Assembly (NCBI RefSeq): GCF_037042905.1
Contig: NC_087251.1
Coordinates: forward strand, 39,310,001 to 39,374,000
Direction of reading: 5' to 3'
Origin: Lytechinus pictus
Lineage: Eukaryota
DNA: 64,000 bases
Position numbers and translations under genes: made by a program
Shown here: positions 1 to 64,000 of the stretch, piece after piece
How positions within the stretch are numbered: the first letter of the stretch is position 1
How the letters are laid out: every line of letters starts with the position of its first letter
The notes under the pieces: generated by a model
Told to the model about the DNA's origin: nothing
Databases searched by the model: none
What the model saw: the letters and a program-made list of their open reading frames with translations, nothing else

Positions 1-137
1 TGTATCCCTGAATATCTTGTCCGTGAGTCAGGTCACATGACCAAAATCAAAGGTCATTTAGGATCAAGGAAAGTCGGCACTGCTGCTATATCGGATCGTG
101 TACTGCAGGCGAGACTGTCAGAGGCGTTCCACTTGTT
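1..137 (-). mobile_element. Terminus of a non-autonomous Helentron/HINE-like element (AACAAGTGG end), cut by the window edge, in the last WDR25 intron
   Basis: Reverse complement reads AACAAGTGGAACGCCTCTGACAGTCTCGCCTGCA..., matching the termini at 15343 and 29582; GGTCA/TGACC motifs as in those elements. Confidence 0.7.
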
Positions 138-264
138 GTAATTTCAACTTCAACTCATTCGTATTTTGGATATGCCATCGACATCAGTTTAGTTGAAAAT
201 ATGAGAAACATATTTACCTTGATGGTACAATGGCTGAGTAGCCTTTCTCTCTTCCTTTCTGCAG

Positions 265-492
265 GTTGAGGGATACAGGATCGGTTGCGACTGTTCCCCC
301 GATGGCAGTTTTGTGGCCAGTGGCAGTTCTGATGGAAAGGTACATATCTACAGCTACAGCAGCACCAAGCTGACAAAGACCCTTGGAGGTGGTCAGCAGG
401 AGGGCGCCTGTACTGATGTGGCATGGCATCCTGTCGTGCCTGGTGTCCTAGCCAGCTGCAGCTGGGATGGCAAAATCAACGTCTGGACCTGA
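265..492 (+). CDS. WDR25: WD repeat-containing protein 25, terminal coding exon
   Basis: Polypyrimidine tract and CAG acceptor (261-264), then phase-0 frame VEGYRIGCDCSPDGSFVASGSSDGKVHIYSYSSTKLTKTLGGGQQEGACTDVAWHPVVPGVLASCSWDGKINVWT*. Matches my recollection of the vertebrate WDR25 C-terminus (VEGYSVGCECSP...HPVLPSVLATCSW) better than the paralog CDC40. Confidence 0.88.
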   Translation, partial: VEGYRIGCDCSPDGSFVASGSSDGKVHIYSYSSTKLTKTLGGGQQEGACTDVAWHPVVPGVLASCSWDGKINVWT

Positions 493-1734
493 GAGGTATC
501 GTCATTCACATACTGTCAAACCTGCTGTAGCATCCACCTGTAGGATAACCACTCTATAAAGGCCATAATTTGGGTCTCTCTTGAATTGTTGAACAGTGTA
601 TTACAATAATCTGTTCATAAAGACTAAATTCCTTGTCTCCCTTGGACGGTCTTTAGAGTATATACAGGTCTCACTCTATTGGTTATACTGAATGTTTGAA
701 CAGTCATATAAAAATGACGTGACTTATTATGGTGATTCGTGGAACTCTGAATCCACAAACCTTGGTAATTTCTGTTATTCCTCATTCTTTCCATCAGTTG
801 CTCTCATTTGCTGCCACCCTGGTAGATACGCTAGTGATCCTTTCTTTCAAATGATATTCACTTATTTTGTAAACAAGGGGATAAAACGGTAGCGTAAATT
901 TGTTCATACATCAAGGTGTATCCTACAATGAAAATGTATGTAACAGAACAATTCTTATGGCCACACTGTATAATTGTGGTTTCAAGTGCCTCGACTCCAT
1001 TTCTTCTCCCTTACAAACAGGACAGACCCATCTTCAAGATGCAACTGGCTGCACATTTGTTGCTGAGCTGATGAAGACGTCCTGCAGTATTTACCTGCAG
1101 AAGCCATCCTAAATACAGAGTGGCTGCCGATGTCACAAGAAAGGATCATCACCCGAGTGTGAACAACTGGCCTATTTAGCAACTCTCCTGGATGTGCCGT
1201 TCACACGGGTCATCTTTGGACTGCATGTGTTCCATACAATGCTGCACTGAGGAAGATCTTCTGCAGAAGCCATTGAAGAAACAAAATGGTTACTTACAGT
1301 ATCTCACAGGAAAGAATCATAACCTGAGTGTGGATGGAGGACCATTTTACTTCTTCCTTCTTTAATCTAAGAAAATCTTCAACAAAATCATTTTCTTCGT
1401 TCATTCTAAATGTACAGTAAATAATGATATCATCTCATGATTAAAAAAAATTATAATTGGATTCACATTGCGCCTTTTCCAGAGGATACAGATTGCTGTT
1501 TAAGGCATATAGATAGTTAGGATTTATTTTACAGATCTTTTTTTTTCCAAACTTTTTTTAACAAGTCAAGTGAGGTAATGTTTTGTAAAGTTGGACAGGG
1601 TTTGTTCCACATACTTCGAGCAACATAAATATTTGATTACAAGAAACAATCCCTACATTACCTTTACATGCATAGATAGTCCCTTTGTGAGACAACTTAT
1701 ACTACTAAATAATGAAAGTTTTGAAAAAAGATCA

Positions 1735-2009
1735 CAGTCTGACCTCTCTTATCTGGTCACGTTGGGACCAGCACCAATCCGGATAGGTTCCGGATAAGTT
1801 CTTTCGGTAATTTGGGTAAGTTATTTTCATAAAAAATAATTTTGTTGTAGGTAGACTATATTGGGAAATGTATGTAATGAAAGTAAGTTTGTGTAGGAAT
1901 TTTAATTTTTGATTGAAATCTCATTTCCCCTTGTACTAGATTGAAGAAAAAAAAAACTTGGCAAGTGTGCGTCCGGATAATAGAAAGATCCGGATAAGAG
2001 GCTGGACTG
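1735..2009. mobile_element. Tc1/mariner-pogo-type MITE
   Basis: Ends CAGTCTGACCTCTCTTATCTGG ... CCGGATAAGAGGCTGGACTG followed by TA; a related copy in opposite orientation starts at 3448. Confidence 0.6.
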
Positions 2010-2190
2010 TAGTATCATGAGTTCCATACCATGATTGCAGCATTTTCCTTTGTGAACATTATTTATTAATGATGTCTTTATATTTTCACTCCCAAGTTGT
2101 CTGTCATTGCTGATGATTGCTTCCGTCATGCTTTCATGTCTTACAAGAACTATTTAATCATTTCTTTCAACATTTCAAAGTCTAATTTAT

Positions 2191-3323
2191 CAGGGATGCC
2201 ACTAGGTGTCTTCCAAAGCCCTGAAATTTTTTTGCGGGCAGGGGCAGTGTCCATGGACAGTGATGACTTTCTATAACATGGTACGGTATGGTGGATAGTG
2301 GAGAGGTAGCAGCAAATCTAACCCATCCTGAGACCAGTAAGATCCCCAAGAGAATCACACTTTTTTGTTCTTCATATTTGTTTTTGTTTGTGTGTATTTT
2401 TCAAAAGTGGCTTCTTACCTCATTGTGATCAATGACTTTGAAGACAAGGTTTGAAAGACTGATGGTAGTTGTTGGGTGCTGCTTCTAGCACGCCTCCTTT
2501 TCTGATTAATTTCTTTCGCGGCATGTTCACAAAACCTCTTTTTGCCGATTGAAGCATACTTCAGTTGTTTGTTGCACCAAATACACAAAGCAACACCAGG
2601 TTGGTTTATCTTGCGAATATATTCCGACATAAAATCTCCATTGTTTTTTTTTATCCTCCATCCATGACCAGTTCCATTTGTTCTTAACGTTCACTTCCAA
2701 TGCCTTGATATCGTCCGTTCTCTCTATTACTTTTGTACTCATCTTGGCTGCCTAATCATATCCAGTGCAGTGGCAGAGAATCATAATCCAAAGAATCTGG
2801 TGATGATGATCATTAATATGTTCTTGCAAACATGTTCAAATTCGATGGAAAAGTCAGATGATAAATCACAAAATATATCCAGTTTGGCCTACGTACACAT
2901 GCAGCTCCCCTGGCCTTGCTCTTGCGACGTACCAAATACGTTCGCACATGGCAAGCTGGAGTTAGCACAATGCCCAGCACAGTCTACACCGATGCTCCCG
3001 GCGGGGATGACAGGCATAGACCGGTAGGCACACGTGATGGTTTGGAGCATTTCTATATGGTTTTAAGAGGGCAGCACGCGTACATCCGTTGTTCAGCGCA
3101 CGCGTTTATAAATTATGTACTGTATATAGCAAATATCTCTCACTCGGTCAATTGACATGCATCGCGATCGAGAAAGAGAGAGCTATAGAGAGGGGGAAAG
3201 AAAGGAGGACTTTCCGATTTTTTTTAAATATACAGAAAACAGGAAAAGTCAGAAACACAGAAATAAGACAGATTGCAGGGAAAAGCCGGAATTCCAGGTA
3301 AAGGCGGAAAAGTGGCATCCCTG
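2191..3323 (-). mobile_element. Internally deleted hAT-like DNA transposon with 13-bp TIRs and 7-bp TSD
   Basis: TIR CAGGGATGCCACT (2191) / AGTGGCATCCCTG (ends 3323); AATTTAT directly flanks both ends (2184-2190, 3324-3330). Confidence 0.8.
2415..2742 (-). pseudogene. Frameshifted N-terminal zinc-finger (BED-like) fragment of a transposase
   Basis: Two overlapping minus-strand frames join across a T-run near 2644-2652: ...KNKWNWSWMEDKK / MSEYIRKINQPGVALCIWCNKQLKYASIGKKRFCEH, a W-rich motif plus CxxC...H; lies inside the TIR element. Confidence 0.6.
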
Positions 3324-3447
3324 AATTTATAGCTTTTAGATTTTTTTTTCTTTTCCCCCTCTATTTCTGATTGGTTTCTGATGAACACACGAAATATCCC
3401 ATGATGTTTTTCCATCTTACGTACATTCATTGGTCTTGCTGTTGCTA

Positions 3448-3670
3448 CAGTCCGACCTCTCTTATCCGGCCTCCCCTTATCCAGATCTCTCTATTATCCG
3501 GACGCACACTTGCCAAGATTTTTTTTCCCAATTCAATCAAGTACGTGGGGAAATGAATTTCAATCTAAACTCAATCTGACGCAAACTCACTTTGATTTCA
3601 TATATTTGCCAACATAGTCTACCTACAACCACATTTTTCATGAAAATATCTCACCCAAATCACCGAAAGA
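3448..3670. mobile_element. Partial Tc1/pogo-type MITE, inverted relative to 1735-2009
   Basis: TA|CAGTCCGACCTCTCTTATCCGG start; the following ~220 bp are a diverged reverse complement of ~1797-2009. Confidence 0.55.
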
Positions 3671-4123
3671 AATTAGTTAGGATAATTTTCTAGTTAATCA
3701 GGGGGCTGCGCAAACATTTCTTTACCTTCTCATTTTATTTCCCGGGGAAAAACAACACATGTCTTGCTAGCTAGCGCTAGGCCTCGATACTGACCAGTGC
3801 TGACAATACTGACAATGGCTGACATTGCGAAGCTGCGATGATCCAATTGGTCCTTTGACATTCAATCCTTGTTGTTTTCCCGCGGACACATATTTTCAGG
3901 ATTGGTGACTGGTTTTCCAATCTTCAGCCACCACTTCTTCTCCTAGATTCGCTATGATCTGCCAGAATCCATGTCACATATCATTCATTTCTTTATATTC
4001 TCTTGGTTCGATTTTCATTGAATCTCTTCGTCTATTTCGGTATCAAGCTCTGTTGTGTTCTTCTGCTGGGCGTCGGCTCGAAGACGGATTTCTGCTTCTG
4101 ATGTCATGGTGGCGATGGCCTGA

Positions 4124-4210
4124 TTTTTGTCTCGCCTGCATAGCAGAGCGAGACTATAGGCATCCCTTTTCTGACGGCGGCGGCAACATCATATCATAAC
4201 CTAAGGTTAA
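4124..4210 (-). mobile_element. Hairpin-end fragment of the Helentron/HINE-like family
   Basis: TTTTTGTCTCGCCTGCATAGCAGAGCGAGACTATAGGC is the reverse complement of the terminus at ~31360-31398. Confidence 0.65.
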
Positions 4211-4229
4211 TCACACACACAGTTAAGGC

Positions 4230-4580
4230 ATTGCTTATCAACTTGCTGGCATGTGCAATAGCTGCCGCGGTGGCCCTGACAATGGTAACTGCTTGTTCTA
4301 ATGTCAATTTAGCTTTGTGTAGAAGGTGTTGACGAATATTAGAATTATTCTCTGGTGAGAGATGCTGTCCGAGATTCAAATTCACATGTCTCAGCCAACG
4401 ATTTTAGGGATGTGACAAAATTCTCAAATGATTCATCCTCTCTTTTCACTATAGCGTTGAAAGTATATTGTTCATAGCTAGTATGGCATGTCCTTTGCAA
4501 TGTTCATCAAATTTATCAATTACCTTTTGATACACCTTGGAATCAGCTTTGGTGTCCCAAGTAAACATGTTGTGGAGGTC
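4230..4580 (-). pseudogene. Degraded Gypsy-type gag fragment
   Basis: Minus-strand translation with frameshifts: DLHNMFTWDTKADSKVYQKVIDKFDEHCK / YEQYTFN..ESFENFVTSLKSLAETCEF / NIRQHLLHKAKLTLEQAVTIVRA, typical Gypsy gag motifs. Confidence 0.7.
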
Positions 4581-5129
4581 AACCACTGGCTGCCTGATCA
4601 CGGCTAGTAGAGTTGCTACCCGCAGCAAATCGCCTCAGGTCGCTATCCCCATTTCGCAGCCACTTTTCCCAAATTTCTGCTTGATGTCTTTGTACTGACA
4701 AATTCATACTTGAGGTGATATCAAACTTTTGTAAGACAGCATCAGTGATATCAAACACATCATTTAAATGTTCTTTATTACTGATCCATAATTTTCCAAG
4801 TATCTGGAACTCCTTCATGAATCGATGAAATGAACTCTATAAGGATTTTTTTTCTTAAAGACAGTAATTGTTACTTTATACATAACAGGAACTGTATAAA
4901 AGTGAAGAAAAATAAATTATGTTCATAGAGTAGGCATGTTTTTCCATTTTGAATCACATTGGCTACCAGCTTTTGATGAGAAGCATTTGTAATTGAATTA
5001 TATCATGAACATGTGCTTTATCTCAGATCTTTGGTAGTTTCATGATCTCAATGAGGACCAAAAGCACCAAAAAGTTGTCAAATATTATAAAGAAAATTAC
5101 CTGACATGCGACAGGCAAACCAGAGTTGT

Positions 5130-5659
5130 TGGTGTTGCTCAATGTCTTCTTAACCAACATTGCTGACTCAACGTTAACAGCTAGGGCTAGGGCTTTCTCG
5201 AGTGTCAGAGAGTCATCCCCCATAAGCAGTCGTTCCCAAATCCGAGGAATTTATGTTTTTTCGATGAGCTGATCCCTTATCAACTCATCTCTGAGGCTTC
5301 CAAATTTACAGCTAGTAGCCAACTCCCCAAGACACGTCACATACTGCTCAACTGGCTCACCTTGTCCCTGGGCTCGTCAAAATTTATATTCAATCATGAC
5401 ACTTTTCTTTGGCCCATAGTGCTTTTCCAAATCTTTCTTGGCTTCCTCGCACTTGGTGAGTGTATTGCCGCTATCGTCCTTCAGCTGATCGAGCCTTTGT
5501 CCCCGCGCAGTGAGCGAGAATCGCCCACTACACTCGGTGCTTTCAACCTGTAGCTAGTAAGTAAGTTTCAAATCCCGAAATCTACCTTTCACAGGGCACG
5601 GGAGGTTCACCTGGGGTTTGTAGAAAAGGAGATGGTGCTGGTTATTGCAAAGCACCCAT
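5130..5659 (-). pseudogene. Degraded Gypsy (Mag-like) gag, 5' part
   Basis: From ATG 5659: MGALQ*PAPSPFLQTPGEPPVPCER*ISGFETYLLATG; later AQGQGEPVEQYVTCLGELATSCKFGSLRDELIRDQLIEKT..ERLLMGDDSLTLEKALALA; several stops. Confidence 0.8.
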
Positions 5660-5675
5660 GATTTTCCTTTGCCAA

Positions 5676-5828
5676 TGTAGTATCTGAGGACTCACTAAAG
5701 GATGGCAGACAAGATATGTAACGTTGTATGGATACTTTTATTCACGTGTTGAATCGTGGCTCAAAACGTGTTACATGCAGGGGCGAATTCCACGCAACGT
5801 GTTCAACTATGGAACGTCAAATACAACA
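5676..5828 (-). mobile_element. Putative 5' LTR of the Gypsy remnant, with adjacent PBS-like sequence
   Basis: Bounded by TGTAGTAT...ATACAACA (TG..CA, imperfect IR); minus-strand AATAAA near 5738; on the minus strand it is followed by TTGGCAAAGG and then the gag ATG. Confidence 0.55.
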
Positions 5829-8800
5829 CACGTGTGTATCATCCCATGCAATTTACTCCACGGGGGCAATCTTGAGTTGTACCATTTCCCTGGTATTCAT
5901 GTTCTAGCTCTTTTCTTGGGCTATTTGGGGATTTTCCGGGGTGAATTTGTCCACTGCCCCCATGAATTTTTTTGACTGGTTCAATGATATAGAACTACAT
6001 TATATGTAAGAAGTATGATTTTTAGGATGCAATGTTCATCATGAACATATTACCGGCCTCTCTCCAACTCTTCACGGCATTTCAGTATTATGCCAATAGT
6101 AATATGCAAGGCAGTGCAGCAATTTTAGTTATATTACAGGTATGAATTTTATCATTCTGCTATTTGAACACCCATCATTTTCATTTCTGTGTGGAGGAAA
6201 AAATGTTGGATGTAACTTGATATTTTTATGAATGTCTCTTATAAAATTTAATAAATTATAAGATTATACATCTCTAAATTTGCATTCCTTGTGTATTTGT
6301 TATTTCTTTTTTTTTCATATCTCTGATATTTCGAATGCAGTATCTCAATATTTTTTGGAGTTTCTTGTTATTCTTTTCCTTTTTTTGATCAAACACTTCC
6401 CTTCATGTCTGATCAGGGGAGTGTTTCATCAACAATTACTATGGTAACTAACAGATAAATTGTCTGACAATTCCTTTCATGAAACAATCCCCAGACTTTC
6501 ACATTTCTTCCCATTATTCTCAAAGTTTCTTCAACTTGTATGAAAGCTTTCCATCATTAACATATTTTTCGTTTTCCTGAAAATTTTCATCTTGTTTTCA
6601 TCTCCTCACCCCTTCCCCTCTCTATCACTCATATTTTTATCTAGACTTAGCCCTCCTTGACATTTTCGCGATAAATCTGCCGCACAATTTTTTTTTACCA
6701 CGTCCCTCACAGACTTTTTACTTTCAAGTCTCGTGCAACTTTTGAGACCAAAATTGCGAGCCCGGGCACACGGTTCCGAAATTAAGCAACATTTCGTAAA
6801 TGCATACAGACCCAAAGCTGCTCAAAAACATGAATTGTTTACAAATCCAATGCAAACAGTGTTTTTAGCCAAAATTCATACATGTATCATTATTTCCTTT
6901 ACTGATCAAACTCAATTAATTTCATTTCATAAATTTACAAATGCATCATTAGCATTCTTCTGTCAAACAATAAAGGAAAATGACAAACAAGGCTTGAAAC
7001 AGGTCTTTCGTCCACGGTTTATCTATACATTATTCATGTTTTTATTGTGCAGAAATGTCATACATACAGTTTTTCACAATAACATTTGCTGATCAATGAC
7101 TTTCTGAAATATGAATTTATACACCTACAATCACATAGTTGATTAGAAAGGAATAGTACAAGAGCCTTAGTATCTATGGTTTGTTGGTCGTAATATTTTA
7201 CAGTGGTACGTGGGAAGAGAATATATATTCTACGTGTACTGGCATCATATGTTATGAAACATGTATTATATCACCTGTTGATAGAATTAAAACTTGCATT
7301 TCTTGAATATGAAAACAAAACAAAGTTATTACTTTGCATGAAAAACAATATGTTACATTTTACTACTATCTACTTCCTGACCACTAATGTTTCTAGTTAA
7401 AAGTTGATTATTAAGCAGTATAAAAATCTTAACGGCATGATGTTAGTAGTATTAAAAAAGAAAACGGTTAGCCGCTGTTTATTCTACTTTCTAGTGTAAC
7501 TTCTTGACATTTGACAATTCTTTGTATCCCTTCACATTTATCAAAAACACATATTATACATGACTATTTTCAGAAAGGATAATTTCATCACCATATGACC
7601 TCATTCCCATTCACCTCACTCGTAATTTATTTCAGTCCCAGTGAATACAATGGAAGGACTGGTAAACATATATTTCAATATGAAGTTATTCATTTTCAAA
7701 ACAAAAATTCTCTGATACGTCATCAAATTATATACAAAAATATTGTCCACTGTTAACAAAAAAATAGGAATACAATCTTGCCAATCAAATTGAAACTAAA
7801 CGATCCTGCTATTATGTTTCTTTTCCGATATACATATATATATATATATATTCAACACTTGGGTAAACAAAACTGAATACAAACGTAAGTACAGTAAATG
7901 ATAAATTTCACACACAAATATGATTAAGTACTACAGAAACATGTTTACAATATATTAGGACACTGTTAGTGTTGCTTTGGTTGGTATAATGAATAGGGTT
8001 ATGTTTCTTCAGAATATAAATATGTGTTAGTAATCGCAATCTTAAGTACAAATGTAGGCAGGGTCCAAATTGGACCAAAACTTTTGAAGGACCAGCTATA
8101 GTGCACAAAGAATACAGCCGCTGAAATGGAATTGTATCCAACTCTGCTAGATATGACACTTTTTACATTTAAATTAATAATGTGATTAGTAAATTTTAAA
8201 GATATCTCTGAATTTACTGATTATAGCTCAAAATGAATTGTTGAAATCTTAAGTAAAAGAGCCGAGCATGATTTTTTTTTTAATTGAGAATCATGATTTT
8301 CATCAAACAGCTGTATGCTGGTGGGGATTACTGAAATACATTTTCCCTGTTAGCATAGACAATTGTTTGGTAAATTTCATCATGCTTTCATGAAATTGCA
8401 TTATGAAATACTGATATTCAAAGCATGCAAGTCTGATGATATACATGTAGATTACATTGTTAGTGCAGGTGGTAGTATACAAATAATACACCCAATCAAG
8501 GTCATTAGTAAGAATTATATACCTTGGCTTTGGAACAGTTCTAACATGCCCGAGACAAAACAAGGGCGTTGGTCTGTTTCAAAGGTAACAAGTGTGTGTT
8601 ATTGTTATAATGCCTAAGCAAAATTATGTATAGTATATATTTTATAAGATGTGATGTGGATTCTTGTTATCTGATAAACAATACTCATCTCAAGACCATT
8701 GGCAGTCAATATAAATAGTACCGGTTGTTAGTTAATGTTCCTGTTAGCTAAAATTACTGACTGGTCATGTGATAAATTCAACCAATCGTTGATTAGTATC

Positions 8801-9096
8801 TATGTTACCATTTTATAGAATAGAATCAAAGCAAATCACTCTAAACAGTGATCATCCCTCCACCTACAGCCAACCCCTTTATGTATGTATAGATGTAGGA
8901 TGCCTGACAAAGAATACATACATGAACAAAACTAAGGGACAACATATCACACAACATCAAAACTAATTTGCTTTGTTTATCTCAAGATACACCTTGACAT
9001 AAATAACATGCAACTAATGATTTACTGTCTTTATAATATAAAAATCAAAAATATATACACATAATGCCAGATTGTGTCTTGCTCCTTATTATTCAA

Positions 9097-9288
9097 ACCT
9101 GGGGGCCCTTTTCATAAAGCTGTTCGTAAGTTAAGAGCAACTTTAAGAATGACTGGTGATCATTTTTTGTGGTAAATGGTATATACGAAAATGTTCATTG
9201 GCGATGGTTTAGCGTGTAAGAAAGGATCACCAGTCGTTCTTAAAGTCGCTCTTAACTTACAAACAGCTCTATGAAACGGCCCCCAGGT
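9097..9288. mobile_element. Palindromic MITE (PIF/Harbinger-like); diverged adjacent copy at ~9289-9462
   Basis: ACCTGGGGGCC...GGCCCCCAGGT ends with ~60-bp inverted arms; relatives at 24797-24977 and ~60434-60762. Confidence 0.75.
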
Positions 9289-9588
9289 GGGTGTATCATA
9301 AGGCTGTTTGAAAGATACAAGCCACTTTGTGAAAGACCGGTAATCCTTTTCTTGTTGTAAATGATATACACCCAATGTTCGCTGATGTACTTCAGCGCCT
9401 AAAAAAAAATCACCAGTCGTTCGTAAAGTCGCTTGTAACTCACAAACAGCTTTATGAAACGCATAACCTGCTCTAGTGACAACCTGTTTACATAGACCTC
9501 AAGTTTGGATTTCGTTGACTAATTTCCCCCCCATAGAACATGTATGACAGGAACCTTTCGATACAGACCCCTTCTCTTGTTTCCCTAA

Positions 9589-10027
9589 AGCTACGATTAC
9601 ACCAAAAACGAATTCTCCCGAATAATCTTAGATCAAATGAGAGGCGAATCAGTCCAGAAAAGGTCCTAAATCGGAGCACAATTGCCAAGAATTGCCCTAA
9701 TGCCTCCAAGAATCCAACCAAATTTCATCCAAACGTGGCCTGAATGAAATTTGCCGTGGCTACATTCGGGAGTATTTTGGAGGGTATTCAGCTGGTTTTG
9801 AATATTTCAAAACGAGCCGAATCCCTCCATAAATGTTCTCAAATCCCTCCCAAATTTTCTCACATTCGGGAAGGGAGAAATGAATACTTCCAAATCCTCC
9901 TGATTTGATTCCCGAATCAGAGACTGAATAGTTTCTGAATCCACCAAATCCATCCAAATCAGGCCACATTCGGGCAGAATCAGTCCAAATTTATTTGGGA
10001 GAATTCGGTTTTGGTGTAACCCTGGCG
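9589..10027. mobile_element. PIF/Harbinger-like MITE with TAA TSD
   Basis: TTACACCAAAAACGAATTCTCCCGAATAA at the left end and its imperfect inverse at the right end; TAA on both flanks (9586-9588, 10028-10030). Confidence 0.65.
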
Positions 10028-13000
10028 TAATATGGTCTTCATATACAGGCTTCATTGTATTATACCTTAAGGCTATCGCAAACCTTACCATTGGTCTGCA
10101 ACAAGATTTTGGAATAAAATGTAATAAAATTTGATGTGAATATTGAGACCTGGAACATCTTACTGTGTAAGGTTCTAAATCATAGTACAATATACTTTTG
10201 TTCAGATCTGGGACTATGCTACCATCCTTCTAAGAATAAAAGTGAAATGAATATCTAGTTGTTTGATGTCATAGCAATCGTATGATTGGCTACCAAATTG
10301 GCGTTTATTCCAAAATAAAGGCCTGCAATCATCCATAATTGTGTTATTAGAGTTCTTTCAGTTAATATGAACATGAAAAAGATAATTTTTATTTGCATTT
10401 TCAGAATATAAGCAAAATGTGATTTGTTCCAAAATCAGATCGTGAACCAGTCGTAAGGTGTATGGAGGCCTGTAAACTGACAATAAAGAGGAGAAGTAAA
10501 CTGACAATAAAGACGAGAAATAAACTTTAAAACACAATCTATGCTAATGCAGTATTCAGGGGCAATGTGCCCTTCTGTATCTTTTAAAATAAAATGTGCA
10601 GGAATTTCTTTGCATAAAAACCTTGGACTAATGAAAGACTACCAAGTATAAATAATCAGTTTACAATCAATCATATGTACAGAAATTGACAACATAATTT
10701 TCAAAATACCAAAAATATTAAAATTCTTCTCTCCATCATTTGGCCATCCAGACACATTCTCCTTTGTTTTCAACAATTCCATGTTTATTGGCATTGTAAT
10801 CATTGTTTGCATAGCTAAAATGAACTCATCCGAATCCTATATCGTATAACACGTCATCGAAAATAACAATGTAATAACCATGAAAAAATCTCTCTCCTTT
10901 CTTGTTTCTATGACTGATACGTTGAAAAGAGTATCATATTTCATTACCTAATAGCATAATTGTCATACGCCATATCCATAACATACACAATAAATTCATA
11001 TTTTTTTCACAGCATATTTCCCTATCGTTATTGACAAGATATACATTTGCAATTTTAGGAGCAAATGAAAGAATGAAAAAGAAAATTGTCTTGCATTTAT
11101 TGAAGGGTACTGAAACAGGTAATAGAAATGTGATGAAGGATAGGAATACAGTACAGAGATGATACGTACCACACAAAGAGCATATCAGAAGAGAGACAGA
11201 AAAAAATGAGACTTAACTGTCCTTATTGAAACTAGTAGTGATCATGTCTTTTGTATGCCTACCACTACTCACAATATTTCATCTCAAATTTGGGTTGACA
11301 TTTAGGTTTCAGAGAGAAAAGTAATTGATCATTCCTGAACACTGCTTCAGGACAAATGAAGTATCTCCATTTCACCGACAACGTCGATCCGTTTTTCTCT
11401 CCCACATACATACGCAACAAGTCAAACCCTCACAATGGAAGTCACATATACCAGGAAATTCCCATTCTGCATTCACATGGAAATGTATGTCTGTACGTCT
11501 CTAGACATTGGTTTGAGCCATAAACACATTCCACGAAAATGCAGGGCTGCATGGCTATAGGTGATAGAACAGGAGACATTCCGGTCGATGTCATCTGCGT
11601 TATGCTACAGAGAAACTGTTTCCCAGGAATTCCCTGTGCATTCTCTAAGCTGGCTTTCTCTCTGTGTGGATCGGCCGTGCGATTCATCAAAACGGCACGC
11701 AGAATGCTTTTTGACACTTCCATTAAGTTGATTGCCTGCAGCCCTCGGCAAGGAACACTCTTTCGAATGCGAGGACCTTTCTCTCCAGTTCCAATGACGA
11801 TGCATCAACAGTCCATGTTGTGGCAATTTATCATCAAGCAGAGAGTCGGAGGAAGGGGGAAAGGAAAGAGAGAGACAGAGTAATAGAGGAAACAAAAATA
11901 AATAAACAGATACAGATAAAGGGAGAAACAAGAAATAGCATAACAGGTAGATACGTATAGTTATTGACGTAAAAGCACTTACTATTTGACTAAATATAAT
12001 TGAATACATTTAGTCAGGAGTTGCTCCGTACATACATCTCTCTCTATCTCAACCATGACAAATGGGAAAAGGGAAATAAACTACATAACTAACAGAATAA
12101 TGACTATAAAAGTGGGTTTTTATATACCACTTCAGTCTGTCAGATATAACATGTTTTTAGAAAGTTTCATATAATAAGGGCATTACTAAATTATTCCATC
12201 CTCGATGCTTCTTCATAGATGTGTTTTTCTGGTTAATTTTGTTTAAGTTGGTACTTTATTATGGTCACCTGATTATATTCATAGTTTGAACTGACTACCT
12301 GAGTAATTATTACAGAAAGGAAATAACATGTTTATCTTGGTCACAAAGCAAACACTCAAGTACATTCCATCTTGAATGCATGCATAATTGATGGAACTTT
12401 ATCTTGCTAAGAATGTCCCTAAAACTTTACTGCGAACAATTCATCTTCATTTTATGAATAATCCTTCAAACATATGCTCATGAAACATCCATAAGAATAT
12501 AGAGAAGTAAAGAAATATCAATTCATGTGATAATTAAACTTTTCACAGAGTATTTCACTCTGCAGTATTGTACAAAAATGTAGAATCCTAAATATGTAAC
12601 TTCTCGTATCATTATCATTACAGAACATGGACACAATTATGATGGCATTGGCTTGCTTGTAAGATTTACTTCTACAGTATTACCTTCTGAAGTCGTAATC
12701 ACAATTTAAAGCATCTATAGTCCTATAGTCAACCTACACACAATGTTAATCCATTCCTACAAATTTAAATGGCCTTTTAAAGATTATCAAGACAGAAGAT
12801 ATAGAAACAAATGAAGGTAACAAAAAATAGTTTCCTTATGAATCCTTGGGAAATAAAATTTGTATAAATTTTGGAATGGAAATGACATTCAGAAGTACAT
12901 GGTTAAAAGAGTCCTGAATTGTTTGGTTTTCTAAGTACATTTAAAGTGGCATTAAACACGAATACGAGATATCCTGAACTACGCAGTATAAAAAACAAGC

Positions 13001-13115
13001 AATGAGTATCAGAGTTGTCTCTCATGAAGTTGCTATATTTGCAATCATGATTTTTCTGTTTTCATTCATTATAATATGCATTATCATTACTAATCTACAC
13101 AGACTTAGCGTAGCG

Positions 13116-14459
13116 TCACACACTTGTCTGCATATACGAAGCCTTTGATCTCCCAATAGGTGCAGCTTGGTTGGTGGAGGCACTACCGATGGGTCTTGGC
13201 TTTTCTTTCATTGGTCCATCTTTGTTAGCTAATTTACCTGGCCTTACACCAGCATTTATCTGTCCATTGATTCTGGGTTTGACGATTGCTGTTGATGTAC
13301 CTGTTGTCTGAGGAGGTGCCGACATAGGTGGCGGAGGAGGTGAAGTCTTCGGATGCCTTGGCGGCGGTTTCTCAACAGGGGTTCTGACCGGACTTGGCAG
13401 AGGACTTGGAGGATCTTCATGTTGCCCGTCGGCTGACTTGGAGTCGGTGTCACTGTTGTAGTGTGATGGTGGTGGACTGGAATGGCCACCGCCGTTGACT
13501 TTGTGCTGTGGGCTGCCGTCACCCTCGGACCCCAACCGTCTGGATGGTGTGCTTCGTCTTGACACGTTCATTGCAGCATCCGCCTCAGGTTCAAGAGAAG
13601 CGATGTCACTGGAAGCAGCTGAATCAGAGGTATGGGTGGTTGCACTGGAGGTTGCCAGGACATCGTCGAAGATGCCCGAATCAGCGGGAGTTGCAGCATC
13701 CTGAGGGGAAGTGGCATTACTCAATGGGCTATCAACAGGAGGATGGCTGACATCCTCAGGGACACCTATAACCAGGTCAGACAAATCAACAAGGGTCTGC
13801 TCCTGGGATGTCTTCTCCGCTTCAGGTGCATCATCTGTCTGTCCATCAAGCAAGTCAAGCAGGAGACTAGTGTTTGATGGACCTTTGGGATAGGGTACCC
13901 GTGGAGGTGGAGTGTCCGTTAGATCAAGTAGATTAACAGGAGGTGGAGCCGTATCTTCATCGATGCTTACATCCACCAATAGATGCTTTTCGGGCTCTGG
14001 CTTTTCTTCCACCCCTTCCTCCTCCTTCTCCTTCGGCTTGTCGACAGCAGCTGAAACCACGGAGGATTCCTCCTCATCCTTCATGGTCATGCCACATTTC
14101 ACACACAACAGGGAGTATTTCTTATTCATTGTCGGCTTGGTGATCGTCTGAGTCCCCTTGTCGTGCAGCAGGACACCACCATCCTTCCCAGTTTTCCGCT
14201 TCCTCGTGGTCGGCACAAGCTTCTCCATTTCCTTCTTCTCTTCTTCTTCCCTCCGTTGCATGGCGCGGGCCACGACATGAGCAGGGACGGAGTTATAGGT
14301 CCTGGCAGCAATCAAGCCATTAGAGACACTAGTACCTGAGCTTGACAGAAGAGGATGGCTACTATTGGATTCGGTAGGAGATGTTGGCGATGGTTGGAAC
14401 ACACCCTTGTTGATCTCACCCATGATTTGGTGGACATAGTATTGCAGGTCTTGTGGAAG
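13116..14459 (-). CDS. BEGAIN: BEGAIN/TJAP1-family protein, terminal coding exon (447 aa, mostly disordered Pro/Ser/acidic)
   Basis: Minus-strand CAG acceptor at 14462-14460, phase 0, LPQDLQYYVHQIMGE...YNSVPAHVVARAM...SYMQTSV*. LPQDLQ and SVPAHVVARAM resemble BEGAIN LPSDFQ / SVPTCVIAKVL as I recall them. Probably the single co-ortholog of BEGAIN and TJAP1. Confidence 0.85.
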   Translation of the reverse strand, partial: LPQDLQYYVHQIMGEINKGVFQPSPTSPTESNSSHPLLSSSGTSVSNGLIAARTYNSVPAHVVARAMQRREEEEKKEMEKLVPTTRKRKTGKDGGVLLHDKGTQTITKPTMNKKYSLLCVKCGMTMKDEEESSVVSAAVDKPKEKEEEGVEEKPEPEKHLLVDVSIDEDTAPPPVNLLDLTDTPPPRVPYPKGPSNTSLLLDLLDGQTDDAPEAEKTSQEQTLVDLSDLVIGVPEDVSHPPVDSPLSNATSPQDAATPADSGIFDDVLATSSATTHTSDSAASSDIASLEPEADAAMNVSRRSTPSRRLGSEGDGSPQHKVNGGGHSSPPPSHYNSDTDSKSADGQHEDPPSPLPSPVRTPVEKPPPRHPKTSPPPPPMSAPPQTTGTSTAIVKPRINGQINAGVRPGKLANKDGPMKEKPRPIGSASTNQAAPIGRSKASYMQTSV

Positions 14460-15342
14460 CTGTTAAGATATAAAAAGAAAATAAATCATTAATCACTGCA
14501 TCATATAATTCCTTAGAACTACATCCTTACTGCTGCTGAGTATTGCCATAAAATTAGAAGTATAAATTTCCAATGTATATTTTATCAACTCATAAATATA
14601 TAAGACTTGATTCTTCCAAAGTTTGAGGTTATCTCTGCATTCTAAACAAATTTCAAGGAACAATGTAAATTTAATGAGAAAGAAATTAAAATGACTTATA
14701 TATAATAGCCAATTTTTTCATATTGTCAACTTTAATTTTTTTAAATGATTATAAATCATGATAAATCACAAAATTTAATGAATTATTTTTACTTATTAGA
14801 TAAAATACATAGAAAAGGAAAAAAAAAACATTATTTTTTCAAATTTAAATTGCAACATATTTAAAACAGTACTCATTTTCCTCCCACTGTATTACTAACA
14901 AGAACAAAGCAAAAGTAATTGATGGTATAAAACTTCAAGGAATGACATCTTCCAGAAAACAACATCAATCTATTCTTGCTGAGGTCTACAAGAGATTATC
15001 TTTGCAACTAGGTAAAATGACAGCGACAGCCTCTGGCAGAGACTATAAAACCTTTGACTGACAAGGGTGCTCTATAGAGAAATCTGGGTAATTAGATTGG
15101 CAATCTCAAGAAGCTAATCTAATTGGGATTAATCCGATCTTACTCTGGCAACTCAATCTGTTAAAGATGTGTTGGAAACCATTCAATTTAGATCCAATAA
15201 ACCAACAGAACAGCAAGTGATTTTAAAGTATTCTATCTTTCTACTTCTCTCTTTATTGAAATTGTGGATTTGATGCCTATAATACTATGAAATCATTGAG
15301 GCCTACCATATACAAAAGCAAAAAAATATAATGAAATTAAAA

Positions 15343-17158
15343 AACAAGTGGAACGCCTGGCAGTCTTGCCTGCATTACGCAATTCGATATAGCAACAGTG
15401 CTGTCTTTTAAAAAACAGCTAATTTATAATTATTCACAGAAGAAAACACTAATATGATAATAAAATATTATGTCCATTGACCCAAACTTCATGTGAAAAG
15501 ACTGGGATGGAATAACACTTGTCATAAGAGTCTTGCACGTAAACTTTAATGTTGACCTCAAAATGAACTTTGACCATACCATGTGACCTCCAAACACAAT
15601 AACATGCAGGTGTCCTAAATACACCTACGAACCAAGTTTGGTATAAAAGTGACTTAGGCTGCAGAGTTATGTGTCATATCATTGACCTCAAAATGACCTT
15701 TGACCTTACCATGTGACCTCTGATTGTGCCATGATATGCAGGTCTCCTCAGTACATCTACAACCCAAGTTTGGGTGAAAAGTGACTTACTGTTGCAGAGT
15801 TATGTGTCATAAGAGAGTCTTGCACATAAACTTTAACATTGACCTGGAAATGACCTTTGACCTTTCATGTGACCTCCGACTGCAGCATTACATGCAGGTC
15901 CCCCAAGTACATCTACCGTCCCAGTTTGGTTGAAAAGTGACTTACGGTTGCGGAGTTAGGTGTCATAAGAGAGTCTTGCATGTAAACTTTAACGTTGACC
16001 TGAAAATGACCTTTGACCTTAACATGTGACCTCTGACTGCAGCATAACATGCAGGTCCCCTCAAGTACATCTACCGTCCAAGTTTGGTTGAAAAGTGACT
16101 TACGGTTGCGGAGTTATGTGTCATAAGAGAGTCTTGCACATAAACTTTAACATTGACCTGGAAATGACCTTTGACCTTTCATGTGACCTCCGACTGCAGC
16201 ATTACATGCAGGTCCCCCAAGTACATCTACCGTCCCAGTTTGGTTGAAAAGTGACTTACGGTTGCGGAGTTAGGTGTCATAAGAGAGTCTTGCATGTAAA
16301 CTTTAACGTTGACCTGAAAATGACCTTTGACCTTAACATGTGACCTCTGACTGCAGCATAACATGCAGGTCCCCTCAAGTACATCTACCGTCCAAGTTTG
16401 GTTGAAAAGTGACTTACGGTTGCGGAGTTAGGTGTCATAAGAGAGTCTTGCATGTAAACTTTAACGTTGACCTGAAAATGACCTTTGACCTTAACATGTG
16501 ACCTCTGACTGCAGCATAACATACAGGTCCCCTCAAGTACATCTACCGTCCAAGTTTGGTTGAAAAGTGACTTACGGTTGCGGAGTTAGGTGTCATAAGA
16601 GAGTCTTGCATGTAAACTTTAACGTTGACCTGATAATGACCTTTGACCTTAACATGTGACCTCTGACTGCAGCATAACATGCAGGTCCCCTCAAGTACAT
16701 CTACCGTCCACGTTTGGTTGAAAAGTGACTTACGGTTGCGGAGTTAGGTGTCATAAGAGAGTCTTGCATGTAAACTTTAACGTTGACCTGATAATGTCCT
16801 TTGACCTTAACATGTGACCTCTGACTGCAGCATAACATGCAGGTCCCCTCAAGTACATCTACCGTCCCAGTTTGGTTGAAAAGTGACTTACGGTTGCGGA
16901 GTTAGGTGTCATAAGAGTCTTGCATGTAAACTTTAACGTTGACCTGAAAATGACCTTTGACATTACCATGTGACCTCTGACATTACCATGTGACCTCTGA
17001 CAGAATCATAACATGCAGGTTCTCCAAGTTCATCTACCATCCACATTTGGTTGAAAAGTGACTTACGGTTGCGGAGTCATGCATCATACGCTTTTTGACG
17101 GACGGACAACATTTGGATCCCTTAGTCTCGCCTTCACCTCTGGAGGGCGAGACAAAAA
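15343..17158 (+). mobile_element. Non-autonomous Helentron/HINE-like element with internal ~157-bp satellite
   Basis: AACAAGTGG start with subterminal GTCTTGCCTGCA; GACGGACGGAC microrepeat; terminal hairpin GTCTCGCC...GGCGAGAC (17125-17153) plus A-run. Confidence 0.75.
15520..17080. repeat. Tandem array of ~157-bp units (~10 copies)
   Basis: CATGTGACCT recurs at 15580, 15710, 15866, 16023, 16180, 16337, 16495, 16653, 16811 and 16967. Confidence 0.95.
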
Positions 17159-17694
17159 TGACTCCATATTCTTCTTGGGGTAATGGAACAAAGAACACTG
17201 AGTTGCCCTGCATGCAGGAAGACTTCAAAAGTGCTTTGAAAACTGTAGTGTCTAGGACTCGTATCACGATCATCATTCCAGGACAACGGAAGCTCTTACA
17301 ACCTCAAATAAGGAATGATTACAAGTGACATTTGCATTTGGTCAAGTTACAGGAATTATACATATCATGTCACTTTCACGCTCCAAATGTCTTTTCATGA
17401 TTATCCGAGTACGGTTATACAAGCTATCAAGGGTGTTAAAGGTGGAATGATTTCTTGAACTAGCACCAGACAAATTAGTTTTTAAAAAGTGATTGTTTTA
17501 TTTTAAAGTTGATTCTGACATTGGTGATCATTTTTTCAAAAGACATGATCTTATGCTTTTTTTGGGGGGGGATTTTGGAACTACTCAACTATATCTGAGG
17601 TAATGTATATGGACATGACATTTCCCAGCCCTGATGCTATACATGTATAGCTACCCCTTGTAAGGGACCCAAGAAGGTATACAAATGGCAATGT

Positions 17695-17738
17695 GATAGT
17701 GATGAAGATGATGACTTAAGAGATGATGATGATAATGG

Positions 17739-17769
<31 letters not shown>

Positions 17770-17785
17770 GATGATGGTGGTGGTA

Positions 17786-17836
<51 letters not shown>

Positions 17837-18030
17837 ATGATGATGATGGTGGTGATGATGATGATGATGATGGTGGTGATGATGATGATGGTGATAGTGA
17901 TCATGATGCTGTTTATATTGTTGGTGATGGTCACGATAGTGAGGGTGATGTAAAGGGTGAAGAAAATGATGATGATGATATTTATGATAATGACGTTCAT
18001 GGTGGTGATGAGGATGATGCTGAAACTGAT
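17695..18030. repeat. Compound (GAT/GGT)n microsatellite
   Basis: Directly visible; ends ~30 bp from the splice donor at 18055-18060. Confidence 0.95.
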
Positions 18031-18060
18031 GAAGAAAATTAACTAAAGGTGATAACTTAC

Positions 18061-18147
18061 TTGGCTAACTTTATGTTGCATATACGCTCCCGATGGCGTA
18101 CACTGTAATAGTTGAACAGCTAGATCACAGTCTTTCTTGTATCGATT
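18061..18147 (-). CDS. BEGAIN: BEGAIN/TJAP1-family internal exon
   Basis: CAG acceptor (18150-18148), GTAAGT donor (18060-18055), 87 nt, phase 0/0: NRYKKDCDLAVQLLQCTPSGAYMQHKVSQ, compare BEGAIN YRKDCNLAAQLLQC...HKVSE and TJAP1 RYRLDCNLAVQLLKC. Confidence 0.92.
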
Positions 18148-18717
18148 CTGTGAAGACAAAAACAAAATGAGTTAATTGCCATGAAAACTTTTGGTAACAA
18201 CAAATATCACTTTCATCAGTAGACTCCTGTATTGTGAACTTTTCTCACTTGTAAATGAGAAATTCATTTCATCAAATCTGTTTAAACATTGAATTTCATG
18301 AGATAAAGCTAAATTTGATATTTTAACTTAAAATTTCATTCTACCCAAGGAAAATATCACACCCTAAATCATTTAAACAAGTGTTGCCAGTCTCCCTCTC
18401 TTTCCATTGTTGTCTTTTTCTCTCTCTCTTAATCTCTCTTTCCCCAAGTGATCTTCCATCCTATCTTCTTTCTTCTTTTGCAATTTCAGAGGGCAATTTT
18501 CAATATTTTTTTTAATGGGTGGGGATGGGAATGTAGAAATATCTTTGTCCCATGTATTTGGGGTTCACTGCCTCAACAAAGTGCAAACTAGTTAACAAAT
18601 TTTTCGGCACCACTCCTATTTGTTTAAGATCAGTATGCTCGATCCGTAATGAAAATCATAAGATCAGTATGCTCGATCTGTAATGAAAATCATAAGATCA
18701 TAAGTCAGAAAAAATTG

Positions 18718-18789
18718 GAACCAGTGGGATTCGAACCTGCCATCTACTGCTTTCCGGGCAGCGACTCAACCACCAGGCTATTCTGGTTC
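18718..18789 (-). ncRNA. tRNA-like cassette in the inverted copy
   Basis: Reverse complement of 18958-19029. Confidence 0.6.
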
Positions 18790-18957
18790 ACGGCTAAAAA
18801 AACGACAAAAAAATTTGTTAACAAGTTATGATTTCCTCCTATAAAAAGCCTCTTAATTTACTATCTATTGTCCACGGCGGACGGCATTTGAATATCAATG
18901 AGTCAGAAAGAAGAGGATCGAGGGTATTTGAATTCCAGTTCATCGTGGCTTAGCCGT

Positions 18958-19029
18958 GAACCAGAATAGCCTGGTGGTTGAGTCGCTGCCCGGAAAGCAG
19001 TAGATGGCAGGTTCGAATCCCACTGGTTC
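18958..19029 (+). ncRNA. tRNA-like Pol III cassette (pseudo-tRNA, GGA in anticodon position); repeated in all 8 units
   Basis: A-box-like TAGCCTGGTGG (18967), B box GGTTCGAATCC (19010-19020), terminal stem GAACCAG/CTGGTTC, stem GCTGC/GCAGT around loop CCGGAAA, T6 at 19033-19038. The T-stem is mispaired and position 33 is C, so it is not a canonical tRNA. Confidence 0.65.
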
Positions 19030-22000
19030 CAATTTTTTCTGACTTATGATCTTATGATTTTCATTACAGATCGAGCATACTGATCTTATGATTTTCATTA
19101 CGGATCGAGCATACTGATCTTAAACAAATAGGAGTGGTGCCGAAAAATTTGTTAACAAGTTATGATTTCCTCCTATAAAAAAGCCTCTTAATTTACTATC
19201 TATTGTCCACGGCGGACGGCATTTGAATATCAATGAGTCAGAAAGAAGAGGATCGAGGGTATTTGAATTCCAGTTCATCGTGGCTTAGCCGTGAACCAGA
19301 ATAGCCTGGTGGTTGAGTCGCTGCCCGGAAAGCAGTAGATGGCAGGTTCGAATCCCACTGGTTCCAATTTTTTCTGACTTATGATCTTATGATTTTCATT
19401 ACAGATCGAGCATACTGATCTTATGATTTTCATTACGGATCGAGCATACTGATCTTAAACAAATAGGAGTGGTGCCGAAAAATTTGTTAACAAGTTATGA
19501 TTTCCTCCTATAAAAAGCCTCTTAATTTACTATCTATTGTCCACGGCGGACGGCATTTGAATATCAATGAGTCAGAAAGAAGAGGATCGAGGGTATTTGA
19601 ATTCCAGTTCATCGTGGCTTAGCCGTGAACCAGAATAGCCTGGTGGTTGAGTCGCTGCCCGGAAAGCAGTAGATGGCAGGTTCGAATCCCACTGGTTCCA
19701 ATTTTTTCTGACTTATGATCTTATGATTTTCATTACAGATCGAGCATACTGATCTTATGATTTTCATTACGGATCGAGCATACTGATCTTAAACAAATAG
19801 GAGTGGTGCCGAAAAATTTGTTAACAAGTTATGATTTCCTCCTATAAAAAGCCTCTTAATTTACTATCTATTGTCCACGGCGGACGGCATTTGAATATCA
19901 ATGAGTCAGAAAGAAGAGGATCGAGGGTATTTGAATTCCAGTTCATCGTGGCTTAGCCGTGAACCAGAATAGCCTGGTGGTTGAGTCGCTGCCCGGAAAG
20001 CAGTAGATGGCAGGTTCGAATCCCACTGGTTCCAATTTTTTCTGACTTATGATCTTATGATTTTCATTACAGATCGAGCATACTGATCTTATGATTTTCA
20101 TTACGGATCGAGCATACTGATCTTAAACAAATAGGAGTGGTGCCGAAAAATTTGTTAACAAGTTATGATTTCCTCCTATAAAAAGCCTCTTAATTTACTA
20201 TCTATTGTCCACGGCGGACGGCATTTGAATATCAATGAGTCAGAAAGAAGAGGATCGAGGGTATTTGAATTCCAGTTCATCGTGGCTTAGCCGTGAACCA
20301 GAATAGCCTGGTGGTTGAGTCGCTGCCCGGAAAGCAGTAGATGGCAGGTTCGAATCCCACTGGTTCCAATTTTTTCTGACTTATGATCTTATGATTTTCA
20401 TTACAGATCGAGCATACTGATCTTATGATTTTCATTACGGATCGAGCATACTGATCTTAAACAAATAGGAGTGGTGCCGAAAAATTTGTTAACAAGTTAT
20501 GATTTCCTCCTATAAAAAGCCTCTTAATTTACTATCTATTGTCCACGGCGGACGGCATTTGAATATCAATGAGTCAGAAAGAAGAGGATCGAGGGTATTT
20601 GAATTCCAGTTCATCGTGGCTTAGCCGTGAACCAGAATAGCCTGGTGGTTGAGTCGCTGCCCGGAAAGCAGTAGATGGCAGGTTCGAATCCCACTGGTTC
20701 CAATTTTTTCTGACTTATGATCTTATGATTTTCATTACAGATCGAGCATACTGATCTTATGATTTTCATTACGGATCGAGCATACTGATCTTAAACAAAT
20801 AGGAGTGGTGCCGAAAAATTTGTTAACAAGTTATGATTTCCTCCTATAAAAAGCCTCTTAATTTACTATCTATTGTCCACGGCGGACGGCATTTGAATAT
20901 CAATGAGTCAGAAAGAAGAGGATCGAGGGTATTTGAATTCCAGTTCATCGTGGCTTAGCCGTGAACCAGAATAGCCTGGTGGTTGAGTCGCTGCCCGGAA
21001 AGCAGTAGATGGCAGGTTCGAATCCCACTGGTTCCAATTTTTTCTGACTTATGATCTTATGATTTTCATTACAGATCGAGCATACTGATCTTATGATTTT
21101 CATTACGGATCGAGCATACTGATCTTAAACAAATAGGAGTGGTGCCGAAAAATTTGTTAACAAGTTATGATTTCCTCCTATAAAAAGCCTCTTAATTTAC
21201 TATCTATTGTCCACGGCGGACGGCATTTGAATATCAATGAGTCAGAAAGAAGAGGATCGAGGGTATTTGAATTCCAGTTCATCGTGGCTTAGCCGTGAAC
21301 CAGAATAGCCTGGTGGTTGAGTCGCTGCCCGGAAAGCAGTAGATGGCAGGTTCGAATCCCACTGGTTCCAATTTTTTCTGACTTATGATCTTATGATTTT
21401 CATTACAGATCGAGCATACTGATCTTATGATTTTCATTACGGATCGAGCATACTGATCTTAAACAAATAGGAGTGGTGCCGAAAAATTTGTTAACAAGTT
21501 ATGATTTCCTCCTATAAAAAAGCCTCTTAATTTACAAAGTGCAAACTGTTTTATCTCTTCTGAATTTATCAAAGTTGTCTGCATTCAAGTGTTATCTGTT
21601 ATCAGTTGCCAAAGGCAAAAAAAAGAGTTACTTTCAGGTGAAATACAGCAAAGAGTACATATCACTTACTTCCCACAAATGATTGGCATGTATTTTAAGA
21701 ATCGTATCCATTCAAAACAGACGCATCTTTATATTTTCATGCTTTTCTGGTTTTCATTGAAAGCCTCACTTTGAAAGGGAATCAACCGCAAATGCATTCT
21801 TGACAATAACTTACATACCGATGAGGTAAACCACCATCGCAACAGAATTATTTCATTTAAGTAATTCTCACGCTTTTCATTAAAGAATATGTTCATATCT
21901 AAAGCTGACAGTGGCAGCTCAGAGTTAATGGTTCCTTAGCTGTGTGTGCAGGCAATACAATTAAGGCAGCAGCAGCATAAGCTAAATTGCCTAAACATGT

Positions 22001-22547
22001 CAAAAACATTTAATGGACTAAATATCTCCATATCTCCAATGAATTCCAGCGATTAACTTATTGGCATGTTGAATGAAGTCCGGAAAATTCCCCACTTATA
22101 TTTTGGTGAAAGATTATTTTCACATCTACATTAGGTAGCAATGGTGTGAGCATAAAGGACAAAAGGACTGAGCGGAATGTATCTATGAGGTAATATCATT
22201 AAAAAGCAGTCACGCATATTAAATTTCCTACCAATTCAAAAGCATCTTATGGACTGGACTACAATAAAATAAAATCCCTCCATAACTCCAATGTATTCTT
22301 TTAAAGATCTTCTTGGTATGTCAAATAAAGTTTGGAAAACACCCCCACTTATCAAATATTACTTTCACATTTAGTTTTGATAGCAATAGTTTAAGTACAT
22401 TGTCAAGAGTCAAAGCTGCATCTTTCATCTGGGAATCACGCAAGCAGCCCTGCATTACCAATTCTCACACTTCATCTTATCAATGAAGAATGCAGGAAAG
22501 CCGCAATGAAAAGATGCATCATGCCTTTATAAACAGGATTCTACTAA

Positions 22548-22939
22548 GGCCCCCATTCCACAGAACGGAGACCGTTGAAAGACCACTGAAAGACTTAAAA
22601 TTGATGAGGTCTTACAGCGGTCTTCAAGATCACTGAAATTTGTCATCTCTGTTGAATGGCTCAGAAAGACCACTTAGAGAACTGTGAAAGACTGCTGAAA
22701 GACCGCTGAAAGACCACTGAAAGACCATTTTCTTGTAAGACCGTTGTAAGACTGTTTTGAACCGTTTCAAAAAGTTTTGGAGCCCATGAAGACCACGAAG
22801 ACCGCTGCAAGATTGGTCAGGACTCGTGTAAGACCTCAAAGACCGTTGTAGGTTCATTGAGAGACCTCTGTAAGATCGACCAAAATTCGTGGTCTTTGAA
22901 AGGTCTTTCAGCGGTCTTGCTCTCTGTGGAATGGCCCCT
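22548..22939. mobile_element. PIF/Harbinger-like MITE with internal AAAGACC repeats
   Basis: CCATTCCACAGA / TCTGTGGAATGG inverted ends; TAA on both flanks. Confidence 0.7.
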
Positions 22940-23432
22940 TAAAAGACGTAGCAGAGACTTTTGACAAGGTACATTTAAAGGACATCGCTTAACATGTTGT
23001 ACACCATACTGTACCTTTAAAGTATGCATTAACGCAAAATTTTTTTTTTTAAACTTCTATTTCGTCTAAATGAATGCATGAATTATCTCTTCCCAGTATC
23101 ATCAATTATTGTAATGACAAATCGTTTGCCCTTTTCCTATTAATGAAAGGACATTTTATAATGAAAGCAGTGGATAAGAGCAATGTGGACGTTGTTCATT
23201 AACCTGAATGTACCACATAAAATTCAGGCATGTCTCACAAGGACTTAAGATCAATTCTGATCAATCGCAACTTTGTCATTGACTTCATTTGTAAAACTTA
23301 TAAAATAGAAGTTGAGAAAAATCTGGAGTTGTACTTATGTCAGACTGAATGCAACTCTTTGTAAGAGGAGGCCAAATTCCATCAAATCACTCTTAATGGC
23401 AAAAGATTCAGTGAGATTTTCTTATGATTATA

Positions 23433-24253
23433 CAGTGCGTCCCACAAAAAACGAAACCGAGATTTATCGATGATTTATCATAATTTAATCACAAATGCAA
23501 TAGACAAATGACCTACCATTGTAAAGCTTAGAATCTCCTCTTTCATCTGAAATTACTTAGATTATTTCTCATTCACGCATGAGTGAGCAAAAACAATTTG
23601 AAGAGGGGATACCAAAAAGTCATTTGGCGGGCTGTATCTGGGTTTCAAAAAGAAAACCACATTTTTAGGAAGTTCAATATCTGCTCTTTAATTTGATACC
23701 TCAATTACAGAAAATGGTCAAGAAATAAGAAAGTTCTGGTTATTTGAAATAAGGCTTGAATTTCAATAATTTCATAAAATGAAGAGGTTTTACAGGCTAG
23801 CGTTCAAAACTCACTCGACACTCCGTTTTGTTGACGATCAGCCATGCATGAAGTCTTTTGTTAACCATGCGATAGCTTCTGTGGGAAACCGGTGAAAACA
23901 CGTTTATTTAATGAGATTATGGAAATACAAGCATTGTTTCGAGGGAACGTAACTTTTTTACTTCTTGACCATTTTTTGTGATTAAAGTATCAAATTAAAG
24001 AGCAGATATTGAACTTTTTAGGCATGTGATTTTCTTTTTAAAATTCAGATACCCCCCGCCAAATGAGTTTTTGGTATCCTTTCTTCAAATTGTTTTTGCT
24101 CACTCATGCGTGAATGAGGAATAATCTAAGTAATATCAGATGAAAGAGGAGATTCTAAGCTTTACATTGGTAGGTCATTTGTCTATTGTATTTGTGATTA
24201 AGTTATGATAAATCATCGCTAAATCTCGGTTTCGTTTTTTCTGGGACGCACTG
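23433..24253. mobile_element. Tc1/mariner-type MITE with ~290-bp inverted arms, TA TSD
   Basis: TA|CAGTGCGTCCCACAAAAAACGAAACCGAGATTTA ... TAAATCTCGGTTTCGTTTTTTCTGGGACGCACTG|TA; arms stay complementary for ~290 bp. Confidence 0.9.
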
Positions 24254-24796
24254 TATATAAATACAACTCAGAATGGAGAGAAACCAAACTAATTCTGACA
24301 TAGTCTTTAAGGAGTATAACATATTAAGACCTACATTAAGCTTGTCAAACAGTTTATTTAATATTGCAGTTCATTTCATTTCAATATATCTGAAGTCTGA
24401 CACACTTTACTAACTGCATTTTTGTTACTGTCTTTATTGATGCATACCATGAATTTGCAATTGCACGCTTCGCAAACTGTGTAATGTACGTGTATACATT
24501 ATAACATCAATATGTAATCAAAGACCACTGCCATGAGCAGAAAAATAATGTCACATCTGACTTTGAAATCTTTTAATTCCCAACGAGAGACAGCCTCAAA
24601 CCATATCTCTGATTTCAATCCCAAGGTTTGTCTTTAATAACTTACTGTAAGCTACTCTCGGATGGATACATTCTCAGCGATATAATGTGGTGTCTGCTGA
24701 TGAAAATAACCTAACCATTGGCAGTCACAGCAACATTATCAGCTAGTAATATAGCAGCTCAATCACTACAGTAATCAAGTATGGCAAGCCATATCA

Positions 24797-24977
24797 GGGG
24801 GGTGTTTCATACAGCTGTTTTTAAGTTAAGAGCGACTTTAAGAACGACTGGTGAACCTTTCTTACTCGCTAAACCATCGTCCATGAACACTTTGGTGTAT
24901 ACTATTTACCACAAGAAAGGATCACCAGTCATTCTTAAAGTCGCTGTTAACTTACGTACAGCTTTATGAAACACCCA
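24797..24977. mobile_element. Palindromic MITE, same family as 9097-9288
   Basis: Shared TAAGTTAAGAGCGACTTTAAGAACGACTGGTGA arms. Confidence 0.75.
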
Positions 24978-25584
24978 TCCAACCTTAAATGCTAATATAT
25001 ATGGCAAGGCCACTTTTCCATTGTACATTTCTATATTACTGCTCAAATAAAAAAATAAAAGGGCACAAGATCTCCAAGGGGGATGAGGGGGGAGGAGCAC
25101 TGAGGCCAATCAAAAGTGGACCTCTACATTTCCAGCGAAACATTATTAATTCATCATATGTTTTTTTCAATTGTAATGAGTATTTATCAATTTTGGTTTC
25201 AAATTTATAACAGAATATTCATATTGCATGTATTTGTACTTCAATTGTTAAATTTCAAGACATCTGTATAGATTTTGTACTTTTGTTGGAAATGAGGAGA
25301 AATAGAAACTGAGATGAAACAGGTATCTGTGGCCATGACTTTCAGTGGCCTTGGATTATACAAGTCCTACAATATACAGAACTATGTACTGTTTTGTCAT
25401 CCACACATTCCCTATAATTACACAGACTATGTACTTATGGTCAATTCAAGATTACAGACCAGTCATTCGAGAACTCTTAACACTACAAGTCAGATGTTTT
25501 AATGTTTTACTCGATCAAATTACACATACATGTACCATGGTAGCATGTATCATTTACTTGATTCTTTTCTACAGCAAATTATTT

Positions 25585-25980
25585 ACCGTGTTTACACGTG
25601 CATCGGCTCGCGGTTCAGAACCAAAAGCCGATGCAGAATCGGCTTTTGGTTCATCTTGCACCGCATTTACACGCCGTCACAGCTCGCGGTGCAGAATCGG
25701 CTCGTGTGGCAAAAACCTGAAATGATACACGCACCAACAATATACGTCATAATAAAGACAACGCTGGATCCGTGCGCTTTGAAGTACGTCATAATGGTAA
25801 AGTAAATGAATGCGCGCCAATTGCCGATGCAGAATCGGCTTTCTGTCTACACGTAGTAAAAAAGCCGATTCTGCATCGGCTCGCGGTTCTGAACCTACTA
25901 CTTTGGTGGTGCAAAATTGCCGATGCAAGTTAATCGCGTTTACACGCAACAATAAAGCCAATGTAGCGTGTAAACACGGT
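25585..25980. mobile_element. MITE with TIR ACCGTGTTTACACG and internal GCCGATGCAGAATCGGC palindromes
   Basis: ACCGTGTTTACACG / CGTGTAAACACGGT ends in TTA/TAA context. Confidence 0.75.
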
Positions 25981-27570
25981 AATTGATTATGACATTCACT
26001 TCAGTACCCTTTCATCAATTGTTGAAATAGAAGATAAAATATATTACATTAAAAGTACCAAGTATAATATATCTCCTGGTAATTTACTGTAAATTCATAA
26101 ATCTAGCCATTGGGGACCTCTGCGTATATAAGGGAAAGCTGAGCTTACTTAATTAAATCATACCATGCAACCATCATTATTGATTGTAATGTTCACTTCA
26201 ATACTCTTGCATCAATTGTAAAATCAGAAGATAAATATATTGGATCATAATACCCTACTTTTTGAGATAAAATAATTAGGAAGCTGCCAAGGTCAAATTA
26301 TCCTCTATACATGTATGTGTTAGTCAAAGCAATTGCTAATGGACAAATGCGGATCATTCAAATGTTTGCAGCTACCATACAGGTGTTCACAAGATGGAAC
26401 GACTATGATTTATCCTCCTGCATTTGATTTCTTTTTCGACCGATTACCCATGGCTGCTTCCGCACCGCTGACTCATCAAATCGTATCTGGGTCCGTGCCA
26501 CCCGACGCGTCAGGATCGGCTCGAAAGAAAACACCTCTGTCCGCCCACGCCCCTCTCTGAGGGGATGCGTCGCTAAATCAGGGCGACTGGGTATGGCAGA
26601 AGCCAGAAAGGCCAGGGTGTCCTGAGGAGATGGGGACTCATCCCTCACTTGCTCCTTTTTAAAACACAACATGAATTTTTGGATCATTTGATGTCAACGG
26701 TAGGGTAAAAGACCAGGTACAAGGAGTCATATGGTAGAATTGTGCTTGGGGTCAAAAGATACATAAAGCATCGATTTGGTGTTTTGAAAATCAAACTTTG
26801 GAAATAAATATGAAGAGGCTTGAATATTACCTACATTAAGATATGAACAAAACCAAACTAAATACAAAACATGATATGAATAGTTGATACTTAAAATACT
26901 TAAATACTTAAAACTTAAAAATAATACATCATTATAGTTCATCTCCATAGACATCCACCCGTGCTCAAAAGTTAGTGAACCCCACCACAAAATGCACTCC
27001 TTCATGCTGAGTGTTGAATATAGACAACAACAGTACAATGTTTGGTGAGACCAGAGAAACAAACTTTATTGCATGTAATGTTTTATCCCCTGACTTCACA
27101 ATTAAATATCTAACACATGGCAGAACTTGAACATTCTAAATTGCACATGCAAGAGTTCACTGCCCCTTTAACAACAAAATATTGGTGCTCTTTTTAGAAG
27201 TTAAAAATCCTCATTTTCATTCTCAACTCTATTATGATCAGGCTGTTATCTGCAAAATGATGAACTGGGCAGTCGATTGTATCAAATTATCTTTCACAGT
27301 ATCAAAACAACTCTACAGAAACATGGCACATAGTAAGTGCATCTATACAGACATCATTTTTGCCTCTTAATTGTACTATACAAATATAGACACAACGTAG
27401 CATAAGTAAATACCGATATTAGAGAGTCCGCTGTCTGTCTCGTGGGAAATAGACACTCAACACTCATCACGTAATTGCTACAGATTCAATTACTTCATTT
27501 ATATTCATGGATTTTGTGAACGTTAAAAATGTCTGATATTGAATGAATTTTTTCTGCAAACTTGCTATCA

Positions 27571-27716
27571 TAATAATAATAATACTATAGGATTTGTATA
27601 GCGCACGTATCCACCTTGCTAGGTGCTCAAGGCGCTCCTACATTACCCAGGCTAAGCTAGCTACCGATTCCAGTGCGCACAGCTTTTTGAGGAATTACTT
27701 CCTGCCGGTACCCATA
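27571..27716 (-). mobile_element. 5'-truncated SINE copy
   Basis: Reverse complement of the 3' half of 35757-36033, with (TTA)n tail. Confidence 0.85.
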
Positions 27717-27847
27717 TTTGAAAGCATGTCTGTCAAATCCTTTTCTGTATATTATTCATATTTTCATAGATATGACACTAATTTTTCTCATAAATGTTAT
27801 CTCTCTTTTATCTCTTTCTCATAATTACCACTATCATTACCAGAAAA

Positions 27848-27871
27848 TAGTAGTAGTAGTAGCAGTAGTAC

Positions 27872-27904
<33 letters not shown>

Positions 27905-27920
27905 GAGTAGAAGCAGATGT

Positions 27921-27963
<43 letters not shown>

Positions 27964-27997
27964 AAGTAGTAGTAGTAGTAGGAGTAGAAGCAGATGT

Positions 27998-28087
<90 letters not shown>

Positions 28088-28088
28088 A

Positions 28089-28151
<63 letters not shown>

Positions 28152-28182
28152 CAGCAGTAGTAGTAGTAGAGTAGAAGTAGTG

Positions 28183-28249
<67 letters not shown>

Positions 28250-28272
28250 CAATAGCAGTAGCATTAGTAGTA

Positions 28273-28324
<52 letters not shown>

Positions 28325-28390
28325 CAGCAGCAGCAGTAGTAGTAGAAGAAGTAGAAGTAGTAATTAGTAGAAGTTGAAGTAGTAGTAGCA
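27848..28390. repeat. Long compound (TAG)n microsatellite
   Basis: Directly visible; the interruption GGAGTAGAAGCAGATGTG is itself duplicated (~27904 and 27981). Confidence 0.97.
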
Positions 28391-28638
28391 TAAATAAATA
28401 TGATATAGTAGAAGTACAAGTGTATTTCCATTATCATCAATATCACTTTTAACATTATTATTTTGTTTCTTCTATAATTATCATCATCATTATCATTATT
28501 ACGATTATTAATATCATTATCATCATAATCAATTATATCTCCTTCTTTCACAACCATTCTCCATGTCCTTTCTTTTCTGCAATCTGCATTTTTTTTTTTT
28601 TGGGGGGGGGGGTCATAAGCATGTCTCCTCTCAACTAC

Positions 28639-28870
28639 TAGGGACAGTGATTTTCCTTTTTACCGGTAAATAAAACGGAAATTCCGCTTGGTTCTTATAC
28701 TTTTCATGTAAATATTTATGAAATTCACCTTTGCAAAACGGAATTCAGGTTTTACTATGTACATTTTCAGTGACAAAACAGAATTTCCATTTTTAGATCA
28801 AGTTGAAACAGAATTAGGTTTTCAGAAACGGAAAAGGCCATTTTTTTTCAACGGAAAATCACTGTCTCTA
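28639..28870. mobile_element. MITE with TIR TAGGGACAGTGATTTTCC, 6-bp flanking duplication
   Basis: Right end GGAAAATCACTGTCTCTA; AACTAC at 28633-28638 and 28871-28876. Confidence 0.75.
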
Positions 28871-29581
28871 AACTACCTTATCTATTCTACACCACCTAGA
28901 CTTTGCCAAGGGCTAGGATTAAAACACCCAAATCTCCCTTACTCACACATTTCCCCTCTCTTGAAGGAAATCCTTACAGGAATCGCTTCATTTTGTTGAC
29001 ATCATAACTAGATTTGATAAACATCATGTACATCCCACCAAAATGGATGTCAAAACTGACATTTTGGTTGCCACTGGAGATCTCCTAACGATGTAAACAT
29101 CTCCGGTTTCATCATCATTCCCCATTACTTCTCACAAATTGAAGAAGCCGTTGTTTATTAACACTATCTCGCATTTTTTTATTCTTGGAACTCTTTGTGT
29201 TTTACTCCTTTTCAAATGTTTAAAGACACAAACTTTTCTAAGGTTCTTGTTTTATAAACTTATTGTTTGTTATCATCAGTTTTTCAATCCCTTTCATTTT
29301 GTATGCCTTTATCAAGATTTGTTTGGTCCAAAAAAAATATCTAGAATTCAAGTATACTATACATGTACACACTTAAAGCCATTTTAAATGTAAATGAAAA
29401 AGAAGTTCTCTATTTTGATTCAATTCAGTATTTATTTCCAAATTCAATTGCAAGGACCTAATGAGAACAAAATTATAAACGGAAAAAGTTATAATGCTAT
29501 TCTACCTAATTGGTAGAGAAAGAGAGAGTTGTAAATAAGGGACAAAAAATCTTACAAGAGAAAAAAATAGGTACAAGATCA

Positions 29582-31398
29582 AACAAGTGGAACACCTCTG
29601 GCAGTCTCGCCTGCATTACGCAATTCGATATAGCAGCAGTGCTGCTTTAGAAAACAGCTAATGAATACTTATTCACAGAAGAAAACACTAATATGATAAT
29701 AAAATGTTATATCCTTTGACCCAAAATGACATTTGACCATGACTATGTGACCTAAGACATGCGCAAAACAGTCATTCATACTTGACTACCCTAATGTTGA
29801 TGTTTCATGAGCTAGATCCATAAACTTTTTAAGTTATGATGTCAATTCAACACATACTCCCAACATGGCCAAAGTTCATTGACCTTTCAATGACCTTTGA
29901 TCTTGGCCATGTTCCTAAAACGCGCACAGGGTATTCAGGGATACATTGCTGCTCTTATTAGGGACAGTGATTTTCCGTTAAAAAAATTGCCTTTTCCGTT
30001 TCAGAAAATCGTAAATTCTGTTTCAGCACATCAGAAAACGGAAATTCCGTTTCCCCATAGACTTTGCGTACATGGAAAATTGACGATTCCGTTTACCCAT
30101 TCAGTAGCAATGTAACATCACTCGCGCTGGTCAAAATTTGTATCTGCCTCTGTACCAACAACGCAGTAGAATCCGCTCTAATCGGATCTATGCGGGTACA
30201 CAAAATATTTTGACAAACACATTTAACATGAATACATCCTCACCTTTCACATTATTAGCATTATTTTACGGTTGAATGAAATTTTATCGTTAATTTTGGG
30301 GGGTTTTGGACATCGTTTGAGCAGTCAATGACTTCAGCCTATCCGCCATTTTGGATTTCAAGACCGGAATACTGTGCCGTTACATCTTCAAACGTAGAGG
30401 GCAGCAACACATGACCGTGTTGTTAAATCAAACGATGTGTGCATGTGAATGTTTTCGATACGGCCGACCCCGCCGCCGGCCAAGGGCCGCGGCGCGGGCG
30501 AGGGGTACAATCGAGTGTGATGGAGTCAAGAGCAGTCACGATGTGTGGATTGTCATGATTGTAGTGAAGTGAGATCGTGTTTTGTGGCCATTTAATATTC
30601 GTATTTTGTTGAGATTTTGGAGTAATTTCTGTTGCAGTTCTGTGTATTCTGAGGAAAAATATATTTTCCGTGATTTTCCGTTTGTAATGCCACTTTCCTT
30701 TTCAAAAGGCCTTTCCGTGAATTCCGTCCATTTTCCGCGATCGCGGAAAACACTGTCCCTATTTATGTCCAAGTTTCATGAACTAGATCCATAAACTTTT
30801 AAAGTTATGATGACAATTCCTCAAATACCCCCAACATGGCCAAAGTTCATTGACCCCAAGTGACCTTTGACCTTAGTCATGTGACCTGAAACTCACACAT
30901 GATATTCAGGGATCCATGAATGCTCTTATGTCCAAGTTTCATGAACTACACCAATAAAATTTTAAAGTTATGACAATTTCTCAAATAACCCCACCATGGC
31001 CAAAGTTTGTTGACCCTAAGTTACCTTTGACCTTTATCATGTGACCTGAAACTCTGGCAGGGTCTTCAGTGATACACTATTACCCTTATGTCTAAGTTTA
31101 ATGAACTAGGTCCATATACTTTCGAAGTTATGACAACATTTCAAAAACTTAACCTTGGTTAAGATTTCGATATTGATTCCCCTTAGATAGGTCTAAGTTC
31201 ATTGACCCTAAATGACCTTGGTCATGTGACCTGAAACTCAGGCAGGATGTTCAGTAATACTTGATTACCCCTATGTCCTTACCCTTATGAACTAGGTCCA
31301 TATACTTTCTACGTTGAGATAACATTTCGAAAACTTAACCTTGGCCTTCGGAAAAGCGGCGCCTATAGTCTCACTCTGCTGTGCAGGCGAGACAAAAA
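29582..31398 (+). mobile_element. Second Helentron/HINE-like element with diverged TGACCT-rich internal repeats
   Basis: AACAAGTGGAACACCTCTGGCAGTCTCGCCTGCA start; end ...GTCTCAC...TGCAGGCGAGACAAAAA (subterminal IR plus hairpin). Confidence 0.75.
29959..30761. mobile_element. TAGGGACAGTG-family DNA element nested in the Helentron-like element
   Basis: TAGGGACAGTGATTTTCCG / CGGAAAACACTGTCCCTA; it interrupts the host motif GCTCTTATGTCCAAG, seen intact at ~30922. Confidence 0.8.
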
Positions 31399-33906
31399 TC
31401 AAGTAGACACTTTGTCCAATGGTAATTATAATTTATCACTTTAGGGGCATACAGAAATATCTAACTACTAGACAACTGCTTTTGACAATTTTTTACATAA
31501 TATTACACTTTTCTGAGCATTACATTCGGTCCAGCTGAAGAGCATACTATGAGTCATCCTTCGTCACCTGATGCATCATCTCTGACCAGACCCAATGATG
31601 CATCATGGTAAGGAAAAAAACACACACATCACTTTCATTGGTGTCTGTTGAAAACCCAATCTACAGGTTGCTGCTTTGATGTATTGATGCTAATGATCTT
31701 ATAAATAGCAGAGCTCTGTGATACCATTTTGAGAGCAGGAGAATATGGGATTATCTAATGATAATAAATGCAGTTGATACATGAAACAAAAATTTCTAAC
31801 ATAGATCTTTGCAAAAACCTATTGAAATTAGAGTGACATTGATTACGTTATCTGCAATAGCTTTTAACATCATTTCAACATTTTATCTCTTTTGAATTCA
31901 CTTTAATACAAAGGAAATATTTTATTGTACATTGGTATCTCAATATTGTTTCTTCAACAAACTACCAGGTTTTACTGATATGCCAATCAGATTTTCAACA
32001 AATATTGCTCAATGAAGATGAAATGCTTTGCACAAAGGAATAAGTGCGATAGCAGGGATTAAATCCAAATATTCTATTTAAGTACTTTTCAATGTTAGTT
32101 ACATCTTATAGATTAATCTTGCTTTGTATCAAACTTGATTATTTCTTCTAAAATATCTTTCTATTACTCAGTTTGATCAATAATTGGATGACAACCATAT
32201 CTCTGATTTTTTTTCTCACTAAAATGTGGGAAAAAACACATCTATCAGAGAATAATTTTGCGATACAAATTTGAATATCATTTTTGGTCATTATAGAAAA
32301 GCTCTCAACTAAGCAATGTACAGTCTTATGTAAAAATATGCTATACAAAAAGACTTTATGCATAGCAGTCTTTCAAAAATGTAGAGCAAATGCGATGCGA
32401 TACCACAAACAAACTAGTGAAATGACCAGATTAGTAGTCATCTGGGTAGAATTGACAAGTTTCATCAAAATCCCTGATTACCTTCTAATCAGAAATGACT
32501 GCATTCTGGTCAAATCTGACTAGCCATCTGACCTTTCCATTCAGTATTTTGTAAGAAACTTAACTTGTCGCGAGTTTAAAGTGATTGAACTAGGTTAATT
32601 TCAATGAATGTTAGCAATATGTACAGTAAGTACATGGAGCAGCTTTAAAAAGAAAAAGTCACCTGCAAAAAAAAAAAAAAACAGAAAGCACCTGTGATGA
32701 AAAACACTTTCTGATCTCACTATGAATTTATTCTGATACAATAAGTGATAAACGCAGCACCCAGCACTTGGGGGCATCACTTCAAAAGACTTATGAAGTA
32801 TTGTGCACTGAGTCAATTTACAATTATAATGAAAAGCTAAGATAAAGGGAAAAAAAGAGGTTTGCGAAAATGTCAAGGCCTTGGAAGGCCAAGAAAGTCA
32901 TCCAAAATGTACAAATTACATTTCGACCCATTCATGGATGCATGCGTAGTCTAAATCCATTTACATCCAAGTCAGCAGGTTGTATACCTTCAAAGTCAGA
33001 AAAAACATCCCTCAGTATTTTCCTTTTCTTTCTCTCTCTCTCTCTCGATTCAATTTCTTTTTGTCACTAAAGCTAAATCATGTCTAAAGAGCACAGATTT
33101 TGCAGATTAAAAAATACAAGAGCAAAAACTTCTTTTTTTCAAAATAGCTTCGTTCAGAAATAAGAAATGAGAACAAAAGAAGACAACATCATGTAAGACA
33201 TTTCAGGTTTACCTGTATTTAAAACAAATCATACATTCCAAATCTTTGCAATTCTCCTTTTTTGGCAGCCTCTCTTTATTGAATCCTCATCTGTTTTCAA
33301 TTTTTCTACCTTCTCTTCATCAGTAATTCTTCATTTGATATGTTTTCTTACAAATTCTCATTCTCTCTTTCAAAATCGGAACTCTGACAATCTACCATGT
33401 ATTATGTTCTTAATCCCAAGAAAGAAAATATAATAAACACAATACCTATAGCAATTATGCACTATTATGTACATAATATTTTTCTGGTGACTCAACATTT
33501 GCTCCTGCGACAATTGCTCCAGGCTTAATTTCGTCTAAGATGTAGTTTTAGGGCTAGGGTTTGCAATAGGGTTTTATGTTAGGTTTAGGGTAGTGTATAT
33601 TGTTAAACCGAGTGTTGAACGTGATCATTGGATTGGTGTGTGTAATTTAGAGCGGAGCAATTGTCATGGTACCATTTTTCTACCCTCTATGTATATAACT
33701 TTGAATTCAAAGGGAAACAATTGTTTTTCTATGCAGCATGTCCTCATCTTCAGAAGATATCTACAAGGGGGTTTTCCCTATACCTACAACGAAACTAAAT
33801 ATATTTTCTAATAAAATTACTGGTAAACGTGGCTGGGTATTTCGATTCACAAACACCAGCAGGATATAATGGGCAAACAAAATATCAAGATTCAATTAAG
33901 ACTTAC

Positions 33907-34014
33907 ATTTTTCTCCTCTAATTTGTTGATTTCAAACTTGGTGTCTAAAAGCTTTTGACTAAGCGTCAGGACCTCCCTGTTCAGGGCTTGCTTTTCCTTC
34001 TCATAAGCGGCCGC
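33907..34014 (-). CDS. BEGAIN: BEGAIN/TJAP1-family internal coiled-coil exon
   Basis: CAG acceptor (34017-34015), GTAAGT donor (33906-33901), 108 nt, phase 0/0: AAAYEKEKQALNREVLTLSQKLLDTKFEINKLEEKN, compare BEGAIN YEEEKRALSHEIVAL and TJAP1 KLLDAKNTINKLEELN. Confidence 0.92.
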
Positions 34015-35109
34015 CTGTAAAAATACAAAGATGTAAAAAGAAATAAACAGGAAGAGTACTAGAACCGTCATCTATATTAGGCTATCATAGCCATCTTTTA
34101 GAAATATGGTATGGAATTTTTGAATAAACCTTCATGAAAATAAAAGTCGTAAAGAAAATTTAGAAGTCATTATACTTCAAAGTCTGACCAAAAAAATCAA
34201 TACACTATCCTTTTACATATATAAAACTTTTCATCACCATATTACAGACTGCACAATGGCACAGAGAGCATATTTGACAATGCAGAAACCTTATTCCAAA
34301 TGACTCTCATAATATAACAATATATAATGGAAAAATCACATGAATGATAGACACAGCACATGAAACGAACAAATTAATGAATTGATGTAGGAAAATAATG
34401 AAAAATATCTTTAAAATGTAGATAATGAAAGCACATACATGGATGAATGATTTTTTTTTTCACTACAAATCTAAATGTAATTTATTTTACAATGTTATAG
34501 TGAAGCAACCTAACTGAATCAAAGACAATTAATTGCTGATAAGATTAATGATTTGACTAGTATTCTGCTATTTTCTATCAGTATGTCAAGCCCATCATTA
34601 TAAAACATTTTAAATCATTAGACTGCATGTGACCATAATTATGGTCTCTCTAAAGAGAAGAGTGATAAAGTATTTCTATAAATATCACACATTCCTTAAA
34701 ACTACAAACAACACTACTTGCTTCTGTATAATGCAATTTGCACTTTTTATCCCGGTTATAATTACAATTAATCAGTATTGTGCCACAGGTTGCATTTGAT
34801 ATTCATAGCTATCACCATGGGATGGAATAGTAATGAATAATGCATGAAATGCCTCGTAGGAGGGGAAATATTAAATAATATATCCCACTTGTGGCGAGTT
34901 GTATGCATGATAGATCTTTGGTGATATATTTCAGTACGTCAATAATTCGTCATAGAATATATATGAAATTATACCACTTCTGCTGTTGTTTATATCATTT
35001 AAGAAAATGATACAATACTTTGTATGAGAACTTTACATGTAACTTGCATGTTTGTAAAATTGATCAAAATTTGGCCTTTTGCTGCGATGATCTTTTAATA
35101 AACCATTTT

Positions 35110-35169
35110 ATCTATCTATCTATCTATCTGTCTGTCCGTCCGTCCGTCCGTCTGATCTATCTATCTATC

Positions 35170-35243
<74 letters not shown>

Positions 35244-35251
35244 ATATCTAT
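35110..35251. repeat. (TCTA)n microsatellite
   Basis: Directly visible. Confidence 0.95.
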
Positions 35252-35756
35252 CTTTTGTGTACTGGATAAAGTAGGGAACTAATTTTGAATATGAAAAATA
35301 TACCTAAAATAGTACATTCTACCCTCACATGATAAAAACACAATCATGAGGATAATTTTGCCTCCATCAAATCTGGAATTACAGGTGCATGATAAAGATT
35401 AACATTTTGTTTTCATCCTATTTATTAAGGTGAAAATTACAGCAAAGATGGAGGTAAAGTCTACAACAATTGCATGATTTGTTTACCAATTCAATTGCTT
35501 ATCATCCGCATTCTATGATTATTATACCATGTAATGAGAGAGTCTTTTGTTTCACATAAGAGTAAATAGTCATCAATTTTCCCGACGTATTTGTTCTCAG
35601 CCAATTAGATGCAAGGATTTCAGTAGCTTATAACAATATTCAGCGAAATCACTATTTGTTTCATGAGAATAATGGTCCCTAAGTCTAGTGAATAAATATC
35701 AATAGAAAAGTGTCAAGTATTTTACCAAATAATAAAGAATTTTTCTTTGAATATAT

Positions 35757-36033
35757 GGTCGCGTCGTGGTCTAGTGGTTCTGACTCTCGCCTTTCAAACA
35801 AAGGGTCGTGAGTTTGAATCCCAGCCATGGTGTGTTTTCCTTCAGCAAGAAATTTATCCACACTGTGCTGCACTCGACCCAGGTGAGGTAAATGGGTAAC
35901 GGCAGGAAGTATTTCCTCATAAAGCTGTGCGCACCAGAATCGGTAGACAAGCTTAGCCGGGGTAATATAGGAGCGCCTTGAGCACCTAGCAAGGTGGATA
36001 CGTGCGCTATACAAATCCTATATTATTTATTTT
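35757..36033 (+). mobile_element. Full-length tRNA-derived SINE
   Basis: A box TGGTCTAGTGG, B-box-like GTTTGAATCCC, central ACCCAGGTGAGGTAAATGGGTA, LINE-like tail GCGCCTTGAGCACC...GCGCTATACAAAT plus AT-rich end; second copy at 27571. Confidence 0.85.
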
Positions 36034-37986
36034 AAATGACACAGCTGAGAATCCATGACAACAAGGCATGATAATCTGTGGCATGCTTTACAAGGACAGA
36101 ATTGAAGAATAACTGAACGTTGCAATCTCTAACCCTTTATCGGCCTCACCACAAAGGAGGAGACATACAAGAAATGGTGCTAGCCATCCATATCCGGGCA
36201 ACATCATAAATCAAGCACATATAGATGCAGAAATCCAGCACTTTTGTGCCGAGCAAAGAAAGCTAATACTCCTTGAGATTGTGACATCGGGTCAATGAAC
36301 AGTGCCTGGGCGGTGGCACATGAAAGTGCAAGGCGTTTGACATGAGCAGAGGAAAGGAAAGTACAAGCCGTTTATTAAAGATGAGTGGTGTGATGGTAAT
36401 AGGTAGGTATAGGGCCTTATGTTGCCGACACATCGCCTAAGAACCTAAAGGCCATTAAGAGGTGTTTAAGACTATGACAAGATTTGCCACCATCGCCTGT
36501 GGACAGACCATTTGAGAACCTTTTCTTTCTCAGACAGGTTTATTCCCAATATCCTTTTCTCCCACCAGACGGAACTGAAACTGCTCAACCAAAAACGTCA
36601 GATTAGATGGGTATTTTTTTTTCCAGGAATAGAGTGCAACAAGTGCTACCTTTGTACTCTTTCATGTTTCTTATTCAAAACGATATTACCTATCTATCCC
36701 TAAATGTTGATAATTCAGTGCTTTGAAAAAGGATTTAACCTGTTTTTCTACGAAGACTGCATAAAATTGTATTAAATGAAGAGGGGCCATCTCTTCTCTT
36801 AAACACTGAATATAGCAGAAAATTGTGAACTGTATGTAGGTGATATATAACTGTATCTAAAAGTAAAGTGAAACCATTCCATTTTTGCCTTGACAAACAC
36901 GTACATGTATATGGCCTATGAAATGTCAATTGCAGCTTAAGTCCTATTACACACAACAAATTAAACTCACAAACACCACAGTTTTGACAGCTAAACCTCC
37001 CACAATATCCCTTGCATACCGCCACCTACACAATATACACAGGGTATAAACCAGCAATACCTTATCTAACTACTGTATCTGAAGGACAGGTCTGGATAGC
37101 AATGTTCTTATCAACAATATCAAATCAATAGAACATCAGCGCGAGTCCCACCATTATTTTCACACTAATTCCATCACATGCTTTCATTCCTCTGTATAAT
37201 TCATCGCCATGTTTTATGTAATTACGTGGAGAGAGGGTATAGGTAGGTGGAGGAGAGAGAGAGGGAGAGTGAGTATGTGAGATGTGGGCCCTCTTTATTG
37301 GTGGATGATTGTGTAAAATTGAATTTGACGGACTATGTGTCAAGTTTTTTTGTTTTTTTTCTGTAGTCATGAGAGCTTTCCGAACTCAAAGAGGAGAGGC
37401 TCAAAGCCCATGGAATTTAATTAAAACCCAATGAAAGTCACGGCACGGCAATATTTCAATAAATTACTGGCATGTTTGTCACCATCAGAATACAGCGCTT
37501 GGCGTAGTAGGATGACATGAAAGTCATCATTGTTTGATAACAACTAGAAATAACAACCACTTTTGTTTATTCATGAAGATGCAGCCTTTAATACTGACTG
37601 AATAACATGTTCCGAGAATTTAATTTACACTGTATAAATTTATGCTATGAAATACTTTAGGAGTAAATCCTGGTAATCTTTATTCTGTGAAAATGCATGA
37701 AATGAACAATCATACGTATATTCATTAAACAAAAAATAATATAAAAATTTGCTTTGATACTGTTAAAATTCCATTAAAAATACAACATGCACTATTATTA
37801 TTTTTGCATTATGAATTTCACCCAGTTTGCCAAGAAACTTTTGATGATGATCAAAATTCATATTGACTTTTTTTAATTTGAAAACAGACTTGTCATGTAT
37901 TTAGTCTTAATAACTAGAACTGCATGAAGTAATTACAATTTCTATTTTTTTTGTAGACTTCACCCTTACGTAGGATGTATGCATAA

Positions 37987-37990
<4 letters not shown>

Positions 37991-38052
<62 letters not shown>
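37991..38052. repeat. (TA)n microsatellite
   Basis: Directly visible. Confidence 0.95.
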
Positions 38053-38053
<1 letters not shown>

Positions 38054-38500
38054 AAACACACAATTCAGTTTGGTGTAATTATTTGTACTATCACTTATTG
38101 ATCCATTTATGTAATATTCCACACAGCTTTAATACATCAAAATAATATTGAAGTGCATTATTGTCTTCACAATAGAAATAAAACAGTTTAACATCTACCA
38201 TAGATATCGGTCATGTGACTTTTAACAGGTTTGCATGGAGGAATAATTAACTTATCCCCAAGCTGTACTTTGTGTGGGAAGATGATTGGACTCATCATAA
38301 ATCATATCATGATATGACAGCTTACTTGAATTAATTTCACTATCAATATATTACTTAGATGTAGGCGGGTTTAACCCATTATTATGCTGTATCATAGCGT
38401 CGAATAGACTTGAGTGAAGAAAAACAAGTCTTTCTTTATTACATTTAAATTGGGTTCAGGAATTCCGAGGTGATCGAAATATCTGATGTTTATCATGTAT

Positions 38501-39239
38501 GGGCAATTCCACGGTCACTTGCATTACACTTTTAAATGTCTTTTCTAATACTTGGTGCTGTCGATTTTACAGGGATGAGTCTTCCTTTCAAGTTTGTACT
38601 GTCAATTTATCTTGATATCCGAGGCTTAAAGACAATACATACAGAAAGGTTGTATGATGTATATTGTGGACGCCGTGACTTTCCAAAAATCGGTCAGTCG
38701 CATTACACAAAAAGGACATGAAAAAAAGTGACTTGATTACTTTATAATGGTTCTTTCAAATCAAAACAATTTTACCAGTTTCAATACCTGCAAAACATTA
38801 CTTACATATAGCAATCTCAAATAAGACATTTGAATTTGGGAAGTCACTTTGAGTTTCTTTTGTAGATACAAAAACTCTGGTCAGTCGCATTACGGTCTGT
38901 CGCATTACGGTCAGTTGCATTATGGTCTGTCGCATTACACTTTGTCTGGCACCACAAATTTGACATTTTTAAACATTCCCGCGCTTACATTGGATATGTT
39001 TGTTTCTGTTAAACTGAAATTAAGTTTAAAAAATTATATATATGTAGTCCCATGCATATAATTTTTTGTATGGTTTGGATTCTCCTATAAGGAGATGTGT
39101 AAGAAAAAAATACATGAGGCTTATTTTGATCCCCTTTGTATTTATGAACTTCCATGAGTTTTATAGGAAAATTTTGTCCAGATTTGAAATAGAGCCAATT
39201 TAAATTTGTGGAAATGTCCGCTTTTGCTTGGAATTGCCC
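38501..39239. mobile_element. Non-autonomous DNA element with TIR GGGCAATTCCA
   Basis: GGGCAATTCCA / TGGAATTGCCC ends; internal GTCGCATTAC repeats at ~38880-38940. Confidence 0.65.
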
Positions 39240-42200
39240 ATATACTTTTGTAATTTATTGCATGATGTTATATCTGATGTTTTATCAAAAATGCATTGAT
39301 TAAGTGTGGTACTTTATTATGTGATGTAAATTCCATCAAATTCAACTTTGGGCTGCAATGTTTTGTTTTTTTCTAAAATATGTAAATGATCAAAATTAGA
39401 GCAAACTGAAACAATCTGAAGTACCCAGAAATTATAAATATCCCCCTGTGATATCACTGTAGGCCTACTTACTCCTCAGCATACTTCTATATTCTCATGA
39501 CAATTTCAAGGACTTGTGCTTTGGATGGAGAATACAGGGTCGAAAGACATCATTTACGCTGTGTTGACCATAAAAAAAATCCTTGATTTTAAAAAGATGG
39601 TTTAGAACAGAGCAGCGTCATGTACAAAACTCCTATGCAGCAGAAGCATTTGCACATGAATTGACATTCAATGTATTATTGATTCGATACCCCGGCTGAA
39701 CCATGCTATGAATATTCAAACAGTATTGCCACTTCACACAGTCCCATCCATTCACTTTCCCTACAGAATTCATTGAGACATGAGAAGCAGCAACTCCATT
39801 ACTTGCTCTTCACATCTGAGAAACTTCTTGAATCAAAAACTTGATTGATCTTGCAGTGCTATGTCATATAACTTTCTTACTTTACTTCCGATGATGAAGT
39901 CTGGAAAGAGTTTTGGCGCTAGTTCTGTAAAATGGCTTGGCACTGTGATGGGCAGATTATGATCTAATATGAACCCCTGCATTAGAATCAAGGTACTGTT
40001 AGATAATTTGTTTTTCTGATTTCGAAATGGAAAAAGCAAAAACAAAATATTGAGTGAAAATTGATTATATCTACGAGATTTAAAACAGAAAAACAGTCAT
40101 TTTTCAATATTTTGATTCAAGAATGAAATGTAAAAAACAGGAAAACAAAAAACGGTTCATTTTTTTCATTTTACTGTCTTTACATATTTAAAATTTTTCC
40201 TTTGAAAAACACAAAAACTCGTCACTGTAACTGAAGCAATAGGTATTGTCATACCAAGGACGTTTTTTAGATTTTGCCTTACCAGACATCATTTACGAGT
40301 TCCTTATAACCAATGTTTTTGCGCATATGCAAAATATGATTGACAAGTTGTAACGCTCTAGATTCTCGACTACATTAGCCTCTCACTGACCCACCACACC
40401 AGTTGCGTTAAGTATAGAAATTTGCGGAACGCGGAAATCTACATGCACGCGTATTGTATAGGACAATCCAAAGTAGATCTTGTGAGCATTAATTATCATA
40501 TATAGGCAATGAATCATTTAGATCAATTTTTTTTTATAGTAAAAAAAGGTTTAAAAATATTTTGTTTATCAAATATTTGAAAAAGCGGTAGATTCTGTTG
40601 AAAAGAGAGTAAAAAAGCGGTAGGTGGTCAAAATGCAAAAAGCGGTAGAGTTGGCAACTATGCTCTCTGCCCCTTTAAGATTATTTTCTCCCCTGCTTCA
40701 GATTCATCATCTCCTCTGGATTTAAAGAATATAACGGAACTAAAATCATCCAATGTAAAATTACCAAGATTTGTGGTTCAGAAATATCCATTCACATTGT
40801 TGCTATGCTCACTGACTGAGCCCAAGAATGAATACTTGAAAAGCATTCTCTCACTGACCCCCCCCCCCCCAACCAATCCATTATCCCCTTACTTCAAATA
40901 CAACAAGGAGTTTTTGAATGCTGCACACACTGTGTGTCATTAGAAAGCAATGACCTTTCCCCCTCCTCATTCCTTCTTGATACATGATGTCCATGAAAGA
41001 GGAAGGACAGGGCACATTAGCATCAGAGAGAGGCGACATTTCAGAATGGTAATCAGGACGGACCGAAAGGGCCGATCGTCTTCACCTTCCACCTGTAAGC
41101 CTGGGCACACAACTTACATCTGAAAACCGATACACAGCGATTCCCTCGCCCTGACTGACTATTTACAATAAGAGGCCTGCTACCACTGACATTTCTCCTT
41201 CATCGCACACAGTACATCCATCAAGCATGCTATGGAGTGGGAATCTAGTTAGAGATTCCAGCAGATTCGGACATTACTGCTGGCTGGATTGTTAAAAGAC
41301 CTTCAAAGGCAGTTTATATATTTCCTGACAATGTCTTATCACTTTTCCTAATCCTGAATACCCATAAAATAAAATAAGATATATTGTAAATTATGATTCA
41401 AAGTAATTCGCTTGAAGGAAGTATGAAATGAATTATTATTTTTTTCTCAGTAATTACAGAAGTGTGCACCTACTTAAAATCATGTTATCAAAACCAACCT
41501 TTAAGTGTATTTTCATTTATCAAAACAATGCCCCGTACACATATTTCCATGTGCTTTCTGTGTCTATTTTACCCCCTAAACAAGAATAAACTTCAAAACA
41601 TGCCCTTAAATCTTTTTTTAGAATACACAAAAAATTATGAGGGAAAAAGGATACTCAAGCATGAATGAATGAATTCTACATTTAAACAACCATTTCTTCC
41701 TTGTCTCATTTCTGCAAATAATACTTATCTGTGTGATTTAGCACTAAAAATGCACTACAGAAGTATCAAGATTCCACCCAAAATTCATATCCTTTCTAAA
41801 TATTATTCTGGTAGCCAAGCCAGTCGTTGTTTGATATACCTCTCGGTTATACACCGGTTATACATCGTACCATTACCAGTAAGATAACCAAACTCACATT
41901 TCTATTATTATCTCCGACCCAGGTAGGTTTGTTTATGCAATAGAGTCCAGACAACCAAAAACATCAATTTCAGGGCTGATAAATTCATGAATAAAGACCA
42001 AATACCCTGGATGAGTTTAGGTGCACATATTCCCTACTGAGAGACATAAAGGGAATTACACAATAATTTATTTGAATCTAAAAAAAGGTTGTTTTTAGGG
42101 TTTTCAACCATTTTTTCGTAAGCATATTCAACTAAATATATAACGTTTGAATTATTGCTTACATCTTATGTACAGGATTACTATTAAATGATAATTTCAA

Positions 42201-42994
42201 TTATTTCTCTAAATCCTCTATTCTTCTATTTCATATTTAATGTATCATGTTTGAACAAAAATAGCCATTTCCAGTTTTTCTTGTAGAATAATAGAGGAGA
42301 CATCTAATTATTGTGACTTTAAATTCATTTGGATTGTTTTTATGTGATTAAATACATAATACAGAATCATAAATGGGTCAGATGAAAACTTCAACAAAAT
42401 TTAAAATTGCCTAGTTTTAATTTTAATTTAACAAGTATATAATGAGTTGAGGTCAGCAAAACTTAATCTACTATAGAGTCAAAGAAGCTTTTAAAAGAGT
42501 ATTCTATAACCATTTTGTTAATACCCTTAAAATGCAATACACATCAAGCATCAACTTGCAAAGGTAATTCTGTCTTTCCAATGGATCTGTGACAATATAT
42601 ACAAAGCTAATGCCAAGCCTGTATATTTTTTCACAAAATTAGATTCACAATATTAGAATTACAGATTCATGCAATCGCAACCGGAATCATGTCTTGTCTA
42701 AAAAAAACCCATAAATATACATGATATACATTGTGGTTTAGATCTATTTCAGCGACTAAATTTACTTTGGTAATACTCCTGACAGATCAAATTTTATTAA
42801 CTCTTAACAGAGGATCTTCTGGGCTCTATGAACTGCATTACGTGGTTCAAATAGGAACTTTGAAATATTCAAGGTTTGAATTTAGCCATTTTATGGTTAA
42901 AGCCAGATCATCAAAATTCATAGCGTTATCATCTTTGCACTATTTGGCATCAGCATACTGATTACATAGGTGGCACCTGATTCAAAGAAGCGGT

Positions 42995-45079
42995 AATTCT
43001 TGTTTATGAATAGTGATTGAATGAACATTATCCTTTTCAAACTTGGCTCTCTAAGGAATGTTTAAATCAAGATTCCTTTTTTTTAATCTTAAGATTTAAA
43101 TTGCAGCATATTATATTTTGAAATTGATTATACAGGTTATGACTTGATGATGTTAAGCCCCTTTAAAAATCATTTCAGAACAGAGATTTTAAGCCTTAAG
43201 GTCATATTTCACTTCAATTCTTGTTAATGAATAGTGATTGAATGAACATTATCCTTTTCAAACTTGGCTCTCTAAGGAATGTTTAAATCAAGATTCTTTT
43301 TTTTTAATCTTAAGATTTAAATTGCAGCATATTATATTTTGAAATTGATTATACAGGTTATGACTTGATGATGTTAAGCCCCTTTAAAAATCATTTCAGA
43401 ACAGAGATTTTAAGCCTTAAGGTCATATTTCACTTCAATTCTTGTTAATGAATAGTGATTGAATGAACATTATCCTTTTCAAACTTGGCTCTCTAAGGAA
43501 TGTTTAAATCAAGATTCTTTTTTTTTTTAATCTAAGATTTAAATTGCAGCATATTGTATTTGAAATTGATTATACAGGTTATGACTTGATGATGTTAAGC
43601 CCCTTGAAAATTCATTTCAGAACAGAGATTTTAAGCCTTAAGGTCATATTTCACTTCAATTCTTGTTAATGAATAGTGATTGAATGAACATTATCCTTTT
43701 CAAACTTGGCTCTCTAAGGAATGTTTAAATCAAGATTCTTTTTTTTTAATCTTAAGATTTAAATTGCAGCATATTATATTTTGAAATTGATTATACAGGT
43801 TATGACTTGATGATGTTAAGCCCCTTTAAAAATCATTTCAGAACAGAGATTTTAAGCCTTAAGGTCATATTTCACTTCAATTCTTGTTAATGAATAGTGA
43901 TTGAATGAACATTATCCTTTTCAAAGTGGTAACTTGGCTCTCTAAGGAATGTTTGAATTAAGATTTTTTTTTTTAATCTAAGATTTACATTGCAGCATAT
44001 TATATTTTGAAATTGATTATACAGGTTATGACTTGATGATGTTAAGCCCCTTGAAAAATCATTTCAGAACAGAGATTTTAAGCCTTAAGGTCATATTTCA
44101 CTTCAATTCTTGTTAATGAATAGTGATTGAATGAACATTATCCTTTTCAAAGTGGTAACTTGGCTCTCTAAGGAATGTTTGAATTAAGATTTTTTTTTTA
44201 ATCTAAGATTTAAATTGCAGCATATTGTATTTGAAATTGATTATACAGGTTATGACTTGATGATGTTAAGCCCCTTGAAAATTCATTTCAGAACAAAGAT
44301 TTTAAGCCTTAAGGTCATATTTCACTTCAATTCTTGTTAATGAATAGTGATTGAATGAACATTATCCTTTTCAAAGTGGTAACTTAGCTCTCTAAGGAAT
44401 GTTTGAATTAAGATTTTTTTTTTAATCTAAGATTTAAATTGCAGCATATTATATTTAAAATTGATTATACAGGTTATGACTTGATGATGTTAAGCCCCTT
44501 AAAAAATCATTTCAGAACAAAGATTTAAGTCTTATGGCAGAGCTGCCAAGTTGTATTTTGCATTTTCAGTATTCTTATCCCCCAAAATCAGTATTTTGAC
44601 AAAAAAAATCTGTATTTTTACCGTGTGAGATAAATATGCAGACCTGCCAACTTCTGGGAATGAAAAACTGTATTCTGTGATAAAAAAACTGTATTTTTCC
44701 CCAAAAAAGTGTATTACATAATAAAATGCTTGGCGCACTCGCTCATCGCGGCGCTCAAGCTGCATGCAAGCTAAAATGCGCACTGCTCTTGCAGATGAAA
44801 AAAAAAACATTAAAACACGTGTATATCTTCACCCTGGTTTTAACAAAATGATTGAAAAAAAAATAAGTTACCTGAAATTACATTGATCTAATAACCATAT
44901 TTGTGTATGTTTTATGAAATAGAGACATATAGAGATTATTTTTCTCAATAAATTACGATTTAGTAAAAAAAAAAATTTCAAAGAAAAAACGTACTGCCGT
45001 ATTTTGGTTGCAAAAACGTACTAAATACGGCTAAAACGTACTGGTTGGCAGGTCTGTTGAGGTCATATTTCACTTCAAC
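42995..45079. repeat. AT-rich 221-226-bp satellite, 7 units, last unit split by a MITE
   Basis: GAATAGTGATTG at 43008, 43229, 43450, 43671, 43892, 44118, 44342; the unit resumes (GGTCATATTTCACTTCAA) at ~45061. Confidence 0.95.
44538..45056. mobile_element. CAGACCTGCCAAC-family MITE (two left ends) inserted in the satellite
   Basis: Left ends CAGAGCTGCCAA (44538) and CAGACCTGCCAAC (44639), right end GTTGGCAGGTCTG; flanks TTATGG / TTGAGG are degenerate copies of satellite TTAAGG. Confidence 0.7.
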
Positions 45080-46612
45080 TATCTATAATTGTAATAATTA
45101 TATGTTTCAAACAAAATATGCAATAATTTTCACCATGAATACATAATTTTTTGCTCAAATAGATGATGCATTTTGTTGACTGAAGGTTTTCTAGCATAAG
45201 AGCAATTTGACTGCATGCTAAAAGCATTCCCCCTCTCAGTTCTTATAAACTACCAATCAATATAAATCTCCACACTGCCTTTCAAATTACCCAATAGCAT
45301 GCAACTTCCTGCCCATCCAGATGGGGCCCTGGGTGATAATGCCACTTCTTGCCTCTTCCCCATACCTCCATTTCCTTTCTGACAGCATTACAGAGCAAAA
45401 TCTCTGCATATATACATGATTTTCTTATTTTTGTCGGATGTGGAAAGCTGTTGAATCTTCATAGATTTTCAAAGGTTGTCTTGAATTTCTCTTTAATGTG
45501 CCTTTTTGTGTTAGTCTCTTTCTGTATAATCGGAAAGCAGTTCTGTTTTTTCCTTTCCAAATGGGCCCTGTAATATAAAGCTAAGTGATTGATTGCTAGG
45601 ATGATTTTTTATGACTGATCAATCCTCTAAATCAGCCCCTACAATCAATTGCTTAGCTTTATGTTGCAAGGACCTTGTATGTCACTTAAACCTTGCATTC
45701 ACGAACTGGTTAAGTTTTCATTGGATTCAGAAACCTGGAGCATCTTGAATTCGAATGAGTTCTGTATTGTCAGGATAAGGTTTCGGCTTGCCCTTGGGAG
45801 TGTTCCATAAAGCACCATGTTGGTGATTTTCACTTGACACATTTGATCTGAGCCAATCAGCTGCAAAGATTTCCGTAGCTTATAACAAACAGTCAGTGAG
45901 AATCACCGACGATTGGTTTCGTGAAATGTTCCCTAGGATAAACTCCCTCAGGAGCCATAGAGAAGGAGACAAAACGGCAAGTCTGGGAAGTGCAATTGTC
46001 AAAAACCCTTTGGAAAATATGGCCCAAACCCTGAGGGGTTGTAACTGTAATATGAAATCACTATAGCTAATACATAACATTGTACCATATCGCCGTGATT
46101 GTACCATTCACAATACAGTTCACATGGGAGATACACAATACGTTCCATCATCCACTCCGCAAAACTAGAAAATTCAGAGGGTGAATACATAAATTTCAGT
46201 CATTTTTTCCTCAACTGTCAACATGTTTGAATTCAGAAATTTTACCCGAAATTAAGTTTTCCCTTACTCCACCGGCATGGGAAATTCAAATGAATTGTAT
46301 ACATTTGTTGTTGTTGTTTTTTTTATCTTTCTATACCAAAAGTGTAGAAAGATGATTTCTTATCAAATTGAGTTGAGTTGACATGAAAATGAACCTAACT
46401 TGAAACCTGAAACTATATATTTCAATGAGTGAGGATAATAATAGGGGATACCATAGTGATTATTATAACATGAAAATGTATTGGCAAGTTATAGGCACTT
46501 CACATGAGCTTCGTAATAGTACTGGAAAGAGTAACAAAAATTATGCACTTATCCCCCCCCCCCCAATATTTCTGATTAACAAGTCTACAAGTAGCATACT
46601 TCACATCAATAG

Positions 46613-47035
46613 CAGACCTGCCAACCTTCTCCAACAAAAAAAGTATTCTTAGAAGGAAATAAAAGTATTTTTTGACCAAAAAAAAAGAGTTTTTTTTTTA
46701 TTTGTCTCAACGTAAAAATCGCCAGCCTGTTGTAGTGAGATCAGTGTAAAATCATGTGGAATTACTCTACTGAAAACTTGATAATTCACCATTCAAAACA
46801 TGTGCTCGTAGGCAAGAATTTACTTGTTCTTTTCATGCAACAAGTTACTGGCCCGACTGTGATTTTTACTGGTCTGGGACCGTCGGACCGGCGCTGGTGT
46901 CACACGCTGTGTATAATACATACCCCATGATCAGAAATTTTCAAAAAAGTAACAAATCATACCAAAAAAGTATTGGCGTATTCATAGCAAATAAGAGGAA
47001 CAAATACTCTAAAAAGGGAACGGTTGGCATGTCTG
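46613..47035. mobile_element. CAGACCTGCCAAC-family MITE with 6-bp TSD
   Basis: CAGACCTGCCAACC / GGTTGGCATGTCTG; CAATAG at 46607-46612 and 47036-47041. Confidence 0.8.
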
Positions 47036-47118
47036 CAATAGTAAATATAATTAAAAGTGTAACCTCCCTTTTTTGTTCAGGTCAATGTATCTATGCTGAT
47101 AGATGGAATAACTGACCA

Positions 47119-47276
47119 GGGCCCCGTAACACAAAGATTTGCGATCAATCGCTAAATGAAATAGCCTATCAAGATCATCCTTGCATGCGCATTTTGCTCA
47201 ATAGAGTAACCAGGAACCAATCAGAATTCTTCTTTCAAATTAGCGATTAATCGCTAACCTTTGTGTTACGGGGCCC
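47119..47276. mobile_element. Palindromic MITE (GGGCCCCGTAACACAAAG ends); diverged relative at ~45563-45675
   Basis: ~40-bp inverted arms. Confidence 0.75.
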
Positions 47277-50200
47277 AGGTGTACACCAAGTCAAATCTTA
47301 CAGATAATGCCTTGAATCTTCTTTGCATTTTAGCATTCACATATAAGGTGAGACCCCTTCATGATACCTTGATAGAATTTTAACAACTTTGCACTAATTG
47401 CAGATAATTTTTTTTTTTTAATGAAACTGTTTCTGGGTTTATATACTCTAGCCCGATTCCAAATAAACATCACTAATATGACAATCAAAATTAATATCAT
47501 CAAATATGACGATAGAGAGACATACTGATGCTGAAATTGCTCATGCTGGTGCATGTAAAATATTTAAAAGACCCTTAAAATAAAATAAAGTTAAGAGAAA
47601 TTGATGAAAATGTGAAAAAAATTCAACTGACATGAAAAGTGTTACACGAAAATCATCAAAAGATGTGTATCTACAATTCTACATGTACACTGTTATATGG
47701 TCTCTAATAGCTTTATACATTATACAAGTTCAGCTCTTTAAATGTGATTTTTTATTTGGGAAATAAGATGGAACTCCATCATTACGGAAAAAACAAGTTT
47801 AATTTTGTGAAATATGGATCATTCCATTTCCAGATTGATGACTATAGAACAAAATAAAGAGACTATTTGTAGCCAAAGGGATATTAACTCACACACTCAA
47901 CATAGACTTCAATCCTATATTAAAGTTTGGACAATCTCCTTAAAAGCATGTCTTTACTCCAATTACATCATATGAATGTGAAAATATTAATCCTTTTTCT
48001 CAAGCAAGAAAAGGGCTAAAATTTCAGGATATAATCTTTGACTGTGCCTTTCTGATATCCAATAACTAAATCTTTCATAAAAATTAGCATTTTAAGTTCT
48101 TACAGAAAAATAAACACCTTACTGAGAGAGGGCACAAAATACAATTTTTTTTTCACAAAGATCTAATTAAATGGTTGAAAAAAAAAAACAATGACCAATA
48201 CACTTTTTGTAAGATTGGAATTTTAAATGAATGCCAAAACTTTAGACAGGCTTGAAAGTCCTTATACAATGTAGTTCTGAATAATAAATGTAAATGCGCA
48301 TTGGAATAAAGGCTACAAATTTTTTCATATTACTTACTTGTGACCATATTTATCTTTAAGTCAGCAGTTATTTTAAGCATTTGAGATAGAAAAGCTTTTA
48401 GGAGGTGATGAATCGCCAAATTAAATGAAAGAACTGAAACTTGAGAACAGTAAGAAATTATGCGAAACCCACACAAACTATACAAAAATAACATAACATC
48501 CATACACTATAGATAGACAATCAATTCAAAGAAATTTTTATAGAGGTTTGAGATTCTATGGCAAGATAAGATAAAAATAAATGTTGCTGTAATACACCCC
48601 TGTGAAATTTGACATGTTGGACACCTTTTCAAAAGTCTGTGACTTTGCAGGAATCCTGCAATAAAAGCGCTTTCCAAAGCAGCTTTCCCCGTATTCCCCA
48701 TTTTTTACCTATGATGAAATGTGAGAATTGGTAACTTGAAATGCAGCTTGGCGGTTTCATGCAGGGAGAGAAGCTCTGAAACTTTAATTTTTTTTACAAT
48801 GTTTTAACTAACCATGAATCGCAGAGAGGAATCCAACCCTTCACTTCCGTACAAACACTGATGTCTACAAGTGGTAGTCCGATACAAGAGCAATGTATAA
48901 TTTCTATAAAAGTTTAGAGGGTATACCAGCGGATTTGTTGTAACATTATTTGATGTTGTAAATAATGAGAAATATGCTTGATGATGTCTTTAGATATAAA
49001 CATTAAATGAAATAAAAAGGAAAACAAGTTATTTGTTGTAAAGCATTCCATGATCCTTGTAAATAATGATAAATATCATAAATGATATCTTGGTATGAAG
49101 TAGAGTTTTAATTTTGTGTTTGTAGAGATAAAAAGCAAATGAAACAAATAGGAAAACTTAGGGTTGCTTAAAAGAGCAGTTTGATGAGAAAGTAATGATG
49201 GAAACATGAGTAGTAGAAGAATTTGTACAAAAAATGACGGCTAGTATGGGAATAAAATATGTATCATATGATGAAAAATTTGTAATCTAAATTTCCATTT
49301 GTAGTGGAAAAAGCATTATGCAATATCAACTTAAACAACAAGTTTATAGTTTTCATATATTGAAAATGCTGACAGAAAATTTAAGGAAAAGTACCAGGAA
49401 TATTTAATTAATGAGTGATTCATATATGTAAGTAATTATTTACAGCAGCGGAATGTTGTTTCATTTTTTTTTCAAATTAAATAAGTAGCCTGATTCAATA
49501 AGGATCTGATTTTTTTTCATAATTATGAGATAATTTCATAATCTTAATATACAGATATTTTTTAGTTTATTTTTCAGGGGCAGAGGGACGCTGAAATCAA
49601 TTTTGCATTTTGAAAGACAGGAAAGATTTAATGTTCTAGCATAAAAAATGTATGAACTGAAAATATATCTTTAAAAAAAAATCAAAATGGACATAAACAT
49701 TTAAAACAAAAAAAGTTGATTGTACTAGTATGAGAAAAGAATATATAAAGTCTGGTTTTCTGCTTCATAATTTGTAGCATATCATTTTGGAACACACAAG
49801 GGACTTTATGAAATGAAAAGAAACAGAACAAAGATACAACTTCCAACAATTATCTCCATGCTTCCAAACAAAACCATTACTGCAACAGATACATTCCTTG
49901 AAAATGGCAAAAGAGAAGAAACATGATACTATAAAGTACAATCTTTTCGATTCGATGATCATGACAATCAGACGCTAATGCTTTGAAACTCATGATTTTG
50001 CTTTTAACACCGTAAGGGTGGGTTTCCAATGGGATTACACTCACTCACAAAACAAAAGAAATCCAATAAATATATTGATGAACAATAACATACCATGAAC
50101 TTTTAAGAAATAATAAATTCACACAAAAATCACACACTGATTGAGTGCAAGTTCACAGCATCCATGGGAGTTTGAAAGGAAAATTTTAAAAGTTTTCATT

Positions 50201-51933
50201 TCAAAATGAGGTTTAAATGAAGAATATACTGTATGTTTACAATGTGTGCAAATAAATATTCTGATAATGAAAGATACAAGAATTGTCTTGGTTTTTTATA
50301 TTTTACCTGGTCTTCATAAAGCAGTTGTGTCTCTCTTTCCTGAGTAAGTAAGAAATAAATTTGGATCACAGCTTTAAAACGTACGTCTTATTCTTTAATC
50401 TCCATATTGCTTCCTAACACTCATAAATGCAAGAAGAGAGTTTCAGAAATTAAAGAGCAAATATGCATGAGTATAATCCTTTGGAATTATAATAGCAGAC
50501 TCTGTATGGGAAGGGACTTGGGGACTGATTTTACCCCCCTTTTTTCCCTTAATCCCCTGATAATCCCCTGCGAACAAATATTCCAAACATGTGTATGCCC
50601 TAACATAATACCTATACAGAAACTCACTGAATCAAATTGTAGAAAAGTCACATAATACCCACAATTCAACAAATAAACTCATATAGAAACGTTGAAACAT
50701 ATGTAACAATTACAAATGGATGGCTGGATACTAAAATTTATACATTCAAGTGATGTTGGATAATTATTCTTCATTAAATCGTCGTAATTAAAAAAACATA
50801 TAAAAAATAATTGCTCTTCATTAATTTCATTCTGACAACTACACATTATGTTCTAAATGAAAATCATGCTGTAAGCCATTTGATAAAAAATATTGGCTTG
50901 GCATGGAATTTACTCAATTTTCTTGCTGCTTACTGGCAACATACATGAATACTGAATGAATTTATCTGTCACTCTACTCAAATTTATTCCACAACTGCTT
51001 TTTTATCAAATTGAATTAAACATGCATGTCTTCCAAAGTGTACATATGCAGTATTAAGTTTTTTTTCTGAAAAACAACAAAATAAAACTTCATATTGCAC
51101 CTGGAAGTGGCAAAACGTCAAAGGAAGAACTTTTCTCTTTTGTTTTTATGAGGGCGGCGGGTAAACGCTATTCAATATGATTCCATCAGACAGTCAAAGT
51201 TGCATGCGTATTCAATTGCTTTTGTTTGATATTTGAGGGATTACAATCAAACATATCCCCAAAGTATCCCGCAAATGAGGATATAAAAACAATGCAAAGT
51301 TATCAGAAACCATACAAAGCTACTGCGACGATTTCTTGAAGAACTTTAGACGAACCCGACTTATCTTTCAAAGGATGAGAGATTACCGTAAATGATACAT
51401 GCTTATCTGCATGCTGTGAGCAATTCTTGCAGTCTAGTTTACCCTTTTTTTAGTTCAGAGTCAGAAATTGAAAACTGTCACAAATACCACTGTGGGAAAC
51501 AACCTTGAGAGCTTATAGACACCTCATTTCCTCATTCATACTCTGATGTATTTTAAATTGGCATTTGAAATACCAACTGACTGTGTTTTTTTTTATATGA
51601 ATATGAATGCATATCTGTGGGAATATGAGAGAATAATTCATGATTAGAAAGGCTCAGAGGAAAATTAATTGCTTCTTTTTCATAGCAGCCCCCCCCCCCC
51701 ATTCCTTCCCCAAAGGTGCCATCATATCCTGTTGGTCTATTGTGCAAATACACATGATGTACTACCATAAATACTGCTCAAGTGAAATAAACATACCTTG
51801 TAGATTTGGTGCACTTTAATCAATGTTTTGAATATACACATTAGGACTTGATGCAATTGAGGGGGAAGGGCATTGGTGTACACATTTACGGCCAGAAAAA
51901 CGTTTTTTAAAGGATGTTCTAATGGAATGTGAT

Positions 51934-52623
51934 CAGGGGCAGTGGAGCGAAGTTAAAAGTGGGAGGTACAGGGAAAAAGGGCACATTTTCTTTTGAAAAG
52001 GGCAATATCTTAAAACAAAGAAAAATATGACTTATCCACAATGTCGTTATGGGGCAAAAATTTTGAGAGGGGGTAGATATGTTGTATTACGTATATTTAT
52101 AAGCTGGAAGCGAGCAAAATTTTGACATTTTTATAACGAAAATCAAATTTTTTGATAGCTTTTGACAGCAAATATAATATCATATTTCACCCTTCTCTCT
52201 TAGTTTCCTTTTTCTCTTTTTTGTTGGTCGTGAAAAAATGGAAAGGGGGCAAAAGCCCCCCATCTGCACGCCTCTGCTTATCTACTCCACTCACATGACT
52301 CATGAAGCTTAAGGCATGTAGGATTATCCTTGTTTTGTTGTAACATAAAAATGAGAATATTGTTTTCTTGTTTCAAAGGGGCACTCGTTAACATGTAAAA
52401 TGGGTCCTTCTCAGGTGAAAGGGGCACAGGACACGTTCGTGAGGGGGAATTTTTGGTAAAAATTGGCAAAGATGTGAGATATGGCACTTTCTAACACATA
52501 AATCAGGTCCTCCTCAGGTGAAAGGGGCACAGTACACGTTCATGAGGGGGCATTTTTCTTGTGTAAAGACGGCACTTTTTCAGTGCTTAAACAGTGCCCC
52601 CCCCCCAAGGATCGCTGCCCCTG
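51934..52623. mobile_element. hAT-type MITE with 8-bp TSD
   Basis: CAGGGGCAG / CTGCCCCTG ends; AATGTGAT at 51926-51933 and 52624-52631. Confidence 0.85.
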
Positions 52624-55077
52624 AATGTGATGCTGTTAAAAGACCTAAAATCAAAATCAAGGGTAGTATGTTTGATAAGAAAACAGACAAAAATAAAGAA
52701 AAACAAGTTTTTGGTTTGGAATTTATTCATGTGCATTATATGTTACATTATAAACATTGAGTTTTGTGAAATATAAAAATTCTTTGATCAGGGGGCACTT
52801 CGCTAAAAAAAAACATGTTGAGGTTTATGTTCACAGAAAACACATGGAAATACCAAAATAATTCATCATTTTGAGAAATGATAAATATGATTCACAAAAA
52901 CTTTGGTCTTGCATATGTACAGCAATAGCTGATTCACCCTCCCCCCCCCCCCCCCCATCGACACGAACCAAAATATGAGAAACATTGAATTCCTAGATCC
53001 ACAAAACAAAATAACCAATTCCCTTGGCACCTTTATCCAATCATTTTCAGCTGTAAAATTCCTATATCAGCAATAAAACCAAACAGGAAGCAGCCCTTTT
53101 CATAGCGGTGTATACCCCGGTTAGGCAAACTGTACTCACGAGTGTATTATTGGTCATGTATTAGGAAAATAAAGGCCCCACGGATCAATATCTGGGTGCA
53201 AGCCGACAGAGCCTCCATCGTCTGGGTGCACTTGCACCGTGACATTTGAGTCAAACATCATAAATATGCACTTATGAAAGCGAATCTTTATTACTTGTCC
53301 TCTGTGTCTGTCTGCAGGCAGCCGAGCCTGGATGTATGTGTATGTATGTACGATATGCAACACCATGTTATCACACTTAATTATGAAAACGCACCCCAAT
53401 ATGTGCGTGTTTCTACTTCACTGTTGCCATGGTTTATTGTCATGACTTAGAAGTAAGGTAATACACTTGACATCTCAAAACTTTTGTTTATTATTTAAAA
53501 ATGTTCTACTAAAGTTTAGAGCATTAAAATAAAAAGCATCTGTTCTACACTTAGCAAGGAATTATGAATACTAAATATTATCATTATAATCATCCTTGCG
53601 TATGCTATGAAAATGCATTATTCATCAGTATCATTTCTTTTCTATACTAGATACCAAAACCATTACCTGAATCTTCTAAAACATTTATAAATTACAAAAT
53701 ATATCTAGATGTATTTCATAATCTATAATTTCCCACAAAAAATGTTCCTACACATTTGAAAACTTTTTTCCCCTTAATCAATCTAGCAGGTTGTCAACCA
53801 AGTATCAAAAATAATTAAGAGCTTTTAAACATTCTCCTTCCCCTTAATACACCAGAAACAGTGATTGGCAAAGCAAGTGATAAAAATGACAATAACACTT
53901 TACTTGTAACTAAATCGAATACCTTTTCTAGCAAATCAAAGACATCTACATTTCCAAATAGAATCTAATTAAAACAGACAGCCAAATAAACCCACTAGCC
54001 CATTCAATGCAAACATGGTAGCGGTGCAATTATTTTTAACGAGCCCCAATCAAAGGCTGCATGCGCAGGTAACGACCGCGCTTTCCCCGTCGCCCTAATC
54101 CCCTCTTTAGCACCCGGAGCGGTGGCAGAAACACGATTTGAGGACGGGGAGTTTGGAATACTAATAACGTGTGACAGAGAAGAGTGGACTGTATAATGGA
54201 GAAGGGGTAATCCAATCGGTTTGGCGCATCAATAATGAACACGATTATGAGCAGACATCGGGAGCCAAATTTGGGTTATCAGCGATCCCATAGCATGGAT
54301 CTAAGGCCACGGTCTGGATGCGATATGGATGGACGAAGGCACGTTTCAGCCCTCTTGCCTGGGATCTATTTGAACCATAAATCCTGTTTTTTCAAACAGA
54401 TCAAACGTACAGGTTGATCAAATACATATTCTGGGTGTACAAATTGGGATCATTGATACTTCTTTGATATCAAAATTATTAGTACTAGTTGACGACAAGG
54501 CATTGGAACTATGCAGAAGACATGTTTCTGGGGAGCAAATATTAACGATTTATTTAGCAGGCCACAGGACTTGTATCTTTATCGTAATCATTCATTTTGT
54601 CATCAATACTAGCTGTACAGACTTTGCAAAACCAACAACGCTCATTGCATTGTATCTTTGGATTAATTTCCAGTCATTCACACCAAGAAAGATTTTTTCA
54701 TATCACCTTACAAATTAAAAAAAAAATCTAAGTACAGATTAATGTGGCATTTTAAGAGTTAAACCAGTTGGTCTTATTTCCATTCATTTCTATTTTCTCC
54801 CAATCTTCTTCTCTCTATTCACCATCTTCTCTAGATATATCATTGCCTTCATCACACTCAAACACTTTTCAAATCTCTTCTCCTGTACCATTCTCTCTTT
54901 AAGCATCTCCAACATCAACAATTAATCACTCAATGTATTTCACAGCTGATATGTAACTGCAAAAGTAAAGATGACATTCCAATTTCATACGTTCAGTTTT
55001 GCAGAAACCCTTATTCAACTTACACAACACCATCCTCTTGAAATAAGGAAAACTCAGGCATTTTCCTTCTAATGTAA

Positions 55078-55180
55078 CAGTCACACCGGAAGAACTGATA
55101 CCAGACCGACCAAACATATTACATTATTCCCAATGACATATCATTGGTCGGTTTGGAGTCAGTTTCGTAGGTGTGACTGT
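55078..55180. mobile_element. Short palindromic MITE remnant
   Basis: CAGTCACACC...GACCGACCAA / TTGGTCGGT...GGTGTGACTG. Confidence 0.5.
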
Positions 55181-55421
55181 GGGTAGCATCATCTACTCAA
55201 AAAGTTCTAATCGCCATGGAAACGAGTGATGGGGGAAGAGGGAGAAAATCCACAACTGCATCAAGTACGTTCTGAAACAGTTGCACTGTAGATGAATTCA
55301 AGCTCGGCAAATTGCAACTTGGGGCCATCCTGCAACTCATGCACGCCAGCCATCTATGAAGCTGCAAATTACGTGCAGCTGGGATGCAATGGATAGGAGC
55401 ATTTTAAGACGGCTTCAACAA

Positions 55422-56494
55422 CAGTCAGACTGCAGGTCCCAAGAAAGTGGCTTCTTTCATCCAAGTGATATTCATGACTTGAGATGATTTGCATATTTAA
55501 TGAGCTTGATGCGGACCAAAACACCTCTTTTCATTCGGTCATTGCTGCTCTAATTATGCATCGAATTTCATGAATTTGGTACCATTGTAAAGAAGAAGAA
55601 TCATTCTTTTAGGTCATGTGTTTGGATTTATTCAAAGATTTTGTAATATAGGTTAAAATTTTGATTCAAAATATGCTACAAAATAAATATTTTCACCTGA
55701 CAAAAGCTGCTATTTTCACACTTTATTTTTGTTTGAGCCCAAATGATTTTTATATCTTGATAAAGCTGAATATGTATGCTTTGAAATGATATAGGTTTCA
55801 AAATAAGAATTGGTTTAATCGGGTCAAGATCACACTTTTCATTTGCCAAGTACATAAAGCAGCTTGAAAACAAGTATACTGCACTCTGATTGGTCAAAAA
55901 GACCACACAATGGCAAATTCCAACGGTTCCAGTGCCTGGGTTCGTGGGAAGGTCACACTTCCCATGTGGTAATCTCCTCAAATACCCCGCGCCTGTTGTT
56001 CTGTGAACCTTATCCAGCCAATCAGAACTCTGGATTTCATGCAAGTACAAAATTTTAGAAATCTCGTCTTGTACCTTGGTGGGAAAAGTGTGATCTTGAC
56101 CCGATTAAAAGGTGCCGCATATCAAGAGTGGCATTGTGAGAAAGTACAGAAGTTCAGCTTTATGGTGATATAGATATCATTGAGGCTCAAAATAAAAAGT
56201 TTTGCACAATTTGCAAACGAAAACAGAGGAAGATAATTCAGTTTTGAGGCACAATTTCAGGCCAGATATTTACTTATTTAACAAAATATTGTATACAAAA
56301 TAAATGACCAATATGAAAAAGTAAGTTTTACTCTATCTGATGATGCAATAATGTTTAATTTAAAACAGGTAAATTCTTAGAGAAAGAAAATCTCACGAAT
56401 CACGAGATTTTGCAAGGAGGAGGATTCAGTCACGAGATGATTTGGATGAATCTGGCCTTTTTGCTCATTAGCATAGGGACCTGCGGTCTGACTG
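55422..56494. mobile_element. Non-autonomous DNA transposon, 19-bp TIR, 5-bp TSD
   Basis: CAGTCAGACTGCAGGTCCC / GGGACCTGCGGTCTGACTG (1 mismatch); AACAA at 55417-55421 and 56495-56499. Confidence 0.8.
55819..56104. mobile_element. Inner inverted-repeat module flanked by TTAA (nested MITE?)
   Basis: TTAA|TCGGGTCAAGATCACACTTTTC ... GAAAAGTGTGATCTTGACCCGA|TTAA, perfect IR. Confidence 0.6.
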
Positions 56495-58060
56495 AACAAT
56501 ACCAATTTGAAACAAATGCACATATTCAGGAATACGGTGAAACCTGTCAATCGTGACCACCCGATGGAAACACAACGTATGGACTTAACCAATTGCCTAC
56601 TAGAACTAGATGATCCTGTAAAAAAGTCTACACGAATCTTAAAATTCAGTAGTCCCTATTTTTGTCCGTGATTTTCAGATGACAGATGTTACAAGCTACT
56701 GCAAACTCTTACACCTGATTGGCCAAGAGCAAATTAGTCAATGTAAACTACTGATAAAACCTTTCAAGAGACACCCCTCTGTTCACAAAACCAAACATGG
56801 AATTGCAAGTACAGGGCAAAGGAATAAACATCTTCCAAGGATATCTACCTAAAAATTATCTAGAAGTTATCAAATAAATCCTTCATAATTGAACTTCATA
56901 AACAGTTTGTGTGTATCAATCTATTGTATCTTTCAACTTCTTAATCATTTTCAATCACAATTAACTGAGTTGGTGGAGGTAAAGTCATATCAAGGGTTCA
57001 ATATCTACTTTAGACTCACTATTTCATGCAATTGGGTTTCTTATAAATTTATACAACCTTGGAATGCACAAATAATGCTATGATCTGTTGTCCCACCAAT
57101 ACATGGATAAAAAGCAAGCAATATTTTACTCGGCTAGTTTCTATAGAAATTTCACAAAACCACACATCTTTGAACATCTCTAGAGGACATGATTTTTTTT
57201 TTCCTTTCATAAAAATCAAACCATCTAATTTCAAGTAGATGATAGAATCCACAAAACATGGCTCCTTATACTAGTATATATTTTTGATGCCATCAGACCT
57301 TCCTAATGGCCATTGAATCTGTGGCCCGAATAATATGTCACACCGATTGTCTTTCAAGAGCGTGTTCGAGCAAATCCAAGCTTGAAATAGTTGCCCCGGG
57401 CCATTTTTGGCTCGTCCATCGAGCAAGGTCAAGCCTCGCATGTGGAGAAAGAGATAAGGGAGGGGTCGCTCCTTCAAAAATACGAGGATAATTGGGTATA
57501 GGGTCACGTGACGGCAACCTGTCGGGCTCTTATCGGAGAATGGCGAGAAGAGTATTCCGCTAGAATGAGTGTACAGGGATGGAGACAGACCAGTAATTGG
57601 ATAGGCAGGGGGAGGTAATTAAACTTGACGAGATGTGTGCCTCAGTCGCGAGAGTGTTTTTCGCAGTCGGGTGCATTCTCCCCCATGCCCGCTCTGTAAT
57701 GTTGTTATCCACGGGGACTGCCATGCGAAGAGTGCACCTATACTCACATACCCAGCGACAGAAACTTGTTGATCAATCAGAGATGGAGACTGGGGATAAA
57801 CAGGGTTAAGGATCTTAAGGAACTATAAAGATCAAATCACTCTGTCATGGTGCATAGACAATGGTGACTCACCATTTCTCTAACATTTTTATCATACCTA
57901 CCTTTTAAGCTCTTTGGACAAAGTTATAAAAGATAAAAAATATATATAAAATGTTATGCAGGGACCACTGGTAGAGCAGTTTCCTAACTGAAGTGGCTAC
58001 CCTGGGTAAATAAAACATTATTATCATTATTTTTTTTCTATGTGATCAATATCACATATC

Positions 58061-58765
58061 GTCAGTGATTTTACAAACTGGCTCACACCTAATTTTCGGT
58101 CAAATTTTCAAAATTTATTTTCATGCATATTCCGATAGCCTGTGATTCACTCTAATGATTTGCCAAATTTCAGAAAAAAATTAGTATTACCGGTATTTTA
58201 AGAATAAAAGCATATTTAATTCTTTCACGAACTGGCTCAACCTCCTCTGATTTTACGAACTGGCTCAAACCATACTTTGTGTACTATGAGGTCTCTGGAA
58301 TAGCGCGCGCTGCTCAGGTCAATGACCCGACCTAGATGCTGTGCGTATGCGGCATGTATATGCTTTGCGCAGGGTTTGTGCCTCTAAAAAATCATGCGCA
58401 TAGCATGAATGATTTTACGAACTGTCTCAAACCGTGGTTTGTGACGCTAAAAATCAGTGCGCATGGTATGCATGATTTTACGAACTGGCTCAAATCCCCT
58501 GTTTTGGGAAAAATTTAGCAGCTTCTAAAATGCATACATGCACTTCTTTTCAAATATTGAGAGAATGAATAGGAATTGCCGACAAAATTCTGCATATTAT
58601 AAAAGAATAGAATGTATGCTTTAAATTGGTATAAATAATTGATCTGTTTTTTTTCAAAGCGTGAAGTTATGAGGGTCTGAAAACATTCAAACTTTGTACG
58701 CGATTATCTCAAAATCATGTTTTGGAGACCAGCCGAGGTTTAAGCCAGTTTGTAAAATCACTGAC
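58061..58765. mobile_element. MITE with TIR GTCAGTGATTTTACAAACTGGCT and internal GATTTTACGAACTGGCTCAA repeats
   Basis: Perfect 23-bp inverted ends; internal copies near 58225, 58250, 58411 and 58474. Confidence 0.8.
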
Positions 58766-61700
58766 AATATCTTGCAGATGGTGTCAGATTGTTAGTTCCA
58801 GAAGATGAGAAGCGAAATACCTTTGTTTGCAAAATGTCTACAATTATATTGATTTAAGATATCTATTTTCTTTTCTTCTGTTTTTGACTTGCAACCAAAC
58901 TTTAATCAATCACAAATTAGACAATTGGTGACTACTTGTAATATTTTCTAAAATTAAACTTCACATGAAACTTTCACCATTTTCCCTGATTTTCCACTTT
59001 ATCTTTATCCTTCTGTCTCCATAACTTCTTTCCCTTTCTGATGCAAATATTGAGTCCCTCTGTCATTTTCTCTATCTTCTTTCTATCCCATACCCCTCTT
59101 TTGTGTCTCTGTCTCACCCCTTTCTTTGTCTCTCACCCATATATCATCTGCAAATCTCACAACTCTCCATGTACCTTTCTATTACTCTGTCTCTCTTTCT
59201 GTCTGTCTCTGTCTATGACTCTCTCTATCTCTCAACATCTACCTCACTACCTTTAACACAGTTTTCTTTATCCACCACCTCCCCACCACCACTTAGCGAC
59301 CCCCCCCCCGATCACATTGCCTGTGTAGAACGAAAGCCTCTGAGATTTCATCTCACCAGCGCATCAGTAAATCCTTGCTTAAGATAACATCATACAAGGT
59401 AGAAGGTCCCTGGGGTGTGCTCTGTGCACTGGACGAACAAATTCACTATCTCATCGGCCGACTGGCCAGCACTCGCACGCACAGGCTAAAGAACCCCCTG
59501 ATGTGATTCAGACGAAAATTAACCAGCTCAGCGCTCAGGGGCGTGATGACTAATTTTGTCATCTCGTCTTTCAAGACCGGGCACATGAGACACCGAGGCA
59601 GAAAGTCAGGGGAAAAGGTAGATGGCACGTAACATCGTCAGCATCGTCCTGCTGTGTGTTTTAATGCTTGATTAGGTAGGGACAATATCCTTTGCTTTTG
59701 AATTAGCCCAGAGAGCCCAAGAATGAAAACTTGTAAAATTGGCCAGATAAGTGCAAGCTGGTGAGTGTTTCATTAACATTTGTTGTCAGACAAGTTGTGA
59801 GATCTAGCAACTTGATTTCACAGGTATGTGGACCATCATGAAATTGTCCCCAGAATGTTGTAGTCTACTTACATTCAAGAACTTTGCAGAAGCTCCATCG
59901 GTTATAATTGCACTTCTGCTTTTAAATGTTATCCGATGATACACCTATCTAATGTCTTTTATTCTTATATTTTATTGCCGTTAAGTTTTCTCTTGTATTT
60001 GTAACAGTATATATTTTCTTTTCTCTTTCTTACTTTAAACTTGAGCACTCTGACGACTGGTTTGGTACATTTATCAAAATTATTTATGATATCAGCCATG
60101 TATGTATGAATTATTAATATGCATGCAAAGCAAAAGAGATTGTGTTTTGTGATGACACTTTGTAATATATTATGCTTCTAAAAGTTATCTATGATGATTA
60201 GTTTTGCTACTTTTAGTTCTAAACATTACATATATACTTACGACATCAAGAATTCTCTCCTCTAAATCCTGGTTGATTTCATGTAATTCCTGATGACTTT
60301 TTTCCAATCTGTAATGATAAAGTCAAAGAACAGAAATGGAAGAAAAAGTTAAAAAAGAAAAATCAAAACATTACATCATTATCGTTTCCTATTCTTCCTG
60401 CTTGAGTCTTATCTTACCAAAAGTTAATGCTCCTGGGTTGTGTTCATAAAGTTTTGCATAAGTTACAAGTGACTTTACAAATGACTGGTGACCCTTTCTT
60501 GGGAGCTAATTCAACACCAATGAACATTTGGTGGGTATCACTTGGCGCAAGAGGGGTACGTGGATTGTTCATAAAGTCATGCATAACTTTCGCACAGCTT
60601 CATCAAACATAATGGTGGCATTTCATAAAGATTACTTTTGTATGTTACATATGACTTATACCCACCACTGGAACATGTTCTTGGCCACTTAGTCAGCCAC
60701 ATAGGGACACATCTTAGCACAAGGTCATCAGTCATGTATAACGGTTTTGTGAAACTGCCCCAATGATATTTTCATGTAGTCTTTGTACTAAATAAAGCCA
60801 AAGAAATCCTCTTTCTCTCTCTCTCTCTTCTAAGAAATGGACACGTATAAGTTACAGGTAAATCACAGTATATTCCCTTTCATATAGAATGTTATAAGGC
60901 TGTGATTACACCCATAAAGAATGGATGCACAATGGGTTAAGCTTTGTCTTATCATGGATATCTCATGATCGTCGTAGAAGCATCGCAAAAGGCAGCGGAT
61001 TTGAGGGGAGTCGGAACACGAATCCCGGTGGGAGCAATTGGCACATTTTACCATCCATCAATTAGTTGAAATGGAATCTTGGCTAGAGACTATTCATTCA
61101 ATTGTCTTTCCCTTTTTCTTCTCTCCTCTTTTCCCCCCATTAGATCTTCTCCCTCTGTGTTCATCTCTCTCCCTGATCAGTCAAATGCTAGACTTCATTC
61201 ATTCCCCGAGGGATGGGTTTGCGAGATGCGACCATGACAGACGAATCACATACCATCCATCACATTAGGAGCTCCGCGAGACTCGCATTGCGTATTGAAA
61301 CATTGGTTTCCAGCTCCGAACATAGAAATAATATTCAAGGCAAATTTTTGCTGCTTTCAAAGCTTGGACCTCCTGTAAGATAGTTTGCTCACTATTTTTA
61401 AAAACAAATTACAAACTACAAATGTTATCACAAAATTAACTTTTCACATTTACTCATTTTGAAACTTGCAGTTAGAAGTAATATCCATTATAAAATTTCG
61501 CCCATTAAGATAATGACATCCTTGGGACTCACTTTCCTAATTGATTGCAAGATTTCCAAGCTAATTTCAAAAGCATCATTATGTAAACAAGTTCATTGAA
61601 AAGTCACATTCATCTTAATTAAATAACTGAATAAGTTTTATATGCAACAGAATATACATATTCATTATCATTACTGCTAAATTAATCAATATGTTTGGGA

Positions 61701-62889
61701 ATATACAAATATAATTAAATAGGACATTGCAATACTATATAGTAATCCTAATTACAATACCCCCAAGGTTGTTTAAAGCCCCTTTCACAATTGGTGGTGC
61801 AACTGCTTACAAATGTTGCGATTCTGTGCAACATATGTTGTGACCAAACGATCGCACAAGCAATTGTGAAAGCCCCTTTAAGGAGACAAACTTATATGAG
61901 GAGAGAAAATATCTTCTTCTTTTTTAAATAAAAGAGTCTGGTTAGGATAAATTAAGAATAATAACAGCTGTATCAAGACGACTACTGATCTATTTTTTTT
62001 ACTAGTTTCTCTTTAGGATGCGGGTAAACTATAAACTTCTATGATTAACATCTGAAAACACGGCCGCACATCATTATTAAACTTTGAGAAATGAACCAAA
62101 AAATTATACTCTTATCACACTCCCATAATGCCAGTCACACCAAATAAATCGACTTCAGATTGATCAAAGCTATTGCTTTATTTTTAATGACATATAATTG
62201 GACATTCTGTAGTCGCCTACGTTGGTGTGATTGTAACATCGAATGACCCTCAAATGAACCCAGGCACATATATAGTACTATGACCAGACACTGAACCACT
62301 CTCTGCCAGCTACTATAAATCAGTCTTTTCTCATACAACAGTAATGATACAGGATAGGTTATCACAATATCAATGATATATGCTTCAGTATGTTGTTTAT
62401 GTATGTAGGTTAAATTGCGAAGGCAGCACCATTTCTCATATCTCCTCATCTGCAGCTATTTGCAAAGGCATATGTCCTTGGAAGCACACAAACAAAGATG
62501 AACTATTGTTATCTGTCTACAGTTCCGCAAAAATTGTTTCAACTTATTTTCCTCGGTTGTCATGAACACTGTCGTTTATCTAAACTCTGATATCAATTAT
62601 TCATCATAAAATGAAATAAAGCTAAGAAATACAAAGGTGTACTTACAATTCATATATTAAATTGTTATTGGTACCATATTGCTTATCAGTGATATTCAAA
62701 TAATAAAGACAAAAAGACAAATTTCCCTTTTTTAAGAAAGTGAGTAATAAAGGGCTAAAAGTAAAAGGAGCAATTTTATCACCAATGTAATCAATGAATC
62801 TAGGATAGAATTTTCCTCACTATTTTAACATCTACCTAAGATCATAGAATGGGGTTGGCATTAGCAAGGGTCTAAGGGCACAAGATATA

Positions 62890-63088
62890 CAGTGGTGCTC
62901 AAAAGTTATTGAACCCCACCAGAAAATGAAGATATTTTTAAGTGTTCAAAATCTGTCATGTTCTAGATATTCAATTGTGAAGTCAGGTGATGAAATATTA
63001 TATTCAATAAAGTAAAAGTTTGTTTCTCTGGGCTCAGCCAATAACTAAAGTGTTGTTGTCTGCATTTGAGCACTTTTGAGCGCAACTG
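62890..63088. mobile_element. Tc1-like MITE with TA TSD; related fragment at ~26960-27090
   Basis: TA|CAGTGGTGCTCAAAAGT ... ACTTTTGAGCGCAACTG|TA. Confidence 0.65.
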
Positions 63089-64000
63089 TAAATCTACATA
63101 AATTTGAATGCAATAATATTGATGTCATTCATATTGATAATATGTAATTTGGAAGTTGGATTTAGATTTCTCTGAACTTCTTTAACATCTACCTAAGATC
63201 ATCTAAGGATCAAAGGGCATCAGATATAGATCTATTTAAATGCATTATCAACATTCACAATCATAAACAATTAAATCCTGTGTCAATCAAAAGTCTTCTT
63301 TATAATTCCCCTAACTACTTCCTCATCTACTTTAGATCATTAAATAGCAAGATCAGCATTACACCGGTCTAAGTGCACCAGATATAGATGTACATGTATG
63401 TTTTTAATCAAGGTCAATTACAATCACAAACAATCCTCTCTCATTCAAGAGTCTGGTTTATAATTCTAATACTTCTTTTACATCTATTTTTAGATACTTT
63501 TAAGGGTGTATTGCTAACACGAAGGGAACAAATGGCATATACAATACAGATCTACTTTACATTAATGAATAATGATTTTAACTCTTTCACTACTGCACCG
63601 TATCAACAAAAAAGAATAAAAGGAATTCAAGAAATTATATTTTACTATTTTCATTCCATGAACATTGCTTTGACAAGTACTCTCGGGAAATTTCTGTGCA
63701 CTAAGCCAAACACATAGAACTGACACTAATCCTAATTCATCTTTCCAATGTTCCTAGTTTACAATGCAACCACTACCCAAATCCTTTACAATTGATTAGA
63801 AACATCCATTTCCAGCATATTATGCATAACACATATGCATTGGGGCAAGGCCTGCATTACTGCATTTGTTGATACATCCATACCGATTTCATATGAATTC
63901 CTTCCTGCTGTAGCCTATTCATGCAATTTATTTTCAAGTTTGATTCAGCTACATGTCCCGAGGCACACCGCCTTTTGGAGACGGGTCTTAGTCATGCATT

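Follow-up and report, generated by a model that had tools for sequence, protein, structure and literature searches.

The window, by which we mean the whole 64-kb stretch of DNA analysed, contains one insertion that combines a short inverted piece, hereafter the head, with a long direct array of the same 334-bp unit (Table 1). A single target-site duplication encloses head and array, and none separates the units. This duplication had been given as 14 bp in the first-pass annotation, and its two copies are indeed identical over that length; given the two ambiguous bases of the right copy, its true length is 12-14 nt. The same annotation had described a 207-bp inverted partial unit, an 11-nt linker and eight units followed by about 46 bp of a ninth. 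The head was recovered at about 208 nt, the linker was confirmed by reading the sequence and the count of eight units stood; the ninth unit, however, measures 53-54 nt.

Table 1. Features of the insertion and of its unit, in positions of the window.
Feature	Position	Strand	Remarks
Left target-site duplication copy ACAAAGTGCAAACT	18576-18589	.	14/14 identical to right copy
Right target-site duplication copy	21534-21547	.	First two bases (AC) could be unit sequence instead
Inverted 5'-truncated head, ~208 nt	about 18590-18797	-	Reverse complement of unit 142-334 + 1-19
11-nt filler AAAAACGACAA between head and array	18798-18808	.	Outside both repeat arms
Direct array, 8 full 334/335-bp units + 53-54 nt of ninth	18809-21535	+	Ends at terminus A (...CTCTTAATTTAC)
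'Tail' between terminus B and terminus A, in every unit	18829-18864	+	Contains TATAAAAAG at 18840-18848
Degenerate tRNA-like module, first unit; present in every unit	18957-19031	+	Rfam tRNA clan sub-threshold; relaxed ARAGORN
TTTTTT immediately 3' of tRNA-like module	19033-19038	+	Kept in family majority sequence
Internal 34-bp duplication, 2.2 copies, in each unit	19047-19122	+	Tandem-repeat analysis
Predicted RNA hairpin over unit junction (ATAGGAG...AATTTG-TTAA-CAAGTT...CTCCTAT)	19128-19176	+	Folding of equivalent stretch

The head is 100% complementary to its stretch of the unit and 100% identical to its own array. Its outer end lies within a GTTAAC palindrome and is of the type called terminus B below; the arm that the repeat tool assigned to it reaches 18586 (212 nt), crossing one mismatch into the flanking repeat. 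The 11-nt filler may have been added without a template, or it may be ...GCCGAAAAA copied in garbled form. Tandem-repeat analysis of the array returned a period of 334, 8.2 copies and 99% matches. The units are 99.7-100% identical and, as noticed on first reading, vary only in one A-run, which counts 6 in unit 2 and in the final partial unit and 5 elsewhere. The earlier claim that coding capacity, a poly(A) tail and terminal inverted repeats are missing also holds: the longest stop-free frame per unit is 59 codons, and sequence inspection of the insertion revealed neither a poly(A) tail nor any terminal inverted repeat apart from the head itself. Other tandem arrays, of 158/314 bp and of 221 bp, lie within the same window.

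The unit has a G+C content of 40% and carries one degenerate tRNA-like module. The Rfam tRNA clan matched it with 18.6 bits (E 1.1), below the gathering score of 47. With default settings ARAGORN found no tRNA in the unit; once its thresholds were lowered to 90%, it returned a 75-nt cloverleaf at unit 149-223 whose anticodon is GGA. Both the acceptor and the anticodon stem are intact, GGTTCGAATCC resembles a B box and, among the 39 arrays compared, the module is the least variable portion of the unit. It begins about 95 nt inside the unit, measured from terminus A. A TTTTTT run such as the one that follows is expected to act as a Pol III terminator. Because this run comes directly after the module and two further TTTT runs lie downstream, the module could hardly promote Pol III transcription of the entire unit. 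Of the tRNA-like Pol III module that had been claimed, the tRNA likeness stands, in degenerate form, and a driving of the whole unit by Pol III is improbable.

The existence of such a module could suggest that the unit is a tRNA-derived SINE that depends on a LINE, its arrays and palindromes having formed later through unequal recombination or self-insertion. We consider this very unlikely. A canonical SINE has a 5' tRNA head whose A and B boxes drive Pol III transcription through the entire element, a layout not found in the unit; here the module is internal and followed by TTTTTT, so that a Pol III transcript would miss both termini. Judged from the end sequences, the canonical 3' tail, be it LINE-derived, A-rich or microsatellite, is also missing.

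With E allowed up to 10, Rfam searches of 18400-19600 found neither a hammerhead nor another ribozyme on either strand; L046, an array of 13 units, gave no hammerhead with E up to 1, and nowhere in the window was there a match at gathering score. The reported absence of a canonical hammerhead is thus borne out. The whole-unit RNA folds far better than its shuffles (-97.5 vs -79.6 kcal/mol; z -3.3; 0/100 shuffles as good). Taken by themselves, the cloverleaf (z -0.16) and the hairpin at terminus B (z 0.09) were no more stable than shuffles. The predicted junction hairpin recurs at each unit junction, with terminus B (unit 16-20) in and just 3' of its apical loop.

Searching the 812-Mb genome with the unit yielded 528 candidate places. 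Anatomy was scored at the best-scoring 40 of the 528, which biases all counts below towards young, long arrays. These 40 loci are spread over many contigs and their arrays carry 1-13 units, with at least two full units in 20/40. Flanking repeats of at least 9 nt were found at 22 of the 40 loci, vs 10 of 1560 mismatched flank pairs; at the other 18 there was no clear duplication. The duplications range from 9 to 16 nt, and those listed by hand have a median of 12 nt and an A+T content of 72%, vs 64% in the flanks. With these multimers and duplications, and inverted heads at 20/40 loci, the unit is neither restricted to one locus nor found elsewhere solely as plain monomers.

Unit identity is higher within arrays (median 0.997; 200 pairs, 20 arrays) than between them (median 0.967; 741 pairs), and the 13 units of L046 have a mean identity of 0.999. 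Moreover, heads match their own array best or tied best, and each exceeds its average match to other arrays, which fits an arrival of head and array in one event. The insertion of a multimer in one event, as first proposed, is therefore supported by the single enclosing duplication, by the higher identity within arrays and by the match between head and array. The A-run lengths alternate 4,5,4,5,4 in the array L047. An expansion of this run chiefly in the terminal copy, by slippage after initiation, was considered and rejected, the mean being 5.44 in terminal (n=25) and 5.40 in internal (n=107) copies.

In 60 blocks, 5' ends scatter across the unit, whereas 3' ends are fixed and cluster at unit 16-29 (terminus B, ~16-20) or 50-66 (terminus A, ~53-58), about 37 nt apart; the family thus ends in ...GTTAACAA or ...CTCTTAATTTAC(TA). 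Single-block loci end at A in 10 cases and at B in 10. Half of the best 40 loci are headless; the other 20 bear an opposite-strand head of 59-1444 nt, head-to-head in 20/20, and heads extend to the 3' terminus of the element at the outer end. When both outer ends could be classified, they were one of each type in 15/16 two-block loci (binomial 0.00026). The exceptions are one head-bearing locus of type B/B and four two-block loci with an unclassifiable outer end. It was also considered that arrays starting at unit 2-5 are in fact B-type heads masked by the palindrome; this idea was dropped, as their pairing with the other end was inconsistent.

These ends bear again on a LINE-dependent SINE. 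Duplications of 9-16 nt suit LINE-type insertion equally well, and L1-type twin priming can invert 5' parts. Multimers of the form 'TSD1-(SINE)n-TSD1' and palindromes have moreover been reported from one bivalve genome and attributed to recombination (PMC11481361). However, one duplication encloses head and array, with none between units, and recombination is not expected to give 5' truncation of the array, two termini 37 nt apart or the rule of one of each. Unlike the products of L1 twin priming, the heads reach the 3' terminus of the element at their outer end.

A process at the DNA level, such as the spread of a satellite captured by Helitrons or Helentrons, the reintegration of extrachromosomal circles or a MITE built round a tandem core, appears extremely improbable. 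Satellite carriers of the Helitron or MITE type are common in some invertebrates, and the window itself holds further tandem arrays. Against this, the duplications are about 12 nt long, 3' ends are fixed while 5' ends vary, and heads differ too much in length to be fixed terminal inverted repeats; the hallmarks of Helitrons (Helitron ends with no duplication) and MITEs (fixed terminal inverted repeats) were not found. A masked search of the window and 39 loci detected no common carrier sequence in the flanks, and the only unit-like piece outside the arrays was a 43-nt inverted copy of the tail (L069:190-232).

The same features are known from Penelope-like elements (PLEs). PLE insertions carry a tail of 30-40 bp, in many cases at a single end, together with tandem and inverted copies (PMC8557442). 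In vitro, purified PLE protein was found to nick both strands and to extend them, starting reverse transcription at two adjacent internal stem-loop sites, the tail being the stretch between them (PMC11167929). In that system the main substrate is unprocessed multi-copy RNA, hammerhead cleavage is dispensable and part of the RNA to which the protein binds lies downstream of the start sites (PMC11167929). We thus regard it as fairly probable that a dispersed retroelement family, non-coding and non-autonomous, is copied by PLE machinery and that the locus in the window is a single young insertion of this family. Penelope-like retrotransposition had been claimed before, and tandems, head-to-head inverted heads and duplications support it; the two 3' termini, heterotypic in nearly all classifiable two-block loci, add a feature that the first-pass annotation did not have.

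A suitable enzyme may well be at hand. GIY-YIG matches in this genome lie within open frames of up to 954 aa, and L069 holds a 5'-truncated PLE ORF with a C-terminal GIY-YIG domain. The family of this PLE has 1754 candidate places, with 92-98% identity among the 41 non-self matches scored. Its copies show a two-terminus pattern like that of the unit family: their ends group at two places separated by about 57 nt (24/41 and 13/41, with 4 elsewhere), and all three inverted pairs among the 41 matches are heterotypic. Judged from such sequences, endonuclease-bearing PLEs are present in the genome and appear to have been active recently. The one PLE fragment compared, that of L069, shares with terminus A a motif of 10-12 nt only (TCTAATTTAC vs TCTTAATTTAC), and the alignment score observed between its 3' region and that of the unit was reached by 181/500 shuffles.

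While the anatomy is observed family-wide, which enzyme, RNA form and polymerase take part is our inference, and a possible sequence of events is as follows. A PLE protein, combining a telomerase-like reverse transcriptase with a GIY-YIG nickase, would bind a multi-unit RNA, most likely a Pol II or read-through transcript of an existing array and not a Pol III product. Both target strands would be nicked about 12-14 nt apart, and from each 3'-OH reverse transcription would begin internally on the RNA, at either of two neighbouring sites, the first at the GTTAAC hairpin loop (unit 16-20) and the second about 37 nt downstream (unit 53-58). Extension of the first strand would give the long direct array, 5'-truncated at a variable point, and that of the second the short inverted head. 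The two cDNAs would then be joined, with the 11-nt filler at the window locus, and the staggered nicks would leave the flanking duplication.

A 334-nt circle is one among several possible forms of the template. Instead of a linear multi-unit transcript, PLE-type integration could start from a circular RNA, either of 334 nt or dimeric, that is copied over and over, as has been proposed for retrozymes; this variant we judge unlikely. The units are seamless and near-identical, most clearly in L046, and a dimeric template would yield the A-run alternation of L047. Moreover, arrays of up to 13 units would need an escape from the shrinkage that 5' truncation would impose at each generation. The strong fold of the unit RNA recalls viroid-like RNAs, which have compact folds. 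Animal retrozymes of 150-450 bp do form circles (PMC7229834). On the other side, Rfam finds in the unit no self-cleaving ribozyme to create unit-length ends. If RNase P/Z were to cut at the tRNA-like module, the resulting ends would be of a kind not joined by the tRNA ligase RtcB, and the tandem DNA would be the same for a circular or a multimeric template. Finally, the PLE studied in vitro mainly used unprocessed multi-copy RNA (PMC11167929).

Under PLE-type copying, the closest relatives in lifestyle would be the animal non-LTR retrozymes, tandem 150-450-bp hammerhead repeats proposed to be non-autonomous PLE derivatives (PMC7229834; PMC8969392). Like these, the family has non-coding units of a few hundred bp, low G+C, dispersed tandem multimers and duplications longer than 4 bp; a dependence on PLEs is proposed for the retrozymes too (PMC7229834; bioRxiv 10.64898/2026.07.22.740005; PMC8969392). 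Unlike them, it has a tRNA-like module in place of a type I hammerhead or other Rfam ribozyme, and it is known here from DNA, whereas abundant linear and circular unit-length RNA is among the traits that define retrozymes. With autonomous PLEs the family shares pLTR-type tandems, an inverted 5'-truncated copy and a one-sided tail, all four structural hallmarks occurring family-wide. It differs from them in having no ORF, a unit of 334 bp vs several kb, up to 13 full copies per insertion vs a partial tandem, and no extended similarity to the one PLE fragment compared (L069).

The Chlamydomonas element MRC1, a non-autonomous Chlamys PLE, is likewise a non-coding PLE dependant with multicopy head-to-tail insertions (PMC8557442), and Chlamys and Naiad PLEs are without hammerheads, as is the unit family. 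In contrast to the latter, MRC1-type dependants have the 3' ends of known autonomous families and lack a module derived from a small RNA; the host here is an animal, and its resident L069 PLE bears a C-terminal endonuclease. A small-RNA-gene-derived module inside a non-autonomous element that is not a LINE-dependent SINE is also found in TRIMp3 (Helenus, Ajax, Cassandra), which are non-autonomous LTR retrotransposons with tRNA- or 5S-derived sequences (PMC10886601). However, TRIMp3 have LTRs, a primer-binding site, a polypurine tract and 4-5-bp duplications; the unit family has none of these, and PLE-type ends instead. Bivalve tRNA-derived SINEs have a tRNA-related module and, in one species, are reported to form TSD-(unit)n-TSD multimers of 4-15 units as well as palindromes; the study describing them invokes LINE partners and unequal recombination, and its accessible text contains 0 occurrences of 'Penelope' or 'PLE' (PMC11481361).

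All together, the unit family looks like a new, ribozyme-free kind of PLE parasite. The openly searchable literature, with subscription journals, Repbase and Dfam aside, yielded no account of a PLE dependant that carries a tRNA and lacks a hammerhead. A bolder proposal, which we put forward tentatively and with some doubt, is that the family represents a SINE-like class with a tRNA module, the first to parasitise PLEs instead of LINEs, its tRNA-like fold having taken over the job of the retrozyme hammerhead. In this view RNase P/Z would divide multi-unit transcripts into single units, or else each repeat would be kept active by a Pol III unit. If so, the tandem and palindromic SINE structures of bivalves would be primary products of PLE priming on both strands, not of recombination. 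PLE integration is the least understood route of retrotransposition, and the model of two start sites and both strands comes from one in vitro system (PMC11167929). A short, young and high-copy PLE dependant would offer hundreds of natural insertion products in which start sites, the rule of one tail per insertion, junction fillers and nick spacing can be read directly. As a PLE dependant that would thrive without a hammerhead, the family bears on the purpose of that ribozyme, and it suggests another explanation for SINE multimers and palindromes, which annotation pipelines now split or call satellites.

Sequencing data were available as 24 Logan contig runs, among which X1 is DNA and X8, X12 and X9 are, by our guess, RNA. 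In the assembled contigs of these four, no listed contig bridges or skips the window insertion. All four show extreme abundance of the unit. Coverage of the unique right flank of the insertion is confined to X1, as are the listed opposite-strand joints. A dip in depth at unit 1-45 was discarded as an RNA feature, as it is seen in the DNA run too and fits the variant bases that the window carries there.

Reading window 18300-21900 and running tandem and repeat finders over it confirmed the locus described in the first-pass annotation: an opposite-strand partial copy (the head), a short filler and a direct array of a 334-bp unit, all between two copies of one flanking repeat (see table; unit position 1 is window 18809). 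The array holds eight full units as assembled, and the units differed solely in one A-run, which has 6 rather than 5 residues in unit 2 and again in the terminal partial copy. This ninth, partial copy is present, but it measures 53-54 nt rather than the initially estimated 46 or so. An independent DNA run also contained joints of this family, both tandem and opposite-strand, none of them specific to the window locus. No coding capacity was seen, with stop-free frames of at most 59 codons per unit. The reported absence of a hammerhead held: no Rfam ribozyme of any type was found at E up to 10, and Rfam gave zero matches at the gathering score over the whole window.

Coordinates of the window insertion, the unit termini and related places (L0nn, fetched genome loci; G000, assembly; PLE, Penelope-like element)
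Feature	Coordinates	Strand	Details
Flanking repeat ACAAAGTGCAAACT	window 18576-18589 and 21534-21547		two copies; repeat finder
Head (opposite-strand partial unit)	window about 18590-18797	-	repeat finder
11-nt filler AAAAACGACAA between head and array	window 18798-18808		read from sequence
Direct array	window 18809-21535	+	tandem finder: period 334, 8.2 copies, 99% matches
Terminus type A	unit about 53-66		ends ...CTCTTAATTTAC(TA)
Terminus type B	unit about 16-29		ends ...TTTGTTAACAA(ATTA)
Transposon-fragment flanks	L041:2568-3083, L039:3-1328, L057:3-842, L040:4853-5500, L044:3063-3743, L062:1-651
Resident PLE example places	G000 C2:37587176-37592150, C10:17197928-17201564, C3:73823631-73827119

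A one-unit query against the 812-Mb assembly returned 528 candidate places genome-wide, so that the unit is dispersed over multiple loci and is not a local satellite. The best 40 of these places, at 93-100% identity and spread over many contigs, were scored; all 39 loci other than the window were fetched with flanks, and 40/40 were analysed with none left out. Being the best-scoring of 528, they are biased to young and long arrays. Within this set, arrays held 1-13 full units (at least 2 in 20/40 loci), and unit identity had a median of 0.997 within arrays (200 pairs) and of 0.967 between arrays (741 pairs). Exact flanking repeats of at least 9 nt bordered 22/40 loci (edge slop 3 or 6), compared with 10/1560 control pairings in which the left and right flanks came from different loci; a clear flanking duplication was absent at 18/40. 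For length and composition, 22 duplications were listed by hand, setting aside the 8-nt cases, L052, which lies in a microsatellite, and L062, where the element itself supplies the repeat; their median length was 12 nt and their A+T content 72%, vs 64% in the flanks. Several array flanks were transposon fragments (RVT_1, endonuclease-reverse transcriptase and DDE transposases), other repeats being frequent landing sites of the unit. The unit was also found in assembled sequencing runs labelled as two other organisms (X9 and X14, organism B; X18, organism C), with X9 contigs at least 99% like it; close relatives thus have the family in common or have exchanged it very recently.

The 3' ends of all blocks (same-strand runs of unit sequence) at the 40 loci formed two narrow classes in unit coordinates, A and B, and the 5' ends were spread across the whole unit. 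Fixed 3' ends with scattered 5' ends are the hallmark of reverse transcription that begins at a set point and yields 5'-truncated copies. The single-block loci (n=20) were evenly divided, 10 ending at A and 10 at B. An opposite-strand block was present in the other 20/40 loci, always head-to-head (20/20) with the 3' termini outermost. Outer ends were heterotypic, one A and one B, at 15/20 of these two-block loci, including the window, where the head ends at B and the array at A. The single B/B locus, L068, is old and rearranged; at four further two-block loci (L038, L040, L048 and L063) an outer end lay outside both classes. With A and B taken as equally frequent, the binomial probability of at least 15/16 heterotypic loci is 0.00026. 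Heads were 0.98-1.00 identical to their own array, vs means of 0.94-0.99 to other arrays. We conclude from these observations that head and array arrive together, with the approximately 37-nt stretch between B and A (the tail) at only one end per insertion. A hot spot of 5' ends was apparent at unit 1-7, just 5' of a GTTAAC palindrome (10/60 blocks vs 1.3 expected if uniform), which could mark an RNA 5' end or a site where copying preferentially stops or switches.

For one bivalve, comparable multimers and palindromes have been ascribed to a LINE-dependent SINE that multiplied in place through unequal recombination (PMC11481361). Such a history does not predict two discrete termini and the one-of-each rule, a single duplication around head and array, or 5' truncation of whole arrays; moreover, the unit family lacks a LINE-type tail. 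The duplications, the polarity and the varying head lengths are inconsistent with transport by DNA-level carriers (Helitrons, MITEs or circles), and no shared carrier sequence was found in the array flanks.

Every one of the following features of PLE anatomy and mechanism has a counterpart in the unit family. According to Craig et al. 2021 (PMC8557442), PLE insertions are 5'-truncated and often partial tandems, frequently joined at the 5' end by an inverted copy that is itself 5'-truncated, and many carry a 30-40-bp tail on one side only; hammerheads are missing from Naiad and most Chlamys PLEs, and non-autonomous Chlamys elements make multicopy head-to-tail insertions. In vitro, a purified PLE protein nicks both strands of the DNA and extends them, and reverse transcription begins at two adjacent internal stem-loop sites without homology to the target; the PLE tail is the sequence between these start sites, and hammerhead mutants of the studied PLE insert normally (Frangieh et al. 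2024, PMC11167929). In our family, terminus B falls in and just past the loop of a predicted hairpin on the palindrome AATTTGTTAACAAATT (family majority form; the window variant has G at two positions), and terminus A about 20 nt 3' of the predicted hairpin base. The terminus B hairpin alone was no more stable than shuffles (z 0.09); the whole-unit RNA folded at -97.5 vs -79.6 kcal/mol for shuffles (z -3.3; 0/100 shuffles as good).

Tandem DNA looks the same whether it stems from a linear multi-unit RNA, from template jumping or from a circle copied by rolling reverse transcription. We lean towards a linear multi-unit RNA, the likely PLE substrate being unprocessed multi-copy RNA (Frangieh et al. 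2024). A circle or dimeric circle would fit the perfectly seamless long arrays, the A-runs alternating 4,5,4,5,4 in the L047 array and the compact unit fold; it is less favoured, since the unit has no self-cleaving motif and unprocessed RNA is preferred in vitro (PMC11167929). At L047 (G000:C2:32410400-32416100, array 2017-3761), unit lengths of 333 and 334 alternate along with the A-runs, a two-unit higher-order period within one insertion.

In this genome, Pfam GIY-YIG matches fell within open frames, the longest of 954 aa. Locus L069 carries a 5'-truncated PLE copy whose ORF (L069:220-975) has a GIY-YIG domain at its end. A 1764-nt query from it returned 1754 candidate places; among the 41 non-self matches listed (92-98% identical), 24 ended at query 1700-1709, 13 reached the query end and 4 ended elsewhere. 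The short terminus corresponds to L069 about 1932-1941 (...TTTCTAATTTAC), and with a second query the long class ended mostly at L069 1994-1998. These two clusters indicate that copies of the resident PLE family, too, end at either of two 3' termini, separated by about 57 nt; among the matches listed, 3/3 inverted pairs joined one long and one short end. TCT(T)AATTTAC is common to the short PLE terminus and unit terminus A, with no further shared sequence, and local alignment of the L069 PLE and unit 3' regions did not rise above shuffled sequence, the observed score being reached by 181/500 shuffles. In the in vitro PLE system, the RNA required by the protein takes in PLE 5'-region sequence immediately downstream of its start sites. 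The resident canonical PLE family is very abundant and young, with 1754-2199 candidate places, of which the scored ones showed 92-99% identity. L069 also holds a 43-nt inverted tail-only copy (L069:190-232; unit 18-55, 79% identity, A-run expanded) directly adjoining the 5'-truncation point of the PLE copy; in the adjacent interval (L069:233-2484), the long 3' terminus of this PLE adjoins the type B 3' end of an opposite-strand unit array. This arrangement could reflect a hybrid event with unit RNA and PLE RNA, or an endonuclease repeatedly targeting tail sequence.

The tRNA-like module proposed at 18957-19031 is real but decayed: it scored 18.6 bits in Rfam (threshold 47), and ARAGORN detected it only when thresholds were lowered to 90%, folding it into a 75-nt cloverleaf that has anticodon GGA, good acceptor and anticodon stems and poor D and T stems. 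Of all unit segments it varied least (one unit from each of 39 arrays), with a mean minor-allele fraction of 0.0043 vs 0.0144 overall and 9/72 columns varying, which hints at constraint in lineages still being copied. The module lies inside the unit, some 95 nt 3' of terminus A, with TTTTTT directly 3' of it, and the 34-bp repeats contain two TTTT runs. T-runs terminate Pol III transcription. A module-started Pol III transcript would thus be expected to end after about 80 nt, without either start site, and for this reason we do not class the family among canonical SINEs. The module may be the remnant of a captured SINE, may direct RNase P/Z processing of multi-unit transcripts or may act as a local Pol III unit. 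The tail contains TATAAAAAG some 20 nt 5' of terminus A, a putative element from which Pol II might transcribe into the next unit.

Known non-autonomous PLE dependants include animal retrozymes (PMC7229834; bioRxiv 10.64898/2026.07.22.740005; PMC8969392) and non-autonomous Chlamys elements (PMC8557442), and LTR elements provide known cases of small-RNA-derived modules carried by non-LINE dependants (PMC10886601). In searches of the freely available literature, we found no tandemly inserting, hammerhead-free PLE dependant bearing a tRNA module.

The window contains other repeats. A tandem array at 15682-16981 (period 158, 314-bp higher-order period, 8.3 copies, 94-96% matches) showed no inverted head, clear flanking duplication or Rfam match. 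A 221-bp AT-rich unit is repeated 6.9 times at 42995-44534 (96% matches) and includes the short palindrome TTTTAATCTTAAGATTTAAA. Long (TGA)n and (TAG)n arrays lie at 17700-17929 (24-nt superperiod) and 27848-28388 (181 copies), respectively.

Follow-up and report, generated by a model that had tools for sequence, protein, structure and literature searches.

A dispersed 334-bp tandem repeat of Lytechinus pictus combines a tRNA-like cassette, Penelope-type ends and a hammerhead-like scaffold

We have found that the tRNA-like cassette repeated in the window (the whole stretch of 64,000 nucleotides of Lytechinus pictus DNA analyzed here) is a module of a young, dispersed, non-coding tandem repeat. 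By analogy with elements that leave the same kind of ends, this repeat is very probably mobilized by Penelope-type machinery. The nine copies counted by the first-pass annotation are all present, eight of them identical on the plus strand with a period of 334 and one inverted at 18718-18789. They form part of one insertion, at 18590-21533, flanked by two copies of a 14-bp target sequence and made of a 207-bp inverted arm followed by 8.2 forward units, with zero substitutions among the 8 full units of the forward array. Spliced reads bear out the earlier claim of an intronic location: the host intron measures 15.8 kb and belongs to a minus-strand gene, so that the forward units are antisense to the host. 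The insertion is organized as follows.

18148..33906, minus strand: host-gene intron containing the insertion, from spliced reads
18576..18589, no strand: left copy of the 14-bp target-site duplication
18591..18797, minus strand: inverted, 5'-truncated arm, with site A at its outer end and one cassette copy inside (18718-18789)
18798..18808, no strand: short A-rich junction linking the arms
18809..21535, plus strand: forward array of 8.2 units of 334 bp, with site B at its outer end
19160..19198, plus strand: Penelope-type 'tail' running from fixed end A to fixed end B (second unit)
21534..21547, no strand: right copy of the target-site duplication, its first 2 bases common to the element end

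The host gene is expressed, with minus-strand exons at 13116-14462 and 18061-18147, one of them a 448-codon low-complexity frame. Two other tandem arrays lie in the window, 8.3 copies of a 158-bp unit at 15682-16981 (a 160-bp unit with a similar motif is found at 30763-31136) and, at 42995-44534, an array in which an A+T-rich unit of 221 bp is repeated 6.9 times with 96% likeness.

The unit of the repeat is 334 bases long. A whole-unit search of the 812-Mb genome gave 526 candidates, 40 of which were scored; about 515 matches were found genome-wide with the 3' half of the cassette (control 0) and 409 with the tail. We have analyzed 119 loci. Whole-unit score supplied 40 of them, a 24-mer of the cassette 38, the tail 20 and the GGC loop 21. 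Duplicates or repeats of other loci (L107, L108, L182, L187, L188, L191, L192, L194, L195, L197, L200) and four stray chains were removed before counting. L106, L107 and L108 (G000:C3) are one insertion with identical flanks at three places, i.e., a segmental duplication or an assembly repeat. The loci fall into subfamilies: a young one of ~333 bp that carries a 34-bp duplication, an older one of ~289 bp and one with a GGC loop. The repeat is also present in the contigs of a run labeled as a second organism.

The evidence for mobilization comes from the ends. Over the 119 loci, 154 of the 179 arms stop, with no poly(A) tail, at one of two points about 37 nt apart, 75 of them at site A and 79 at site B. 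Since the outer ends are fixed and the inner ends variable, we infer that plus is the RNA strand. Arms on both strands are found in 56 of the 119 loci, and these pair A with B in 41 cases, A with A in 2 and B with B in 0, with 13 having an unclassed end; the two copying starts are thus used one per strand in 41 of the 43 classed loci. Direct repeats flanking 40 loci were of 10–16 bp in 24, of 8–9 bp in 6 and absent in 10. The repeat thus shows two fixed 3' ends bounding a tail of 30–40 bp, together with tandem units and an inverted 5'-truncated arm. The parts available of the relevant reports describe the same set: the protein of Anolis Poseidon, in purified form, makes cuts in both strands and initiates at two internal sites bounding the tail (PMC11167929), and Penelope-like elements show the inverted arm, the 30–40-bp tail and multicopy non-autonomous forms (PMC8557442). 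Young Penelope-type ORFs are abundant in the same genome, and intact ones of 830–912 aa are found (among the best 70 of 740 candidates scored). The description of the repeat as a multimer-forming mobile element is supported.

The search for a helper element covered 35 loci with Penelope-type sequence and 16 ORF starts and gave no significant match; the top scores were discounted, one because the slice overran into a copy of the repeat itself and the other because the locus had been chosen by the shared motif. A derivation of the tail from a decayed Penelope ORF start was also considered and dropped, the similarity being not significant. Several Penelope-type sequences were seen along the way. 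A young element with a canonical hammerhead and an inverted arm (L049 139-2640 / L133) has its end within a few dozen bases of one copy of the 334-bp repeat, with no sequence in common. The family L143-L159 (e.g., L147), likewise young, has a frame of 830 codons and U3-A8 in its hammerhead core. Its two 3' ends are separated by about 33 bases, and the second is like site B by eye, not significantly. Seven Penelope-type ORF copies, tandem and inverted, lie within 18 kb at G000:C10:11885074-11903195.

The cassette occupies 72 nt in the first unit (18958-19029), its ends paired as GAACCAG/CTGGTTC. This closing stem of 7 bp, the A-box-like motif, the B box, the 5-bp stem with its 7-nt loop and the T6 all lie where the first-pass annotation had placed them. 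We read the cassette with the standard tRNA numbering and A- and B-box consensus. The box motifs given in the part available of PMC10886601 agree with this consensus. The features of the cassette and of the sequence that it pairs with are these.

18894..18955, plus strand: degenerate antisense copy of the cassette, predicted by folding as the 5' arm of a long RNA rod (first unit)
18958..19029, plus strand: putative tRNA-derived cassette (first unit), likely an internal Pol III promoter
18967..18977, plus strand: A-box-like motif, from sequence, unaltered in 89 of the 98 loci covering it
18985..19001, plus strand: anticodon-like stem-loop with a GGA or GGC loop, the sole tRNA arm predicted to persist in the unit RNA
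19010..19020, plus strand: B box GGTTCGAATCC, from sequence, unaltered in 94 of 111 loci
19033..19050, plus strand: T6 (19033-19038) directly downstream of the cassette plus 12 more bases, like a Pol III terminator and also the predicted 3' end of the rod

As the first-pass annotation had supposed, the cassette is not a decoding tRNA, to judge from models and folding, and it is not predicted to fold as one. A working tRNA-Ser(GGA) was rejected on several grounds. ARAGORN called no tRNA on it, and the covariance-model scoring that had been proposed as a check left it well short: the best Rfam match was tRNA-Sec with 18.6 bits (E 1.1) against a cut-off of 47, when genuine tRNA genes in the same genome score 51–75 bits on RF00005. 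The A box is preceded by two extra bases, only three of the four positions of the D stem pair, two of them as G.U, and so do three of five in the T stem. The anticodon-like stem GCTGC/GCAGT contains one G.U and closes the loop CCGGAAA, with a C at position 33; neither U33 nor the paired D and T arms of a tRNA gene are found. The 'anticodon' itself varies, GGA in 69 and GGC in 20 of 105 loci (the GGC-loop pattern has 66 matches genome-wide). Folded in isolation the 72-mer does no better than shuffles (z -0.66), with a pairing probability of 0.97 for the acceptor stem and 0.02 for the T stem, and in all four unit contexts folded the acceptor stem falls to 0.00. Conservation of the stems across the family, another of the proposed checks, holds in part: the acceptor stem is invariant, and on the other side G50A disrupts the T stem in 15 of 111 loci and no compensatory changes were found in any cassette stem across the family loci. 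The likeness to a tRNA is therefore confined to the sequence boxes, the acceptor stem and one hairpin.

No parent tRNA gene came out of a search with the same anticodon stem and other loops, all 12 matches being family copies. In the RF00005 search 63 of 73101 candidates were scored, and the 12 loci checked were all tRNA-Lys. A dense cluster of tRNA genes, those checked again all tRNA-Lys, lies at G000:C4:9700711-9735957. Another family, of 405 bp with a tRNA(TCA) (L070 2150-3040), shares the layout of antisense arm, tRNA and T run; in the copy checked the tRNA is a different one, which ARAGORN does call; a relaxed scan found no hammerhead in it, and a 14-base A+T-rich stretch matches the tail of the 334-bp repeat.

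In the unit RNA the cassette is predicted to pair with the antisense arm in a long rod, with z -5.4 on the plus strand and -2.1 on the minus strand, and the differences between the arms are 8 of G.U type vs. 1 of A.C type. The first choice suggested by the sequence, slightly better than even in our estimation, is that the cassette acts at the DNA level as an internal Pol III promoter and not as a tRNA or RNase P/Z site. Of 32 shared non-CpG alleles, 3 fall in the 72 nt of the cassette out of 289 bases (P 0.026), and the same 3 of 32 is the count for the 90 bases of cassette plus T6 arm (P 0.004), P values that are generous because part of the locus sample was picked by cassette motifs, with a bias toward conservation. 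The rare substitutions are evenly spread over the regions of the unit. Of 122 readings of the T run, 106 show an uninterrupted T5–T8. It is plausible that the cassette yields a short Pol III RNA. A TATA-like run is also present in each unit (18837-18848), inside the tail and about 30 bases upstream of the spacer; it varies between subfamilies, and 5' ends are not piled downstream of it (6 vs. 10.3 expected).

The conservation of the cassette could equally serve the rod. The strongest rival, which we hold to be rather unlikely, is that the cassette matters only as RNA structure, i.e., as a rod arm that stabilizes or circularizes a Pol II read-through template, with the A and B boxes and the T6 as passengers of an old tRNA or SINE capture. 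The strand specificity of the rod speaks for it, and so does pairing that continues 12 bases beyond the T6. All the long cDNAs (about 255 passes) run across the T6, so that the template must have been a read-through RNA whichever the polymerase, and it could be wholly Pol II. RNA-seq reads also resemble passive read-through: there were 860–1146 family reads per 12.9 million, 3–6% of them at 99% or better and most from diverged copies, half of them extending into the flanks, with no piles of starts or ends and no sign of a dominant element RNA, in 150-nt paired reads that are unable to reveal a 75-nt RNA. The library looked weakly stranded at the host exon and read direction was left unused. 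Against this rival, the antisense arm plus linker has changed more, with 6 subfamily changes in 62 nt vs. 3 in the 90 nt of cassette and T6 arm. Among the seven non-CpG subfamily changes at rod-paired positions, five preserve the pair, but the other two unpair bases opposite a B box that stays constant, which counts for the promoter. The T run, moreover, is unbroken though T-to-C changes opposite G would be expected to strengthen the rod.

The plus strand at site A can be drawn as a type I hammerhead, with a 4-bp stem I, the core-like CAGATCGA, a 4-bp stem II with one bulge, GAAA, a palindromic stem III of 6 bp whose 2-base loop varies, and a UH position. Two rows complete the description of the unit.

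19047..19122, plus strand: 34-bp duplication of the young subfamily, which doubles the hammerhead-like stem I strand, the core (19067-19074, 19101-19108) and the stem II strand
19137..19166, plus strand: hammerhead-like G box, palindromic stem III hairpin, UH position and stem I strand, with site A on the 3' strand of the hairpin

The suggestion that the cassette stands in place of a ribozyme has to be qualified, because this scaffold is found in every unit. A descriptor of it, tuned after the sequence had been inspected, matched 2 of 3000 shuffles, and relaxed versions 5 and 7. Rfam detected no hammerhead in the unit. A search for close relatives that keep the core intact gave none, its single match being a Penelope end. 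A Penelope end of the same genome has 13 identical bases across the G box, at a locus picked by that motif. Penelope hammerheads, in the part available of PMC4209133, show the same short stem I, palindromic stem III and bulged stem II. From the arrangement of the motifs, a hammerhead ancestry of the scaffold seems marginally the better bet, and the scaffold is likely a relic with a broken core. That it still cuts we consider unlikely.

The more specific proposal, which we find more doubtful still, is that of a working retrozyme of the Sm-alpha type, in which a variant hammerhead would cut multimers after the palindromic hairpin and the tRNA ligase RtcB would circularize the monomers. All three stems, the G box, the UH position and the palindromic stem III are present, loop II is able to pair with the sequence just past stem I, and 49 of the ends at site A fall at unit positions 16–19, a cluster 0–3 bases ahead of the would-be cut. 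Natural hammerheads with an insertion after A6 retain low activity, according to the accessible part of PMC3088659, and core variants are also treated in PMC10085705 as far as available. However, among 147 readings of the core, 120 show U4A together with an inserted base and 10 show C3A, a five-unit array being among the latter; the G box of the copies in the window is longer by one A; a conserved hairpin is predicted to compete for the core; and 5' ends are not piled at the would-be cut.

The first-pass annotation had proposed that RNase P/Z cuts the multimers into monomers at the tRNA mimic, to which an anticodon nuclease may be added as a variant. We regard this as very improbable. In its favor, the invariant acceptor stem does form in the isolated 72-mer, and 5' ends are slightly in excess just past the cassette, with 10 where 4.4 were expected (P 0.015), and at the anticodon-like loop (cassette +33 to +44, window 18990-19001: 16 vs. 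6.9 expected, P 0.002 for a window picked post hoc). Pausing in the structure is a simpler cause for both, preferred because rates of 5' ends are comparable along the opposite arm of the rod; a nick in the loop may also contribute. Against it stand the weak T stem even in isolation, the acceptor stem lost in the unit context and the subfamily change G50A, which breaks a T-stem pair yet keeps a rod pair. At cassette +1 there is one 5' end per 209 passes, and 1 in an 8-base window vs. 4.2 expected. The burial of the cassette in the rod and the missing pile at its start argue against cutting by RNase P and for the promoter at the DNA level. Scarcely credible, finally, is selection by the host in this intron, whether for a TFIIIC insulator or for the making of a functional 75-nt RNA, despite nine perfect B boxes inside 2.8 kb, since one recent insertion among hundreds, with identical units and a target duplication, explains the nine copies with no need of selection at the site, and the decay rate after insertion is equal inside and outside the cassette; the array may have an incidental effect on chromatin.

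Units within a locus are far more alike than units of different loci, with a divergence per site of 0.0042 vs. 0.0178. One locus (L056) shows an ABABA alternation at three sites and another (L058) is a mixture of two haplotypes. These array patterns fit either repeated passes of the enzyme round a monomeric or dimeric circle or a series of jumps on one RNA or between two, as far as can be read from the sequences; homogenization after insertion may be another source of the identity of the units.

We propose the following cycle. The A and B boxes would be bound by TFIIIC; the T6 would end most transcripts, leaving a by-product of 75–80 nt, and a minority would continue; read-through from the host could be a second source of template. 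In transcripts covering the unit, the cassette is predicted to be enclosed in the rod by pairing with the antisense arm upstream, out of reach of the enzymes that process tRNAs. A Penelope-type protein would then cut A+T-rich DNA with a stagger of about 12–14 bases, of which the footprint is seen at the insertions, and copying would begin at site B on one strand and at site A on the other; the forward array, inverted arm and duplicated target would follow from this. Copying of circular RNA or jumps between templates would produce multimers that are near-identical or have an ABABA or mosaic pattern. At site A, the hammerhead-like scaffold would be the relic of a retrozyme or Penelope ancestor, retained as part of the start signal. 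Only tentatively can this be carried further, to a retrozyme descendant in which the core is dead, the stem III hairpin is kept as the start of reverse transcription and a captured tRNA promoter is masked by the antisense arm; read-through from one cassette to the next T6 would yield a terminally redundant RNA round which the enzyme jumps, making multimers without ribozyme or ligase.

The tRNA-derived SINEs carry a tRNA-like head with A and B boxes at their 5' end and an A-rich or repeat tail at the 3' end. The 334-bp repeat shares the tRNA-like part and the boxes but has them in an internal cassette at whose first base 5' ends hardly ever fall, forms multimers, lacks an A-rich or repeat tail and has two fixed 3' ends; the earlier opinion that this is not an ordinary SINE head stands.

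Of the elements known, Schistosoma Sm-alpha and the animal retrozymes come nearest, as judged from the portions available of the publications cited. The SINE-like retroposons Sm-alpha and Sj-alpha of Schistosoma (PMC6765202, PMC2770079) have short non-coding tandem units, a tRNA-related and apparently Pol III promoter, a type I hammerhead arrangement and a dispersed high copy number, Sm-alpha uniting Pol III promoter, hammerhead and tandem repeats (PMC6765202, PMC2770079, PMC6155905). Its hammerhead, however, is canonical and active, whereas the 334-bp repeat has a broken core, and its cassette is followed by a conserved T6 and masked by an antisense arm; and Penelope-type ends, which our repeat has, are not among the features described for Sm-alpha in those portions. 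The animal non-LTR retrozymes (PMC7229834, bioRxiv 10.64898/2026.07.22.740005) resemble it in tandem units of 150–450 bp, low G+C, target duplications >4 bp, a strongly self-paired RNA and a proposed dependence on Penelope. Our dispersed repeat has the unit length and the long target duplications but lacks the intact type I hammerhead per unit that, with abundant circular RNA, defines them, and their descriptions, in the parts available, do not include a tRNA module.

Penelope/Poseidon and their non-autonomous derivatives, e.g., MRC1 (PMC11167929, PMC8557442, in part), share the two fixed copying starts bounding a 30–40-bp tail, the inverted 5'-truncated arm, the head-to-tail multimers and the A+T-rich targets, but the 334-bp repeat lacks an ORF and matched none of the autonomous families sampled at a significant level. 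TRIMp3 Helenus, Ajax and Cassandra offer, in the available text of PMC10886601, a non-functional small-RNA-gene module in a non-SINE retroelement, tandem arrays and conserved A and B boxes, the last two of which we also find here, and Cassandra retains the Pol III promoter and terminator, so that such elements are a precedent for using a module of this kind as promoter; they differ in being LTR-type, with a primer-binding site, a polypurine tract and duplications of 4–5 bp, in contrast to duplications of 10–16 bp, variable 5' ends and inversions. The openly accessible literature searched contained no description of a repeat that is mobilized by Penelope, has tRNA boxes and carries a dead hammerhead.

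Taken as a tRNA, or as an element of the host in this intron, the sequence offers nothing unusual. By analogy, the 334-bp repeat appears to work like retrozymes, Sm-alpha and TRIMp3, but it fails the test of an intact hammerhead. Hammerhead mutants of Penelope-like elements still insert in vitro, as reported in the part available of PMC11167929, so that the role of the ribozyme for these elements and the origin of their multimers are live questions. The repeat is a natural test of them, being mobile despite its broken core and starting once per strand in nearly all the classed loci, and its ABABA and mosaic arrays record the templates used in copying. Searches that demand an intact hammerhead overlook families such as this one.
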